Assembly: GCA_963787835.1 (NCBI GenBank)
Contig: CAWBEI010000002.1
Span: 1,504,001-1,568,000 of the forward strand
Direction: 5' to 3'
Origin: Ignavibacteriota bacterium
GTDB lineage: Bacteria; Bacteroidota; Ignavibacteria; Palsa-1295
Length of the DNA: 64,000 nucleotides
This document shows positions 1 to 64,000 of this stretch, in pieces (the stretch's first letter is position 1; every line of letters begins with the position of its first letter). Under the pieces are notes generated by a model, which saw only the letters and a program-made list of their open reading frames with translations, did no database searches and was not told the DNA's origin. The position numbers and the translations under genes are program-made.

Positions 1-1039
1 GATGCTCAGATAGCAACTCGATAGCATCCAGACGGTGATTAATACGCTCTTTACTTCTCAGCGGCCTCGCAAGCCACCCACGCAGCAACCGCGCACCCAT
101 CGGGGTCGCGGTTTCATCGAGCACCGCAAGCAGCGATGCATCCTTCGCTTCGCCCATGATCGGCGCAAAAATTTCGAGATTTCGCCGCGTGGTGTTATCG
201 AGCGTAAGATATTCGCCCGCATCATATCTTGAAATATGAGTTATATGTGAGAGGTTTGTCTGCGAACGCGTCTCTCTTAAATAATCGAGCACGGCACCTG
301 CCGCAACCATGCCGGATGAAAGATCGTCGATGCCAAAGCCTTTGAGCGTTGCGGTCTTGAAATGTTGCAGTAAAAGTTCTCTCGCGGTTTCTTCGTGGAA
401 GATCCAATCCTCGCGGCGTGTGATGGAAGGCTTGTGGGACAACGCAATAAAATAGGGAGCTAATTCGACTTTGCTCACTTCTTTCCTTGCCACAAGAAGT
501 TCCGAAAGCCCGATGGTATCGAGATGCTCTGCAAGCTGCGCTTCCGCAATTTCCCCTGCGACAAATTCCCCGGTTGAAACATCAGCATAGGCAATGCCTG
601 CAATTCCACCATGCGTGACGATCGCGCCGACGTAAGTATTCTTCGCAGTTTCGAGCAGCTTTTCGCTTGTCTGCACACCGGGAGTAACAACCTCCACTAC
701 ATCGCGCTTGACAATTCCCTTCGCAAGCTTGGGGTCTTCCAATTGTTCGCAGACTGCTACGCGGTACCCTGCGCGGATCATCTTTGGCAAATATGCATCG
801 AGCTGATGATGCGGAAATCCCGCAAGCTCGATCTCACTGGCAGAGCCATTGCCCCGTTTAGTTAGAACAATGCCGGTAACTTTTGCGGTTACGATCGCAT
901 CCGGCCCGAACGTCTCGAAAAAATCGCCCATGCGGAAGAACAGGATCGTTTCCGGGTATTTCGCCTTGATGGAGTTATATTGCTTCATCAATGGCGTGAG
1001 CTTTTCGGAGGGACTGGCTGGGGCTTTATCTTGGGGCAT
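1..1039 (-). CDS. mutS: DNA mismatch repair protein MutS (5' part; runs off the window edge)
   Basis: Not in the ORF track. Manual translation from the ATG at 1039 gives MPQDKAPASPSEKLTPLMKQYNSIKAKYPETILFFRMGDFFETFGPDA...AGFPHHQLDAYL...VAVCEQLEDP...LDNTTRRNLEI...LDETATPMGARLLRGWLARPL, all MutS hallmarks. Confidence 0.97.
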   Translation of the reverse strand, partial: MPQDKAPASPSEKLTPLMKQYNSIKAKYPETILFFRMGDFFETFGPDAIVTAKVTGIVLTKRGNGSASEIELAGFPHHQLDAYLPKMIRAGYRVAVCEQLEDPKLAKGIVKRDVVEVVTPGVQTSEKLLETAKNTYVGAIVTHGGIAGIAYADVSTGEFVAGEIAEAQLAEHLDTIGLSELLVARKEVSKVELAPYFIALSHKPSITRREDWIFHEETARELLLQHFKTATLKGFGIDDLSSGMVAAGAVLDYLRETRSQTNLSHITHISRYDAGEYLTLDNTTRRNLEIFAPIMGEAKDASLLAVLDETATPMGARLLRGWLARPLRSKERINHRLDAIELLSEH

Positions 1040-1057
1040 AAAAAATAGTTTTTAGAT

Positions 1058-1205
1058 TGTCATCCTGAGCGGAGCAAAACGCAGCGATAGCGGAGTTTTG
1101 CGGAGTCGAAGGATCTCATGCAGTCTGGCTCAGAGGTGAACGTCCAGAGATCCTTCGACTTCGTTCATCTCTCCTTCGTCGAGACGAACTCCGCTCAGGA
1201 TGACA
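1058..1205. repeat. 148-nt palindromic element (TGTCATCCTGAGCG...CGAAGGATCT / AGATCCTTCG...CGCTCAGGATGACA)
   Basis: Terminal inverted repeats TGTCATCCTGAGCGGAG/CTCCGCTCAGGATGACA and internal inverted repeat GTCGAAGGATCTC/GAGATCCTTCGAC. A degenerate half-copy lies at 25406-25463. Confidence 0.9.
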
Positions 1206-1215
1206 GCTAAATATA

Positions 1216-1258
1216 AATAGGGGACTAAGACGACTTCGCTTTTTGCAAATAGGCCCAT
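1216..1258 (-). pseudogene. N-terminal remnant of a PemK/MazF-type toxin
   Basis: ATG at 1258 overlaps the antitoxin 3' end and reads MGLFAKSEVVLVPY (cf. PemK/MazF start 'xxKGDVVLVPFP'), then runs into the palindrome. Confidence 0.55.
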
Positions 1259-1443
1259 GCTTCTTCCTCTTCGGGTCTGTTCCAATCCCCGAGCGCCGCT
1301 TCACTTAAGTAGGCCGTATCATTCGGAATATCGGAGGTGGGTAAGAATGTAATGATCGCATGCGTGCCTTCGGGCACATGTACCTCTTCAAGAGGCTGAA
1401 TATGCCCTTCACGGTCGATGATTGCTTCAATAGATCTTAGCAT
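1225..1443 (-). CDS. Antitoxin-like protein (AF2212/DUF104-like, with DWNRPEEEEAW tail)
   Basis: MLRSIEAIIDREGHIQPLEEVHVPEG... and C-terminal LSEAALGDWNRPEEEEAWAYL, typical of small antitoxins encoded upstream of MazF-like toxins. Confidence 0.65.
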   Translation of the reverse strand: MLRSIEAIIDREGHIQPLEEVHVPEGTHAIITFLPTSDIPNDTAYLSEAALGDWNRPEEEEAWAYLQKAKSS

Positions 1444-1496
1444 GGCTGTTACTGGAACACCCAAAGGATGACTTCGGCTTCCATGTTCGTTTGTAT

Positions 1497-2201
1497 TTAG
1501 CATCGTGCCTGCTTCTTCTTTTTACCGATACGTCCCATCGTTTCGATCTTTACGATGTAATCGAAGGCCGAGGGCACTTTGCAGTCCGTGCCATCCATAA
1601 TGACGGTAACCGTCCCGATGGATTTTGCGATCTTCTTGCTCTTTTCCGTCAGGGGTGCTACGTAAGCGCCAACAGAAATGAGGAACCAATTCATCGCATA
1701 GCGAACCCGGTTCTGCGAGGAGTGGATCTTCTTGGCAATACGGTCGAGCAGTTTATCGAGTGCGGGTATATCAAGTTTTTCATCCGGGAGAATTGCAACG
1801 AGATTTCCGAGGCTCCCCCATCCCGCTGCCGCAATATGTTCCTTTGGAGCATCGATCCATTTCATTCCCAATTCCCAGCCATACGCGCTTTCGGCCGCGA
1901 TCCACGGCAAAGTGTATTCGGCGATCCCGGCGTAGGCGGTCGTTACCCATGATTCGAGATCTTTCTTCGAGATCTTTTTCTCGTCGGCGATCAATCCGGC
2001 GAAATACATGGCGTCGTAGTTGCCGGTCGAGTACAGTTCGAGCGAAAGCTCATGGTTCCTTTTGATCTTTTTGGTGATCTTCTTCATGTCGCCCACTTTC
2101 ACACCGAACAGCGGCTCGCGCGCGCCGTGGTTCATAAGTATCTTCTTGGTCGAAGGCGAACCCATCTTCTCTAATTCGCTTAAAACTTCATCTTTTGTCA
2201 T
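1497..2201 (-). CDS. DNA alkylation repair protein (AlkD-like HEAT-repeat family)
   Basis: MTKDEVLSELEKMG...HGAREPLFGVKVGDMK...NHELSLELYSTGNYDAMYFAGLIAD...NRVRYAMN...VIMDGTDCKVP...RIGKKKKQARC. Start placed at 2201 (alternative 2210). Confidence 0.85.
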   Translation of the reverse strand: MTKDEVLSELEKMGSPSTKKILMNHGAREPLFGVKVGDMKKITKKIKRNHELSLELYSTGNYDAMYFAGLIADEKKISKKDLESWVTTAYAGIAEYTLPWIAAESAYGWELGMKWIDAPKEHIAAAGWGSLGNLVAILPDEKLDIPALDKLLDRIAKKIHSSQNRVRYAMNWFLISVGAYVAPLTEKSKKIAKSIGTVTVIMDGTDCKVPSAFDYIVKIETMGRIGKKKKQARC

Positions 2202-2277
2202 GGTGCCCATCACTTTGGTATCTAATATAGGAAGAATATTGGGCCTTGCAAGAAAATCGCCTAACACGCCCAATTTT

Positions 2278-2301
2278 TGTAGTGGGTTTTAACCCTGCCA
2301 C
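2278..2301 (+). repeat. Degenerate GTAG-type REP-like hairpin
   Basis: TGTAG-TGGGTTTTAACCCTGCCAC resembles the arms at 9647-9720 (GGGTTTTAACCC core). Confidence 0.45.
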
Positions 2302-2407
2302 CGATACCGGAAGTTCAGGGATACTGATTAAATCATTTGGCGATTCCGACCAAATTTTTAGCGCGCAGTTATTGTTTAGCGGGGTTCGCAAGAATAATTA
2401 CTAAAGA

Positions 2408-5152
<2,745 letters not shown>

Positions 5153-5158
5153 CTGTCT

Positions 5159-5197
5159 GAACCTGGATTACGCTGATTTATTTCTGATTACGCTGAT
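5159..5197 (+). repeat. 39-nt dispersed repeat (GATTACGCTGAT x2), copy 1
   Basis: GAACCTGGATTACGCTGATTTATTTCTGATTACGCTGAT matches 60375-60413 at 38/39 positions. Confidence 0.9.
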
Positions 5198-5206
5198 ATA
5201 TAGTCA

Positions 5207-5234
5207 TGTCATTCCCTCTTTCGCGGGAATGACA
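5207..5234. repeat. Short GTCATTCCC...GGGAATGAC palindrome
   Basis: TGTCATTCCC-tctttcgc-GGGAATGACA. The right arm GCGGGAATGACAATCA recurs at about 38852-38867. Confidence 0.8.
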
Positions 5235-5333
5235 ATCAACTATCTCGGTAATCTTTGAAATCGCCCCAAATCCAGGATCAGACAGCGGGCACTTTTGATA
5301 CAGACGATTCCTTTTAAGAGAACATACGTCACT

Positions 5334-5408
5334 ATGTTCCCGAAACGTCTTCTCCCGCTCACCCTCTTCGCCGCGCTCGCGGTGATGCCGACGTGTGTGC
5401 TCAAGTAG
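5334..5408 (+). pseudogene. Orphan signal-peptide-coding fragment of a T9SS cargo gene
   Basis: MFPKRLLPLTLFAALAVMPTCVLK* is homologous at DNA and protein level, including upstream GCGGGCACT, to the 5' end of gene 14249-16447 (MMFPKWVLAFMLFTSLALL). Confidence 0.7.
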
Positions 5409-5613
5409 TCTCTTTAAATAAATCACCGATGTCAGTTTTGAGCACCTTGGCAATTTTTTGTAACGTCTCAACTTTCACATTTTCCTGACCTAACTCAAAG
5501 CGGCTAATGTATTGAGGGTTGAGATGTGAGCGATACGCGAGTTGCTCCTGAGTCCAACCAATGGTTTTTCTTGCTTTCCTGACATTTGCCCCTAGCATCT
5601 TTTTTACATCCAC
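5401..5613 (-). CDS. XRE-family helix-turn-helix regulator (C-protein-like)
   Basis: LGANVRKARKTIGWTQEQLAYRSHLNPQYISRFELGQENVKVETLQKIAKVL. GTG start at 5613 inferred. Confidence 0.9.
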   Translation of the reverse strand: MDVKKMLGANVRKARKTIGWTQEQLAYRSHLNPQYISRFELGQENVKVETLQKIAKVLKTDIGDLFKETT

Positions 5614-5707
5614 ACAACAAAAATGCGTATCTTTGTATTGAATCCGTTCGACCCCCGGGTCGAGTATCAATTAACTACCATTAAGAACCTTCATAACAGC
5701 ATGACCC

Positions 5708-8347
5708 ATGAAAACGAAAATAGCATTTTCTATCTCCATTATAGGTGCCATACTATTCTTGACGACTGAGATTCAAGCCCAGCCCTGGCTACCAACCCCA
5801 GCCCCTATCCCACATGATACCTCACATTACCATGTGACCATGGCTTCAGGTCAACAAGTCTGGATGCGTCGTCCGCCTGACACGATGATGAATCCAGCTA
5901 ATCTTATTGTTCGTTTTAGACCTGGTGTGCTTGATTCCAGCAAACTAAGTCAAACATATTGGAGCTACTTTTACGGACACGAGACAAAGCATAAAGGAGG
6001 GATTCAACCATTGAGCGGTCCATACGATGGGACAGATCAGCCCCGCGGGTTTTTCCCAGGTTTACGTCAGTTGCTTTTTGCAGATCACTTCTGGTTTGAT
6101 AGCACCAATAATATAGTGAAGGATACATTGCTCCGCAATTTCCTGATTGCGAATGGCGGTCACTTCCTTCGGCGCTTAACGGCTGCAAGTCCAATCGATA
6201 CCCTAACTATTACTCGGGAAGGTGATACAGTTCCCTCCGATCTCCCATGTTGGATGGTTCTAAATTTCGATAGCACCGTTAATCCATTGCTCCTTGCATA
6301 TCTCCTCACTTGGGAATTTCCAAAAGATATTGCCGTTGCGTATCCTGGGTATCATGGCGGACAACTCGATGGCCAACCTTCTGACTTATATTATACTCTT
6401 GGCTATCAACGGGGTATTCGGATGATTGAGGCGGATACAGCCTGGAATCATGAGGTTGGTGATACATCCATAAAGGTGGAAATCGCTGATGAGGGCTTGG
6501 ACTATCATCATCCTGATTTTGGCGATACCGTTATTGGGGAGGGACACAAATGGATGGCGTCTTGGAACTTCTATTGGGGAAATAATTATACGGATACGAC
6601 GCAGGGTGGTACTGTTCCTGATCATGGTACTGCCATGTCTGGTATTATTGGAGCTCTTTCGAATAACAGGATTGGATCACATTCGCCGTTCGATACGTCT
6701 GTTGCTGGAATAGCCGGCGGACACGGAACACTACTTCCCGATCCTACGTCACAGGGGCGAGGAGTCACCTTAGCGGCTTATGAAGCAAGCTTGAATGGGG
6801 GCATCGATTGGACGGCAAGCATTTTCGAGTCATCTTCAAGAAGTCCTAACACGCCATTCGGTCTGGGAGTAAATGTAATAAATTGCTCCGAAGGATGGTT
6901 TGCTTCCGATACTGGTAACGATCAAGCTCCAGCGCCTTATATCCCAGCAGCAGTCAATTATGCCTATCTGAATGGAGTAACCTTTGTTGCCGCTGTATTT
7001 GAGTTGGATTCTGGGGTTTCAAATCTGAGAAACTATCCTTCTGATCTCGATGATCAATGGGTTATTTCGGTGGGAGGTAGTACTTCTATTCCTTACAAAG
7101 AAAAAATTCAGCAATCTGATTATGGATATACTCTTGATCTTTTGGGTCCAGCTGGGGCTTCAGATTATGGAGGTAATCCATTGACACTCAATTATACGAC
7201 AAGGATGTTGACTGCATCTTCTCCCTTTACTTATGGTGCTTATGGCGGGACATCTTCTGCTACCGCCAATGTAAGTGGAAGCGCCGCACTTTTGCTTTCG
7301 CATTTTCACAGACAAGACTCTACTCTCAAAAACGTAGAGCCAGAAGATATTCAAAACATCCTGAAAGCATCGGCATGGAGAATGGATACAGAGCGTCTTG
7401 CGCACTCTGACCTTGCCGCATCTTGGGTACCTCACAATGGTTATGGCCATTTGGATATAGGCCATGCCTTAGAGATGCTTGACACAAACATCAACGATTC
7501 ACCTGATGCTGGATATAAACTGTATCATTCCGCAGCAATAAGCTTCCCATTGCTTGATTCCGGGAATTGGAGCGCTTTTCAAACAGGGTTCCAATTCAGC
7601 CCTCCTTGGCAGGATCAAAATATGGGGGATACTTTTGCTGTACCACTCGTATATTATCTTCCAGAGAATATTAGTTTCGGATACAAAGTTCGATCACGTG
7701 CATTGACATTCACATTTACACTTCCCGATAGTCTTGAAAATTCAGACACTTGCCCTCTTTTTGTCTGGGGTCGTAGTGGTGGCGCAGGAAACCCATCCGG
7801 TTGGAGCTTCGAGGATTACCCAAATTTTGAGACAGGTTGGACAAAGGTTACTAATGGAACTGGAAGTGACCCCGATTCACTCATGGATGGAATTTTTGCT
7901 CCTTCAAGTAAGGTAATTCACCTTGAAACTGCTCAATATGATGTTTATGGTTGGAGCGATTCAACAGGAAGTTATTCTCATTATTTTGGACATGCACCAC
8001 CCGACCCGGAAGTAGCTGTAAATTTCAGCTATTTCGGTCGAGCAAAACGACCAGCGAGCATTGTTCAGAATGGTCTAATTTTAGGAAGCGATTCGCTTAT
8101 AGTTTCGGTTAATTCCGCGGGAACGATGGTTAACGCAAAATTCTTTACAACGGAAGATCTTCCTAATGTAAGGGTGGAATTCCGAGACGTTCTCGGAAGA
8201 ATCGTTTATAGCGATCAATTAAGCCATACAATTTATGGGTGGAACGAAATAAATCTTCCATCAAACTTTATGGCTGCAGGCGCATATTTCTGTGTTATTA
8301 CTGCCGAAAATTATTTTCAAGCGAAAAACTTTCTGCTTCTAAAGTGA
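5708..8347 (+). CDS. Secreted S8 (subtilisin-family) serine peptidase with T9SS C-terminal sorting domain
   Basis: Signal peptide; catalytic motifs IADEGLD (D), DHGTAMSGIIGA (H), GGTSSATANVSG (S); CTD-like DVLGRIV...GAYFCVI..KNFLLLK. Confidence 0.88.
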   Translation: MKTKIAFSISIIGAILFLTTEIQAQPWLPTPAPIPHDTSHYHVTMASGQQVWMRRPPDTMMNPANLIVRFRPGVLDSSKLSQTYWSYFYGHETKHKGGIQPLSGPYDGTDQPRGFFPGLRQLLFADHFWFDSTNNIVKDTLLRNFLIANGGHFLRRLTAASPIDTLTITREGDTVPSDLPCWMVLNFDSTVNPLLLAYLLTWEFPKDIAVAYPGYHGGQLDGQPSDLYYTLGYQRGIRMIEADTAWNHEVGDTSIKVEIADEGLDYHHPDFGDTVIGEGHKWMASWNFYWGNNYTDTTQGGTVPDHGTAMSGIIGALSNNRIGSHSPFDTSVAGIAGGHGTLLPDPTSQGRGVTLAAYEASLNGGIDWTASIFESSSRSPNTPFGLGVNVINCSEGWFASDTGNDQAPAPYIPAAVNYAYLNGVTFVAAVFELDSGVSNLRNYPSDLDDQWVISVGGSTSIPYKEKIQQSDYGYTLDLLGPAGASDYGGNPLTLNYTTRMLTASSPFTYGAYGGTSSATANVSGSAALLLSHFHRQDSTLKNVEPEDIQNILKASAWRMDTERLAHSDLAASWVPHNGYGHLDIGHALEMLDTNINDSPDAGYKLYHSAAISFPLLDSGNWSAFQTGFQFSPPWQDQNMGDTFAVPLVYYLPENISFGYKVRSRALTFTFTLPDSLENSDTCPLFVWGRSGGAGNPSGWSFEDYPNFETGWTKVTNGTGSDPDSLMDGIFAPSSKVIHLETAQYDVYGWSDSTGSYSHYFGHAPPDPEVAVNFSYFGRAKRPASIVQNGLILGSDSLIVSVNSAGTMVNAKFFTTEDLPNVRVEFRDVLGRIVYSDQLSHTIYGWNEINLPSNFMAAGAYFCVITAENYFQAKNFLLLK

Positions 8348-9633
8348 AAAAACGAGCAATTTTGCTTGTAGCAATTAATATCCTGATCCACTGCGATCTT
8401 CATGCGCAGTGGATTCAGGATACTCTTTTGTATCATAATGATGGTTCCTGGGCCATGGTCACTTTGCACGACACACTCTATGTGTCTTCCCATGCCACAA
8501 TTTTACGTTCAACGAATGAAGGAAATTCTTGGCAAGAATCGGGAAAGGGTCTGATTTCTGGAGAGACATATCTGCCTTTTTTAGGAGCCGGAAATTTTAT
8601 GTTGGCACAAGTTTCAGGAATAGGTCTCCCCGAAGACACCAACTTTGGGAAGTTGTTTCGTTCAACGGATGCCGGTGCTTCATGGGTAAGAGTTAACATT
8701 CCAGCTTTTTCGATTGGGAATGGATTATTAACCTCAATTGACACTGAATTTTTCGTTTCTGGAGTGAAAGGCTTACTTAGTTCCTCAGACAGTGGTGTTT
8801 CTTGGATCGTTGCGACATCCGACAGCAACAGCGGATTGCTGTCCGGTTCTCACGTCAATTGCGTATTGCGGTTAGGCACCCGGATTTTGGTGGGAAGTGA
8901 TACTGGAATTTTTGTTACTACAGATAGCGGTCAATCTTGGAACATATTACAATCAACGGATACTCTGAGAGAAGTTCATACATTAATCTCACATGGACGA
9001 TATATTTTTGCAGCCGCAAACGACTCCATTTTTCGCTCTTCAGATTCCGGTCAAACGTGGCTTGATATTTCCGATCATCCCCTTGTGTCATGGCCTACTT
9101 ATTCATTTGGCATTGCCGATTCGAATTTATTATTTTGCAACGGTTATCTATCAGTCCTTTATCGATCAAGCGATAATGGGAATTCTTGGCTGCCTTTCGG
9201 ACAAGGGTTGGGTAATCAAGCCGTATCGGGTGCCTTCTATTCTTCACAAAATTTCCTTTACTTTAACTCAAATGGGGCATCTCTTTATCGTCGTCCTCTT
9301 TCCGATTTCGGCATCAGTTCCGTCGCGCAAACTCCATCCGAAACGTCATCCACAATTCAAATCTACCCCAACCCCTTCTCACAATCCACCCAAATCTCCT
9401 TCATCTCGCAATCCGCCGGATACGCCGAAGTCTCCATCGTGAACATGCTTGGCGTGGAGGTTGCGCATTTGTTTTCGGGTGAGTTGGGTGCGGGTGAGCA
9501 TTCGTTTGAGTGGGACGCAGGCAAGAATGCCTGCGCTACACAGGGGGCGTATGAATGCCTCGTTCGGATGAATGGGCAGGTGGATGATCGGTCATCCACC
9601 GTGGAAACGGTGCCGGTGGTGTTGATGCGGTAA
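8344..9633 (+). CDS. BNR/Asp-box repeat beta-propeller (YCF48-like) protein with T9SS CTD
   Basis: GTG overlaps the upstream TGA; signal peptide; repeated SxDxGxSW boxes; C-terminal YPNPFSQST...YECLV. Confidence 0.88.
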   Translation: MKKRAILLVAINILIHCDLHAQWIQDTLLYHNDGSWAMVTLHDTLYVSSHATILRSTNEGNSWQESGKGLISGETYLPFLGAGNFMLAQVSGIGLPEDTNFGKLFRSTDAGASWVRVNIPAFSIGNGLLTSIDTEFFVSGVKGLLSSSDSGVSWIVATSDSNSGLLSGSHVNCVLRLGTRILVGSDTGIFVTTDSGQSWNILQSTDTLREVHTLISHGRYIFAAANDSIFRSSDSGQTWLDISDHPLVSWPTYSFGIADSNLLFCNGYLSVLYRSSDNGNSWLPFGQGLGNQAVSGAFYSSQNFLYFNSNGASLYRRPLSDFGISSVAQTPSETSSTIQIYPNPFSQSTQISFISQSAGYAEVSIVNMLGVEVAHLFSGELGAGEHSFEWDAGKNACATQGAYECLVRMNGQVDDRSSTVETVPVVLMR

Positions 9634-9646
9634 CCTCGCTTTCCCG

Positions 9647-9720
9647 TGTACACCGGGTTTCAACCCGGTACCGCCGTTAATCGCTCATACGTTTCGCAGC
9701 GGGTTAAAACCCGCTGTACA
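9647..9720. repeat. Inverted REP-like doublet
   Basis: TGTA-CACCGGGTTTCAACCCGGT ... CAGCGGGTTAAAACCCGCTG-TACA: two hairpins in inverted orientation, each with a GTA foot. Confidence 0.8.
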
Positions 9721-9770
9721 CGCGCCAGGGCCAACAATCAGATAATTTTTAACATAATTTCAGATTTCGC

Positions 9771-9801
9771 TTGCTTTTCGACTCAGGATGTTGTATGTTT
9801 G
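9771..9801 (+). promoter_or_regulatory. Promoter of non-coding element copy 1
   Basis: TTGCTT-17nt-TATGTT(TG); also fits the Bacteroidota TAnnTTTG element; 13 nt upstream of ATGGGCACCT. Confidence 0.55.
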
Positions 9802-9812
9802 GTAGTGCAATG

Positions 9813-10032
9813 ATGGGCACCTTGTATCAATTTTCAATTAAGAATTGAGAATTAAGAATTAAGAATGATGGACCACGATTTACAGGATTTTCGGGATTAG
9901 GCAAGGATGGTGAGTTCATTGAAAACTGCGCTTGACATTAATTTTCACATTGAAATTAATGAATAATTTACTGGAATGGAAAAATTGTTCATTAAATGAC
10001 AATTCAATTGCGTTTGGCAGGCACCCATTTCT
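9813..10032 (+). ncRNA. Candidate structured non-coding element, copy 1 (divergent core)
   Basis: First ~45 nt and terminal GCACCCATTTCTTGAGGAAA nearly identical to copy 2; GTTCATTGAAAACTG shared with copy 3; same overall length. Confidence 0.5.
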
Positions 10033-10064
10033 TGAGGAAATTAAGAAATGATAAATGAGGTCGA

Positions 10065-10966
10065 TCAGGAGAGATGCTTGATTCGATCCCAGATGGCATC
10101 AAGTTCATCCAAAGTAAAATCGGAGAATGGGCGACCGGATGCTTCGACTTCGGCCTCGACTTTTCGGAAACGGTTGGAGAATTTTTGGGCTGCGAATCGG
10201 AGCGCGCCTTCGGCATCGATTCCTTCGTGGCGGGATAAGTTTACGAGGGAAAATAGGAGATCGCCGAATTCTTCTTCTTTCGGAGAGAGGCCATCGGGGG
10301 AAACCACCCCCACGGATCGTCGGCGATCCTTGCCCCCTCCTATTTCATAGGAGGGGAGATCTGAGAATTCAGTTCGGCTTCGAACTCTGCGATCTCTTCG
10401 CGTATCTTTTTCCATACACCTTCGGAGTCTGGCCAGTCGAAGCCAACTTTGGATGCTTTTTCCTGGAGCCGTGCTGATCTCTGGAGCGCCGGAAGGGAAG
10501 TTGGGACGCCATCTAAAATGCTATTTCTGCCCTTTTCACGGCGTTTTAGCTGTTCCCAGTTGCGGCTGACATGTTCTGAGCCCTCTACCTTGACATCCGA
10601 AAACACGTGCGGATGGCGGTAAATGAGCTTCTCGCACTCGGTGCGGATGACGTCATCGAGGGTAAAATAGCCCTCTTCTGCGGCCAGATCGGAATGGAAT
10701 AGGATATGCAGGAGCATATCACCGAGTTCTTTTTTTAGTTCAGTGTAGTCTCCTGTATCTATGCCGTGGTCGATGGCCTCTACGGTTTCGTAGGCTTCCT
10801 CGATAAGCATAGGGCGAAGAGAAGCGTGGGTTTGTTCGCGGTCCCATGGACATTCTTTTCGCAACCGGTGGACGATCTGGATGAATTCGGCGAGCGACCC
10901 AAGCGCCGGCAATAATGGCTCATCCGGTGATGGATCATTTGTCATAGTAGTCAGAGATTCAGTCAT
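10065..10966 (-). CDS. mazG: Nucleoside triphosphate pyrophosphohydrolase MazG, with a palindromic insertion and one frameshift
   Basis: LRKECPWDREQT...EEAYE...EELGD-like KELGDMLL...KLIYRHPHVF...KVGFDW in ORF 10340-10966; C-terminal EEEFGDLLFSLVN...KFSNRF in ORF 10065-10415. One extra base in the G4 run at 10353-10356 joins them. Confidence 0.92.
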
Positions 10967-11137
10967 GATAGGGCCTCGAACAGCGATGTCGTTGAACGAG
11001 TGTCAGGCGATCACGGGAAATAAAAGAACTGTTGAAAAACAAAGTGTATAATAGCTTGTCAAAGGGGTGTTACCCCGATGCCAGGGATCCTAAAGGGATA
11101 GTACAATTTCAATTGAAACGATAGGAAGCACAATAAA

Positions 11138-12142
11138 ATGGCAACCCCAGAAGCGACTCAGGTTCGTCCGGCACGGATGACCGATCCGAAAACGGCTGCA
11201 AAACCAGCCGTCACCCGCAAGACCCGTAAACCAAGCATGGCACCGGTGTTGATCGTTACGATCATCGGCGCAATGGTGATTCATCTTTTATTCTGTTTGG
11301 CTCTTCAGAACTTAGGTGACACCATCCAATGGAAGCCTTTCGCCTTGATGGCGGATGTTACATTCGGAGATGCTCAGTTCATCATCAATCCGGTACTGGC
11401 ATTCATTCCATTTGACATCCTGTTCGGTTTTGCCATTTCGGTCGTGATCGGGTTTATTATCCGTCTGCCATTTTTCCGGGATCGTGTGTATCATACCGTG
11501 CTTGACCTGAAGAAGCGGTTGCAGCTTCAGCTTTCCTCGACCGCCGATGAGGTGGAATCGATCCTCAAGAACGATCCGGAGAGCAATGCGCGCCTGCTTG
11601 CCCGCCGCGAGGACATTCATTTGGATAGCGTTCATGCCGAGATCAACGCGATCAATGCTGCGCAGGCGTATCTGACCGGCAAAGGTTCCTGGCTCAGCGG
11701 CATGGCGACCTACATGCGCTTCCATTTTACCGAAGAGTATTCGAACACGGTAACGGGTATGGCGTATGGCGGTGCGGCGTTTCTTATCTTCGTTGTGGGT
11801 ATTCGCGGATTAAAATTCATTCCGGCCACAAAGCCCTCGTTCATTCTTTTTGCACTCGGCATTGAATTTTCGATGCTTGTATTGCTTGCAACCACGATGG
11901 TCTTTACCGTCGAGGAAGAACGTACGGATCTTCTGTTGAAGCAGATGGTCGATGCCGTTCGCGGTGGTCGCAAGCACAAGACCGCAGAGATCGAAACCGT
12001 CGAGCCGGCCCTGCAACTTACCCGTGGTGATTACGAGCGTATGGTTCGTGAGCAGATGGATAAGAAGATCATGTCCGTCATGGCCGATAAAGATGATGAT
12101 GCGCTTCGCCGCATTGCACTCGATCTGGTGACCAAGGGATAA
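11138..12142 (+). CDS. Membrane protein with GldL/PorL-like transmembrane segment
   Basis: Four predicted TM helices; TGMAYGGAAFLIFVVGIRGLKF...LFALGIEFSML resembles GldL 'MAYGxGAxxVIxGALFK...GLxxE'. Confidence 0.55.
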   Translation: MATPEATQVRPARMTDPKTAAKPAVTRKTRKPSMAPVLIVTIIGAMVIHLLFCLALQNLGDTIQWKPFALMADVTFGDAQFIINPVLAFIPFDILFGFAISVVIGFIIRLPFFRDRVYHTVLDLKKRLQLQLSSTADEVESILKNDPESNARLLARREDIHLDSVHAEINAINAAQAYLTGKGSWLSGMATYMRFHFTEEYSNTVTGMAYGGAAFLIFVVGIRGLKFIPATKPSFILFALGIEFSMLVLLATTMVFTVEEERTDLLLKQMVDAVRGGRKHKTAEIETVEPALQLTRGDYERMVREQMDKKIMSVMADKDDDALRRIALDLVTKG

Positions 12143-12163
12143 ACCTTTACAAGTATTATTTTC

Positions 12164-12198
12164 AAAAGCCGGGAACCCAGTGGGTTTCCGGCTTTTTT
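12164..12198. terminator. Bidirectional intrinsic terminator
   Basis: AAAAGCCGGGAACCCA-g-TGGGTTTCCGGCTTTTTT between convergent genes. Confidence 0.85.
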
Positions 12199-12273
12199 AT
12201 TAAAGTCTATCGCAAAAAAAAGGTTTAGCTTGTTCAAGCTAAACCCTTTGTCCTTATTGATATTTCTTGAGGT

Positions 12274-13554
12274 TTACGTTCCCGCCGCGTAATCCAGATT
12301 ATACGCAAGCTGCTCTTCAGTGAGCGCATCGATCGAGGCGCCGATGGTTTCGAGCTTGAGAACGGCGATCTCCTGATCTTGCTCGACCGGGATGTCATAG
12401 ACAAGCCCGCGTTCCATGATCTCTTCGCCCTTATCGACTCGTGCGAGGCGAAGCTGACTCAGGAATTGATTTGCAAAGCTCATGTCCATTACCTCTGAAG
12501 GATGTCCCTCGGCGGCTGCGAGATTTATCAAGCGGCCTTGCGCAAGGAGATACACTCGGCGATTGCCGGAAAGAAGATACTCTTCGCAATTCGCACGGAT
12601 GGTGCGCTTCGTTGCCATGCGCTCTTCGAGTTCGGGAATGTTAATTTCGCAATCGTAGTGACCTGTGTTACAGATGATCGCGCCATCTTTCAGCATTTCG
12701 AAATGCCGCCCGACGATCACATCCTTCACGCCAGTCGCAGTGATGAAAATATCGCCGATCTTCGCGGCTTCATCCATCGGCATCACGCGCATGCCTTCGA
12801 GCGTGGCCTTCAGCGCGGCGGTCGGCTTTACTTCGGTGATGATAACATTCGCTCCCATCCCCTTTGCACGCATAGCAACGCCCTTGCCGCAATGTCCATA
12901 GCCAGCAATGACGACATTCTTGCCAGCAAGCAGAACAGACGTTGCGCGGATCACGCCATCGAGCGTCGATTGTCCTGTGCCATAAACGTTATCGAAATCC
13001 CATTTCGTCTCAGCATCGTTAACGGCGATGACGGGGTAGCGAAGCTTGCCATCGGCAGACATCGAACGTAATCGATGCACGCCCGTCGTCGTTTCTTCCG
13101 TTCCACCGATAATTTCATCGACGAGCTGCGGAAATTTGTTGTGAACAGTAAAAATGAGATCGGCGCCATCATCGAGAGTAAGATTGGGATGAAAATCCAG
13201 CGAGCGCTCGATGCACCAATAAAATTCTTCGACGTTCATTCCGTACCACGCATAAATTTCAACGCCTTCTTTGGCAAGCGCTGCGGCGACTTCATCGTTC
13301 GTCGAAAGTGGATTGCAACCGCTCCAGGTGACCTGCGCGCCGGCAGCACGGAGGGTCTCGATGAGCACGGCAGTCTCTTTCGTGACGTGCAAACAACCGG
13401 CAATACGGTAGCCGGAGAGCGGCTTCGTCTTCGAATACGTTTCGCGCAATTTCATAAGCACGGGCATGCGGCTTTCGGCCCATTCGATCTGCCGGCGACC
13501 TGCATCGGCAAGTTTCAGATCGCGAACTTTATATTTACCTTCTTTGAAATCCAT
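12274..13554 (-). CDS. ahcY: Adenosylhomocysteinase (SAH hydrolase)
   Basis: GCLHVT, SGCNPLST, DDGADL, EETTTGV, FDNVYGTGQS, GYGHCGKG, GRLINLAAAEGHPSEVMDMSFANQ. Confidence 0.99.
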   Translation of the reverse strand: MDFKEGKYKVRDLKLADAGRRQIEWAESRMPVLMKLRETYSKTKPLSGYRIAGCLHVTKETAVLIETLRAAGAQVTWSGCNPLSTNDEVAAALAKEGVEIYAWYGMNVEEFYWCIERSLDFHPNLTLDDGADLIFTVHNKFPQLVDEIIGGTEETTTGVHRLRSMSADGKLRYPVIAVNDAETKWDFDNVYGTGQSTLDGVIRATSVLLAGKNVVIAGYGHCGKGVAMRAKGMGANVIITEVKPTAALKATLEGMRVMPMDEAAKIGDIFITATGVKDVIVGRHFEMLKDGAIICNTGHYDCEINIPELEERMATKRTIRANCEEYLLSGNRRVYLLAQGRLINLAAAEGHPSEVMDMSFANQFLSQLRLARVDKGEEIMERGLVYDIPVEQDQEIAVLKLETIGASIDALTEEQLAYNLDYAAGT

Positions 13555-13640
13555 GTTGATGACCTTAATATGTTAAATTTGGCAATTCCGGCCCGTGAAC
13601 AGCACGGGAGTAGAGTGAGTTCTTTTTGGCGTCCTAATTT

Positions 13641-13674
13641 CCCTTACAGCTTGTAGGAGGGGTTAGGAAAAGGG
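13641..13674. repeat. Degenerate CCCCTCC/GGAGGGG-family palindrome
   Basis: CCCTTACAGCTTGTAGGAGGGGTTAGGAAAAGGG resembles the elements at 17449-17536 and 18388-18491. Confidence 0.5.
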
Positions 13675-13707
13675 AAACAAAAACACGAGCCTGGCGTTTC
13701 CTTATTT

Positions 13708-13956
13708 ATGGATAGATCCTTCGAACAAATCCGCACGGAAGTCCTTGAATTAGACCCCGAAAGCCGGCGCCGGCTCGCCGACGAAATCGAACATACGCTC
13801 GTTGAGACGGAGACCGAGTTCGACGAGGAGTGGAAACTGGAAATCAAACGTCGCCTGGACAAACATCGCCGAGGCGAAGGAACCTATGTGACAGCGGAAG
13901 AATCTCTCGCAAAAGGCCGCGCAATGATAGAAGAAGCAAAGCGCAAGCAGAAATGA
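13708..13956 (+). CDS. Addiction-module antitoxin (TIGR02574-like)
   Basis: EVLELDPESRRRLADEI...DEEWKLEIKRRLD...GEGTYVTAEE pattern; ATGA overlap with the toxin. Confidence 0.85.
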   Translation: MDRSFEQIRTEVLELDPESRRRLADEIEHTLVETETEFDEEWKLEIKRRLDKHRRGEGTYVTAEESLAKGRAMIEEAKRKQK

Positions 13957-14246
13957 TGCTGCACCTTAGCTCGGAAGCAGAGGTTGACTACCTTGAGTCT
14001 GTGCTCTTTTATTTGACGGAAGAATCGCCCCAATCGGCGGATCGCTTCACCAATGAGTTAGAGAAATCTTACGATGATATCTGCGATGCTCCGTATCGTA
14101 ATCGAGAGGTGGAAGTGGGATTGAGAGAAAAGCGAGTAAAGGGATTTCCATTTACCGTGCTTTATACTATCGAATCCGAAGACATTTATGTCCATGCGAT
14201 CTATCATGATGATCGAAAGAGATCGAAGTTGAGCGACCGAATGTAA
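13953..14246 (+). CDS. RelE/ParE-family toxin
   Basis: SSEAEVDYLESVLFY...ADRFTNEL...KGFPFTVLY...IYVHAIYHDDR; translationally coupled to the antitoxin. Confidence 0.87.
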   Translation: MMLHLSSEAEVDYLESVLFYLTEESPQSADRFTNELEKSYDDICDAPYRNREVEVGLREKRVKGFPFTVLYTIESEDIYVHAIYHDDRKRSKLSDRM

Positions 14247-14248
14247 AC

Positions 14249-16447
14249 TCACCGCGCAAGCACCATTGGCAGGGACTTCGTCTCGCCGTTGATTCGCACA
14301 AGACATTCATACATTCCATTGCAAATATTGGGATCGCTCCAGGTGAAGCTATGCTCTCCTGCGGCAAGCTCGCCGGAATAGAGATGAGCAACGTCCGCGC
14401 CGAGTGAGTTTACGATGGAAACTTCGGCATAGCCGCTCGAATCCGAAGTGAAGGTGATGGTGGTGGATTGAGAAAACGGGTTTGGAAAAGTTTTTAGACT
14501 GCAAGATGAAAAAGGAGACTCTGTAACGTCGTTAGACTGAAATTCCGAGCTTGCCAAGCCAATCTCTGTTGTAGCATAAAGATGATCGCTAGTTTCAAAA
14601 ATATTAGATATCCAACATGGCTCAATACCATTATTTGTTATGCATAAGCATGAATCTAGTGTCCAGCTAATGCCTTCGTCTGCCGAAACATATAGAATAG
14701 GATTGAGCCAATAGGGATTAGGAGATTGTTGCGCTACCACAAAGATACGATCGTACCTGTCGATCATCACCTCATTAATGTCGCTCAACGAATCGAATGA
14801 CCATCGATACTGCCAGGAGTTCCCGCGGTCGGATGAGAAAAACAAGGAATGGTTGACACCGCTAAAAGCGTAAAGATTGTCTTTAGAGTCAATTGCAAGA
14901 TATTGAACATTTGTGTCCGTCAAGCCACTGTTAGACTGGGACCAACTTTGTCCATTATCAAACGATTGAAACACGCCATTTCCACCGGCGGCGAATACAC
15001 TACAATTAGCGGATGAAACAATGGAGCTAAATAAGTAATATGGCGTTCCCGATCTAGGTTGGTGCCAACTGTTCCCAAAATCCGTAGAAACAAAAAAGCT
15101 CCATTCGGTGTCGAATGCATCGCAGTAGAGCCTGCCGCAAGAATCTAATGTTAGGTAATAGTAATCGTAATATCCACTTGTGTCTTTCGGCGGTAAGCCA
15201 TTATTTGCAGCGGTCCATGTCAATCCATTATCTGTGGACTTTAGAAGTCCTTGAACATCGCTAATAAAAAGTAATGTGTCATCCTTAAAAACATACTCAA
15301 ACTCTGAAACCCCGATAGAATCCAATGCTTGATCAAACCCCCAAGCGTCCCCTTCGTCACTGGAATTAAACCATCCGTTGGATGTCCATACAAATATTCC
15401 ATTTGTAGTTGAGGCGAATGCATTAATTCCTAACCCTCCGATACCGTGACTAATTTTGCTCCAATGCTCACCCTGATCGCTTGAACTGTAGAAAGCTCTA
15501 TCCGTGCCAGCAAATACCCGGCTATCTGAAACAGCAGTGCCCAAAGAAATTGCGGGTGCATCAAGCGGGTTGTCTATTTGGTTCCAGCTTAGCGCTTGAT
15601 CGAGAGATCGGAACAGACCCAATGCTGTTAAAGCATAAAGTGTACCTTGGCGGTCGCATGTCAATTGAATGACTGCAGTATCCGGTAATCCACCGCTAAG
15701 TTCTGTCCAATTAGAATCGTCAAGTGTCCAGATCCCATGCGAGCTGCCGACCAAAAGAGGCCCACCTGGTAACTTCAAAAGGCAATTCGCATGTAGAGAG
15801 CCATTTATTTTCGTAACTGATGAATCTGTCGCAATAAAAATTGAAGTATCGCTTGACCCAAGATATAGGGTATCCCGCGATCCCGCTGAAAAAACACTAA
15901 TTTGGGGCAGCCCATAGTTAAAAGTCTCTCTTTCGCCACCGTCATAAATATTTCTAAACATCCATGACACTCCCTCATCTGTCGACACAGAAATACCTAC
16001 AGTAAGATAAAAATAGCCATGAGATGTATCTGCTCCTAAATTAGTTGGGATAATTATTCGTTGCATGCTGTCGAGTGCAAGACCAGGTAGCTGACCTATT
16101 GAAAAGTTTTGCCAGCTAATGCCATTATCGATTGAGCGCTCAAAACCTCCGAGCTCGTATTGGGCAAAAAGATGCCCTAGATTATTTACAAGAACCGCAT
16201 TGCTCTCTCTCCACTCATCGCTTCGAGAAATTTCCCAGGTTGTCCCATTATCGCTCGATTTATAGATCCGGCCATTGTCCATGGTGACAAAAATATCTCC
16301 GTTCTGAGCCGCAGTAGAGGCAGCCACTACACCAACAGGAGCGCCACTTGCTGGTTCCCAGATCTCCTGCGCGTACACTTCCACCACGCTCAACAGCGCG
16401 AGCGAGGTGAAGAGCATGAAAGCCAGAACCCATTTCGGGAACATCAT
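14249..16447 (-). CDS. BNR/Asp-box repeat beta-propeller protein with T9SS CTD
   Basis: Signal peptide, more than 10 S(S/T)DxGxxW repeats, C-terminal FPNPFSQST...GYAEVSIVN...YECLVR paralogous to 8344-9633. Confidence 0.9.
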   Translation of the reverse strand: MMFPKWVLAFMLFTSLALLSVVEVYAQEIWEPASGAPVGVVAASTAAQNGDIFVTMDNGRIYKSSDNGTTWEISRSDEWRESNAVLVNNLGHLFAQYELGGFERSIDNGISWQNFSIGQLPGLALDSMQRIIIPTNLGADTSHGYFYLTVGISVSTDEGVSWMFRNIYDGGERETFNYGLPQISVFSAGSRDTLYLGSSDTSIFIATDSSVTKINGSLHANCLLKLPGGPLLVGSSHGIWTLDDSNWTELSGGLPDTAVIQLTCDRQGTLYALTALGLFRSLDQALSWNQIDNPLDAPAISLGTAVSDSRVFAGTDRAFYSSSDQGEHWSKISHGIGGLGINAFASTTNGIFVWTSNGWFNSSDEGDAWGFDQALDSIGVSEFEYVFKDDTLLFISDVQGLLKSTDNGLTWTAANNGLPPKDTSGYYDYYYLTLDSCGRLYCDAFDTEWSFFVSTDFGNSWHQPRSGTPYYLFSSIVSSANCSVFAAGGNGVFQSFDNGQSWSQSNSGLTDTNVQYLAIDSKDNLYAFSGVNHSLFFSSDRGNSWQYRWSFDSLSDINEVMIDRYDRIFVVAQQSPNPYWLNPILYVSADEGISWTLDSCLCITNNGIEPCWISNIFETSDHLYATTEIGLASSEFQSNDVTESPFSSCSLKTFPNPFSQSTTITFTSDSSGYAEVSIVNSLGADVAHLYSGELAAGEHSFTWSDPNICNGMYECLVRINGETKSLPMVLAR

Positions 16448-16520
16448 GGTATTCTAAAAACGGCTTGATGTGATAATAGTGCCCGCGCCGGGAAGGTCAA
16501 ATCGGAGTGCATACCGCACG

Positions 16521-17336
16521 CTACTTTTTCGGTGGTAAATAGTTTTTTCCTGTAACGACACTTTGCCCGGTGCGGCCTTCGAGTTCTAAGCGTGCTTTTT
16601 TGGCAATGCCTCCTCCTTTTTTGCCGGCTTCTTTGTTTGGTTCCAGTCCTCGTGCCTGCATGGATTCGGCGATCTGGCGTGTGCTGAGTTCGGCAAGGGC
16701 GGTGAATATAAGTTCCGCCTCGCTCATGTGGTCACGGAGATTTTCCGATTTCAATCCTTTCACCACCTTATGTTCGCCCGGCGTAATTCCGGACCACTCC
16801 TTATGGATGATCGCCGTGAGCAGTCCGTATTCCTTGTCCCTCACCTCGTGGTCTTTCCAATAATCGGTCAGTTTATTGCGCGTTTCCTGACCCATCATGC
16901 GTTGCTGGATCCATTTTTCTGAGCGTCCGAGCTTTTGCCAGTTTTCACGCGCGCGATCGACGGAACGTGCCGGATCGGCGATCTCCTGCAATCGCTCGTA
17001 GCCAACTTTTGCCAGCCATAGCTTTATCGGCTCCGCCTTCGGACTTGGCACCGATTGAATGAGCCGCAGGAGGGTTTCGGGGTTGGCGGCGTCGGTTTCG
17101 CGCATTTTGCCATCCGGCGCGCGCATTTTCAACTGGTGACATTTTGTCACCACTTCACTTCCTTCCTTCGCGAGCCGTTCTTTCAGTTTGTTCCAGTACT
17201 TTCGCGCAGTCTGGAAATCAGCCTGCTGGGTGAGGATCTGAATAATATCGACAACGGAAAAATACCAGGTATCGGTTGCCTCGTCATACACGCGGCGGAC
17301 GCGATGCTCTTCGAATGGAATAATGGATTCGTTCAT
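16521..17336 (-). CDS. BRO-N domain protein (prophage antirepressor-like)
   Basis: VRRVYDE...WYFSVVDII...RKYWNKLKERL...CHQLKMRAPDGKMRETD...LLRLIQSVPSPKAEPIKLWLAKVG...ENLRDHM. Confidence 0.85.
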   Translation of the reverse strand: MNESIIPFEEHRVRRVYDEATDTWYFSVVDIIQILTQQADFQTARKYWNKLKERLAKEGSEVVTKCHQLKMRAPDGKMRETDAANPETLLRLIQSVPSPKAEPIKLWLAKVGYERLQEIADPARSVDRARENWQKLGRSEKWIQQRMMGQETRNKLTDYWKDHEVRDKEYGLLTAIIHKEWSGITPGEHKVVKGLKSENLRDHMSEAELIFTALAELSTRQIAESMQARGLEPNKEAGKKGGGIAKKARLELEGRTGQSVVTGKNYLPPKK

Positions 17337-17448
17337 GGTGCCTATCAAATTAGTATCTAATATACGATATTGGGTAGGCACCATTCACGTATTCACGAAA
17401 ATAAAGGATTCGCTCTAGTAAAAGTTAGTAGCAGACGGAGAATACCCG

Positions 17449-17536
17449 ACACCCTCCCCCGGCCCCTCCCGCACGCTGGAGGGGAGTTAATATTTGGTTT
17501 CCCCTCCCGCATGCGGGAGGGGTTAGGGGAGGGTGT
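17449..17536. repeat. CCCCTCCC/GGGAGGGG inverted palindrome doublet
   Basis: ACCCTCCCCCGGCCCCTCCCGCACGCTGGAGGGGAG ... CCCCTCCCGCATGCGGGAGGGGTTAGGGGAGGGT. Confidence 0.88.
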
Positions 17537-17557
17537 TCCATTTCAACACATTTGGAA

Positions 17558-17989
17558 TCACCACATCTTTTCCAGCGGCATACCTGTTTCGAGCAGGCTC
17601 TTGAGGCTTGAAGCAACAAAGGTCCAGCCGGGATTGACATTGGCTTCCGCTTTCTCCGAAAGCTCTTCGTGAAGGATGGTGAGCATCATCGAATTGCCAG
17701 CGGGAGCGCACGTGAATATCACTTTCGAAACGGGTTCCCCGGGAAATCGCGGATCGACCGAAAGATCGAACGAATAGGAGAGCGTCGTGATGGGATCGAA
17801 CGCGAGAACCGTTCCTTTCCACTTTACTTCGCCCTTGTCGCTTATGAGCGAAACAGGCGAGCCGATCTTCCAATCGGAACGAAGTTCAAAGCCGCTCCAG
17901 TATTGGCGATTGAATTCGGCGTTCGTTAGCGCGTCCCAAAGTTTTTCTGCGGTGGTTTTGATGTAGATCTTGTACGTGAATGTTTTCAT
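17558..17989 (-). CDS. SRPBCC/AHSA1 (START-like) domain protein
   Basis: YKIYIKTTAEKLWDALT...SDWKIGS...GW...SSLKSLLETG. Confidence 0.9.
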   Translation of the reverse strand: MKTFTYKIYIKTTAEKLWDALTNAEFNRQYWSGFELRSDWKIGSPVSLISDKGEVKWKGTVLAFDPITTLSYSFDLSVDPRFPGEPVSKVIFTCAPAGNSMMLTILHEELSEKAEANVNPGWTFVASSLKSLLETGMPLEKMW

Positions 17990-17994
17990 TGTAA

Positions 17995-18318
17995 CTATTT
18001 TTTAGAGTGTGAGGAGTGTTCAAGTGCTTGTTTTAGATTGGAAATCGCGGCGACTCGCGCGTGCTCATACTTCGACACCCAGCGCTCGTGGATCTCCTGG
18101 ATCGGCACGGGATTGAGGTAATGCAGTTTTTCACGACCCTTCCATTGGATGACGATAAGATTCGCCTCTTCCAAAATGACAAGGTGCTTCGTGACGGCCT
18201 GCCGCGTCATGGATAAATATTCGCACAGCTCGCCGAGCGTCTGCCCGTCTTTGGTGAAAAGCCTGTCGAGCAATTCACGGCGGGTTGTATCGGCGAGCGC
18301 TTTGAATATTTTGTCCAT
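17995..18318 (-). CDS. ArsR/SmtB-family transcriptional regulator
   Basis: IFKALADTTRRELLDRL...GQTLGELC...MTRQAVTKHLVILEEANL...GREKLHYLNPVPI. Confidence 0.93.
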   Translation of the reverse strand: MDKIFKALADTTRRELLDRLFTKDGQTLGELCEYLSMTRQAVTKHLVILEEANLIVIQWKGREKLHYLNPVPIQEIHERWVSKYEHARVAAISNLKQALEHSSHSKK

Positions 18319-18387
18319 TTGAACCTGCTAACCAGACATGCAACTAAAAGGTTGCATATTATTCAAGAAAATTATTCTTAGAATTTT

Positions 18388-18491
18388 CTCCCCTCCCGCT
18401 TGCGGGAGGGGCTGGGGGAGGGTGTGTCAGGACGATGCCCAATATGTTCAGCGATTCCCTCCCCTAACCCCTCCCGCAAGCGGGAGGGGAA
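18388..18491. repeat. CCCCTCCC/GGGAGGGG inverted palindrome doublet
   Basis: CTCCCCTCCCGCTTGCGGGAGGGGCTGGGGGAGGG ... CCCTCCCCTAACCCCTCCCGCAAGCGGGAGGGGA. Confidence 0.9.
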
Positions 18492-18511
18492 TATGACTTA
18501 AGAAATTATTT

Positions 18512-19984
18512 TTAGGCTCGCTTCGGTTCGTCCACCATGATTTCCTGGTTGGTATCGGCGGCGAGTTGTTCTTCTTGAGATGTAGGTCCGGGATGTTCGA
18601 TGAGCCGCTTCTTTTTCCAGTCGCCTTTCATATAGATGAGAACCACGATAATTCCCATCAGTGTATTCGCGATCGGGATCGACCACCAAATGCCATCGAT
18701 GCCCATGGAAGTATGTTTGGAGAGGATATATGCGAGCGGGAACTGTAATACCCATTGTGAGATGAGCGTGAGCATCATGGTCATCACCATATTGCCGGAA
18801 GCGCGGAAGACGGCGGTGAGGCAGAATTGCACCCCGATAAATCCCCACGAGAATGCAATGATGCGGAGAAAGATCGCTCCCGCCTCGATGACATGGGCGT
18901 CACCTGGAACGAAGAATTGCACGATCGGTGCTGCGGCGAAATAAACGATAATGCCAAATGCTTCCAGTGCAACAAATCCTACGATCGAGCCGAGCCGCGC
19001 GATCTTTTCTGCGCGTTCCATATTGCGCGCACCGATGTTTTGTCCGACAAGCGTAGCAATTGCCATCGAAAGCCCCATCGCAGGGATCATCACGACCTGC
19101 AACACATTCGATCCAACTCCATACGCTGCCATGCTGACCGTTCCGAAACTGGTGATGAGGAACGTCATCGCGATCAGCCCCAGCGCACGTGCAGATCCTT
19201 CAATTGAAGCTGGGAAACCCAAACGGAACGCGCGTTTGATGTAAATCCAGTCCGGTGTGAGATCGCGCCAGTGCAATCGCACACTGTATTTCCCGCCAAC
19301 CAAAATGAAAATACCGATGATAGCCGCAATACTTTGCGTTCCCACGGTTGCAATGGCCGCACCGGCTACACCGCTCGCGGGGATGGGTCCCCAACCAAAG
19401 ATGAACAGCGGGTCAAGCACGAAGTTCAGAATGACTGTTCCAAGCACAATATAAACGGGAATCTTTACCTCGCCGACGCCGCGCAGAACCGACTGGAACA
19501 TAAAAAAAACAAAGTTGAAGATCAGCCCGATGAACGAAACGCGCATGAACGACAGCGCGCCACCATAGACATCCGGTGCAACGCCGAGCGCATTCAGAAA
19601 GACTGGCGAAAGCATATAGCCGACAATGCCGAGAAACACGGAGATCAGCGCGATCATCAGGATCGTTTGCGAGGCGACGTGATCGACATTTGCATGATCT
19701 TTCGCCCCGAAGTATTGCGCAATAAGCGTGGAACCCGCGATCGCAAACCCCAGCCCAAGCGAGATACAGAGGAACATCACCGGGAACGATACGGAAACTG
19801 CCGCGACGGCATTGCCGCCTAATCGCCCGACCCAAAAGGCATCGATGAGCTGGTACGCGGCCTGTAGCACATTGGCAACGATCAGCGGAACGGCAAGCGT
19901 CACCAGCGAGGGAAGGATCGGACCTTCGGTCAGCTTAGCGTGGCGGGCATGATGGTTAGACGAGCGAGAGTTTGGTGACGGCAT
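18512..19984 (-). CDS. MATE-family efflux transporter
   Basis: LTEGPI...LAVP...DAFWVGRLG...QYFGAK...LRGVG...LNFVLDPLFIFG...GVAGAAIAT...VGQNIGA; about 12 TM helices. Confidence 0.95.
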   Translation of the reverse strand: MPSPNSRSSNHHARHAKLTEGPILPSLVTLAVPLIVANVLQAAYQLIDAFWVGRLGGNAVAAVSVSFPVMFLCISLGLGFAIAGSTLIAQYFGAKDHANVDHVASQTILMIALISVFLGIVGYMLSPVFLNALGVAPDVYGGALSFMRVSFIGLIFNFVFFMFQSVLRGVGEVKIPVYIVLGTVILNFVLDPLFIFGWGPIPASGVAGAAIATVGTQSIAAIIGIFILVGGKYSVRLHWRDLTPDWIYIKRAFRLGFPASIEGSARALGLIAMTFLITSFGTVSMAAYGVGSNVLQVVMIPAMGLSMAIATLVGQNIGARNMERAEKIARLGSIVGFVALEAFGIIVYFAAAPIVQFFVPGDAHVIEAGAIFLRIIAFSWGFIGVQFCLTAVFRASGNMVMTMMLTLISQWVLQFPLAYILSKHTSMGIDGIWWSIPIANTLMGIIVVLIYMKGDWKKKRLIEHPGPTSQEEQLAADTNQEIMVDEPKRA

Positions 19985-20095
19985 AGATCCAAATAACACA
20001 TATCGTGCGGAAAGCCGTGCCGAAATCTTCCAGGAAAATACTCACACTATTTCGATTGAATAATGTATATATACTTAGTTTCAACGAGGATAATC

Positions 20096-21571
20096 TCAGT
20101 ACTCTTTCAGTCGAAGGCTTTTCATATCCAGCGTGTAAGCCGCTCCAGGGTGAACGGCAGAAGAATCGCGGTATTCTGCACTGTCAAGCACAAACATACT
20201 TACATCAGGACGGTGGGTGTGGCGTACAATCCATGGGTCAGCAAACTCAACAACACGCAAACCCTTCATAGCGAAGACGGAGTATTCAAATTCGTGGGTG
20301 ACTGGATTAACGAGATAAAGTACTCCATTCGGGGGAAGCTTAGGAATAATAGGATAAAGCTGATCCATAATGATCTGCGAACGGCTCGATTCTTCTGCCA
20401 TCGCGTTCGTCTTTTGAATATCCCCAGCAACATTAGCTACCAATGCGATCAGGAGCAATATAGCAAATGAAAATCGGATTGATGCGGAGGCTTGCGTCCG
20501 ATAATAGTCGATCGCGAACCCTAATGCGACCATTAGATAGGGGAGGGCATTGTAAAGATAAGATTCCGATACATGATTGAGGAAAAGAGCTGGTATAAGT
20601 GAGAGTAGTCCAAAACATAATACCGTAACGATCAATCGGCGCTTCGGGGATTTCCAGATTCCATAGATCCACGCCACACCGAGCATTGCAGTTCCTCCAA
20701 CCAGAATTGCTATTGCGACTAAGTTCCGATCATAAAACATATGAGCAAGCAATGTGCTCGAAAACGGAAGCACGCTTTGAAACAGAAAGAGTCCGAAGTT
20801 TTTCAGGATATTAAAGCCAAAATGCATTTGATAGGAACCCTCGCCGCCATACGTAGGCATTGCGGCACCCGCCGAGCTGCGCAAAATAGTATAGACAACC
20901 CCAAGCAGAAAGAAGGGAATGATGGCTATTGCCGAGTTCCGGAACTTGCCTATTGCCATTTCTTGCTTCGGCTGCATGATATAAATGAGAACGACAACAG
21001 AAAGGCACAGTCCAGCGCTCGTCTCTTTTGATACAAGCGCCAAAAAAAAGGTCAGAAGGCTGATAGCCAATCGGCTTATTGGAAATTTCTTGCCTTCACG
21101 TACGTACTCCATCCCTCGATAAAGATTCCATATCGTGAGCGCGCCGAACAGAGACCCCATCATCTGCGACACCATATCGTTCGCGATAACGGGATAAACA
21201 CAAGCCTGCGTGACAGCAAAATATAATGCGGCAATAAATGAACTTGCGAAAGAGACTTTCCAATATTGCAATACACGAAAGATCAGAACTCCCATCGATG
21301 CTTGAAGCGATAAATGCACGATCCGGATCGGCAGTGTGTCCGCACCCCACACCATCTGAATGAACGCAAGCACCATAGATTGAAGTGGGCGGTACCAGGT
21401 GTTATCGGGCGCTCGGTGAATAAAATTGCCGAAGAGCATGTCGCTCGGCTTTGGAAAGAACCATTGAAAATCGTCGCCGAAGTAGGGGATTCGGAGCGCG
21501 TGCCAATAGACAACTGTCAGTAGCGCGAGAAGTCCGGTAAAGAGAAAGCTGTTTTGTTTTGATCGAGTCAT
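20096..21571 (-). CDS. Multi-pass membrane protein, GT-C glycosyltransferase-like
   Basis: TM1 followed by GDD, WYRPL, LALVSKE and ESYLY motifs typical of ArnT/PMT/TMTC-like GT-C proteins. Confidence 0.65.
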   Translation of the reverse strand: MTRSKQNSFLFTGLLALLTVVYWHALRIPYFGDDFQWFFPKPSDMLFGNFIHRAPDNTWYRPLQSMVLAFIQMVWGADTLPIRIVHLSLQASMGVLIFRVLQYWKVSFASSFIAALYFAVTQACVYPVIANDMVSQMMGSLFGALTIWNLYRGMEYVREGKKFPISRLAISLLTFFLALVSKETSAGLCLSVVVLIYIMQPKQEMAIGKFRNSAIAIIPFFLLGVVYTILRSSAGAAMPTYGGEGSYQMHFGFNILKNFGLFLFQSVLPFSSTLLAHMFYDRNLVAIAILVGGTAMLGVAWIYGIWKSPKRRLIVTVLCFGLLSLIPALFLNHVSESYLYNALPYLMVALGFAIDYYRTQASASIRFSFAILLLIALVANVAGDIQKTNAMAEESSRSQIIMDQLYPIIPKLPPNGVLYLVNPVTHEFEYSVFAMKGLRVVEFADPWIVRHTHRPDVSMFVLDSAEYRDSSAVHPGAAYTLDMKSLRLKEY

Positions 21572-21687
21572 TCAAACGATGATACACGTCCCACATACGG
21601 GCGGTTCCGTGTGGTGACAAATCACCACAGCTTATCGTTAGGTATCGGGGTGAGTGAGGTTTCCGCTCTGCATTTCAAATCTCCGAA

Positions 21688-23037
21688 ATGAATATTCTCG
21701 ATCTCGACGAACTTGAAGCATTATCTAAGAAGATACTCAGCTATTCGAAATCCGAATGGGCGGAAGTATCGCTCGATAGCGGCCATTCAGCGAATCTGCG
21801 CTTTGCCGCGAATACCGTCACCACCAGTGGTGCCAGCAGCAATACTTCTTATACGATCACTGCTGTCAACGGCAAGCGCGCAGGGTCGGCTTCCTCGAAC
21901 GATATATCCGATGATGGGTTAAGCCGCGCGGTCGCACGGGCGGAGGAAATTGCATCGCTCGCTCCTGAGAACGAGGAGCTTATGCCACCCCTTACCGATA
22001 AACAGACCTACCCCCGTACTTCGTCGTATGATGCCCGATCTACGGATTACGATTGGGCTTCGGAACAGCGAGTGAAGATCGCAGGGGCTGCAATTAAAGA
22101 GGCAGTAGCACACAATTTTCAGACGGCGGGTTTTCTCGAATCAGGTGTTTCTCATAATGCTTATCGGAATTCGAAGGGACTATTTGTAGCTGATCAGCAT
22201 ACTCGAAGTATTTTCTCGCTTACTATGCGGACAAGCGATGGCCGGTCGAGCGGATGGAATAAACGGGCATCGCATTCGATAGCTCAACTCGATTCGCAAA
22301 CGGCAATTCTCCATGCAAGCCAAAAATGCGAGGCATGGAAGGGGCCGAAAGGCATGGATTCCGGTGTCTATAAAGTGATCCTCGAACCCAGTGCGACCGC
22401 CGACCTGCTGCAACAATTTGCCTGGTCGCTCGATGCAAGGGATGCTGAGGAAGGCCGAAGTCCATATTCACGAGCCAATGGCTCGACTGCACTTGGCCAG
22501 AAGATCGTCGATGAAAAGGTCCATATTTACAGTGACCCATCGCATCCTATGGTTCCGTCTGGCATTTATGGCGATAGCGGGCTTGCTCTAAAACCAACAG
22601 ACTGGATCGCAAATGGAACACTTACAAATTTTACGCGCAGCCGGTACTGGGCTAGCAAATCCGGTAAAGATCCCATGCCCGGTCCCTCCAATCTGATCAT
22701 GGATGGTGGAACGATGCTTCCAGAGGATTATCTGACTACCGTAAAAGAAGGACTGCTGGTTACGAGTTTCTGGTATATCCGCGATCTGGACGATCAAACA
22801 TTACTCAAAACAGGACTTACACGGGATGGCCTTTTTTGGGTTGAGGATGGAAAGATACGTTATGGTGTATCCAACTTCCGCTGGAATGAATCGCCGCTGA
22901 CGATGCTCCAAAATGTGATCGATTCTTCTAAATCGGTTGTAACTGCTCCACGCGATGGCTGGGATGGGATGCCCATGTATGTGCCGATGCTTTACGTAAG
23001 CGGATTTAATTTTGCCTCCCAATCAGATGCCGTCTGA
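21688..23037 (+). CDS. TldD/PmbA-family protein
   Basis: LRFAANTVT, GVYKVILEPSA, GQKIVDE, PSNLIMDGG, GLLVTSFWYIR, TGLTRDG, NFRWNESP. Confidence 0.92.
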   Translation: MNILDLDELEALSKKILSYSKSEWAEVSLDSGHSANLRFAANTVTTSGASSNTSYTITAVNGKRAGSASSNDISDDGLSRAVARAEEIASLAPENEELMPPLTDKQTYPRTSSYDARSTDYDWASEQRVKIAGAAIKEAVAHNFQTAGFLESGVSHNAYRNSKGLFVADQHTRSIFSLTMRTSDGRSSGWNKRASHSIAQLDSQTAILHASQKCEAWKGPKGMDSGVYKVILEPSATADLLQQFAWSLDARDAEEGRSPYSRANGSTALGQKIVDEKVHIYSDPSHPMVPSGIYGDSGLALKPTDWIANGTLTNFTRSRYWASKSGKDPMPGPSNLIMDGGTMLPEDYLTTVKEGLLVTSFWYIRDLDDQTLLKTGLTRDGLFWVEDGKIRYGVSNFRWNESPLTMLQNVIDSSKSVVTAPRDGWDGMPMYVPMLYVSGFNFASQSDAV

Positions 23038-23154
23038 GAGCGGCGGCTTATGAAAAAGGGTCGTTGATTCCAGGGTATTTTTATCCCCCTAAACGCAACC
23101 GCGTAATCCGCCGTTAGTATGGGATACCCCACGTCTTCGACGAAATAACCCTCC

Positions 23155-23847
23155 ATGAACTTTCACGCCGCATTCTTTTACTTGCCAAGCATTCTTGCGG
23201 CATTTCATCCACTCGCATCTGTTTCGGGAGCTATCGGTGCATTCCTGGAGCAGGCACTCATGGATTATGGATACATAATCGTTTTTTCTGCGATCATGAT
23301 CGAAAGCATGGGCGTCCCGTTTCCCGGCGAGACGATGCTGCTTATCGCATCCGCGTATGCTGCTTCGACCGGAATCCTAAGTATCTATGGGGTGGTTGCC
23401 TGTGCTGCCGCAGGTGCAATGACGGGAGATAGCCTCGGGTATTGGATCGGTCGTGAGGGTGGGCGAAGGCTTATTCGACGCTATGGAAAATTTGTTGGCC
23501 TCACCGACCAGCGATATGAGCGAGTTCAGGGCTACTTAAAACGTCACGGAGGTAAGGCCGTATTTTTCGGGCGATTCGTCTCAATTGCCCGAACGTGGAT
23601 CGCCGTGTTGGTTGGCGCACACCATTTGAACTATGTGCAATTTCTTCTCTATGATATTTTGGGAGCTATCACATGGGCGACACTCTATGGTTCGCTCGGC
23701 TATGCGTTCGGATCGAATCTTCCATTGCTCGAAAAATGGGTGAGACGAGCAGGGATTACAGTTACGATCATTGCGGCGGCCGCGCTGCTTTATTTTCTCT
23801 ATCTTCGGCGGAAGCGGAGAATGGCGAAGGAGTTGTCGGAACAGTAA
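23155..23847 (+). CDS. DedA-family membrane protein
   Basis: ESMGVPFPGETML, GDSLGYWIGR, HGGKAVFFGRFV. Confidence 0.95.
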   Translation: MNFHAAFFYLPSILAAFHPLASVSGAIGAFLEQALMDYGYIIVFSAIMIESMGVPFPGETMLLIASAYAASTGILSIYGVVACAAAGAMTGDSLGYWIGREGGRRLIRRYGKFVGLTDQRYERVQGYLKRHGGKAVFFGRFVSIARTWIAVLVGAHHLNYVQFLLYDILGAITWATLYGSLGYAFGSNLPLLEKWVRRAGITVTIIAAAALLYFLYLRRKRRMAKELSEQ

Positions 23848-23859
23848 TACTCTGAACGC

Positions 23860-25281
23860 TCAGACGATAAGGCCACGAATATCGTTGAAGACCATAAAGA
23901 TCATAAGCGATAGCAAAATAGCGATCCCAACCTTCTGAAAATTCAATTTGAATTTTTGCGATAGCTCGTGCCCGATCGCAGCTTCAATGAGGATAATGAT
24001 CAAATGCCCTCCATCGAGCGCTGGAATTGGCAAAATGTTAATGAGCGCCAGAGAGATCGATAGCAGCGCCATAAAGTTGATGAACGTTTCTAACCCACCG
24101 GACGCGCTCTTTGAAGCATATTGCGCTATTTTGATCGGTCCGCCAAGCGCATCCTGTGCAGCCATTTTTCCCTGGATGATCTCACTGATAGTTACCACTG
24201 TAAGCCGAGCGTAAGTTTCGAGATTTGTCCATCCCAGCCCAATAGAAGCAGCGAGGCCGTAATGGATATCAAGGGTAGGCCCAATGTAATTAGACCGGTT
24301 GAACACACCGATCTGCCCCTTTGCATCGGGCGTAACGATCACAAGTTTGTGTTCGCCTTTTCGAATAAGATCGATAGTAATAGGTTTCAGGGGATGTGAA
24401 GTAACAGCATCGACAAAAGCACCCTGGTTCGGAATGGCTGCCCCATCGATCGATACAATACTATCTCCGCTCATCAACCCCGCGCGAGCGGCAGGAAGCG
24501 ATGGGATCACGCTATCGAGTGATGGCGGAGTGTATCCAACTGGGTCAAGCCCAAAACGGCGCGGAGCATCTTTGAGGCTTCCCAGATCGGATGCGCGGTA
24601 GAGTGCGGAGTATTGCTTACCATCTCGCTCAAAGGTCATGGAAAAATCGTGGCCAAAATTATCGGTAACAACTTCACTGACTTCAAGCCAGTTGGTAGCT
24701 TTCTTTCCATTAACAGAAATGATCTTGTCGCCGGCCTGAACTCCATCTTCCTCCGAAACGGAACCATGGCTCACGTAACCTACCGTTGTAGTTGCCGGGG
24801 TTTCGGCACCGTAGAAGTAATTTATACACGTGAAGATCGACCACGCAAGGAACACATTCATAATAACACCGGCGGAGATCACGATAGATTTTTGCCACCA
24901 GGGTTTCGCGCGAAATTCCCAGGGCTGCATTACTTCAGGGAGTGCCTCATTCTGGGTTTCATCGATCATCCCTTCGATCTTCGCATATCCTCCGATCGGC
25001 AAAAGGGAAAGCCGGTAATCAGTATTGTTCTCCAGGCCAACTTCCACATCGGGGTCAAGTGCACCAAGAGTGAAGCCATTTACCTTGTTGAATCCAAACA
25101 CACGCCGGCCCATGCCGACGGAAAACACCGGTACGCGCATCCCAAATATCCTGCCGGCGATAAAATGTCCGAACTCGTGAACGGTCACGAGCACAAAGAT
25201 CGTGATAACAAAATAGAGTACGGCACGGAGAATGCTCTCGATGCCTTCCAGACCAAATTGAGCTAAAATATGATGTTCCAA
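23860..25281 (-). CDS. rseP: RIP metalloprotease RseP
   Basis: HEFGH zinc motif, LPIGGYAK, two PDZ domains, GGPIKI, NILPIPALDGG. Confidence 0.97.
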   Translation of the reverse strand: MEHHILAQFGLEGIESILRAVLYFVITIFVLVTVHEFGHFIAGRIFGMRVPVFSVGMGRRVFGFNKVNGFTLGALDPDVEVGLENNTDYRLSLLPIGGYAKIEGMIDETQNEALPEVMQPWEFRAKPWWQKSIVISAGVIMNVFLAWSIFTCINYFYGAETPATTTVGYVSHGSVSEEDGVQAGDKIISVNGKKATNWLEVSEVVTDNFGHDFSMTFERDGKQYSALYRASDLGSLKDAPRRFGLDPVGYTPPSLDSVIPSLPAARAGLMSGDSIVSIDGAAIPNQGAFVDAVTSHPLKPITIDLIRKGEHKLVIVTPDAKGQIGVFNRSNYIGPTLDIHYGLAASIGLGWTNLETYARLTVVTISEIIQGKMAAQDALGGPIKIAQYASKSASGGLETFINFMALLSISLALINILPIPALDGGHLIIILIEAAIGHELSQKFKLNFQKVGIAILLSLMIFMVFNDIRGLIV

Positions 25282-25405
25282 TGAAGAATCCTTCGATTGA
25301 GAGGAGAATGTTGTTGCTTAACCTCTGACAATGTCCATTACCAGCGAGATGGTTCGCGCTTTCATAAAAAATCTATGTTAGGTTGAAAACGGGATAGGAC
25401 TTAGA

Positions 25406-25463
25406 GTGATTCTGAGCGAAGCCATTATGGAGGAAGAAGAGATGAACGGAGTCGAAGGATCTC
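25406..25463. repeat. Half-copy of the 1058-1205 palindromic element
   Basis: GTGATTCTGAGCG...AGAGATGAACGGAGTCGAAGGATCTC aligns with the reverse complement of 1147-1204. Confidence 0.75.
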
Positions 25464-25517
25464 TTGTAATGGCAGGAGATTTTCAACTCTGTAAAACAGG
25501 AGAATTCCAGGACAGCC

Positions 25518-26183
25518 ATGGAAATTCGAGAACTTATCGACATTTGTAATGCCAATGGACTCATCATACCCGATGAAACCGCCGAGAAGCTTGCGCTTTT
25601 TGCAAAACTGCTGCCTGGCTGGAATGCGAAGATAAACCTGATCTCACGCAAAGATGAAGCCCACATCATCGATGCTCACATTCTTCATTCTCTTGTACTT
25701 AGAATGCCTGCAATTTGCGATTATGATCTCTCGAACAAACGAGTGTTCGATCTTGGTACCGGTGGTGGTTTACCCGGAATTCCGCTAAAGATCGTTACTC
25801 CGTCTATGGAGATGGTCCTTATCGATTCGATTCAAAAAAAGATCATGGCCTGCAGCGATATGATCATGGAGCTTGAACTGAAAGGAATAGCGGCTATCTG
25901 CGGACGCGCAGAAGATATTGCGAAGCAGAGGGATTTTTCTCACTCATTCGATGCAGCCGTTTCGCGTGCCGTTGCGCCATTAGACGATCTTGCTACGTGG
26001 AGCAAAGGAATGCTTAAGTCCGGCGGGATTCTTTTTGCGCTCAAAGGAGGCGATCTCGATGAAGAAATAGCACGGACTCGAAGATTGAAATTCGTCAAGC
26101 AAATCGAATCGAAGCCTCTGGAACTTGCCGGGTATGCAGAGTTTGCGAAGCAAGAGAAGAAACTTGTTACCGTTCAGTTATAG
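25518..26183 (+). CDS. rsmG: 16S rRNA m7G527 methyltransferase
   Basis: WNAKINLIS, HILHSL, DLGTGGGLPGIPL, DSIQKK, GRAED, VSRAVA, ALKG. Confidence 0.97.
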   Translation: MEIRELIDICNANGLIIPDETAEKLALFAKLLPGWNAKINLISRKDEAHIIDAHILHSLVLRMPAICDYDLSNKRVFDLGTGGGLPGIPLKIVTPSMEMVLIDSIQKKIMACSDMIMELELKGIAAICGRAEDIAKQRDFSHSFDAAVSRAVAPLDDLATWSKGMLKSGGILFALKGGDLDEEIARTRRLKFVKQIESKPLELAGYAEFAKQEKKLVTVQL

Positions 26184-26236
26184 CTCTAAATTCTCAAAGG
26201 AAACTGCACGAAAACATTCTTGTTCTAAAGCCCGAC

Positions 26237-27250
26237 ATGAGTAAGGCTCCTACGAAAGAATCCACCGACCGCATTAACATCCTGAACATCTGGCTGATGC
26301 TGATCTCAGGTCTCCTTGCATTCGTTTGGCCATTCTATCTTTTTTTGATCGCTTATGCATTCCTTGGACCATTGCATTATTTGACGGAAATATCCTGGCT
26401 GCACGATCGAAGTTTTTACACGAAACGTAAATATGACTATCTGTTTCTCGTCGTACTGACAATCGTCTATGGCAGCGGACTTTTCTTCACGTTCGATAAC
26501 ATGCAGATTGTCGCTAATTCGGTATTGATCGCATTCATTGGTTCACTGGCCCTGACACTGACATCTAATATGATTGCCAGAGTGGCATTCACAGTGCTTG
26601 CTTGCCTGCTTGCCTATTTTGTGCCGATTTCTTACACCAGTCTTATCATTGGCGTCCTGATCTTAACGGTAGTTCATGTTTTTGTTTTTACGGGTTTTTT
26701 CATTGCATTCGGCGCGATGAAGTCCCGGAGCCGAACGGGATATATTTCTCTTGCAGTTTTCATCGCGATTGCGGCTGCGTTACTCCTCATTCGCTATTTG
26801 CCTTCCGGCGGTGTCGCGGATACGTTCGTTGTTGCACAATATGGTAAGCGTTTTGCAGACCCAAATATTTGGTTCATGCAGACCTTCGGTTTTTCCACCA
26901 TGGGAAGGTTTGCTAATGACCCCTTCGAATTTTCTACCGGCGCTATTGCGGTCATGCGTTTCATTGCATTCGCCTATCTGTACCATTACCTTAATTGGTT
27001 CTCGAAAACGAAGATCATCGGGTGGCATGAGGTTCCCAAAGGCCGACTCGTGGCAGTCGGGGTGATCTGGGCCGCAGCGATCGGGCTGTATGCCGCGAAT
27101 TACGATCTGGGCTTCAAGGCCTTATTCTTTTTGAGCGCGTTGCATGTGCTCCTCGAATTCCCGCTCGATTTTCGAACGATTATCGGCATCGGTTCGGAAT
27201 TTAGCAAGCGAATGAAATTTGGGAAATATCGAACCCTATCAACAGGATAG
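26237..27250 (+). CDS. Conserved multi-pass membrane protein with several His motifs
   Basis: About 9 hydrophobic segments; LGPLHYLTEISWLH, VHVFVFTG, YLYHYLNWFSKT, LHVLLEFPL. Confidence 0.7.
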   Translation: MSKAPTKESTDRINILNIWLMLISGLLAFVWPFYLFLIAYAFLGPLHYLTEISWLHDRSFYTKRKYDYLFLVVLTIVYGSGLFFTFDNMQIVANSVLIAFIGSLALTLTSNMIARVAFTVLACLLAYFVPISYTSLIIGVLILTVVHVFVFTGFFIAFGAMKSRSRTGYISLAVFIAIAAALLLIRYLPSGGVADTFVVAQYGKRFADPNIWFMQTFGFSTMGRFANDPFEFSTGAIAVMRFIAFAYLYHYLNWFSKTKIIGWHEVPKGRLVAVGVIWAAAIGLYAANYDLGFKALFFLSALHVLLEFPLDFRTIIGIGSEFSKRMKFGKYRTLSTG

Positions 27251-27315
27251 AGTGATAATGGATGGCCGAATGGTCTGTATTATCATCATTCATCATTCAT
27301 AATTCATCATTGCCC

Positions 27316-29427
27316 ATGAAATCCGTCATTTTTTCTTTCGCTACGCATAACCATCAGCCGGTGGGCAACTTCGAGCATGTATTCGAAGAATCCTATGCGC
27401 GGTCGTACCGGCCTTTTTTTGAATTAGCGGCAAAATATCCCCGCGTTCGTTTCGCAACGCACTTTACGGGAATCCTGCTCGAATGGCTTGAAGAGAAACA
27501 CCCCGACCATGTGGCAAGGCTTGGCAGGATGGTTCAGTCCGGGCAGCTTGAAATGATCTCCGGCGGATATTTCGAACCCATCCTCTCCGTTATTCCACCG
27601 GTCGATCAGCAGGCGCAGATCGCGATGCTTTCGCAAAAGGTCCGGGAGCTGTTTTTCTCGGAGCCACGCGGCATGTGGCTTGCCGAACGAGTATGGGAAC
27701 AGTCATTGGCTTCTGTGTTGCATCGAGCCGGGATTCAATATGTTTTGCTTGACGATTCCCATTTTCTGGCGGCGGGGCTGCGTGAAGAAGATCTGAACGG
27801 TTATTACTTCACGGAGGACGCTGGGGAAACAATTGCGATCTTTCCTATTTCGAAAGAACTTCGATATGCCATCCCGTTTGCACCGGTGGATGAAACGATC
27901 CGTGTGCTGCGCGATGCCGCAAGTGAACGAGGAACTAATATTGTTACATTTGCAGATGACGGAGAGAAATTCGGCGTGTGGCCACAAACCTACGAACACG
28001 TGTATGAGGACGGCTGGCTCGATGAATTCTTTCGCAAACTTTCGGAGCAATCCAATTGGATCACGTTCCTGCCTCCCGGCGAAGTTCTGGACCGGGTCGC
28101 TCCGCGCGGGCGTATCTATTTACCCACGGGAAGTTATGCGGAAATGATGCAATGGTCGCTGCCAACAGCTCAGGCGAATCTCGCCTTCGAGCACTTTCTT
28201 CAGATCCTGGATGAGGATAAACCGAATTGGCAGGAGTATCGAGCTTTTGCTCGGGGCGGATACTGGCGTAACTTTTTTGTGAAATATCCGGAATCCAACC
28301 ATCTCCATAAACATTCGCTTCGCACCAGTGCAAGAATTGAAGCATTTGCAACTACCGGACTCGATCTGTCGGAAGCACGTCGGGAATTGCTTCGTTCCCA
28401 ATGTAACGATCCCTATTGGCACGGCGTGTTCGGAGGGATCTATCTTTCAAATCTGCGCCATGCAAATTATACGGCGCTCATCACGGCCGATGCGATCCTC
28501 GATCGAGCGGAAGGACGTTCCGGAATACGGATGGAAGCTACCGATATGGATTGTGACGGAGCACCAGAGATCATTCTGGAATCTCCAGTATTATCGCTTT
28601 TTGTAAAACCGTCGCTTGGTGGCATGATCGCGGAGATCGACTTCAAGCCACGAGCCTTCAATGCTACGAATATCGTTTCGAGACGCACAGAAGCCTATCA
28701 TTCCAAAATTGCAGAAGCGACTCTCGATAGTGATAAAAGTGAAGCAACTTCTATTCACAACGGACTAAAGGCCAAAGAGTCCGGTCTCGAAAAGTTATTG
28801 GTCTATGACGACTACCGGCGCGGCTGCCTGATCGAGCATTTTCTTGACCCCGATCGCTCGTTCGATCCCCAACAAGGACTTGAGGAGATCGGAAATTTTG
28901 TGACTTCGGCCTTCGAATGGGGTTGGAATGAAGGGGAAGGATGCTTGCAGCTTTCTTGCTCAGGCACCGTTCTTGGAAAACCGGTTCGGTTGGTAAAACA
29001 ATTAGTTGTTTCACCCGACGGTGGTGATTTAAAAGTGACCTATTCCATCACGAACGAATCGGCCGAGCAACTTCGTTTTAGCTTCGCTTCTGAGTGGGCG
29101 TTTCATCTGCTTGCACCGGATGCTCCGGATCGGTATTACGAATCGGATGGCAAAAAGCTTTCGTGGCCGGCAATGAATAGCAATGGACGGCTGCCTAAAG
29201 CCTCGAATATCCGGCTTGTGGACGAATACCTGAAATTAGCCATTGCGATCGATACCGTTGGAAGTGACGAGATCGTTCGTTACCCCATCGAGACCGTTTC
29301 GATGAGCGAGGGTGGTTTTGAGCGAATGTTCCAGGGCTCGATCGTGATGCCGATCTGGAAAGTGGAACTTTCACCAGGTGATACATGGAACGCTACGTTG
29401 ACTGTGAATTTTGAACTGATATCATGA
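27316..29427 (+). CDS. GH57 alpha-amylase / 4-alpha-glucanotransferase
   Basis: HNHQPVGNF, GGYFEPIL, GMWLAERVWE (nucleophile), DDGEKFGVWP (acid/base), QCNDPYWHGVFGGIY. Start moved to ATG 27316, after a heptamer repeat tract. Confidence 0.95.
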   Translation: MKSVIFSFATHNHQPVGNFEHVFEESYARSYRPFFELAAKYPRVRFATHFTGILLEWLEEKHPDHVARLGRMVQSGQLEMISGGYFEPILSVIPPVDQQAQIAMLSQKVRELFFSEPRGMWLAERVWEQSLASVLHRAGIQYVLLDDSHFLAAGLREEDLNGYYFTEDAGETIAIFPISKELRYAIPFAPVDETIRVLRDAASERGTNIVTFADDGEKFGVWPQTYEHVYEDGWLDEFFRKLSEQSNWITFLPPGEVLDRVAPRGRIYLPTGSYAEMMQWSLPTAQANLAFEHFLQILDEDKPNWQEYRAFARGGYWRNFFVKYPESNHLHKHSLRTSARIEAFATTGLDLSEARRELLRSQCNDPYWHGVFGGIYLSNLRHANYTALITADAILDRAEGRSGIRMEATDMDCDGAPEIILESPVLSLFVKPSLGGMIAEIDFKPRAFNATNIVSRRTEAYHSKIAEATLDSDKSEATSIHNGLKAKESGLEKLLVYDDYRRGCLIEHFLDPDRSFDPQQGLEEIGNFVTSAFEWGWNEGEGCLQLSCSGTVLGKPVRLVKQLVVSPDGGDLKVTYSITNESAEQLRFSFASEWAFHLLAPDAPDRYYESDGKKLSWPAMNSNGRLPKASNIRLVDEYLKLAIAIDTVGSDEIVRYPIETVSMSEGGFERMFQGSIVMPIWKVELSPGDTWNATLTVNFELIS

Positions 29428-30248
29428 ATCAAAAGAGAACATCTGCCAGGCAATCGCCGAATGGCCGCTCATCCATGCCGGTCCAGATCACGTTGCCGGT
29501 ACGGCCCCGGCTCTCTGTGATCATTCCGACCAAGAACGAGGAAAAGCTCCTCGAGCGGTGCCTTCAACAGTTCTCGCCGATGATCAAACATCGGTTCGGG
29601 ATCGAAATTATCGTCAGCGATGGCGGTTCCACAGATAACACGATCGGCATTGCCGCAGCGTATGCAGATTTTATTGCAACGCATGACAGTGATCGAGGCC
29701 CGTTGCCACGCAGGCAGACCATTGCCGAAGGCCGAAATCGTGGAGCGGAACTCGCTAACGCAGATCTTCTACTATTTCTGAACGCCGATACGAGCATCGC
29801 TGACATCGAACGGTTTCTGCGCAGAGTAGTCCAACGATTTTCGATCGATGAGTCGCTCGCAGCAATCGCTACCCGAGTTGAAGTAGTTCCAGAAGAGCGC
29901 AAGTGGAGTGATGTGCTTTTTCATGGATATTTCAACCGATATGTCAAGGTCGCAAATGTGATCGGACTTGGAATGGGCCGAGGCGAATGCCAGATCGTTC
30001 GAAGAAATGCGTTCGAAGTATTAAGCGGGTACGATCCACACATGGCCGCCGGTGAAGATTTCGATCTTTACCGCCGCATGCGATCGGTTGGCCGGGTGAA
30101 ATACGATGGGAAGCTTCTTGTGTTCGAATCACCTCGGCGCTACCGGAAATATGGCTATACGCGCGTGTATTTCGATTGGATACGCAATGGGTTTGCGGTT
30201 CTTATCCGCCATCGCTCCGCTCAGGAGATATGGGAAGAAGTGAGATAA
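29424..30248 (+). CDS. Glycosyltransferase family 2
   Basis: SVIIPTKNEE, VSDGGSTDNT, GRNRGA, LFLNADT, GEDFDL. Confidence 0.92.
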   Translation: MNQKRTSARQSPNGRSSMPVQITLPVRPRLSVIIPTKNEEKLLERCLQQFSPMIKHRFGIEIIVSDGGSTDNTIGIAAAYADFIATHDSDRGPLPRRQTIAEGRNRGAELANADLLLFLNADTSIADIERFLRRVVQRFSIDESLAAIATRVEVVPEERKWSDVLFHGYFNRYVKVANVIGLGMGRGECQIVRRNAFEVLSGYDPHMAAGEDFDLYRRMRSVGRVKYDGKLLVFESPRRYRKYGYTRVYFDWIRNGFAVLIRHRSAQEIWEEVR

Positions 30249-30278
30249 TTCAGGATGGCGGAAGAAGGCGATCCACGA

Positions 30279-32051
30279 TTAGAACCTGACGTATGCTTTG
30301 AAGCTCCAATCCGGAACATTGGATGGCGTAAGTCCCAGCCCTGATGCGAGTCCGTAGGATAGACTGAACCCAAATCCGTGTACCTCGCCGAGTGGTTCAC
30401 ATGCCAAGCCAACCTGTCCCGAAAGTAAAGGGGCGGAAGTAACGCCGCTCGGCGCCGATGACCATGTGCCATAATATGCCACTTCCGCTAATGGCTCGAT
30501 CAAGCCATTATAGAATTTAAAGGGAATCCATTGTAACTGAAATCCCAATGATTTTGGTGAAAGGAAAAAGTTGGATAAATTTCCGCGAGGGGTATAGTTG
30601 AGATAGGGAACCGGAGCATACATCATTCCGAATGAAACATCGAAGGAGAGAGCTGGCCGGTTGGACTCGATGCCAATAAAGAAATTTTCTCCCGCAGCAT
30701 CGCCGGCTCCAAATCCTGCACGGCCATGCACATCGGCAATGGTGTTCTGCTTGTTTGCGAGAACAGCCTGCTCTAAATCCTTATTTTCTTTTTTGGAATC
30801 TTCGAGCGTGCCAGTGACTCTTTGGTTTATCACCATTTCATTTGCAAGTTCTTCTTCTTTTAGCGCCAACAAGGAATCCATGTTTAGCTTCTTCCTTCCA
30901 ATGACAAGTGTATCGGGGGTTCCGATACGCGCGCCTTCATTGACCGTGATGGGAGACGTCTTGTTGAAATCATGTGTCTCGGAAAAAAGAATTTTCCCGG
31001 TTCCCGGCTCGATCGCAGTGTATCGGTATTTGTATGGGCCATCGGCAAACTTGGACAGATCGACTTCGGCGAGATAATCTGCCGGCTGACTCAGTGTATC
31101 GACAATGGTGAGTGGGTGTGCGGTGTCAACCACACTCAACAGTTCGATCTTCGCCTCGCAGGTTCTTGCGGCAGAATAAGGGATCGAAAGCCGTTGCGAA
31201 ATATCAGAAACCGTTTGGTGACCGAGTTTGAACGCAAGTTTATCGCTCTCGATGAGAATATGTTCTTCGATGAACCGGGAAAAATCATCGTCGAAATCAA
31301 GATTGGTTCCGTTCTCTAAGGTTACGATCACTCCCTTGGTGAGGCGTTCGTTGGCGAGCCTCATGTTGACGGGTTCCCCAATTTTCGTATTGCAATCTTT
31401 ATGAAATTGCTCCATACGAACGCTGTTGTCCGTGTGGTTGGATTCCAAGGTTCGTTCGATCACCACATAATATCGCATCGAGTCCGTATTATTCATTCCG
31501 GAATCGCGCCCCATACTGGAGGTCGTCGGTAGTGGCAGCACACCAATGTTTACCGTGTAGGATGCCTCGTCGCTCGGCAGTGGTTTCGAAAGATTGCTGA
31601 CTACCGGCAGCGCAAGAGGCGTTCGCGCTGTGCCGACGTAATACATGATCGATTGCTCGTTATGTCCAAAACGGCTGGTGTCGGGCCCGGTTGCTGTGTT
31701 CGTAAAATAATGCGGCTGGAGATGGAAGCTCGATTCATAGAGAACATCTTTCGAGGCTGCACTGAGTCGGACATAATTTGCTTCGGTTTGCACCATTTCC
31801 GGGTGGAAGTTCCGGCCGCCTTTTGCGATCTCGTCCTTGATGCGCTGATCTATTAGTTCCTCGATCGAAGCTTCGTCCGTGATCTTGACAGTTTGAGATC
31901 TATCCGGTATTGCTTGTGCAATATTAGATGGCTGTGCAATGCTCTTATGCACATGGCCAATAAGGAAGAAAAAAAACACAGGGAGTGCAAGCCCTCTTGC
32001 ACGCACACGAGCGTTGCTCGCGAAGGAGGCGAGATGGAGGAATCGCAGCAC
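30279..32051 (-). CDS. Exported hypothetical protein with coiled coil and probable C-terminal beta-barrel
   Basis: Long ORF; signal-like N-terminus from GTG 32051 (inferred); alternating aromatic strands ending WSFKAYVRF. Confidence 0.6.
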   Translation of the reverse strand: MLRFLHLASFASNARVRARGLALPVFFFFLIGHVHKSIAQPSNIAQAIPDRSQTVKITDEASIEELIDQRIKDEIAKGGRNFHPEMVQTEANYVRLSAASKDVLYESSFHLQPHYFTNTATGPDTSRFGHNEQSIMYYVGTARTPLALPVVSNLSKPLPSDEASYTVNIGVLPLPTTSSMGRDSGMNNTDSMRYYVVIERTLESNHTDNSVRMEQFHKDCNTKIGEPVNMRLANERLTKGVIVTLENGTNLDFDDDFSRFIEEHILIESDKLAFKLGHQTVSDISQRLSIPYSAARTCEAKIELLSVVDTAHPLTIVDTLSQPADYLAEVDLSKFADGPYKYRYTAIEPGTGKILFSETHDFNKTSPITVNEGARIGTPDTLVIGRKKLNMDSLLALKEEELANEMVINQRVTGTLEDSKKENKDLEQAVLANKQNTIADVHGRAGFGAGDAAGENFFIGIESNRPALSFDVSFGMMYAPVPYLNYTPRGNLSNFFLSPKSLGFQLQWIPFKFYNGLIEPLAEVAYYGTWSSAPSGVTSAPLLSGQVGLACEPLGEVHGFGFSLSYGLASGLGLTPSNVPDWSFKAYVRF

Positions 32052-32079
32052 AGTTATGATGAAATCGTTTGGAGGCCGA

Positions 32080-32904
32080 TCACAGCCGATCCTTGCCGGA
32101 AACCACGACCTCGTTCTTGGCTGCATCAATTGCTTTGGTGTAGCGATGGGAGATCATTATGTCGGCTGGATCAGGAGTCTCTGTTGTGGAAGCAGAAGCA
32201 TCTGTTTTCACATCATGTGTTTGAGCGGAGTTCTGCGCCATCGAGTTGTCGGTAGTGCCAATCGCAGTTCTGGATGCGTGCGAGCGAGGGGTCGCTTGTT
32301 TTCTTTCCGAAGAGGCGGAATACGTTGCGGGTTGAACCGCCGGGCTGGCAGATGGTTGCGTCGGGGTTAACGGACGCGTATTAACAGAAGGCTCGGATGG
32401 CTGGATGCTGGCTGTTTGCCGGTCATGAGTGTTTTCCGAAAAGAGCCAGACCACACCAATGGTCAGCAAGAGCGAAAGAGCTGTCAGGCTTCCTCTAAAC
32501 TGCCAACGCTTCAACTGGCGTGACATAGGAGTGGATGCGATCGCTCCACGGTCGGCGAGGAAACCGCGTGAGGTTTCTGCTTCAATAAGCGTACCGGTGG
32601 GCGCCACAAGTTCTTCGGCTGCCATGGCTTCCATTATCTGTTGGATGCGCAGACGGGTTCGGTCGTCGAGATCATCGGAAAGCTGAAAACGCTTGTCTTC
32701 ACGGCTTACACGGATCGCGCCGCGAACGACGAGATATTCGCGGAGAAGCATGCGTGCTTCTTCCGAGCGCGAAAGGCGGTCGAAAAGAACGGTCTCGAGT
32801 TCTTTGCGAACAAGTTCGCCATCGAGATACTGGACGATAAGTTCTTCGGTCGTCGTGGTGTTAGCGCCGCCTTGGAGCGGGGTGCTTTGGTTGGTGTTCA
32901 TCAT
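32080..32904 (-). CDS. Putative anti-sigma factor
   Basis: Follows an ECF sigma gene; N-terminal LIVQYLDGEL motif, one TM helix, low-complexity periplasmic tail. Confidence 0.7.
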   Translation of the reverse strand: MMNTNQSTPLQGGANTTTTEELIVQYLDGELVRKELETVLFDRLSRSEEARMLLREYLVVRGAIRVSREDKRFQLSDDLDDRTRLRIQQIMEAMAAEELVAPTGTLIEAETSRGFLADRGAIASTPMSRQLKRWQFRGSLTALSLLLTIGVVWLFSENTHDRQTASIQPSEPSVNTRPLTPTQPSASPAVQPATYSASSERKQATPRSHASRTAIGTTDNSMAQNSAQTHDVKTDASASTTETPDPADIMISHRYTKAIDAAKNEVVVSGKDRL

Positions 32905-32937
32905 TTTGATCTCACAAATAATTGAAATCTTCGGAGG

Positions 32938-33933
32938 TTAAACTTTTTTCTTATCTTTAGGATCCGGCTGGTTCCCATCGCCGTTGGTCTCTGCATCTCC
33001 AATAACGGGGAGAAGCATTTTGCGAAGCCGTGCTTTTGCACGGAAAATTCGAATACGAATGGTTGAAAGCGAGGCTCCCATCATCCGCCCGATCTCATCG
33101 TAGGTCAGCCCCTCATACTCACTGAGTATGAGCGCTTCGCGGAATTCATCCGGAAGCTTCGCGATTGCGGCGAGCAACAGTCCGGTTTGTTCATCCATTG
33201 ACATCCGTTCAAGGGGATCGTCATTGGAGGAAAATGCTTGCCTTACCTCATCGCTCGCTCCGTCCATGTTCACGCCGTCACCGGAGAACTCCAGCCCTTC
33301 ATTCTCGCGGAACGATCGCTTTTTTGCACTAAGGCAGGAGTGGCGTGTCACCGTGAAGATCCATGGCCTGAAATCTCCGCCATTGAAGGTGTGCCTGTAC
33401 TGAACAAGCCGAAAGAATACATCCTGGAAGGTATCCTCGACAGATTCGCGTGGAAGGCCTACACTAAAGAGTACTTGTGCACAATAGGCATAAATACTCG
33501 ATTTATAGCGTTCGTAAATAAAAAAGAAGGCTTGATCGTCGCCCTGTTGATAACGAAGAAAGAGGGCTTCGTCAGTAGGTTCTTCACCGCCTTCGATTTC
33601 CGGTCCGGCAGCGATCGGGGATCGGGGTTTCCGTTTATCAATGAACGAATGCAGCCCACCCGGGGCGTTTTTGGCTTGGGGCCGATCGTCCCGGCGCCTC
33701 ACAGCTTCATCTCTTGCGTCCGAAAGTAAGCTTGGATGACCCTCCTCAGGTTCGATAAATGGGGCTTTGTTCTCCGATGGTTCATTTCCATCTGAGGATC
33801 CCTGCATTCCAGAGGAAGATTGAGCATTCCATGAACGATCCTCCCAGGGTGGTTGTCCATCCTCGCGCTCGTCTTCCGGTTGGTCTAACCGTTCCTCTTG
33901 CATCTGCCCCAATGCGGTCTGCATGATACTCAT
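32938..33933 (-). CDS. ECF-type RNA polymerase sigma-70 factor with long N-terminal extension
   Basis: DEALFLRYQQGDDQAF, EDTFQDVF, FRPWIFTV, LPDEFREALILSEYEGLTYDEIG...TIRIRIFRAKARL. Confidence 0.93.
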   Translation of the reverse strand: MSIMQTALGQMQEERLDQPEDEREDGQPPWEDRSWNAQSSSGMQGSSDGNEPSENKAPFIEPEEGHPSLLSDARDEAVRRRDDRPQAKNAPGGLHSFIDKRKPRSPIAAGPEIEGGEEPTDEALFLRYQQGDDQAFFFIYERYKSSIYAYCAQVLFSVGLPRESVEDTFQDVFFRLVQYRHTFNGGDFRPWIFTVTRHSCLSAKKRSFRENEGLEFSGDGVNMDGASDEVRQAFSSNDDPLERMSMDEQTGLLLAAIAKLPDEFREALILSEYEGLTYDEIGRMMGASLSTIRIRIFRAKARLRKMLLPVIGDAETNGDGNQPDPKDKKKV

Positions 33934-34347
33934 GCTATAATGATCACTCCATGCTTCGTATTCGAGAACTGTTCATATTCGAAATGAGCTCCAAATTCGA
34001 AACCTATGTTCGGCAGACGCAACCGCGCCTTCCATTGCAAGTTCATTGTACCGCTTACAGAGCGATTCCCTCGACTTCGATCCAGTGCGATATATAAATA
34101 ACTTCGCTCGCCGAAAATAATTACACCTTCATTGCAAGAAAAATACACATTTTGAGGATGTCATCGATTTTCCTTCAAAAATGCCTTTCTCAACACATAA
34201 AAAGAAGGTGTTTGTACTCTGACAGAAATTATAATCATCCCGTTCCAATTTCTAAAGGCTGTCCTATAATGGGACGAGAAAGCTTAGGGTACAATACCCA
34301 GAATCCCACACTTTTACCCATCCACTCAACATTCTGCAACATTACTA

Positions 34348-34391
34348 TGGTATTTGTATCGCTTTGAGAACGGATGTCTCAATTTGAGACA
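34348..34391 (+). promoter_or_regulatory. Possible sigma54 -24/-12 site and perfect operator palindrome
   Basis: TGG-TATTTGTATC-GCT (GG-N10-GC) at 34348-34363; TGTCTCA-att-TGAGACA at 34375-34391; related TGTCC-N7-GGACG at 34260-34276. Confidence 0.45.
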
Positions 34392-34541
34392 TACAGTGCA
34401 AGTCATTGTTCGATTTTGAAGATTCAGCTCTCCGCTTTTATTTGCCTGTGGAAATTCGAACTGAAGCATGAAAGATCGGGGTGAGAATTATAGTTTAGTT
34501 TTGCATGAGTAGTTACGCCATTAATTTAGTTACGCCATTTT

Positions 34542-36218
34542 ATGTTTACCACTAAGTCCCCGCAGGTGCGGGCCACTGCTAAACGGATCGTTCCCCGAAC
34601 GGAAAGCCCATTTAGTTCGCGGAAGAATGGGTCTTCTGTCAATTCAACATCCCCTACGGGAACGCCTAACCCGGTGGCGCGTTCACCATTCGGTTCCGTT
34701 CCTGATCCATCCCGGCCATTGCCTCCCCTTGGGATGGAAAATGCGGCATCGGAATATCCCGTCGCTCCGATCCTTATCGTCGATGACGAGCCGTTCGTAG
34801 CCGATCTGTTATTCCATTGGGTCAATAATGTGTGGGATTATCCCGCGATCATAGCGCGGGATGGCGAATCCGCGATCATGGCGATGCGCGAGCATCATCC
34901 TCGGATGGTGTTGCTCGATGTGCATCTGCCAGACCTAAACGGTATCGATGTCCTGCGGGCGATGAAAAGCGCCGATGAATTCCTTCCCGTGGTGATGGTA
35001 AGCGCCGAGGAAAGTATTGCAACCGCTGTTGAAGCGCTGAAGGCTGGCGGATACGATTATTTGACCAAGCCTATTAATACCGATCGCTTACAAGTTATTA
35101 TTCGCAACGCGCTCGCCACCTATAGCTATCATGAAAAGTTACGCTCCTTGCAGCGCGAGTTGAATCATCGTTATGATTTTTCAAACATTATCTCGGCCGA
35201 TCCACGGATGCATGATGTGTTTAAGCTTATGCGTAAGGCCTGTGAAAGTGAGATCACGGTTTGCATTCTTGGTGAATCCGGGACGGGTAAGGAATTAGTT
35301 GCCCGTGCGATCCACTCCAACGGACCACGGAACGATAAGCCGTTTCAGATCATCAATTGCGCTGCAATTCCACATGCGCTTCTGGAATCGGAGCTGTTCG
35401 GTCATGAAAAGGGAAGTTTTACCGGGGCTACACAACGCAAGATAGGGAAATTCGAGGCTGCTAACGGCGGCACGCTCTTTTTAGATGAGATCGGCGATAT
35501 GGATCTTATGCTTCAAGCTAAAGTGCTTCGCGCGATCCAGCAGCATGAGTTCGAGCGTGTTGGAGGTACGGAGACCATTCGAGTCGATGTTCGGATCATC
35601 TGCGCAACGAACGCCGATTTGCAGGCGGCAATTCTGGCCAGGCGATTCCGTGAGGATCTCTATTACCGGATCGCGGGGTTCCCGATCCTGCTTCCTCCGC
35701 TTCGCGAGCGTCGCGGGGACATTCTCTTACTCGCAGAAACCTTCCTTAAGCGTACAAGCGAACGGCAGGGAAAGCGTGTCAGCACGTTATCGCGTGCTTC
35801 GATGGAGGCCATGCTTTTGTATCCCTGGCCCGGAAATATTCGTGAGATCGAAAGCACGATCGAGCGCGCCGTGATCCTGGCCGATGGAGATACTATCCAC
35901 ACCCGCGATCTGCCTCTTTCTGTGCGGCAATATGGCGAGGTGGCGGAGGGCGAAGAAAAATCCGACGATATGCAGGAGTTCTTCGATCCATTCAAGAACC
36001 GCACGGTATTACCGCTCGAAGAAGTCAAGAAGATCGTGGTACATCATGCGCTCAGCGCCTGCCGTGGCAATATCAGCGAGGCAGCGCAAAAACTGGATAT
36101 CAGCCGTTCCACCATGTACCGGTTCCTCGAGATCTATCAGATCGAGACCAAGAATGGGCTTGCATTGCTCCCCACCCCGGAGCAAACCAATGGAGTGGCT
36201 GCGATGCAGGCTGCATAG
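34542..36218 (+). CDS. Sigma54-dependent response regulator (NtrC/AtoC family)
   Basis: Receiver (LIVDDE, LLDV, KP), AAA+ (GESGTGKE, ESELFGHEKGSFTGA, LFLDEIG, WPGNIRE), Fis-type HTH. The true start may be downstream. Confidence 0.95.
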   Translation: MFTTKSPQVRATAKRIVPRTESPFSSRKNGSSVNSTSPTGTPNPVARSPFGSVPDPSRPLPPLGMENAASEYPVAPILIVDDEPFVADLLFHWVNNVWDYPAIIARDGESAIMAMREHHPRMVLLDVHLPDLNGIDVLRAMKSADEFLPVVMVSAEESIATAVEALKAGGYDYLTKPINTDRLQVIIRNALATYSYHEKLRSLQRELNHRYDFSNIISADPRMHDVFKLMRKACESEITVCILGESGTGKELVARAIHSNGPRNDKPFQIINCAAIPHALLESELFGHEKGSFTGATQRKIGKFEAANGGTLFLDEIGDMDLMLQAKVLRAIQQHEFERVGGTETIRVDVRIICATNADLQAAILARRFREDLYYRIAGFPILLPPLRERRGDILLLAETFLKRTSERQGKRVSTLSRASMEAMLLYPWPGNIREIESTIERAVILADGDTIHTRDLPLSVRQYGEVAEGEEKSDDMQEFFDPFKNRTVLPLEEVKKIVVHHALSACRGNISEAAQKLDISRSTMYRFLEIYQIETKNGLALLPTPEQTNGVAAMQAA

Positions 36219-36259
36219 ATACGGGCTATCGATCTATCCTCCATTCGGAACCTTTGACA

Positions 36260-36400
36260 CCGCTGGAGGCGCGGCCCGTTTGTAGAACAGAACAAATCAA
36301 ATATCAAAGCTCCGTAAGAGCGACCATGAGGCCACTCCTACGGAGCTTGCTTGATTCATAAAGAATAAATATCTACAAACGGGGCGCTGCTAACGCAGCG
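36260..36400. repeat. Composite palindromic repeat between convergent genes
   Basis: CCCGTTTGTAGA / TCTACAAACGGG inverted pair enclosing AAGCTCCGTA...TACGGAGCTT (36307-36348). Confidence 0.75.
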
Positions 36401-36409
36401 TTCATCCTT

Positions 36410-37039
36410 CTAGCTCTGCTTCATTTTAATTCCGCAGCCGATGGCTTTCGTGTGCGCTGTTACGATCGGTTGCCCTGCCAGTAGTGCATTCACGGCGTCC
36501 GCCACATAGTACTTGGTGACCTGCGTTGCATCGTCCGCATTATCATCGATCGCGCCAACATAACGGACGATCAGCTTCCCATTCTCCTTATTCAATACGA
36601 ACACATGCGGCGTGTTGGTGGCGCCATATTCCCGGGTGATCTTCTGCGAAGCGTCATCGAGATAAGGGAAGGAATAATTACGTTCCTTTGCATACGATAC
36701 CATCTTTTCGTAAGTATCGTCAGCGTAGATACTGGGGTCGGTCGGATTGATCGCGATAACGGGATATCCCTTTGGCGCGAAGGTTGTGTTGAGTGCTGCA
36801 ATGCGGCTCTCATACAGCTTCGCGACCGGGCAGTGATTGCACGTAAAAACAACGATGAACCCCTTGGCATCCTTGAAATTAGCCAAGGAGACCATTTTGC
36901 CATCGACGTTCCTGAGATTAAAATCCTGTGCTACGTCTCCGGCCTTGTAACCGCTTGGCCCCGTGCCGAGCGGAGTAAAGCTTTGAATTCCGAGCGTGAC
37001 TGCGAGAAGAAGAGATGCGAGTATTAAGTAGTGTTTCAT
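36410..37039 (-). CDS. Exported thioredoxin/AhpC-TSA family protein
   Basis: Signal peptide, FTCNHCP, YGATNTPHVFV, YVGAIDD, AIGCGIK. Confidence 0.92.
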   Translation of the reverse strand: MKHYLILASLLLAVTLGIQSFTPLGTGPSGYKAGDVAQDFNLRNVDGKMVSLANFKDAKGFIVVFTCNHCPVAKLYESRIAALNTTFAPKGYPVIAINPTDPSIYADDTYEKMVSYAKERNYSFPYLDDASQKITREYGATNTPHVFVLNKENGKLIVRYVGAIDDNADDATQVTKYYVADAVNALLAGQPIVTAHTKAIGCGIKMKQS

Positions 37040-37065
37040 GATAATAATAAATGGATTGAAAGACC

Positions 37066-37554
37066 CTATGGTAAAAATGGTTTCATTGTTGCTTCGAGTG
37101 AAGCATACGTGAACTCCTTTGCAAACATGGTTCGAACGTGCGTTCCATTGTTAATGACAAGTGTAGCCGGAAGATTCCCGTCCCACCCCGAATCGACGCG
37201 GTCGATCCAGGAATTGTAGTCCGTTTCATTGAGCAAAACCACCTCGTTCTTCACATGATGTTTTTGCAGGAACGGCATAAGCCGCTTCGAAAGATCCTTT
37301 CTGAAATCGAGGCTCACAAAAATGAGCTTCACTTTCTTATCCGCAACGCCAGCAGAAAAACGCTGGAACGCCGGAAATTCCTTCACGCACGGCTCGCACC
37401 ACGTCGCGAAAAAATTGAAGATGTACGTCGTATCGTTCTGGATCGACATCATATTCGATAGTTCATCGAATTTTATGATGCGTGCCTGTTGTGCGGCTGC
37501 ATTCTTTCCTGTAAATAAAAGGAGTACGCAGCAAAGCACGATAAATTTCTTCAC
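37066..37554 (-). CDS. TlpA-like thiol-disulfide oxidoreductase
   Basis: Signal peptide, NFFATWCEPCVKEFP, WDGNLPAT. Confidence 0.92.
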   Translation of the reverse strand: MKKFIVLCCVLLLFTGKNAAAQQARIIKFDELSNMMSIQNDTTYIFNFFATWCEPCVKEFPAFQRFSAGVADKKVKLIFVSLDFRKDLSKRLMPFLQKHHVKNEVVLLNETDYNSWIDRVDSGWDGNLPATLVINNGTHVRTMFAKEFTYASLEATMKPFLP

Positions 37555-37642
37555 GATGCGTAACTAATACAGAAAAGGGAGGGCGAATGTTTCCCTTACG
37601 GCGCAATAGGAGATTAATAATTATACATGGAGAAGAACGGCT

Positions 37643-38089
37643 TCAATTATCGCTGTGTGCCTTCCGACGCTTCGAGACTGAATTTGCCAGGCTTCTCTTT
37701 GCCTTTTCGCGATAATGCTTCATCAGCCCTTCTCTGTCCTTGCGCAGCCATGTCATAAAGTCCTTTGGCAGCGTATCATCATGGTATTTCGCCCCCCATT
37801 CCACGAGGTCGAGAACGATTGGCATAAGGTCGATGCCTTTTTTTGTCAGCCGGTAAACGAATTTCGATTTGTTTATAGGCGAAACAAGTTTTTTAAGAAT
37901 TTTCTCGGATTCAAGAAACCGTAGCCGGTCAGCCAGAATGTTCGTCGCGATCCCTTCTGCCGACTGGTAAAAATCCCCATAACAGGTTTTGTCAAAGAAC
38001 ATAATATCCCGGATGATGAGCAGGGTCCAATTGTCCCCCAAAATTTCAAGTGAATAATTGATCGGGCAGTCCGATTTTCGTTTTAACAT
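37643..38089 (-). CDS. HxlR-family winged-helix regulator
   Basis: SDCPINYSLEILGDNWTLLIIRD...GIATNILADRL...YRLTKKGIDL. Confidence 0.93.
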   Translation of the reverse strand: MLKRKSDCPINYSLEILGDNWTLLIIRDIMFFDKTCYGDFYQSAEGIATNILADRLRFLESEKILKKLVSPINKSKFVYRLTKKGIDLMPIVLDLVEWGAKYHDDTLPKDFMTWLRKDREGLMKHYREKAKRSLANSVSKRRKAHSDN

Positions 38090-38312
38090 AGCTCTAAAAT
38101 AAGTATTATTGGTGAAGAACTGATTTTTTGCTCGCGAAGTTTACTTGCAAAAGGCAAGTTGCTCAAAAAACGATTAATTCTTTCCTTCTTCATCGGAAAC
38201 AATGGAGGAAAAATCGAGTAGTAGTTTTTGCAATCTACTTGTAAAAAGCAAGTAGATTGAATAAAGTAATAAACATACTCCATCTTCACATCAAACAGAA
38301 AGGAACGACATA

Positions 38313-38801
38313 ATGGAAATCAGCAAAATATGGCGATGGTTCGCTAATCCTCCAACCGATGCGCCGCCCGCAACCATCCTGCTTCGCCTGATGGCGGGAG
38401 GCGTGTTTTTTTTCGAGGGTATTCTGAAATTTGTGTATGTAAATCAGGGCGTCGGACGATTTACGAAACTCGGATTCTCTGTTCCGGAATTTACCGCACA
38501 TTTTGTCGGGGCGCTCGAGATCGGAGGCGGTCTCCTTTTAATGTTCGGATTATTCACAAGATTCTTTGCCTTTATATTCATCATCCAGATGATCGTGGCA
38601 ATATTATCGACAAAGATCAGCTTGTATTTGGGTACGTTCCCGCTGCCGTTGCCACCCTCGCCACCAACCGTTGGGTTTTGGGCTGTGGAGCATGAATCCC
38701 GTTCGGACGTTGCCCAGCTCCTGACCTGCGTGTTCCTGCTCATCGTGGGTTCCGGAAGATTTTCGTTAGACGCATTTTTTCATAAAGAGCGCAAGCATTA
38801 A
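38313..38801 (+). CDS. DoxX-family membrane protein
   Basis: LLRLMAGGVFFFEGILK...VGALEIGGGLLL...GSGRFSLD; divergent from the HxlR gene. Confidence 0.92.
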   Translation: MEISKIWRWFANPPTDAPPATILLRLMAGGVFFFEGILKFVYVNQGVGRFTKLGFSVPEFTAHFVGALEIGGGLLLMFGLFTRFFAFIFIIQMIVAILSTKISLYLGTFPLPLPPSPPTVGFWAVEHESRSDVAQLLTCVFLLIVGSGRFSLDAFFHKERKH

Positions 38802-38892
38802 GGACTCATTTAATAATTCTGAACCTGGATTCCCCGCAGGATGGTCATGCAGCGGGAATGACAATCATAAAAAACATCCCCGTAATCCAGGT

Positions 38893-40311
38893 TCAGACCT
38901 TATATTTCTCCGGCCACAATGCTTTCAATCTATCCAAAATAGTTTTTTCGCGGCCCTGCTCGGTGGGGTGGTAGAATGTTTTGTGCGTGATACTGTCCGG
39001 CAGATAGGTCTCACCGCGCGCAAAGTGGCCTTCTTCGGAGTGGGCGTAGCGGTAGCCTTCGTGGTAACCTAATGATTTCATCAATTTGGTCGGCGCGTTG
39101 CGTAAGTGGAGCGGCACCGGCTCATTGGGATTTTCTTTCGCTTCTTCCAGTGCCGCAAAAATTCCCATATAGGATGCGTTCGATTTATTTGCCGATGCAA
39201 GATACGAAACCACCTGCCCGAAAATGATCGTCGCCTCCGGATAGCCTACAGCGCGGACGGCATCCCAACATGCCATAGCGAGCAGAAGCGCGTTGGGATC
39301 GGCATTGCCGATGTCCTCGCTGGCGAAAATGATCATGCGACGAGCGATGAACTCCAGATCCTCGCCGGACTCGATCATGCGGGCGCACCAGTAAAGCGCA
39401 GCGTTCGGGTCCGAGCCGCGCATGGACTTGATGAACGCGCTGATGATATTGTAATGCTCTTCGCCGGCTTTATCGTAGCGGGAAGCTTTTCTGCCGTACG
39501 CGGCTTCGATGGTGTCGATGGGGATAACCACCCCCCAGCCCCCTCCTACTCCGCGCATCGTGGGCGATGCCAGCTCCGTAGGAGGGGGAGTTAGTTGTAC
39601 CGCCAGTTCCAGCGCATTCAGCATTTTACGAGCATCGCCACCGGAGAGAGCGATTAGGGCGCGCCGAGCATCATCTGAAAGCGTAATATTTAAGGATCGC
39701 AGTTCTTCGTCCTGAGTGATGGCTCGGTCAAGCAATTGTTCGAGGTCTTCGCGTGATAAATTTTCCAGCACAAAAACACGTGCGCGGCTTAGGAGCGGGG
39801 AGATCACTTCGAAGGAAGGATTTTCCGTCGTTGCACCGATGAGTGTAATGTCCCCATGCTCGACAGCTCCCAACAATGCATCCTGCTGCGATTTTGAGAA
39901 CCGGTGAACTTCATCGATGAAGAGCACACTGCGATCTTTCGAAGTTTGGTTTGCTTCCTTCGCTGATTCAATTGCCTCGCGCAGATCTTTTACCCCCGCG
40001 CTGATCGCTGAAAGCGAAAAGAACGGAGCATCCACCGAATGGGCAAGAATATTTGCAAGCGTCGTTTTCCCCGAACCAGGAGGACCCCAGAAGATCATGG
40101 AATGTAATTTGCCACGCTCGATCATTACCCGGAGCGGCTTGCCAGAGCCGATAAGGGATCGCTGGCCGACAACCTCATCAAGCGTTTGTGGCCTCATCCG
40201 CTCAGCCAGTGGCGCAAAGGAATGGGCTGGCATGTTTGGGCTGAATGGTAATGGGTCGGCATCCGGCCGTTTGGTTGGTTTCATTCTTTTTTGTCCCGGT
40301 GCTCCATCCAT
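38893..40311 (-). CDS. rarA: Replication-associated recombination protein A (RarA/MgsA) with in-frame palindromic insertion
   Basis: PLAERMRP, WGPPGSGKTT, FIDEVHRF, GATTENPSF, ISAFIKSMRGSD, ASEDIGNADP, VPLHLRNAPT. Start uncertain. Confidence 0.97.
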   Translation of the reverse strand: MDGAPGQKRMKPTKRPDADPLPFSPNMPAHSFAPLAERMRPQTLDEVVGQRSLIGSGKPLRVMIERGKLHSMIFWGPPGSGKTTLANILAHSVDAPFFSLSAISAGVKDLREAIESAKEANQTSKDRSVLFIDEVHRFSKSQQDALLGAVEHGDITLIGATTENPSFEVISPLLSRARVFVLENLSREDLEQLLDRAITQDEELRSLNITLSDDARRALIALSGGDARKMLNALELAVQLTPPPTELASPTMRGVGGGWGVVIPIDTIEAAYGRKASRYDKAGEEHYNIISAFIKSMRGSDPNAALYWCARMIESGEDLEFIARRMIIFASEDIGNADPNALLLAMACWDAVRAVGYPEATIIFGQVVSYLASANKSNASYMGIFAALEEAKENPNEPVPLHLRNAPTKLMKSLGYHEGYRYAHSEEGHFARGETYLPDSITHKTFYHPTEQGREKTILDRLKALWPEKYKV

Positions 40312-40422
40312 TTTACCGCTCCTTATGAACCATTAAAATTGGGTCAGAAACTGAACGCCGTGATAATTGCTTTTATTCACGGTTATATACATTAAATTGT
40401 TAGAACAAACGCATCCTGCCGA

Positions 40423-43400
40423 ATGAACATACTTTACCGAACTATTTTTTTTACCGCGCTCGCCATACTTTCCTGGATTTTCCTGACTCCGATGGTTTTT
40501 GCTCAAAGCACCGGGCAGTCCGAAAAAGGGGAGATTCTCGATAAGCCCGTCACTGCGCCATCCGATTCCGGATTGTATAAGGGGATCAATGAGCTTCCCG
40601 AATCCGTGCGCCGTTCTGCGCCTTTTGCTCGTGCGCTCGATGAAATGGTCCGCCACGCAGGCCCCAGCGGTATGTATGATCCGGAAGCTCGCGTCCGCGC
40701 GTTCGAGCAATCGCAGCAGGATCTTATAAACTCGGCACCGGCACCAGCGGAAAAATCTCTTGCTCCGTCCGGGAATTTAGCAAATGGCCAGATGCATCCT
40801 CTTGCAAATGCCTGGACGAACATCGGCCTGATTGGTCCGCCCAACGACTACGTGTTCACCGCCGGCTGCACGACAACGATCGCGTTCGATCCCACAAACC
40901 CAAATGTTATGTATGCCGGAGGAACAAGCGGGGGAGTATGGAAGTCCACAGATGCTGGTGCGCATTGGGTTTCGCTGACCGATACCTGGATCCCCAATCA
41001 ATCCATTGCATCGATCGCGGTAGATCCTAAAAATCATAATACGCTCTATGTGGGAACCGGTAACGGGTTCGCCAGCATCGATGAACTTTCGGGAACTGGC
41101 CTGTATCGATCGACGGATGGTGGTGGTTCGTGGAAACATATCGGCTCTTCGACCATTCCCGGAACGGTCGTGAAAGTGTTGGTCGACCCCGTCAAGAGCA
41201 ATGTAGTGTTTGCCTCGATGTATAGTTCCGCATTAGGCGCTGCACATGGGTTGTATCGCTCTACGGATTCAGGTTCAACCTGGACGAAGGTCTATTCACC
41301 GACCACCAGTGCCGTTACCGAAGTGTGGGACATCGAGGCCGGAACGGTTGTCGGAGGTATTCCAGAATTGTACTTTGCGGAGGGGAACAATCCTAATAAT
41401 TCGGCAAGTGAATGTGGGTTGTACCGGTCTGGGAACGATGGCGCAACGTGGTCGAAGATCATCGGTAATCTCCCAGCCGGCGATAGCATTGGGAGATGTT
41501 CCATCTCGATTTCCACAGCCCATCCGGAGCGTGTGTTCGTGCTCATGGCAAATCCCGATGGCGACCTCATCAACGAATTGCGCTCGCTCTTTCGCTCGAC
41601 AGATAATGGATCAACGTGGGCTTCCATGCAGGTACCCTCAACTCTGTTTATCGGGCCGAACCCATCACCCCAGGGATGGTATGATTGCATGGTTGCAGTA
41701 AGTCCTAATTCCAGTTCTGCCGGGGATACTATTTTTATTGGTGGGATCGAAGCCTATTATAATTACAGCGACGGTAACGGATGGATCGATTATAGCGATA
41801 ATAATGCCAATAGCTGGTCATGGGAAGCTTCTCATGTGGATCATCATGCGATCGCGTTCAATCCTAAAAGCTCCCAGGTCGTCTATGATGGCTGCGATGG
41901 CGGGTTGTATTGGTCAGAGGAGACCGGACTCGTGGATTATCAGAACTTAACTACTTCCTGGCAATATCGATCCAATGAGATGGTCACGAATCGAATCTAT
42001 CACATGGGACTTGATCTTTTAGATTCAAAGACCACCTTCGTCGGCTTGCAGGATCAGGGAACCTGGCAATTAACCGATGGAACGAACTCTGTGCTCGTTG
42101 CGAGCGGGGATGGTATGCAGCCGCTTTCGTATTCCGGTAACTCCCAGATACCGTATTATGTCGAGTTGGCTGGCGGCGACATTTATGATAACAAGGGAAA
42201 CCCCTTGTTCCTTGAATTCACCGATAACTCCTATTGGGATACCCCATTCAAAATGGCAATTGTCCCCTATGATGGTATCCAGCCATATAATGTGCTTTAT
42301 GAAGGCCGGGAACATTTATGGCTTTCGACCGACGATGGCGCAGACTGGAGCATGAACGGCGCGACCTTCAACGATTATATTCATTCCATTGGGCTTTCGC
42401 ACAGTACTTCCAATCTCATCTATGTGGGAACCACTGGAGAGATCTCCGTTACCACCGATGGAGGTACAACGTGGTCATCGAAAACATCCGGGATGCCGGG
42501 CGCCTATGTTACTTCCATCGTGACCACGAATAAGAATACGGATTTTGCACTCGCAAGCTTTTATACCTACAGTGGTCACCGCGTCATGAAGACCACAAAT
42601 CAGGGAAGTACGTGGGTGGATGCTTCAGGCACAACAGGCAGCGCGCTTCCCGAGGTTGGAGTTAGCTGTGTTGCGCTCGATTCTGCCAGCCCACTTAGCA
42701 CCTGGTATGCTGCTACCGATAACGGCATTTATTACACCATGGATACAGGTTCGCATTGGTCGATCGCTGGTTCCGGAATCGGGCTTGCAGCGTGCAGCGA
42801 TGTGGAAGTGCAGGCGAACAAGACAACGATCCGCGTTGCAACCTTTGGCCGTGGGATTTGGGAAGGAAATACGGGAGTGCTTCCGATCGAACTGGCATCC
42901 TTCACGTATCAGAAACAGCAAAGCCCGCAGCCGATCGGCACCATTCTGAATTGGATCACCGATAGCGAATTAGGCACGGCGTACTTCGAGATCGATCGGA
43001 GCATCGGCGGGGCATCCTTCCAGCAGATCGCGCAGGTTCCCTCGAAAGCTTCGGGCGGGAATTCGAGTACACAGCTTAACTACAGCTTTTTTGATTCGAC
43101 GCATGCCGCAGGCGAATATATTTATCAGCTCAAGGAGGTCGATCTCGATGGCTCTGTTCATGCTTCTAATCTTGTGGAGCTGAATTGGGGAGCGAGCGGA
43201 CTCATCGTGTCGCAGAATTATCCGAATCCATTCCTCATCGGGAATCCATCGACCTCCGTGAGTATCGCGAATGAACTGCTTGGGAATCCGGCTCCATCGA
43301 ACACGATCTCTCCCTGGCCGGTAACGCGCTTCCATTATGAATTACCGAACGCGGATGTGGTGACCCTCAAGATCTACACCTCGACCGGCGAGCTTATCCG

Positions 43401-43563
43401 CACGATCCTCGACCAAGTGCAGCAACAGCCCGGCGACCCCGATGCCTTCTGGGATGGCCGCAAAGAGGATGGCTCCTATGCACCAAGCGGTACGTATTTC
43501 TATGTCATCCAAACCCAGAATTCCGGCACCGTCGTCAATAAGATGATCTTGCTGTCGAATTAG
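40423..43563 (+). CDS. BNR-repeat (VPS10/xyloglucanase-like) secreted protein with T9SS/FlgD-like C-terminal domain
   Basis: Signal peptide, GGVWKSTDAG repeats, QGWYD, HVDHHA, ATFGRGIW, LPIELASF linker, SQNYPNPF...WDGRKEDG...SGTYFY. Confidence 0.9.
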   Translation: MNILYRTIFFTALAILSWIFLTPMVFAQSTGQSEKGEILDKPVTAPSDSGLYKGINELPESVRRSAPFARALDEMVRHAGPSGMYDPEARVRAFEQSQQDLINSAPAPAEKSLAPSGNLANGQMHPLANAWTNIGLIGPPNDYVFTAGCTTTIAFDPTNPNVMYAGGTSGGVWKSTDAGAHWVSLTDTWIPNQSIASIAVDPKNHNTLYVGTGNGFASIDELSGTGLYRSTDGGGSWKHIGSSTIPGTVVKVLVDPVKSNVVFASMYSSALGAAHGLYRSTDSGSTWTKVYSPTTSAVTEVWDIEAGTVVGGIPELYFAEGNNPNNSASECGLYRSGNDGATWSKIIGNLPAGDSIGRCSISISTAHPERVFVLMANPDGDLINELRSLFRSTDNGSTWASMQVPSTLFIGPNPSPQGWYDCMVAVSPNSSSAGDTIFIGGIEAYYNYSDGNGWIDYSDNNANSWSWEASHVDHHAIAFNPKSSQVVYDGCDGGLYWSEETGLVDYQNLTTSWQYRSNEMVTNRIYHMGLDLLDSKTTFVGLQDQGTWQLTDGTNSVLVASGDGMQPLSYSGNSQIPYYVELAGGDIYDNKGNPLFLEFTDNSYWDTPFKMAIVPYDGIQPYNVLYEGREHLWLSTDDGADWSMNGATFNDYIHSIGLSHSTSNLIYVGTTGEISVTTDGGTTWSSKTSGMPGAYVTSIVTTNKNTDFALASFYTYSGHRVMKTTNQGSTWVDASGTTGSALPEVGVSCVALDSASPLSTWYAATDNGIYYTMDTGSHWSIAGSGIGLAACSDVEVQANKTTIRVATFGRGIWEGNTGVLPIELASFTYQKQQSPQPIGTILNWITDSELGTAYFEIDRSIGGASFQQIAQVPSKASGGNSSTQLNYSFFDSTHAAGEYIYQLKEVDLDGSVHASNLVELNWGASGLIVSQNYPNPFLIGNPSTSVSIANELLGNPAPSNTISPWPVTRFHYELPNADVVTLKIYTSTGELIRTILDQVQQQPGDPDAFWDGRKEDGSYAPSGTYFYVIQTQNSGTVVNKMILLSN

Positions 43564-43566
43564 GGG

Positions 43567-43779
43567 TTATTCTTTTAAGAGAAGATCAGGTGTGATCTTT
43601 AGGGCCTTTGCAAGACGGGCGAGATTATCAATACCGATACTCACTTGCTCTGACTCAACTTTGCTAATATAAACGTGTGTCATTGAACAGCGAAATCCGA
43701 GGGCCTCTTGAGAGAGGTTGAGAGCTTTTCTATATTCGCGAATATTACGAGCAACAATTTTTCTTATTGGATTAACCAC
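43567..43779 (-). CDS. XRE-family helix-turn-helix regulator (C-protein-like)
   Basis: VARNIREYRKALNLSQEALGFRCSMTHVYISKVESEQVSIGIDNLARLAKAL. GTG start at 43779 inferred. Confidence 0.9.
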   Translation of the reverse strand: MVNPIRKIVARNIREYRKALNLSQEALGFRCSMTHVYISKVESEQVSIGIDNLARLAKALKITPDLLLKE

Positions 43780-43949
43780 ACACCAAACTACCAAACATTA
43801 AGCCATAGGCTTTTCCCAAATTTGGTACAATGCCTTATTTTCATCGTATATTTGTATTAAGTGCTTTATGAAAAGCTCGGGCCGGGTACTTTTTTAGAAA
43901 AAACTGGTTTCATTGTAAGTCACGTCACCATGTAAAGGAGAATTGAGAG

Positions 43950-46900
43950 ATGAAAAAATCGATAAGTGTTAAGAGAATAGGTTTTGCCGTTTGCTTCACG
44001 TTACTCTTATGCTCAGGAGGAGTTCGCGCTCAGAGCTACGTCCCCGTTCCATATAATTTTGGTGTCGTCTTCGAAGCGACCGATGATTCAGCAGGAGTGG
44101 GTTTTAAGACAACCGACCTCTCAATGGACTGCCTTGCCGCAAATGGGTATGGTCAATGGACTGCTTCTTACAAAACACAAAATGCATTTGATTCCGGTAG
44201 CCCGGGCCTGTTCTTGCTGGCCAATGCGCTTCGCTCACCAGATTCAAATATAGTTACCGAACGTGTCTCGTCAACTGGAATTGTCTCGTTCAGACCGTTC
44301 GTCTATCCGGACAGTTCTGGGTATCCCGTTGATAGCACCACAACACACCGAAGTGTTGTGAAGTGTGTTGCCAACCTCAAAGGACGGGTTCGTTATGTGT
44401 GGCCACTTCAAAACCATACGGGGTTTTATATTGAGGGATTCAATGAATGTCCAGCGAACGACTCCGTAGGACTATCCGGGATCAACCTCGAATTTGCAAG
44501 TTATCCATATAATACGACATATGGTGCTTACCCGAGTCCACTCCTAGCAAAAGATGTAATCAAGCCAGCTACAGCCATCCCATTTAATACCATTCCAATG
44601 GCGTCTGGACATACGATTGTTACTAGCGCGCATGAGGCAGACCCCCGGGACTGGTTCGATATTGCTATCGACACAACATATCTATATGTTGTGTGGGAAG
44701 AGTATGATTCTACAGGACACTATAATATCTGGGAACTTAACGAGAACCTCTCCACCGGGCAATTTGGCCCCCCCATTGAGGTCGCGGCAGGGGCCAGGAG
44801 ACCCACGATCTCTGTTGATCTAAGGAAACATTTAACACCAGTTACACCTTGGCTCCCATGTTTTGATGTAGCCTATATTACGGGGCTTCTATCCACCGAT
44901 CATCTGACGTGGTACAACTATGATGGATTTAGAATCCCTGCTGCTGACACTATGGCGATGACAAAGAGTTCGGAAGACACAGCAGGAGGAACATGGTCAT
45001 ATAAGAAAGTCATGCACGCAAGAATGCTTGATGCAACATGGGAAAATATTTCGTCGTCCGACACGACTCCAAGAGCAATTTATGCAATCGTTACAGACTC
45101 TGTTAATAGTACCCATCTCGTTATGCATAAGATCAAGGGAGGCGCACAGGACGCAACGGCATATTATTGCGATGGTTCGAAAATTACTTATCACTCGTAT
45201 GGAGTTGATAACGGTAAGTTCCCAGTTATTGATAAGCCCATCCGAGCGTTTGTAAATCCTTATGATGGTGAAAATAACGATAACTTCGACGAGTACCATT
45301 GCATGTACCAACTGGCGAGAACATACACTGGTGGCTCACACAGGCCACTTATGATTATTCATGGGGCACTTGTGAATAATTCGCTGGGCCCCAAAAGGTG
45401 TCTCAACTTTACAAATGGGTATCTGACGCCAGGAACTGTATTTTTCCGCCCTGACACTTTTCACTCGTTCTATGCTGACCCTGGCTTGAATACGGATGGC
45501 GGCGACACGGATAATTATGTTGGTGCAGTAAACCAAATGGGAATTCACACCCACTGGCGCAACGGAACACAACACTACTATCTCAGAGACACTCGCATAT
45601 TTGATGAAAACATCGAGGAGAATACACTCGTCACAGAGGATGCTTTTGTTATCGATGGCACAACACATGGTGGGACTTATACGCCTACTATTCAACCTGG
45701 GAAGACAATGACATTGTGGTCTGACCGTATAAACGGCTATGGTGTAGATAACTTCCCAGGAAAATGTACCCTGTGGATCACATACTTTGAAGGTAACTTT
45801 GGGGCTAATGATGCCGCGACCAAACTAATCGTTGGGACTGGAACGGGCAATCCTGCCAAAATGGTAGTTGTGTGGAATGCGGACGTTCAATCGGATACAA
45901 GTTCTCAACAAGTAGTTATAAAACCGCTCTCATCACTAGATGCATACGGTAATTCGGACTTTGAAACGACCCTTAAAATGGAAGGCATTGGGGCAACGAT
46001 GACTGGGGGAACGTATAATTACCCTTCTGCTATTTCAAGTCCTGCATATCTTAACCTACATGGGCATAGCCTTTTCTTTCCAGCAAGTGTTTTAGCAGAT
46101 AGTAGTCTTATCACCACTGAATACGACCAGGACGCAACGTTGCTCGATAGTAGCTTTGATTTTTCAGGCCTATATGTGCCGTTTCCCAGCACCATTACGA
46201 ATTCAATAATTTTGAATAAAGACACAAGCGTCCCGGGGAGCAACATTGCCACGATTGAGATGTGGGAGACAGATTTATTACATGATACAATCTCGATTAT
46301 CAATTGTCTGATTCAGCAGGGTAGACTTGCAGTACCCGAACCTTTCTTCCAGCCTCTTCCGATTATAATATCCGGTGGGAAATTCGATAATACTCCAATT
46401 TGGGGATATTTCGTTCCTAATTCATTAACGATAGAAAACGTCTTGTTCAAGCTTACAAGCTATCCTCACAATACATTGGGTGCGGGTGCAGAAATTTTTC
46501 TCCAAAACGAAAATGGTTCATATCTCCCATACGAAACCTATAACACGACTACCATTTCCGGGTGTGATTTCGCAGAACTCCCAAATGGCTCTGACGGAAT
46601 TTTTGCTTACGATTACGCAACCGATTCCGACATTGTGCAACATCTCCAAATTAGCGGAAATTCCTTTAATGATGCCGCTTATTCTGGCCTTCTTCCCCAC
46701 GCCGCCATTGAGCTAAAACATTCCGAAGGGCTGATTGCCGATAATACTATTGAAGGTTATTTCCAATATGGCATTATCGTGTCCGGGAATAATTCCTATA
46801 CTACACTTCAAACAAAGTCCACTATTTGTTCGAATTCCATAGCGACTGGGACTATTGCTGGGATTGCAACAGATAACACTGAGGGCTACGCAGAACTCAA

Positions 46901-48389
46901 CGAAGTTCAAAAAATCACTGGAGCAGGGCATATCAGTGGCGTCAATGACAAAGGCCGGATTATTTACTCAAATTATTCTAATAATGAGGGATCGGGAATT
47001 GTGGCATCTGATTCATCGGGGGAAGGTGCTGCCGATCTAACTGGCATCCATTCAACCACTCCTGATTCCATCGATAATGCCGCATTCGATACGATTCAAC
47101 AAAACGGAGGTAATGCACAAATTAGCCTCGTGAAAGGAGCCAACATTCGGCTTGGAAATGACCATGAATTATGGTCATGGACCAATTGGTGTCAAAATAA
47201 CATTATCACGTCTTATTCTGACAATGGTTGTGATGGTGGTGTCAGCTATGTTCCATTTATCGTCGAGGATAGCGGCAAAACCAACAGTAAGCTTGGCAAC
47301 ATATCACACAATTTTTTTGACGATATTAATATTGGTTTTGTGTTACCTGAAAACCAGCCGACAGGAACTGGATGCAACGATACACTCAATCGTGGAACGC
47401 CTTCGAGTTGGCTATCTTCTTATTCGACTCCCATCGCTGCAACGGGGTTTTGCAATAGCGCCGATTCTAATGATACTACATGGCAATCTCGGCCTGATGG
47501 TGCAGTTGATTGCGGAGCACCATTGCCTTTATACAAGACCAAAAAGAAATCTCCAAAAACTCTATCATTTCTAAATTTAGACACCTCCACATGCCAATAT
47601 AAATTTTCGTTAGGGGATGCTGATGATCAAGCTGGCGAATACCTACAAGCTGTTAACGAATTAGAGTGGTATGTTGAAACCTGCTACGATTCCGGCGCAG
47701 CACAAGCATTTGGGGATTTACCCGGTGCTGTTGGCGCTATGGGAGGTGACACATCGAGATTTACCACCTTCCGAGAGTGGCTAAAGACAGTTCTTTGGCT
47801 TGGACCAATGTACCCAAATTATTATTGCAATTGTGCTCAAGATATGTATGAAAGCTACGAAGGAATTGATGCAGGCCGTAATTTGAATGCAGCTCTTGCA
47901 GTCATTAGATATTTGGACTCATCCGGCCGATGCAATTGGGATGCGGACGAAAATGAATATCTTGCCATGCGTCATCAGATATGGCTCGATACTGTAGGCG
48001 GATTACACAAAGGCGATACGACGGATTTTCCCGAAGACACAACGCTTCCTACTATTGATGATCTTGGCCTTCAAATCCTTCGCGGACCTCTTGCCGTAGT
48101 TCAGAATGTGTCTCCATCGCCGTCGGGAATTAGTGGTCTCACCGCAAGCGAAAATCCATTCGTCAAAGAGACGACGATCTCCTTTACCACAGGGGAATAT
48201 GCCTACATCAGTTTCCAGGTGTTCGATGTGCTCGGAAGAGTGCTGCAAGGGGACTATAAAGGCTCAGTCCAGTCTCCTGGCTCTTACTCCTTTACTGTCG
48301 ATGGCACAAACTGGCCTCCGGGGCCTTATTATGCTCGCATTACAACGCCTCTTGGTGAAACGAGGACAATAAAATTGGTGAAGGAATGA
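43950..48389 (+). CDS. Giant (1479 aa) secreted protein with probable beta-helix region and T9SS CTD
   Basis: AAGGAG RBS, signal peptide, ISGN/IADN/ICSN..GI repeats, C-terminal ENPF...FDVLGR...GPYYARI...TIKLVKE. Confidence 0.85.
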   Translation: MKKSISVKRIGFAVCFTLLLCSGGVRAQSYVPVPYNFGVVFEATDDSAGVGFKTTDLSMDCLAANGYGQWTASYKTQNAFDSGSPGLFLLANALRSPDSNIVTERVSSTGIVSFRPFVYPDSSGYPVDSTTTHRSVVKCVANLKGRVRYVWPLQNHTGFYIEGFNECPANDSVGLSGINLEFASYPYNTTYGAYPSPLLAKDVIKPATAIPFNTIPMASGHTIVTSAHEADPRDWFDIAIDTTYLYVVWEEYDSTGHYNIWELNENLSTGQFGPPIEVAAGARRPTISVDLRKHLTPVTPWLPCFDVAYITGLLSTDHLTWYNYDGFRIPAADTMAMTKSSEDTAGGTWSYKKVMHARMLDATWENISSSDTTPRAIYAIVTDSVNSTHLVMHKIKGGAQDATAYYCDGSKITYHSYGVDNGKFPVIDKPIRAFVNPYDGENNDNFDEYHCMYQLARTYTGGSHRPLMIIHGALVNNSLGPKRCLNFTNGYLTPGTVFFRPDTFHSFYADPGLNTDGGDTDNYVGAVNQMGIHTHWRNGTQHYYLRDTRIFDENIEENTLVTEDAFVIDGTTHGGTYTPTIQPGKTMTLWSDRINGYGVDNFPGKCTLWITYFEGNFGANDAATKLIVGTGTGNPAKMVVVWNADVQSDTSSQQVVIKPLSSLDAYGNSDFETTLKMEGIGATMTGGTYNYPSAISSPAYLNLHGHSLFFPASVLADSSLITTEYDQDATLLDSSFDFSGLYVPFPSTITNSIILNKDTSVPGSNIATIEMWETDLLHDTISIINCLIQQGRLAVPEPFFQPLPIIISGGKFDNTPIWGYFVPNSLTIENVLFKLTSYPHNTLGAGAEIFLQNENGSYLPYETYNTTTISGCDFAELPNGSDGIFAYDYATDSDIVQHLQISGNSFNDAAYSGLLPHAAIELKHSEGLIADNTIEGYFQYGIIVSGNNSYTTLQTKSTICSNSIATGTIAGIATDNTEGYAELNEVQKITGAGHISGVNDKGRIIYSNYSNNEGSGIVASDSSGEGAADLTGIHSTTPDSIDNAAFDTIQQNGGNAQISLVKGANIRLGNDHELWSWTNWCQNNIITSYSDNGCDGGVSYVPFIVEDSGKTNSKLGNISHNFFDDINIGFVLPENQPTGTGCNDTLNRGTPSSWLSSYSTPIAATGFCNSADSNDTTWQSRPDGAVDCGAPLPLYKTKKKSPKTLSFLNLDTSTCQYKFSLGDADDQAGEYLQAVNELEWYVETCYDSGAAQAFGDLPGAVGAMGGDTSRFTTFREWLKTVLWLGPMYPNYYCNCAQDMYESYEGIDAGRNLNAALAVIRYLDSSGRCNWDADENEYLAMRHQIWLDTVGGLHKGDTTDFPEDTTLPTIDDLGLQILRGPLAVVQNVSPSPSGISGLTASENPFVKETTISFTTGEYAYISFQVFDVLGRVLQGDYKGSVQSPGSYSFTVDGTNWPPGPYYARITTPLGETRTIKLVKE

Positions 48390-48446
48390 GAAAAATTCAA
48401 ATTTCATGATGGGTGAGAAAATTGTCGTATATTAGTTCGTACTTTG

Positions 48447-48665
48447 ATGGGCACCTATATCAATTTTCAAGTAAGCATTGAGAATTAAGAGTAGGTGTGC
48501 ATCGCTCATTGGCAATTTGGGCGGCATAGCTTTCGTTATGAACGAGTTCTCTGTGAAGGGACTTTTATGAATACTCGTTGAAACAAATGGCGAAATTGGC
48601 TTAAAAACGAAGGGTGAAGATGAAATGTCGGGAACTCACAAAAAAGAAAAATAGCACCTATTTCT
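48447..48665 (+). ncRNA. Candidate structured non-coding element, copy 2
   Basis: TATATT at 48428-48433; blocks ATGGGCACCTAT, GCTTTCGTTATGAACGAG, ATGGCGAAA, AAACGAAGG, TCGGGAACTCACAA, GCACCTATTTCT shared in order with copy 3. Confidence 0.65.
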
Positions 48666-48743
48666 TGAGGAAACACGATTTTGTCTAATAATCTTGTTCG
48701 AGCCTTCGGCTGGACCGCGCTCATTCGCAAAGGTTTCTCTATT

Positions 48744-49808
48744 TCAGTAACGGAGGGCAGGATTGGGGATCTGGCCATATTTAAATATGGCGAACGTTCC
48801 CGGAATGATGGTTGGCCTTGGGTTGGGTTTATCCTTCGTTTGAGCCGGGGCGGGGCCGAGATCGGCAGTGGTGAGATAGATGTCATGCGTGGTTGGGTCG
48901 AACCCGACATTGCGCGCGCCCTTCTTGGTTTCGAGCTTTTGTGCGAGCTTGTATTTGCCCTCGGTGGTCTCTCTCAGAATGGTAACATTTCCCTCACCAT
49001 TGGCGCTGAACGCAAGCTTGGTGAAGGGATCGAAATCCGCAGCATCGACGCCTTTGCCGATGGGGAAAGTCTGGGTGATCTTGCCATTGGTCGCATTCAT
49101 CACGATCATTTTCTGATTCGCGCATCCGGCGAAAAGGCGGTTCGAGCCACGATCCATCGTGAGTGCCGTCGGTCCGACGCCCGGCGCGAGCTTCCACACC
49201 GCTTCAACCGTGTTGGTGCTCGAGTTGATCTTTGCGATCTCGGACGTGCTTTCAATATTGACATAGACGTAGCCACGTTCATCGGAGATGGCGGATTCGG
49301 GGTTCCCATCAAGCGCAATAAGCGCGAGCGAGGCGCCGGTGCTGGCATCGAGTACTGAAATATTATTGCTACCGGCGTTCATCACAAACACATGATGGGA
49401 AGCATAGTCATAGATAATGGCATCCGGCTTTTCGCCGACTGCAATGCGCTGAATGGTGTCACGTTTCTGCAAACCGAACTCCAGCACCGTATTCGATTTT
49501 CCGCAGGAGATAAACCCATGCTTTTCGCGATCTGCAATGGCAATACCATGAGCACCTTCCGTATTTAAGATCGGTGCCATCACGGAATCGTGGTCGAGGT
49601 TATAGGTTTCGACTTGCGTGGCGTGCGCGATATATAGCGTTCGGTTTTCGGCATCGACTGTAAGAAAATCCCACCCGCCCTGACCGCCGATCGTTACTTG
49701 TTTTAAAAGCTGATAGCGTATCGAATTCTGTGCGGATACATGACCGCAACAGCACGTGATAAAAATTCCGAGCGATAGGAAAGAGAGCCTTGACGTGAGC
49801 TTATTCAT
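48744..49808 (-). CDS. YncE/YVTN-family beta-propeller protein
   Basis: GGQGGWDFLTVD, GAHGIA, GEKPDAIIYD, KKGARN. Confidence 0.9.
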   Translation of the reverse strand: MNKLTSRLSFLSLGIFITCCCGHVSAQNSIRYQLLKQVTIGGQGGWDFLTVDAENRTLYIAHATQVETYNLDHDSVMAPILNTEGAHGIAIADREKHGFISCGKSNTVLEFGLQKRDTIQRIAVGEKPDAIIYDYASHHVFVMNAGSNNISVLDASTGASLALIALDGNPESAISDERGYVYVNIESTSEIAKINSSTNTVEAVWKLAPGVGPTALTMDRGSNRLFAGCANQKMIVMNATNGKITQTFPIGKGVDAADFDPFTKLAFSANGEGNVTILRETTEGKYKLAQKLETKKGARNVGFDPTTHDIYLTTADLGPAPAQTKDKPNPRPTIIPGTFAIFKYGQIPNPALRY

Positions 49809-49942
49809 TATATTTCCAAATTGTTTCTAAATCTGTCGAATGTCGGGTATCGAAGGCACGCAACAACACCATACGTTCAACTGTGAATCCTTCTGTCGCA
49901 TGGATCACAAAAAAATGGAGTGGCTGCTGGATGTAGTTCGAG

Positions 49943-51769
49943 TTATGCCGCTATCGCCATATCTTCAAAGACTCGTTCATCATAGATGATCTGTTTTGCA
50001 AGCTCCCGCCCGCGTTCGTCGATCTTGTGCAGGGGCATGATCTTCGCGGCATGCACGATAGCCATATCTAATCCTGCTTCTATCGCAAAATGTAGAAAAA
50101 CGGAATTCAGTACATGCCGCGAATGTGGGTTGAGACCGAAAGAAATGTTGGATACCCCTAAAATGGTCCTGCATCTTGGGTGCGCTTGCTTGATCATGCG
50201 AATGGCCTCGATCGTTTCGATGCCAGCCTTGCGGAATTCTTCATCGCCGGAGCCAAGCGTGAATGTGAGTGTGTCGAAGATCAGATCTTCTTCCCTCATG
50301 CCAAATTTATTGACCGAGAGATCAATGATCCGTTTTGCAATTTCAAATTTCTTCTCTCGTGTTTTTGCCATGCCGTCTTCATCAATGGTAAGTGCAATGA
50401 CCGCCGCACCATATTTCTTGCAGAGCGGCAGTACGTGTTTCATCCGCTCCTCGCCATCTTCCAAATTGATGGAGTTGACGATCGCGCGCCCAGCATAATG
50501 CTTCAGTGCCTCTTCGATGACGGGATATTCGGTGGAATCAATGACGAGCGGGACAGTCACGGCGGTGTTCATCCGTGACATTACTTCCCGCATATCGCGC
50601 ACTTCATCGCGTCCAACAAATGCCACGCATACGTCCAGCATGTGGGCGCCTTCCCGGATCTGCTCTTTTGCCATCGAAACGGCGGTGTCCCACTCCTCGG
50701 CGAGCAAAAGATCGCGGAATTTTTTCGAGCCGTTCGTATTGCATCGTTCGCCAACAATGACCGGTGCTGGATCGACGTGCATTGGCACCGATGAATAAAT
50801 GGATGCTGCCGAAGGTGTCCATTCGAATGCGCGCTGTTTCGGCGTAATGCGTTCAGCAAGATTCGCTAATCTGGCAATGTGTTCTTTCGTCGTCCCGCAG
50901 CATCCTCCAATGACAGATACGCCGAGATCACCTACGAAATGGGTCATGTATTGTTCGAGTTCATCCGGCGTAAGATGATAATGTGCCACGCCGCCGATAT
51001 TTTCAGGTAATCCGGCATTTGGCATGACGAATACCGGCAGTGGGGAAGTTTGCGTGAGAAAACGCACATTCTCCTCCATCTCTTTAGGCCCGGTTGCGCA
51101 GTTCATGCCGATGGCGGAAATGATGTCATAAGGTTCGAGCGCAGTCAGCGCAGCGCCGATCTCGGTGCCCATGAGCATCGTTCCCATTGTTTCAATAGTA
51201 ACCGATGTAATAACGGGAATCTGCGTTCGTCTATCGCGGAACAAGTCCTGGGCCGCTGCAAGCGCGGCTTTGATCTGCAGCAGATCCTGGCAGGTCTCGA
51301 TGATGAAAAGATCGGCTCCGCCATCGAGAAGGCCTGCCATTTGTTCGTAAAACGTGTCGCGCATCGCATCGAACCGAATATGTCCGAGCGAGGGAAGTTT
51401 TGTTGTTGGGCCGATAGAGCCGGCTACGAAGCGCGGTTTTGCTTTAGTTGAAAACTCATTTGCCATGCGTCTGGCGATGGCCGCGCCTTCTTTCGAAAGC
51501 TCGTATGCAATGGATTCGAGTCCATATTCTGCAAGCACGATCGAGGACGAACCAAAGGTATCCGTCTCGATAATATCCGCGCCGGCAGAGAGATAATCGC
51601 TGTGAACCCGCTCGACCGCGCTGGGTTTCGAACGGATCAAATATTCATTGCATCCCGCGAGATGTTCTCCACCAAAATCATCCGGTGTGAGATTTTGCGT
51701 TTGCAGATTCGTACCCGTGGCGCCATCGAAAACGAGGACACGGTCATGTGTTAATAGTTTTAGATCCAT
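49943..51769 (-). CDS. metH: Cobalamin-dependent methionine synthase, homocysteine-binding and pterin-binding domains only
   Basis: DGATGT, GMNCATGP, PNAGLP, IGGCCGTT, VGERCNTNGSKKF, VNSINLEDG, GVSNISFG. Ends before the B12-binding domain (no DxHxxG). Confidence 0.93.
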   Translation of the reverse strand: MDLKLLTHDRVLVFDGATGTNLQTQNLTPDDFGGEHLAGCNEYLIRSKPSAVERVHSDYLSAGADIIETDTFGSSSIVLAEYGLESIAYELSKEGAAIARRMANEFSTKAKPRFVAGSIGPTTKLPSLGHIRFDAMRDTFYEQMAGLLDGGADLFIIETCQDLLQIKAALAAAQDLFRDRRTQIPVITSVTIETMGTMLMGTEIGAALTALEPYDIISAIGMNCATGPKEMEENVRFLTQTSPLPVFVMPNAGLPENIGGVAHYHLTPDELEQYMTHFVGDLGVSVIGGCCGTTKEHIARLANLAERITPKQRAFEWTPSAASIYSSVPMHVDPAPVIVGERCNTNGSKKFRDLLLAEEWDTAVSMAKEQIREGAHMLDVCVAFVGRDEVRDMREVMSRMNTAVTVPLVIDSTEYPVIEEALKHYAGRAIVNSINLEDGEERMKHVLPLCKKYGAAVIALTIDEDGMAKTREKKFEIAKRIIDLSVNKFGMREEDLIFDTLTFTLGSGDEEFRKAGIETIEAIRMIKQAHPRCRTILGVSNISFGLNPHSRHVLNSVFLHFAIEAGLDMAIVHAAKIMPLHKIDERGRELAKQIIYDERVFEDMAIAA

Positions 51770-51806
51770 AAAAAAGCACCTCGCCGATTTTATACCGACG
51801 AGGTGC
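51770..51806 (-). terminator. Intrinsic terminator (riboswitch expression platform)
   Basis: Minus strand GCACCTCGTCGG-tataaaa-TCGGCGAGGTGC-TTTTTT directly followed by the metH ATG. Confidence 0.85.
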
Positions 51807-51832
51807 CACTCAAAAACAACTATGAAACAGCA

Positions 51833-51919
51833 CGCTTTAGCTTTTATTTAATGGGCCACCCGTATGATCGCTCATGGACATGTCCCGCGTCGCAGCAAGC
51901 TGTCGGTCAAAGCACGACG
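51833..51919 (-). ncRNA. SAM-II riboswitch (long-loop type)
   Basis: Minus strand CGTCG-TGCTTTGACCG-ACAGC-TTGCTG-CGACG-[~35 nt insert]-TTAAATAAAAGCTAAAG fits the SAM-II consensus (UGAUUU...UUGC...UAAA...GCUAAA); located 5' of metH. Confidence 0.8.
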
Positions 51920-51952
51920 TGGTTTAATAACCAGTTCGCCGTCTCAAAGATT

Positions 51953-52627
51953 TCAGTGATTGGGTGGTAGTTCAGGAGTATGTCCATTTTCGTTTAGGAC
52001 ACCAATGCAAAATCCGAGAAGAATGCCATGATCAAAACCCTCGGCAGAGAGGGTAGCATAGTAGGTGAGCCCAATTCCAAAATTATCTCCCAAAGGCATA
52101 AAAAACTCGGCCTGCAATGGAAGATCCAAATAATTGACTGTGATGTGCGGCGGGTAATTTACCTGGTAGGGATTTTCGAGGTAATGGAATCGGTGCCGTA
52201 ATCCTACGCCAACCGAACCATTCAAGAAGAAGGGCTGATACGAGCCATACCCAACAAGCACATCATATTCATCTAAACTTTCGGAATTATTGCCGCCACC
52301 ATTATAGTCTCTCACGTCAAGATACCGAAAGCGATACAGAATATTATTCTGCTGATACGTAAGATTCAGCAGTGCTGCCCAATCTTCGAATTGGTAGGGG
52401 ATTTCGCTTTCGCTTCCAAAACCTATTGTGAACCATCCAAGGTTAACAATATGCTGCTCATGCGAAAGAGTGTCTTGATGTGTAAGATACGCCTTCCAGG
52501 TGGGGTATCCAGCGTATGGACCGTGAGAAACAGTATCAGCTTTTGTTGAATCTTGCTGCGCAAAAGTGGACCGTGGGGAGATCGCGAACGTGAGCAAAAC
52601 GGCGAATACAACGAATACGAATTTCAT
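51953..52627 (-). CDS. Exported hypothetical protein, probable outer-membrane beta-barrel
   Basis: Signal peptide MKFVFVVFAVLL...TFA-Q; aromatic/Gly-rich alternating strands. Confidence 0.6.
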   Translation of the reverse strand: MKFVFVVFAVLLTFAISPRSTFAQQDSTKADTVSHGPYAGYPTWKAYLTHQDTLSHEQHIVNLGWFTIGFGSESEIPYQFEDWAALLNLTYQQNNILYRFRYLDVRDYNGGGNNSESLDEYDVLVGYGSYQPFFLNGSVGVGLRHRFHYLENPYQVNYPPHITVNYLDLPLQAEFFMPLGDNFGIGLTYYATLSAEGFDHGILLGFCIGVLNENGHTPELPPNH

Positions 52628-52680
52628 CACTTCACTATAATCGGATGGAGTGAGAAACATTCCCCCTGTGTTGGGGCATC

Positions 52681-53169
52681 ATGGAAATACCTCAATATGG
52701 AGCTATTTATGAGTCACCACTTGGATCGCTTCGAATTTTTGCGGGTGAACAAGGGATTTCGCACATTCAATTTTCCGGTCAGAAAGAACTGCCAGCCACA
52801 GTAGTATCGAACGCAATCGTCGAACAGTGTGTCGTCGAGCTTCACGAATACTTTGAAGGTAAACGTACCCAATTTAATGTGACTCTTACACCGGTTGGAA
52901 CGCCATTCGAGGAAAAAGTGTGGGAGACACTGATACAAGTCCCGTATGGAGAAACCTGTTCCTATCTCGAAATTGCAAACCGTATGAATAACCCCAAAGC
53001 AATTCGTGCTATTGGCCGAGCGAACGGCGCGAACCCGATCGCGATCGTAATTCCCTGCCATCGTGTGGTAGGCGCAGATGGTTCGCTTGTTGGCTATTCG
53101 GGCGAGCTTTGGCGTAAGCGCTGGCTGCTCGACCATGAAGCCAGAGTTACAGGAAGTATTTTATTATGA
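52681..53169 (+). CDS. ogt: Methylated-DNA--protein-cysteine methyltransferase
   Basis: GTPFEEKVW, VPYGETCSY, RAIGRANGANPI, IPCHRV active site. Confidence 0.96.
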   Translation: MEIPQYGAIYESPLGSLRIFAGEQGISHIQFSGQKELPATVVSNAIVEQCVVELHEYFEGKRTQFNVTLTPVGTPFEEKVWETLIQVPYGETCSYLEIANRMNNPKAIRAIGRANGANPIAIVIPCHRVVGADGSLVGYSGELWRKRWLLDHEARVTGSILL

Positions 53170-54857
53170 TGAATACTTCCAAAGCTGTACCAATGCCTCG
53201 TTTGTCACGAAACGTTTTCTTGTTACTGATAATCATTGTTACTGCCGCGTTGTGGTTCGGCGTTGCGGGAATCCGGTTGAATTCTGATGATTATCAGTAT
53301 CTCGCATCACTTGCGCCGATTCAGCATGTCGGAGATGTGCTCCGCCCCTTTGTATCGCCTGATGCGAACCCAAGTTTTTTTCGTCCCGTCGCAAATGTGA
53401 CGATGGTGCTTGACTTATTATTGTTCGGATGGAACGGCGCAGGATTTCATCTGACAAATCTATTCTTTCATTTTGTTGCCACGCTGCTGGTTTTCTATTT
53501 TGTTCGTGATGTGTTCAATCTGACAGAGAAAGAATCCCTGTGGGCTGCTCTCATTTTTGGCGTCATCGCATCGCACGAATATAATCTTGTGGTCGATACG
53601 GCGCGTGCGGATATGTTGGCAGCGATTTTTGTGATGCTTACGTTCCTGCTGCAAAAGCGTGGCTATCACATTTCGGCCCTCATCTCGTTCGTATTGGCAC
53701 TGCTTTCGAAGGAGATCGCCATCATGATTCTCCCATTGCTGCCGATGCTATGTTGGGAGAAGGACGATTCTAAAGGCTCAAATTTGAAACGTTCGCTCCT
53801 GCTCGTCTCGCCCTATCTTGTTATTTCGATCGGGTACTATTTTTATCATGCGCATTTTACACAGTCAATTTTTCAAAGTCAGCCATTGTCATCCGAAGGC
53901 GCTCATTCTTTTTTTGCATTTCTTCGGAATGCAGCGTACTCCACAGGTTATTTTATTCTTCCGCTGGATCTGGGCTCAGCCACGATCGTTCTTGGCCGAT
54001 ATCAAGCATTCGCATTTTCACTTGGGGTGCTGCTCCTGATCTTGCTTATGTGGGCTGTTTTTCGAAAGCACCATGACTTGGGTTCCCTTTTGCTTCCATG
54101 TGCTTTTACATGTTTTACGGGCATCGTGCTTTGCCTTACCTTCGAACGCTGGCGTCTCTATCTTCCTTCAGTGAGCCTCGTGGCAATCATCGTTCTCGTG
54201 TTCAGCCGTTTTACCACTCGAACGGTTCGTGTGTTGCTGTTAGTGATAATGATCCCCCTTGGAGCGTTTCATGTGTATCGCGCTCTTGCGGCGGAGTCCG
54301 AATGGCGCGCAAGCACAGAGCTTCGAGATAAACTGAAGGATAACCTATCGAATATTCTTGCTTACATTCCTGAGCGGCCACTCACCATTGGCATGCTTGC
54401 TGTGCCGGCAAAATTGGGAAGTGCATCCGTCATGCAGCTTGGCCAGGGAGCACTGGTCACACGTGCAGAGGCCGACCGCATCAGCCAACTTAATCGAGAA
54501 ACCGCTTCCATCGCTGGCGCGAATGTAAATTCCTGGACCGCTGTCGAAATTTATGCGCTCGATCGTTCGGAAGGTTTTCGTGGGCTTGAACACACGCGCT
54601 TGGCAAAGGATCGATTTCTCATAACGGTACCACACGTGAGTTCGATCATTCTTTACCCGGCGAGTAGTTCACGCAATGGAAATGATCGCAGGGGCCAAAG
54701 TCTTGAGGTTGGGGATTCTGTAGTCACTCCAGAATTTGTTGACATCGTGCGAGCGGTTGCGAATGGGAACGCAAAATCCATTGAAGTCCGTGTGATTGAT
54801 ACTACTGCAGCGCTCTTTTTCTTCGACAGTTCTCTCGAGTTCCACCGTATTCGCTGA
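53166..54857 (+). CDS. Multi-pass membrane protein, GT-C glycosyltransferase-like
   Basis: SDDY, FFRPV, FHLTNLFFH, RADML, LALLSKE, RLYLP motifs. Confidence 0.7.
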   Translation: MMNTSKAVPMPRLSRNVFLLLIIIVTAALWFGVAGIRLNSDDYQYLASLAPIQHVGDVLRPFVSPDANPSFFRPVANVTMVLDLLLFGWNGAGFHLTNLFFHFVATLLVFYFVRDVFNLTEKESLWAALIFGVIASHEYNLVVDTARADMLAAIFVMLTFLLQKRGYHISALISFVLALLSKEIAIMILPLLPMLCWEKDDSKGSNLKRSLLLVSPYLVISIGYYFYHAHFTQSIFQSQPLSSEGAHSFFAFLRNAAYSTGYFILPLDLGSATIVLGRYQAFAFSLGVLLLILLMWAVFRKHHDLGSLLLPCAFTCFTGIVLCLTFERWRLYLPSVSLVAIIVLVFSRFTTRTVRVLLLVIMIPLGAFHVYRALAAESEWRASTELRDKLKDNLSNILAYIPERPLTIGMLAVPAKLGSASVMQLGQGALVTRAEADRISQLNRETASIAGANVNSWTAVEIYALDRSEGFRGLEHTRLAKDRFLITVPHVSSIILYPASSSRNGNDRRGQSLEVGDSVVTPEFVDIVRAVANGNAKSIEVRVIDTTAALFFFDSSLEFHRIR

Positions 54858-54860
54858 TTC

Positions 54861-56465
54861 TCATTTTCGTGAAGTAGAGTCCGATCGTGATCGAAAGATC
54901 TGATAGCCGCCAAACGTGGTGTCATAGCAATAAGAGGAACGAAGTAAGCTATCGAAGCAGGGTAAGAAGCGCAGACAGCTTTCATAAGGATCGTTTAAAT
55001 ACACAAAATGCGTGTTTCGCGCCAGCACAATAAACCGGGGCTGCACAAGGCGAAGAGAATCCACATATTCCTTTTGCCACTTTTTTTGGTAGTCTGTGTA
55101 TGCTGGCAGTCCATCCGTGCTGGTGTTAGCTCTGAGTGCGATCGCGTTCAGAACGACATATCGTGTCGTTTGCTCATGACCGCAATGCAGAACCAAGTGT
55201 GGGTCATACGAGCAGACTTCGATCCGGCCATCCTTGTTTTCGGACCGTTGTAAATATCGGCACGAAGCTCGTTCTGCTGCGCCACCCCAATAAGGGTTCG
55301 GGAATTGCCAATCATAGGTATAGTTCCACGCGTCTTGTCCTTCTACCAATGCCAGCACAAACGCAATAGGAGATCGAGGATAATAGGTCACGAACGTACA
55401 ACCAACGAAAGAGACCAGAAACACTACGCGGCTCCGCCAGGCCGACTTAGCTCGTGCTGCCAGGAACTCGATCCCGATCGCGGGATAGGGAATTACGAAC
55501 AGAAAAAAGGGGGCGAAGTGATACGAAAAATATTTTCGCATCATAAGTGCGATCCCTAAACTTGATATCAGGATGCACCCAAAGAGCATCAATTCCCAGA
55601 ACGTTGGCATTCGACTAACCGATGCAGAGCCTTTCCTTGCCAGGAGCACGAATCCATAGATCGCGAAGGGCAAAATCAGTGCTCTTCGCCCAAGCTCTTC
55701 CAACAGGGCTATGAAACCGTTCGTGATGGGTGCATAGAGATCGAGATTCCATCGGATCGACTGAAGATAGAATTCCTCGATACCTCGTGGGAATCCTGAG
55801 ATCCAAAGAATGAACAAACCTAACGGTAGAAGGCCTGCACCTAAAAATTCCATCGCTCGCGGGATGGAATGCCAGGTAAAACTTCCCTCATTAGTGATGA
55901 GCAAGCTTATCGCCAGGATCGCCAGATAAACTATCGCAGTGGGCCTCATCATGAGATGCATACCAGCAACAAGTCCGGATGACAGAATCCACATGTGGGG
56001 CGAGAAATGTGACTCTCTTGCTCGGATCAGAAGATAGACGCTGAGAACGATGAGCATGGCTCCATAGACATCTCTTTCCGATAGCAAAAGGCTTCCCGCG
56101 CTGACATAATATCCACAATAGAGTAATGCAGCAAGTGCTGCAGTTCGAGGGCGCAACCAGCGCAGCCAGAAGCGGTACAGAAAGCCGGTAAAAAGTATTT
56201 GAACTGCACAGTCAAATAGTCGCAGTCCAAGGTCCGAGGTTCCAAACACAACCATCGAAAACCAGTGTATGTAGATGATCCCAGGGAAATCATGGATCCA
56301 GATTCCGATATACGGGATGCGCCCACTTTGATAGACTTGCAATGCCATGTTCTGCATGAGTGCATTATCATATCCTAAGGGTTTAACAATGGTCAGAACC
56401 AGCATTAAGGTGCTTAGAGTAAGCACCAGTAAGAGCGGTCGATCTCGGTAAATTGGTATTTTCAC
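54861..56465 (-). CDS. Glycosyltransferase family 39/ArnT-like membrane protein
   Basis: TM1-GYD, GRIPY..W.HDFPG, many TM helices, YFSYHF. Confidence 0.7.
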   Translation of the reverse strand: MKIPIYRDRPLLLVLTLSTLMLVLTIVKPLGYDNALMQNMALQVYQSGRIPYIGIWIHDFPGIIYIHWFSMVVFGTSDLGLRLFDCAVQILFTGFLYRFWLRWLRPRTAALAALLYCGYYVSAGSLLLSERDVYGAMLIVLSVYLLIRARESHFSPHMWILSSGLVAGMHLMMRPTAIVYLAILAISLLITNEGSFTWHSIPRAMEFLGAGLLPLGLFILWISGFPRGIEEFYLQSIRWNLDLYAPITNGFIALLEELGRRALILPFAIYGFVLLARKGSASVSRMPTFWELMLFGCILISSLGIALMMRKYFSYHFAPFFLFVIPYPAIGIEFLAARAKSAWRSRVVFLVSFVGCTFVTYYPRSPIAFVLALVEGQDAWNYTYDWQFPNPYWGGAAERASCRYLQRSENKDGRIEVCSYDPHLVLHCGHEQTTRYVVLNAIALRANTSTDGLPAYTDYQKKWQKEYVDSLRLVQPRFIVLARNTHFVYLNDPYESCLRFLPCFDSLLRSSYCYDTTFGGYQIFRSRSDSTSRK

Positions 56466-56502
56466 ATGTAAAGAAACGATTGATTGTTATGTTCTGTGCA
56501 GC

Positions 56503-57333
56503 ATGTTCCAATTACAAGCCCAAAAGTCGTTAGGCCAGCATTTCCTTGTTGATCCGAAGTATCATCAGCGGATCGTCGAAGCGGTCGCACCTGTGCATGG
56601 TGATGTTGTGATCGAGATCGGCCCTGGTACCGGACTTCTGACCCGCCACTTGCTTGCCAGCCCTCTGGAAAAGCTGATCGCCTATGAACTGGATGCTCGT
56701 GCCATTCCGGAACTGCGGGAGATGTTCTTCGCTGAGGGTGATCGCTTCGAGGTAATCGAACAAGATTTTTTGGAAGTCGATCTGAGTGTATTGGCTCAGA
56801 AATACGCTCGAAAAAATCGCGTAGTAGGGAACATTCCATACTACATTACTTCGCCGATCCTTTTCAAGCTCATAGATGAGCGGGAAGCCGTGAACGATGC
56901 CGTGTTGCTTGTTCAAAAGGAGGTGGCAGACCGCTTGGTCGCTTCCCCCAGAACGAAAGCGTATGGTATTCCAAACGTCCTTGCAAACTTCTTCGGAGAG
57001 GTGAAACACCTTTTTCGTGTTCCAGCGGGAGCGTTTCGGCCTGTGCCTAAGGTCGATTCCGCAGTGGTCAGGATTGATTTTTCTCGCGATCATTTCACTC
57101 GAATTGGAACATCCAGACCTCCGGACTTCGACGATCTTGCGTTCCGAAAACTGGTTCGAGCCCTTTTTGCCATGAGAAGAAAGACGGTGCGAAATAATCT
57201 GAAAGCATTCGTTTCTTCGGAAGTAATGGAGCGATTGGAAACCAGTCCCGAAGCTCGTTTTCTCACTGCCCGAGCAGAAGAGTTTACCATTCCAGATTTT
57301 CTCGAGCTTTTTGCCGCGATCTCGGTAAACTGA
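56503..57333 (+). CDS. rsmA: 16S rRNA dimethyladenosine transferase (KsgA)
   Basis: KSLGQHFL, EIGPGTG, ELD, VVGNIPYYITSPI, QKEVADR, FRPVPKVDS, RRKTVRNNL, RAEE. Confidence 0.98.
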   Translation: MFQLQAQKSLGQHFLVDPKYHQRIVEAVAPVHGDVVIEIGPGTGLLTRHLLASPLEKLIAYELDARAIPELREMFFAEGDRFEVIEQDFLEVDLSVLAQKYARKNRVVGNIPYYITSPILFKLIDEREAVNDAVLLVQKEVADRLVASPRTKAYGIPNVLANFFGEVKHLFRVPAGAFRPVPKVDSAVVRIDFSRDHFTRIGTSRPPDFDDLAFRKLVRALFAMRRKTVRNNLKAFVSSEVMERLETSPEARFLTARAEEFTIPDFLELFAAISVN

Positions 57334-57408
57334 AAGCAATGACTTTCTTTTCATAATTTCCTTTTCTATAAGGAGCCGTCTGTTCCCTTCTGCTGTTAGG
57401 TGACCGTC

Positions 57409-58489
57409 ATGGAATCGGAAGCCTTTACCCAAGCTGATCCTCGCGTTGGTGTTACTCGAAGGATGGCGCTTACCTCGCGCATCATTGGCGAGTTTGCGCC
57501 GCATGAGGTGCTTCTGATCTTTTTTGCTGCGTTGTTCAGCTTGATTGCCGTCGTGGCGCATGAGCGTGTTACGGAATGGCCCCAGGTGCTTGTGAACATG
57601 CTTATTGCAGTTGCGATCATTGTTACCATGAGCTTTTGGTCTGTCAGAGCAGGTACGATCGGTGTTGTAGGGCGTTGGCCTCGCCGGCTACGTTTATATT
57701 ATCTGTTTCCGGTCATTCCCATTTATTTCATGACTGCGGGGCTCATTTCACATCCGTTGCATCTGATGGATTTCGATTCCATGCTCATCGCTGCGGATCG
57801 CACCATCTTTGGCGTGAACCCCACCGTATGGCTATATGAGCATTTCCCTTCGTGGCCCTGGCTCACTGAATACCTCATGCTCTGCTACTCCGCATTCTAC
57901 TTTTTGCCACTCGGGCTGGCCATCGAGCTCTATAAACGTGCCAGAAAAAAAAGACGAGTTCGGCCATACAAACCCGTTCTTGTTCGGCGGCGCTCGAAGT
58001 GGGGATCAGCCCGAACCCGTGGAGCAGGTCGTCTTTATTATTGCGTATGGGTTTCTTCTCTCGTATCTGGGGTACATTTGTATTCCTGCGATCGGCCCGC
58101 GTTTTACGTTGCATAACTTTCTAAACCTCTCGAACGAGTTACCCGGTCTTTTTCTGACAGAGCCGCTCAGAACGCTCCTCGACCGTGGCGAAAATATTTT
58201 GCCCGGAATGTCCATGGCGACTATTCTTGCCCGTGTCACCCGCGATGCCTTCCCAAGTGGGCATACCGATGTTACCGTGCTCACGATCCTGCTTGCATTC
58301 CAATTCCGATCGCGGTTGCGATGGCCGATCACCGTTATTGGCCTATGCCTTATTTTCTCGACCGTGTATCTGCGGTATCACTATGTGGTCGATATTCTCG
58401 GCGGCCTCATCATGGCTGTGATCACACTCTACTCCTGGCAGTGGGTGCGAGAGCGCATGATAGAGATACGAGCGCGGTTCGTTCAGTGA
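57409..58489 (+). CDS. PAP2-superfamily (IPC-synthase/Aur1-like) membrane protein, frameshifted at an A8 run
   Basis: N-half in ORF 57400-58116 (D..L...D...FG..P, LTEY...Y); C-half in ORF 57836-58489 (PAIGPR, DAFPSGH, STVYLRYHYVVD). A7 instead of A8 at 57945-57952 fuses them. Confidence 0.85.
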
Positions 58490-58498
58490 GTGTCACCG

Positions 58499-58713
58499 AG
58501 AAATAGGTGCCATTTCTTTTTCTTGTGAGTTCCCGATGCTCCTTCGTTTCCGAGCTGTTTTCGCCATTCGTTCTGGAAGAACAGCAAAATCCCTTTTCTC
58601 AAAGGACTCGTTCATAACGAAAGCGATACCCGACATCAATTTTCATTGAACATCTGCACCCCGATTCATCTTTCATCTCTCATATTTCATCTTTTCCCCG
58701 GATAGGTGCCCAT
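58499..58713 (-). ncRNA. Candidate structured non-coding element, copy 3
   Basis: Same ordered conserved blocks as copy 2, on the minus strand; GNRA-capped hairpin with compensatory changes. Confidence 0.65.
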
Positions 58714-58725
58714 AGTCTCACTCTC

Positions 58726-58754
58726 AATATACGGACTTCATTCGACAATGTCAA
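58726..58754 (-). promoter_or_regulatory. Sigma70-type promoter of element copy 3
   Basis: Minus strand TTGACA (58754-58749), 17 nt spacer, TATATT (58731-58726); no sizeable ORF downstream. Confidence 0.75.
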
Positions 58755-58898
58755 GGAATTCCAAAAGATTTTAGAATTTTTTCGTACACCCCGAAACTTT
58801 CCACCCCGCTTCCGGCAAGTTATACTTGTCGGGCGATCCGGAAGCCATACGGCATTGGAAACAGAGTATCATTGTTCACTTTTTACTTAAATTCGGCT

Positions 58899-60374
58899 AT
58901 GAAAAAGATTAGCACCATTTTTTCGTTTTTTTGCGTGCTTGTGTTGCTTGCTCTACCCAGCGCCCCTCGCGCTCAAACAATCACGATCGATTCCATGTCC
59001 GGAACCACGTTTTGTGCCGGTGATCCGCTCTCGGTAACATTCACTGCCACTGGAACATGGGGACATAAGAATGCCTTCACGCTCCAACTCTCGAACGACA
59101 GCGGAATCTTCGATAACGGATTCCAGAATATCGGATCGATAGTCGATACCGCTCCGGGCACTTTTACAATATACACTACGGCTCCTGGTGGCCTGACATT
59201 TCAGCAATTCAGTATTACCCAATACATTGATAAAGATGGCAGGGATACGCTCTATTACGCCGACACAGTCATGACAAGAATTATAGGTAACGATACTACT
59301 TTCGATACGGTAGATGCTCCGCACATAGTAGTCATTCCCGACACTGTTTACGACACCACATTACCTACGCATTATCGTGTACGCATTATGGGAGCTTTAC
59401 CGTACACCCTAAGTGCGGATAATGGCACAGACATAGTGGTTAGTCCAAGCCCAGGCATAATATCCTTCTCTTATCCTCGGCCCGGACTACCTACCCCCCT
59501 AACAGACTCTCTCTATGATGCAGTAATTGGTGCTCCGATAAATTATTATCTTAATGGTGGTTCTGGCACCACATTTTATTGGAATTACGGAGATGGGGCC
59601 GATCCAGCCACATTTACAGAGGTGAATTCTCAGCAACCCAAAACAACCTATTCAACTCCGGGGCTAAAAATGGTGACTGTCCAGGCTGTCGCATCCGGTG
59701 GGTGTTCGGTCTCCGACACAGCCTATACTTATGTGTATGATTGTACCATCCCCGTAATTCCAAATGATGCCATTGTCATTTCGAGCGATACAGCCTTGGG
59801 TGATTGGGACGATTCTTCACTCTATTACGCTTATTCTGCAATCCGAAATCGTACCTTCTGGATAAACCCCGGCGTGACGGTTTGGACCAACACCGGCGTC
59901 TTCAACAATGTTGATACCATCTTCGCCGAATCTGGGGCAAATATCTTGGGTGGGGGTAGTCAAAGCATTGTCTATCTAAAGCCCGGCGCTACCGCAAGTG
60001 ACTGCCTTGTCATCAGTGACACAGGTACAAGTCTCACGGAATGTACTGTGCTGGAATGCCCAGGACTTAGCTTCGATTATTCTCAAGCGCCACCCAACGC
60101 GATCATGGCTGCATACGAAAGCGTTGCGCCAGCCGTATCTTCGGAGCCAATTGAATTATTTCCAAATCCAACGAACGGCAACGTCACGCTGCAAAACCTT
60201 CCATTGGGTGCAAATATAATGGTGATGAATGTGCTCGGCGAGACGGTGCAAACCGAGAACGCGAGAGGGAATACGAATCTTTCACTCGATCTCTCGAATT
60301 TCGCACCCGGAACGTATTATATTCGAATTGCTTCTGGAAATAGTGTAACAACGAAGAAAATGGTGAAGGAATAA
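58899..60374 (+). CDS. Secreted PKD-domain protein with T9SS CTD
   Basis: Signal peptide MKKISTIF...; PKD motif FYWNYGDG...TYSTPGLK.V...GGCS; CTD LFPNPTNG...NVLGE...PGTYYIRI...KKMVKE. Confidence 0.9.
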   Translation: MKKISTIFSFFCVLVLLALPSAPRAQTITIDSMSGTTFCAGDPLSVTFTATGTWGHKNAFTLQLSNDSGIFDNGFQNIGSIVDTAPGTFTIYTTAPGGLTFQQFSITQYIDKDGRDTLYYADTVMTRIIGNDTTFDTVDAPHIVVIPDTVYDTTLPTHYRVRIMGALPYTLSADNGTDIVVSPSPGIISFSYPRPGLPTPLTDSLYDAVIGAPINYYLNGGSGTTFYWNYGDGADPATFTEVNSQQPKTTYSTPGLKMVTVQAVASGGCSVSDTAYTYVYDCTIPVIPNDAIVISSDTALGDWDDSSLYYAYSAIRNRTFWINPGVTVWTNTGVFNNVDTIFAESGANILGGGSQSIVYLKPGATASDCLVISDTGTSLTECTVLECPGLSFDYSQAPPNAIMAAYESVAPAVSSEPIELFPNPTNGNVTLQNLPLGANIMVMNVLGETVQTENARGNTNLSLDLSNFAPGTYYIRIASGNSVTTKKMVKE

Positions 60375-60413
60375 GAACCTGGATTACGCTGATTTATTTC
60401 TGATTTCGCTGAT
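60375..60413 (+). repeat. 39-nt dispersed repeat, copy 2
   Basis: 38/39 identical to 5159-5197; starts immediately after a stop codon. Confidence 0.9.
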
Positions 60414-60457
60414 GAACGTTCAAGGATTATTCCTTGAGCGTTCATCCTTTTAGGAAT

Positions 60458-61510
60458 ATGCAGAAAAATTTGAAGATGTCATTGCGAGAAGGGAATTGCG
60501 TAGCGAAGCGAAGCAATTCCCGACGGAGCAATCTCCACGCCGGAGATTGCTTCGTCGGGTCGAACACCCTCCGGTCGTCCGTCCCTTCTCGCAATGACAC
60601 CTTCAAAATTCTTTTTTTGATCCTTTTGAGCGCCTTCGCAAGCTGCTCCAGCCCATCTGACCCTCCCGCAACAACCAGCAGCGGCGAAAAGCTGGAGGGA
60701 ACGGTTGCAGCGTATGCATCCGGCACGCCAATATCGCTTTCGCCAACGGGCATTCAAATTTCGATTCAGGGCACTGCGTATCAGGCGACCGCTGATACCA
60801 GCGGCCATTTCGAAATAGATAACATTCCCGCCGGAGTTTATAATATCATTTTCTGGAAACCGGGATTCGATTCGATGATCTATCCGGTGCATCATATCAT
60901 CGGCGCGGGAACCGATATTATTAACGATGCTTATTTGGTCCAGGAGTCGTCCGATTCGATCACGATGACGGGTGTGTCCTACGTATTCAATGTCAGTCAG
61001 ACGAAGATCATAACCGTTATTGACACTACGATCACGGACAGTCTCGGCAAATTTGATACAATCGTTTCTAAACGGGACTCTGAAGTGGTTATCTATGATA
61101 CTGCTGGAAATTCTAATGGAATGATACTGAGTGGAAAAGTGACAGGGCTGCTCCCGCCGGGAAATATTTATGTGTATACATCGCTGGATAGTGAATTATT
61201 TCCTACAATGTCGAGTCCGCAAAATCAGAGTATGACAGAAGACGCATGGCTTGCAACCCAGTTGAATACTGCTTCGTATCATTCCGGGTTTCAGTCACCA
61301 AAAATGATAGCGGGAGCTTTTAAGGACACACTCACAATGGATGTTGCAACGCTCATGCCATATTCTCTTTCAGCGGGACAAGTAGTGTATGTGTATGTCG
61401 TTGGGCATTCGAATGTGACGGGACTTCCTGCGCAAGGCGGAGAGTATCAGCATTTTAGCACTACGCCGTTCGGGCCTGCTGCGGTGAGGTTTACCTATGT
61501 AGTACCGTAA
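60458..61510 (+). CDS. Lipoprotein with carboxypeptidase-regulatory-like domain; palindrome inserted in the signal peptide
   Basis: Lipobox-like FASC after a hydrophobic stretch; ADTSGHFEIDNIPAGVYNI...KPGF; ATG 60458 preceded by AGGA. Confidence 0.8.
   Translation: MQKNLKMSLREGNCVAKRSNSRRSNLHAGDCFVGSNTLRSSVPSRNDTFKILFLILLSAFASCSSPSDPPATTSSGEKLEGTVAAYASGTPISLSPTGIQISIQGTAYQATADTSGHFEIDNIPAGVYNIIFWKPGFDSMIYPVHHIIGAGTDIINDAYLVQESSDSITMTGVSYVFNVSQTKIITVIDTTITDSLGKFDTIVSKRDSEVVIYDTAGNSNGMILSGKVTGLLPPGNIYVYTSLDSELFPTMSSPQNQSMTEDAWLATQLNTASYHSGFQSPKMIAGAFKDTLTMDVATLMPYSLSAGQVVYVYVVGHSNVTGLPAQGGEYQHFSTTPFGPAAVRFTYVVP
60477..60599. repeat. 123-nt GTCATTGCGAG-family palindromic element (RPE-like), intragenic
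   Basis: TGTCATTGCGAGAAGGGA / TCCCTTCTCGCAATGACA termini; inner GCAATCTCC/GGAGATTGC. Confidence 0.92.
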
Positions 61511-61539
61511 GGAAGTTTATGACTATGCTTTTATTAAAA

Positions 61540-61675
61540 CGTCATTGCGAGGAGAATCGAACGACCGGAGGGAGTTCGATTCGACGAAGCAATCTCCGAA
61601 CATTCAGCCGAACCTCAACAGATTGCTTCGTCGGAATTACTCTGCTTCGCTACGTAATTCCTCCTCGCAATGACG
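61540..61675. repeat. GTCATTGCGAG-family palindromic element, intergenic
   Basis: CGTCATTGCGAGGAG / CTCCTCGCAATGACG termini; CGACGAAGCAATCT / AGATTGCTTCGTCG inner arms. Confidence 0.92.
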
Positions 61676-61707
61676 TGCATAATAACAAGCTATTATAACA
61701 TTTTTGC

Positions 61708-62301
61708 TTGGATAACGCGCACAAAGAGCGATTTCTTGCACTGCTGGAGCCGGTTTATCCTCGGCTTTTGCGATATGCGCTTGCCATGACACATGATCGC
61801 GAGCAAGCAAGGGATCTCGTTAGCGAGGCCATTCTTATTGCGCTCGAACGGTACGATTTCAATCGCGATGACTCGGGGTTCCCAGGTTTTCTCTACCGTA
61901 TCGTAGCGCGGACCTACAAACGCTGGCATCGCCGCGATCAGCGATTTACGGCTGTTGAAGCAAGCACGCTGGAATCGATCCTCGATCTGAACACGATGCC
62001 GGATGTCGCTGCGGAAATTGCTATTGTGATGTCCGCGCTCGATCGGCTGCCTGCAAAGATGAAGGAAGCCATCTTGCTTTTCGATATTGCCGATCTATCG
62101 CTCGAAGAAATTCGTGCGATTCAAGGCGGAACGTTAAGCGGCGTGAAAAGCCGCTTGCGACGCGGGCGCGAGATGCTGAAAAAGATGCTTGGGGTCGATC
62201 CCGAAGAAGGCATAGGCAGCAAACCGAGTCAAGATCAACTCAGTAAAAACTCGGAAAATAATATCATTCTTATGGAGGCAATAGAAAATTATGCACTCTG
62301 A
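61708..62301 (+). CDS. ECF-type RNA polymerase sigma-70 factor
   Basis: LLRYALAM...ARDLVSE...FLYRIV...LPAKMKEAILL...LSLEEI...GVKSRLRRGR. Confidence 0.92.
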   Translation: MDNAHKERFLALLEPVYPRLLRYALAMTHDREQARDLVSEAILIALERYDFNRDDSGFPGFLYRIVARTYKRWHRRDQRFTAVEASTLESILDLNTMPDVAAEIAIVMSALDRLPAKMKEAILLFDIADLSLEEIRAIQGGTLSGVKSRLRRGREMLKKMLGVDPEEGIGSKPSQDQLSKNSENNIILMEAIENYAL

Positions 62302-63351
62302 CTCATATCAAACTTATATCAAATCGCTTAACGCGACGCCCACTTATTATCCATTCGGCAAGATGCGCGAACTTGTGATGAACCACAACGCACGCCGCAG
62401 ATCGGCGTTTATTCCGTTCTTCCGCTACGCCGTGGGTTTGGGTTTGCTTGCCACACTTATCGGCGGAATCTTTTTTATCAATAATTCACCTAATAACAGC
62501 GACACTCACTCTGCGGCAACGGTGAGTTCATCAGCTATGGCATCCATAATGAATGTTTCTCCTAATACGATGGTGGTTCTTCCTGTCCCAAAGGAAATTG
62601 ATAATAACAGCATCGCTAAAAAGGAGAGCAAAGAATATACTCCGACGAACAATGAGAATCTCAATGTGAACCAAAACAATACAAATAATAAGGCCACAAC
62701 CTATGAGAACCCAACGGTTGAGCATACTGCCGAACAAACGAATGCAGAGGTTCCGCAGACTGCTTCAGCTTTGAAATACTGCCCCCTCTGTTTCTTCCAG
62801 CTTAAATCAAATATCGAACGCCAGTGAGGAGATGAGCAGAAGAGATTGGTCGGGCTTTGTGTCCGGAGGACCGATAATTTCCAGCAATAGCTTTTCTTTT
62901 AAACTCTATCTTTGGGGCTGCCGGAGTGCACTATCGGATAGCTGGCTCATCCTCTTTAGTCGCAGAATTGCGGCATACTTCTTTCGCGGTCAATCGAGCC
63001 GGACAAAATGGCGGTCTTCATGACACCACATTTATAATAGGTGGTCATTCATACACAAATACAATAGGAACCCCTTCGCAATCGCCAACAACATCAAATT
63101 CGTTCGTAAACTCGGTTGATCTCGGATACCGGTATGTCCTGGAGCCGAATGTTGCACTCTCTCCAAGCGCAGAAATCCTTGCGGGCGCGAGCACATTCGG
63201 ATTTGTTTCCGTGGAGGCTATTGGTATCGAATACCAAATTACGTCATTGCTTACACTTGATCTATCCGCGAGAGCAGAACAACTGTTTTCTTCGCAGTCT
63301 GTGCCATTAACGACATTGGGCTTTGAAGCCGGTATTGGTTTTGGGTGGTAA
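62291..63351 (+). pseudogene. Anti-sigma-like TM protein fused to an outer-membrane beta-barrel, with two +1 frameshifts
   Basis: ORFs 62291-62827, 62832-63023 and 62926-63351 lie in successive +1 frames. Removing one base at 62774-62776 (AAA) and one at 62897-62903 (TTTTAAA) yields a single protein ending AGIGFGW. Confidence 0.65.
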
Positions 63352-63387
63352 GCTTTTGCTGAAAAAGAGTGGCAACGCGCTCCTTCT

Positions 63388-64000
63388 TTACGGCGCCGTA
63401 AAATGCTTTTGCTTCGGCTTATTGGCGGCGCGGACGCTATCGCCATTTACGATGGTGTAGTCCTTCGGAATTTGGAATAGGGCGTCATCGAGCTTTTCTT
63501 CGGTGATGTCGGTAAGTTCGCCGCTCGCCATTACTTCGCCATTTACTTTGGTCTCGAATTTAACAGGTATCTTGCCGGCAATGGGCCGCATCATTCCGAA
63601 GATCTCATCGAGCCCTCCGGAGCCTTCGGTACCGCGCCCTAAAAAGGCATCGCGTACGACATCGAAGGATTTGAGCTTCGCATTATCCGAGAGCCACAGT
63701 TCGGTCTCGACTGGCCCCTTCGACGCATGGTATTCTTCGGTTTCCAGTCCGTGGATGGTTTGGGTCTTTCCGGTGGGCTGTGGCATCATGGCCATCAGGG
63801 AATCGAGGATGCCGTTATGCGCGAGTGAATCGTCGATCTTTCCGCGCGTGGAGTCAAGAGTGCGAAGGTCCAGTACCATCGCGGTGTGATTGGGCATCAG
63901 CACCGTAAGCGTGCGCGCATTACGGTCGATGATGGAGTGCATGGTGATTAGGCCACCCAACATGGACACATCGTATGCAACGACGTTCTCCCGCACATAC
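63388..64000 (-). CDS. DUF4412-like exported protein (5' end outside the window)
   Basis: PTGKTQTIHGLETEEY...TELWL...P...ELTDI...LDDALFQIPKDY pattern. Confidence 0.75.
   Translation of the reverse strand, partial: YVRENVVAYDVSMLGGLITMHSIIDRNARTLTVLMPNHTAMVLDLRTLDSTRGKIDDSLAHNGILDSLMAMMPQPTGKTQTIHGLETEEYHASKGPVETELWLSDNAKLKSFDVVRDAFLGRGTEGSGGLDEIFGMMRPIAGKIPVKFETKVNGEVMASGELTDITEEKLDDALFQIPKDYTIVNGDSVRAANKPKQKHFTAP

Follow-up and report, generated by a model that had tools for sequence, protein, structure and literature searches.

Mosaic intergenic repeats with a predicted SOS-regulated promoter as candidate anchors of accessory-gene exchange in a Kapabacteria-like bacterium

The stretch of 64,000 nucleotides analysed here (the window) corresponds to positions C2:1504001-1568000 of the 3.57-Mb genome (G000; 98% complete) of a Kapabacteria-like uncultured soil bacterium, whose close relatives carry dozens of the elements described below. 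Three copies of an intergenic element are found in the window (Table 1). T9SS cargo, always on the promoter side, adjoins all three; the adjacency itself had been noticed in a first-pass annotation of the DNA. The three units that it proposed are present where it placed them: ATGGGCACC begins 13, 13 and 12 nt after the -10 box in copies 1, 2 and 3, respectively, and the terminal GCACCYATTTCT, the heptamers and the blocks common to copies 2 and 3 were all recovered. At 17-nt spacing, the -35 boxes are TTGCTT in copy 1 and TTGACA in copy 3. Copy 2 forms the right edge of a ~5.1-kb insertion (43564-~48700), which is lacking in four relatives. Unrelated, REP-like GC-rich inverted repeats lie directly before element promoters, at 9637-9725 in the window and upstream of many elements elsewhere.

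Table 1. Elements, their parts and their neighbours in the window, and the copies of orfX in the genome.
Feature	Coordinates	Strand	Remarks
Element copy 2 (main body type)	48385..48673	+	Whole unit, from A/T tract to terminal motif
-10 box TATATT, copy 2	48428..48433	+	Read from the sequence
Predicted LexA operator GTAC-N8-GCAC, copy 2	48439..48454	+	Over the predicted start site; putative binding site
Two tandem TTC-N5-GAA palindromes, copy 2	48532..48557	+	Arms conserved, spacers free; 'hairpin' of the first-pass annotation
Terminal motif GCACCTATTTC-N5-GAAA, copy 2	48654..48673	+	Homology between duplicated cargo units stops there
T9SS-type cargo gene (1479 aa), promoter side of copy 2	43950..48389	+	Inserted relative to G002, G006, G009 and G014
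Conserved beta-propeller gene, 3' side of copy 2	48744..49808	-	Convergent
Element copy 1 (alternative body)	9750..10040	+	Heptamer and 9-mer modules
Perfect GTGC-N8-GCAC box, copy 1	9805-9820	+	
-10 box TATGTT, copy 1	9794-9799	+	
BNR-repeat T9SS cargo gene, promoter side of copy 1	8239..9633	+	
mazG, 3' side of copy 1	10340..10966	-	Conserved gene
Element copy 3 (main type)	58491..58775	-	
-35 box TTGACA, copy 3	58754-58749	-	
-10 box TATATT, copy 3	58731-58726	-	
Box GTGA-N8-GCAC, copy 3	58721-58706	-	
PAP2-family gene, 3' side of copy 3	57836..58489	+	Convergent
T9SS cargo gene (PF18962), promoter side of copy 3	58872..60374	+	Divergent
Bodiless -10 and box motif before Bro-N gene	17337..17364 (approximate)	-	Gene is ORF 16521-17384, - strand
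orfX, four copies	G000:C2:4752-5522, 9784-10470, 1381574-1382383, 1411540-1412325		

The unit, which had been given as 215-220 nt, in fact spans ~290 bp: it starts at an A/T tract ~45 nt upstream of the -10 box and stops ~14 nt beyond the final GCACC, its 3' end being GCACCTATTTC-N5-GAAA. The description 'three-copy' holds within the window; genome-wide, profile searches yield 77 merged loci (a figure that takes in the lexA leader and one probable heptamer-only false match), of which 53 have the copy-2/3 body and 24 have other bodies. The three copies do belong to a real family, but copy 1 represents a different body subtype. The bodies are mosaics assembled from a few modules (heptamers of two types, a 9-mer block, cores of two types, and chains linked at GCACC); these are freely shuffled, some bodies being only about 100 nt long, and the promoter is kept in 70 of the 77 loci. 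The motif TATATT-N12-14-ATRGGCACC occurs 59 times in the genome, far more than chance would give, versus 0 for its reversed control, and the same exact motif is found in 34/35 genomes of the family (1-59 copies each; the reversed control totals 2). Copy 2 has matches in 11/31 genomes, all of the same family and with at least about 24-28 matches in five of them, and no match in 12 other families of the class. A search with the 3' motif returned 27 metagenome loci and 36 loci in three named Ignavibacteriota MAGs, palsa_1295 included (records that may overlap the comparison genomes and are not counted as independent), and viral contigs gave no exact match; for a co-occurring orphan gene, one homologue is attributed by name to a Candidatus Kapabacteria MAG. 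The short peptides read from the ATG are not conserved, and the earlier description of a real, promoter-bearing, non-coding repeat family without an Rfam match stands. Inverted pairs of heptamer repeats of the type found in the 5' modules are also widespread without an element (e.g. G000:C2:1231871-1231971 and 468231-468360).

Overlooked in the first-pass annotation were the nature of the 5' motif, which coincides with the box of the family's predicted SOS regulon, and the position of the elements, which mark core/accessory boundaries. ATGGGCACC makes up the right half of the palindrome RTGC-N8-GCAC. In the lexA promoters of the family, [AG]TGC-N8-GCAC stands right after the -10 box in 19/19 genomes (18/18 family upstream regions used, plus G006), some of which have 2-3 tandem copies of the 16-bp box, and the box is absent from the eight lexA regions from outside the family that are shown in full. 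RTRC-N8-GCAC is present within 250 nt upstream of recA in 22/30 genomes and upstream of dinB-like genes in 11/30 (the right half in 20/30), with control values of 0/12 for rplJ and 0/12 for trmD. The same promoter and motif lie directly before a dinB-like gene in a low-copy relative; in G000, the motif is found before recQ and the two dinB genes, one of which lies upstream of a dnaE2-like gene, as well as before methyltransferase, SIR2, Bro-N and DUF72 genes, at all of which it occurs without a body. Furthermore, when a symmetric matrix was built solely from lexA promoters, 19 of its 22 top-scoring sites in the genome fell in element loci. One of these is the leader of lexA, a single canonical gene (TIGR00498) in this genome, and this leader has body modules in common with the elements. 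In the elements and at dinB and recQ, degeneracy of the left half of the box is frequent, and consequently repression may be weak or the true motif may be asymmetric. Judged from these sequence patterns, RTGC-N8-GCAC is likely to be a new LexA box for the family, resembling the Fibrobacter LexA box, which has TGC-N8-GCA geometry. It differs from the LexA motifs named in the available part of one source (CTGT-N8-ACAG, TTAC-N3-GTAA, GGTT-N10-AACC, GTTC-N7-GTTC, GGA-N5-TCC and CTAA-N5-TTAG; PMC8565304). A single lexA and a palindromic box at lexA, recA and dinB are shared with the canonical regulons as presented in that part (PMC8565304); unlike in canonical regulons, however, most strong boxes here sit in repeats and not before repair genes.

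Several loci associated with the box have additional features. At the lexA locus (G000:C6:57595-58474, the gene itself at 57595-58272), up to three tandem 16-bp boxes are followed by a ~150-200-nt leader made of element modules. A mutagenesis cassette with dinB/imuB-like and dnaE2-like genes lies behind the box at G000:C4:32805-38842, with a divergent DUF72 gene, and a second DUF72 gene (C2:25452-26387) is also found behind the box.

Within the element bodies, the palindrome TTC-N5-GAA reaches 8.3 per kb as against 0.54 genome-wide, and other spacings range from 0.1 to 1.5. The set of 108 copies used for the RNA analysis below was partly selected on this palindrome. The arms of the first palindrome are kept in 51-52 of 52 copies selected only on the 3' motif. 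This combination of fixed arms and free spacers suggests protein-binding sites, and this is their likely role as judged from the pattern of conservation. No clusters of TTC-N5-GAA were found before other genes. A linked XRE regulator was considered as the binder and was rejected, there being one likely case among 76 loci.

The first-pass annotation had proposed a stand-alone structured RNA as one of two options. The pairings that it proposed can be drawn, but they are not conserved across copies. Rfam gives 0 matches above the gathering score in the window and none on any element in 7 loci at E values up to 5, and RNAalifold returns 0 pairs for the 108 copies from this and other genomes, which were chosen by sequence motifs and therefore have limited variation at those columns. 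The covariation score of the proposed structure is 0.070 versus 0.072 in shuffles, a score as high being reached by 354/500 of them; 62/108 copies disrupt its central G-C pair, and the 'GNRA' hairpin is only 59% paired. An alternative long-range fold and folding of the short palindromes into hairpins were also tried and rejected, as both fail covariation and are no better than shuffles, and the top mutual-information pairs proved to be alignment shifts or subtype linkage. Single-copy folding gives z values of -3.5 (copy 2), -0.2 (copy 3) and -0.6 (copy 1), and over 41 copies the mean z is -0.9 in the sense and -0.6 in the antisense direction, with 9/41 copies below -2. The structured RNA reading is not supported; the conserved feature is the primary sequence. 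Contigs of one peat metatranscriptome (5% of words shared) pile up on the elements (28 and 42, summed over paralogues); these contigs, which carry no strand, end or level information, are not counted as expression, because they sum paralogues of related organisms and at least one of them spans the promoter.

The elements have a fixed polarity with respect to their surroundings. On the 3' side, 59/75 neighbours have a Pfam match, and these are mostly housekeeping genes, including six for ribosomal proteins, thrS, trmD, obg, lptF and dxr. On the promoter side, a T9SS gene is the neighbour in 30/76 loci, compared with 4/75 on the 3' side. The other 44 promoter-side genes include 15 assigned to defence, toxin-antitoxin or mobile functions and 26 without a Pfam match; among them are SIR2 (2), type ISP, methyltransferase, Cas9, PIN (3), HigB, PemK, zeta toxin, RelA/SpoT, AAA_14 and Y1 transposase (2) genes. 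Among 60 distinct copies from other genomes, at least half of the 3' flank is covered by homologues in G000 in 51/57 cases, and the 5' flank is so covered in only 6/55. The earlier observation of a link to T9SS genes is borne out in a comparison of intergenic gaps (29/66 element gaps versus 82/489 control gaps, p=2e-6), but this enrichment may simply mirror the dominance of T9SS genes in the accessory genome, a T9SS-type tail ending ~257/2981 ORFs called with a simple ORF caller. The coding ends of paralogous T9SS tails are ~80% identical and may themselves be recombination anchors. Regarding orientation, 48/76 elements are co-oriented with their 3' gene and 28/76 are convergent with it, and the notion of the element as a simple promoter of the next gene was rejected on account of the latter. 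One element (G000:C2:1211718-1211956) is divergent from a cas9 gene, the two being 133 nt apart.

Approximately 75 chromosomal slots at the edge of core genes carry elements, and comparisons with relatives reveal that the contents of these slots are dynamic. The site of copy 3, a synteny breakpoint, is unoccupied in G002, G006 and G009 and filled by a different element in G014; at the site of copy 1, G014 has the same promoter with other inner modules, and remnants are seen elsewhere. After trmD, the gene pair is unbroken in 5/11 other genomes of the genus, and in G000, G006 and G009 both the element and its cargo differ between genomes. Of the foreign loci, 38/61 map to slots that are also filled in G000 and 23/61 to slots that are empty there (three of the 61 rows are duplicates, and five 'filled' calls are weak, with matches starting >500 nt downstream). 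When copies at 29 shared slots were ranked by similarity, the orthologous one reached the top three in 5/23 (core), 6/25 (promoter) and 8/25 (middle) comparisons; orthologous copies are thus seldom among the most similar, which implies that elements are repeatedly replaced in place. The median rank of the orthologous copy is 10 of 70 (promoter, middle) and 17 of 54 (core), showing some vertical inheritance. In three paralogous units of T9SS genes plus element, and in one further pair, the common DNA stops at the 3' end of the element; the one left junction inspected in duplicated cargo lies at a T9SS stop codon. The empty sites (the 23/61 foreign loci, copies 2 and 3, and trmD), seen in relatives that are 70-90% identical, a distance at which exact junctions are out of reach, imply that new slots arise, and plain homologous exchange explains this poorly. 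The split trmD and rplS had suggested that inverted pairs of elements bracket islands in the manner of composite transposons, a reading rejected because the trmD-rplS split is genus-wide and no element lies at the left end of the copy-2 insertion. In six other families trmD and rplS form a pair, which is interrupted in those genomes of the genus that were examined; rpoC-rpsL is likewise interrupted in the rows covered, and both break sites now host variable DNA.

Searches for an enzyme that might move the elements gave largely negative results. G000 contains no reverse transcriptase (PF00078) and no IS91-type Y2 transposase (PF04986), the latter being found in 1/35 family genomes and 0/14 control genomes. 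A Pfam scan of 119 flanking genes revealed no recombinase (a further 32 are T9SS-type or orfX), and none of the three tyrosine recombinase genes of the genome is the nearest neighbour of an element. Of the element loci, 2/76 adjoin one of the ~nine Y1 transposase loci of the genome. The elements are not REP doublets, and REP-like hairpins are often found just upstream. Neither terminal inverted repeats nor a target-site duplication was seen in comparisons with relatives that are 70-90% identical; the flanks are unrelated, and the ends consist of an A/T tract and a direct-repeat motif. By the features compared, the elements do not fall within Rfam families, MITEs, IS91/ISCR, retro-elements or integrons, the comparison with the last covering flanking genes, site layout and hairpins. 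The traits of a NIME-like class are present: mosaic modules between short motifs, syntenic but dynamic positions and proximity to variable surface genes.

The only gene found repeatedly between 5' and 3' modules is orfX, an orphan of ~260 aa with four copies in G000, each having the box upstream and element modules downstream. Two of the copies are near-identical, one of them being frameshifted; the inverted duplication that contains the first two copies is near-identical and may be an assembly artefact. orfX is present in 17/31 genomes, all in the family and including genomes with few elements. GCACC is found upstream in 24/28 loci having upstream sequence, and profile-detectable element modules follow in only 4/30 loci. 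At 50% identity, OrfX forms about 300 clusters. The predicted structure (pLDDT 86) matches DnaB, KaiC, RadA and Rad51 folds, with a best match of Z 13.7 and an rmsd of 4.0 over 192 residues, and a Walker A motif is present in none of 42 aligned sequences; OrfX is, according to this model, a RecA/DnaB/KaiC-fold protein without Walker A, and we take orfX, by analogy, to be an ImuA/SulA-like SOS gene. Transposase and guide-using nuclease functions were considered for OrfX and rejected in view of the RecA-like fold and the absence of any Pfam, NCBIfam or PDB sequence match.

The explanation that we favour, and to which, on comparative evidence, we would give an even chance, is that these ~290-bp mosaic repeats, composed of SOS-type promoter and leader modules of the family, act as SOS-linked recombination anchors for accessory-gene exchange, probably more common after DNA damage. 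LexA would bind the box and keep the outward promoter off until its RecA-triggered cleavage. Incoming or intragenomic DNA consisting of cargo plus element would cross over within a resident element in a RecA-dependent manner, generating chimeric modules, and the other end of the cargo would join at a second repeated homology (for example the C-terminal coding end of a T9SS gene) or illegitimately. Because the 3' side is core genome, only promoter-side exchanges would survive. SOS derepression, through transcription and the loss of LexA and of the putative TTC-N5-GAA binder, may open the anchors, and new slots would require rarer illegitimate events. Anchoring of this kind would give rise to chimeric modules, fixed slots and one-sided turnover, with LexA gating the promoter and perhaps the exchange itself. 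A more ambitious version, which we regard as doubtful, sees in the elements an analogue of the integron that is dispersed and works without an integrase: ~75 docking sites, each bearing a promoter and gated by LexA, would be opened by DNA damage for the exchange of secreted-protein and anti-phage cassettes among chromosomal slots, with the TTC-N5-GAA binder or OrfX, in this reading a lineage-specific, LexA-boxed and apparently catalytically dead RecA-fold protein, as a dedicated accessory.

The second option of the first-pass annotation, a non-autonomous mobile or recombinational unit, comes close to recombination anchoring. In its mobile form, a rival reading, the element would be the fixed end of a non-autonomous, one-ended unit, moved in trans with the adjacent cargo and preferring old sites, comparable to the ori end of IS91/ISCR or to a REPIN/MITE. 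Such a unit would produce the sharp 3' boundary of the duplicated cargo and the empty orthologous sites, accounting for new slots, and would fit the 1-59 exact promoter-box motifs per family genome, the Y1 genes by two elements, the hairpins just upstream and the layout of all four orfX copies, which resemble a coding version of the element. We nevertheless consider it unlikely: the reverse transcriptase is missing, the Y2 transposase is confined to one family genome, none of the tyrosine recombinases is the nearest neighbour of an element, terminal inverted repeats, target duplications and exact viral-contig matches were not observed, and OrfX, with its RecA-like fold devoid of Walker A, is also encoded in genomes with few elements.

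Two further alternatives retain the SOS link and dispense with exchange at the element. In a purely regulatory scheme, propagated SOS promoters would restore or rewire core genes severed by insertions, or titrate LexA, the cargo link being incidental; the co-oriented majority, the bodiless promoter-box module that drives methyltransferase, SIR2, Bro-N, DUF72, recQ and dinB genes, and the possible buffering of LexA by dozens of boxes would all be in keeping with this. We find it quite improbable, given that the remaining elements face a convergent gene, that a repressed promoter would presumably be a poor rescue for ribosomal genes, and that the ~200-bp body, the module chimeras and the cargo duplicates ending at the 3' motif are left unexplained. 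The convergent elements instead argue for something other than gene promoters alone, and together with the conserved promoter and the folding of copy 2 and a minority of other copies, they could point to a family of SOS-induced non-coding RNAs working by primary-sequence motifs, e.g. by binding OrfX or another factor, a reading that the first-pass annotation had in part proposed. This appears about as improbable in view of the lack of a consensus fold or covariation, the folding z values of copies 1 and 3 and the mean values on either strand, and bodies that are freely shuffled and as short as ~100 nt; moreover, an RNA acting in trans leaves the core/accessory polarity unexplained. Recombination anchoring remains the reading that we prefer.

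Integrons combine attI/attC sites with an SOS-controlled integrase, and ISCR/IS91 elements possess an ori end. The present elements share with these systems an SOS link, accessory cargo at a fixed site, an outward promoter and one fixed end, but they are dispersed and have neither an attached integrase or Y2 transposase nor a conserved single-strand hairpin. As far as the available parts of the sources allow a comparison, they appear to work most like the NIME arrays of Neisseria (PMC1797815) and anchor-based cassette replacement (PMC5361080). In the former, dRS3 repeats flank RS modules, and a role in gene exchange, through either homologous or site-specific recombination, has been proposed for the arrays (PMC1797815, in the part available). 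In both systems, variable modules enclosed by a short conserved motif with an 8-nt spacer form intergenic mosaics, which are syntenic in position, dynamic in content and adjacent to surface-protein genes (PMC1797815, same part); the likeness is one of organisation, with no apparent sequence relation. Unlike the NIME arrays as described there, the elements are single and oriented, have a promoter and a probable LexA box at their start and part core from accessory DNA with fixed polarity, and unrelated genes, not alleles, are swapped. Putative mobile promoters (PMC3575422) and Correia elements (PMC1797815), to the extent covered by the available text, are similar in that a promoter is reused before unrelated genes and dozens of copies are dispersed; in contrast, the present elements have a regulon operator and a mosaic body, lack terminal inverted repeats and are in many cases convergent. 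In the T6SS effector arrays of Vibrio, too, unrelated genes replace one another beside a conserved anchor, on one side of it, and chains of left-over modules are present, but the anchor is a gene at three loci, compared with a non-coding repeat with an SOS box at ~75 loci here; homology-facilitated illegitimate recombination events are noted as rare (PMC5361080, in the part available).

No description of the repeat family was found in open-licence papers (supplements excluded), and the elements are apparently an undescribed variant of mosaic recombination repeats, distinguished by the SOS-boxed outward promoter and the strict core/accessory polarity. The turnover of accessory and defence genes at fixed hotspots without an integrase is largely an open question. 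In the present case each slot is marked by an oriented and recognisable sequence tag, so that a list of hotspots can be drawn up from sequence and the function of the tag is directly testable; the tag also couples variable slots to the predicted SOS regulon. The analysis further yields a candidate LexA box for Kapabacteria-like bacteria, a regulon whose strong operators are mostly located in repeats, and a multicopy orphan family of RecA-fold genes bearing the same box. In two of the relatives (G006:C9 and G002:C1), a CRISPR-like array with long direct repeats and unique spacers begins ~100 nt after the orfX stop codon.
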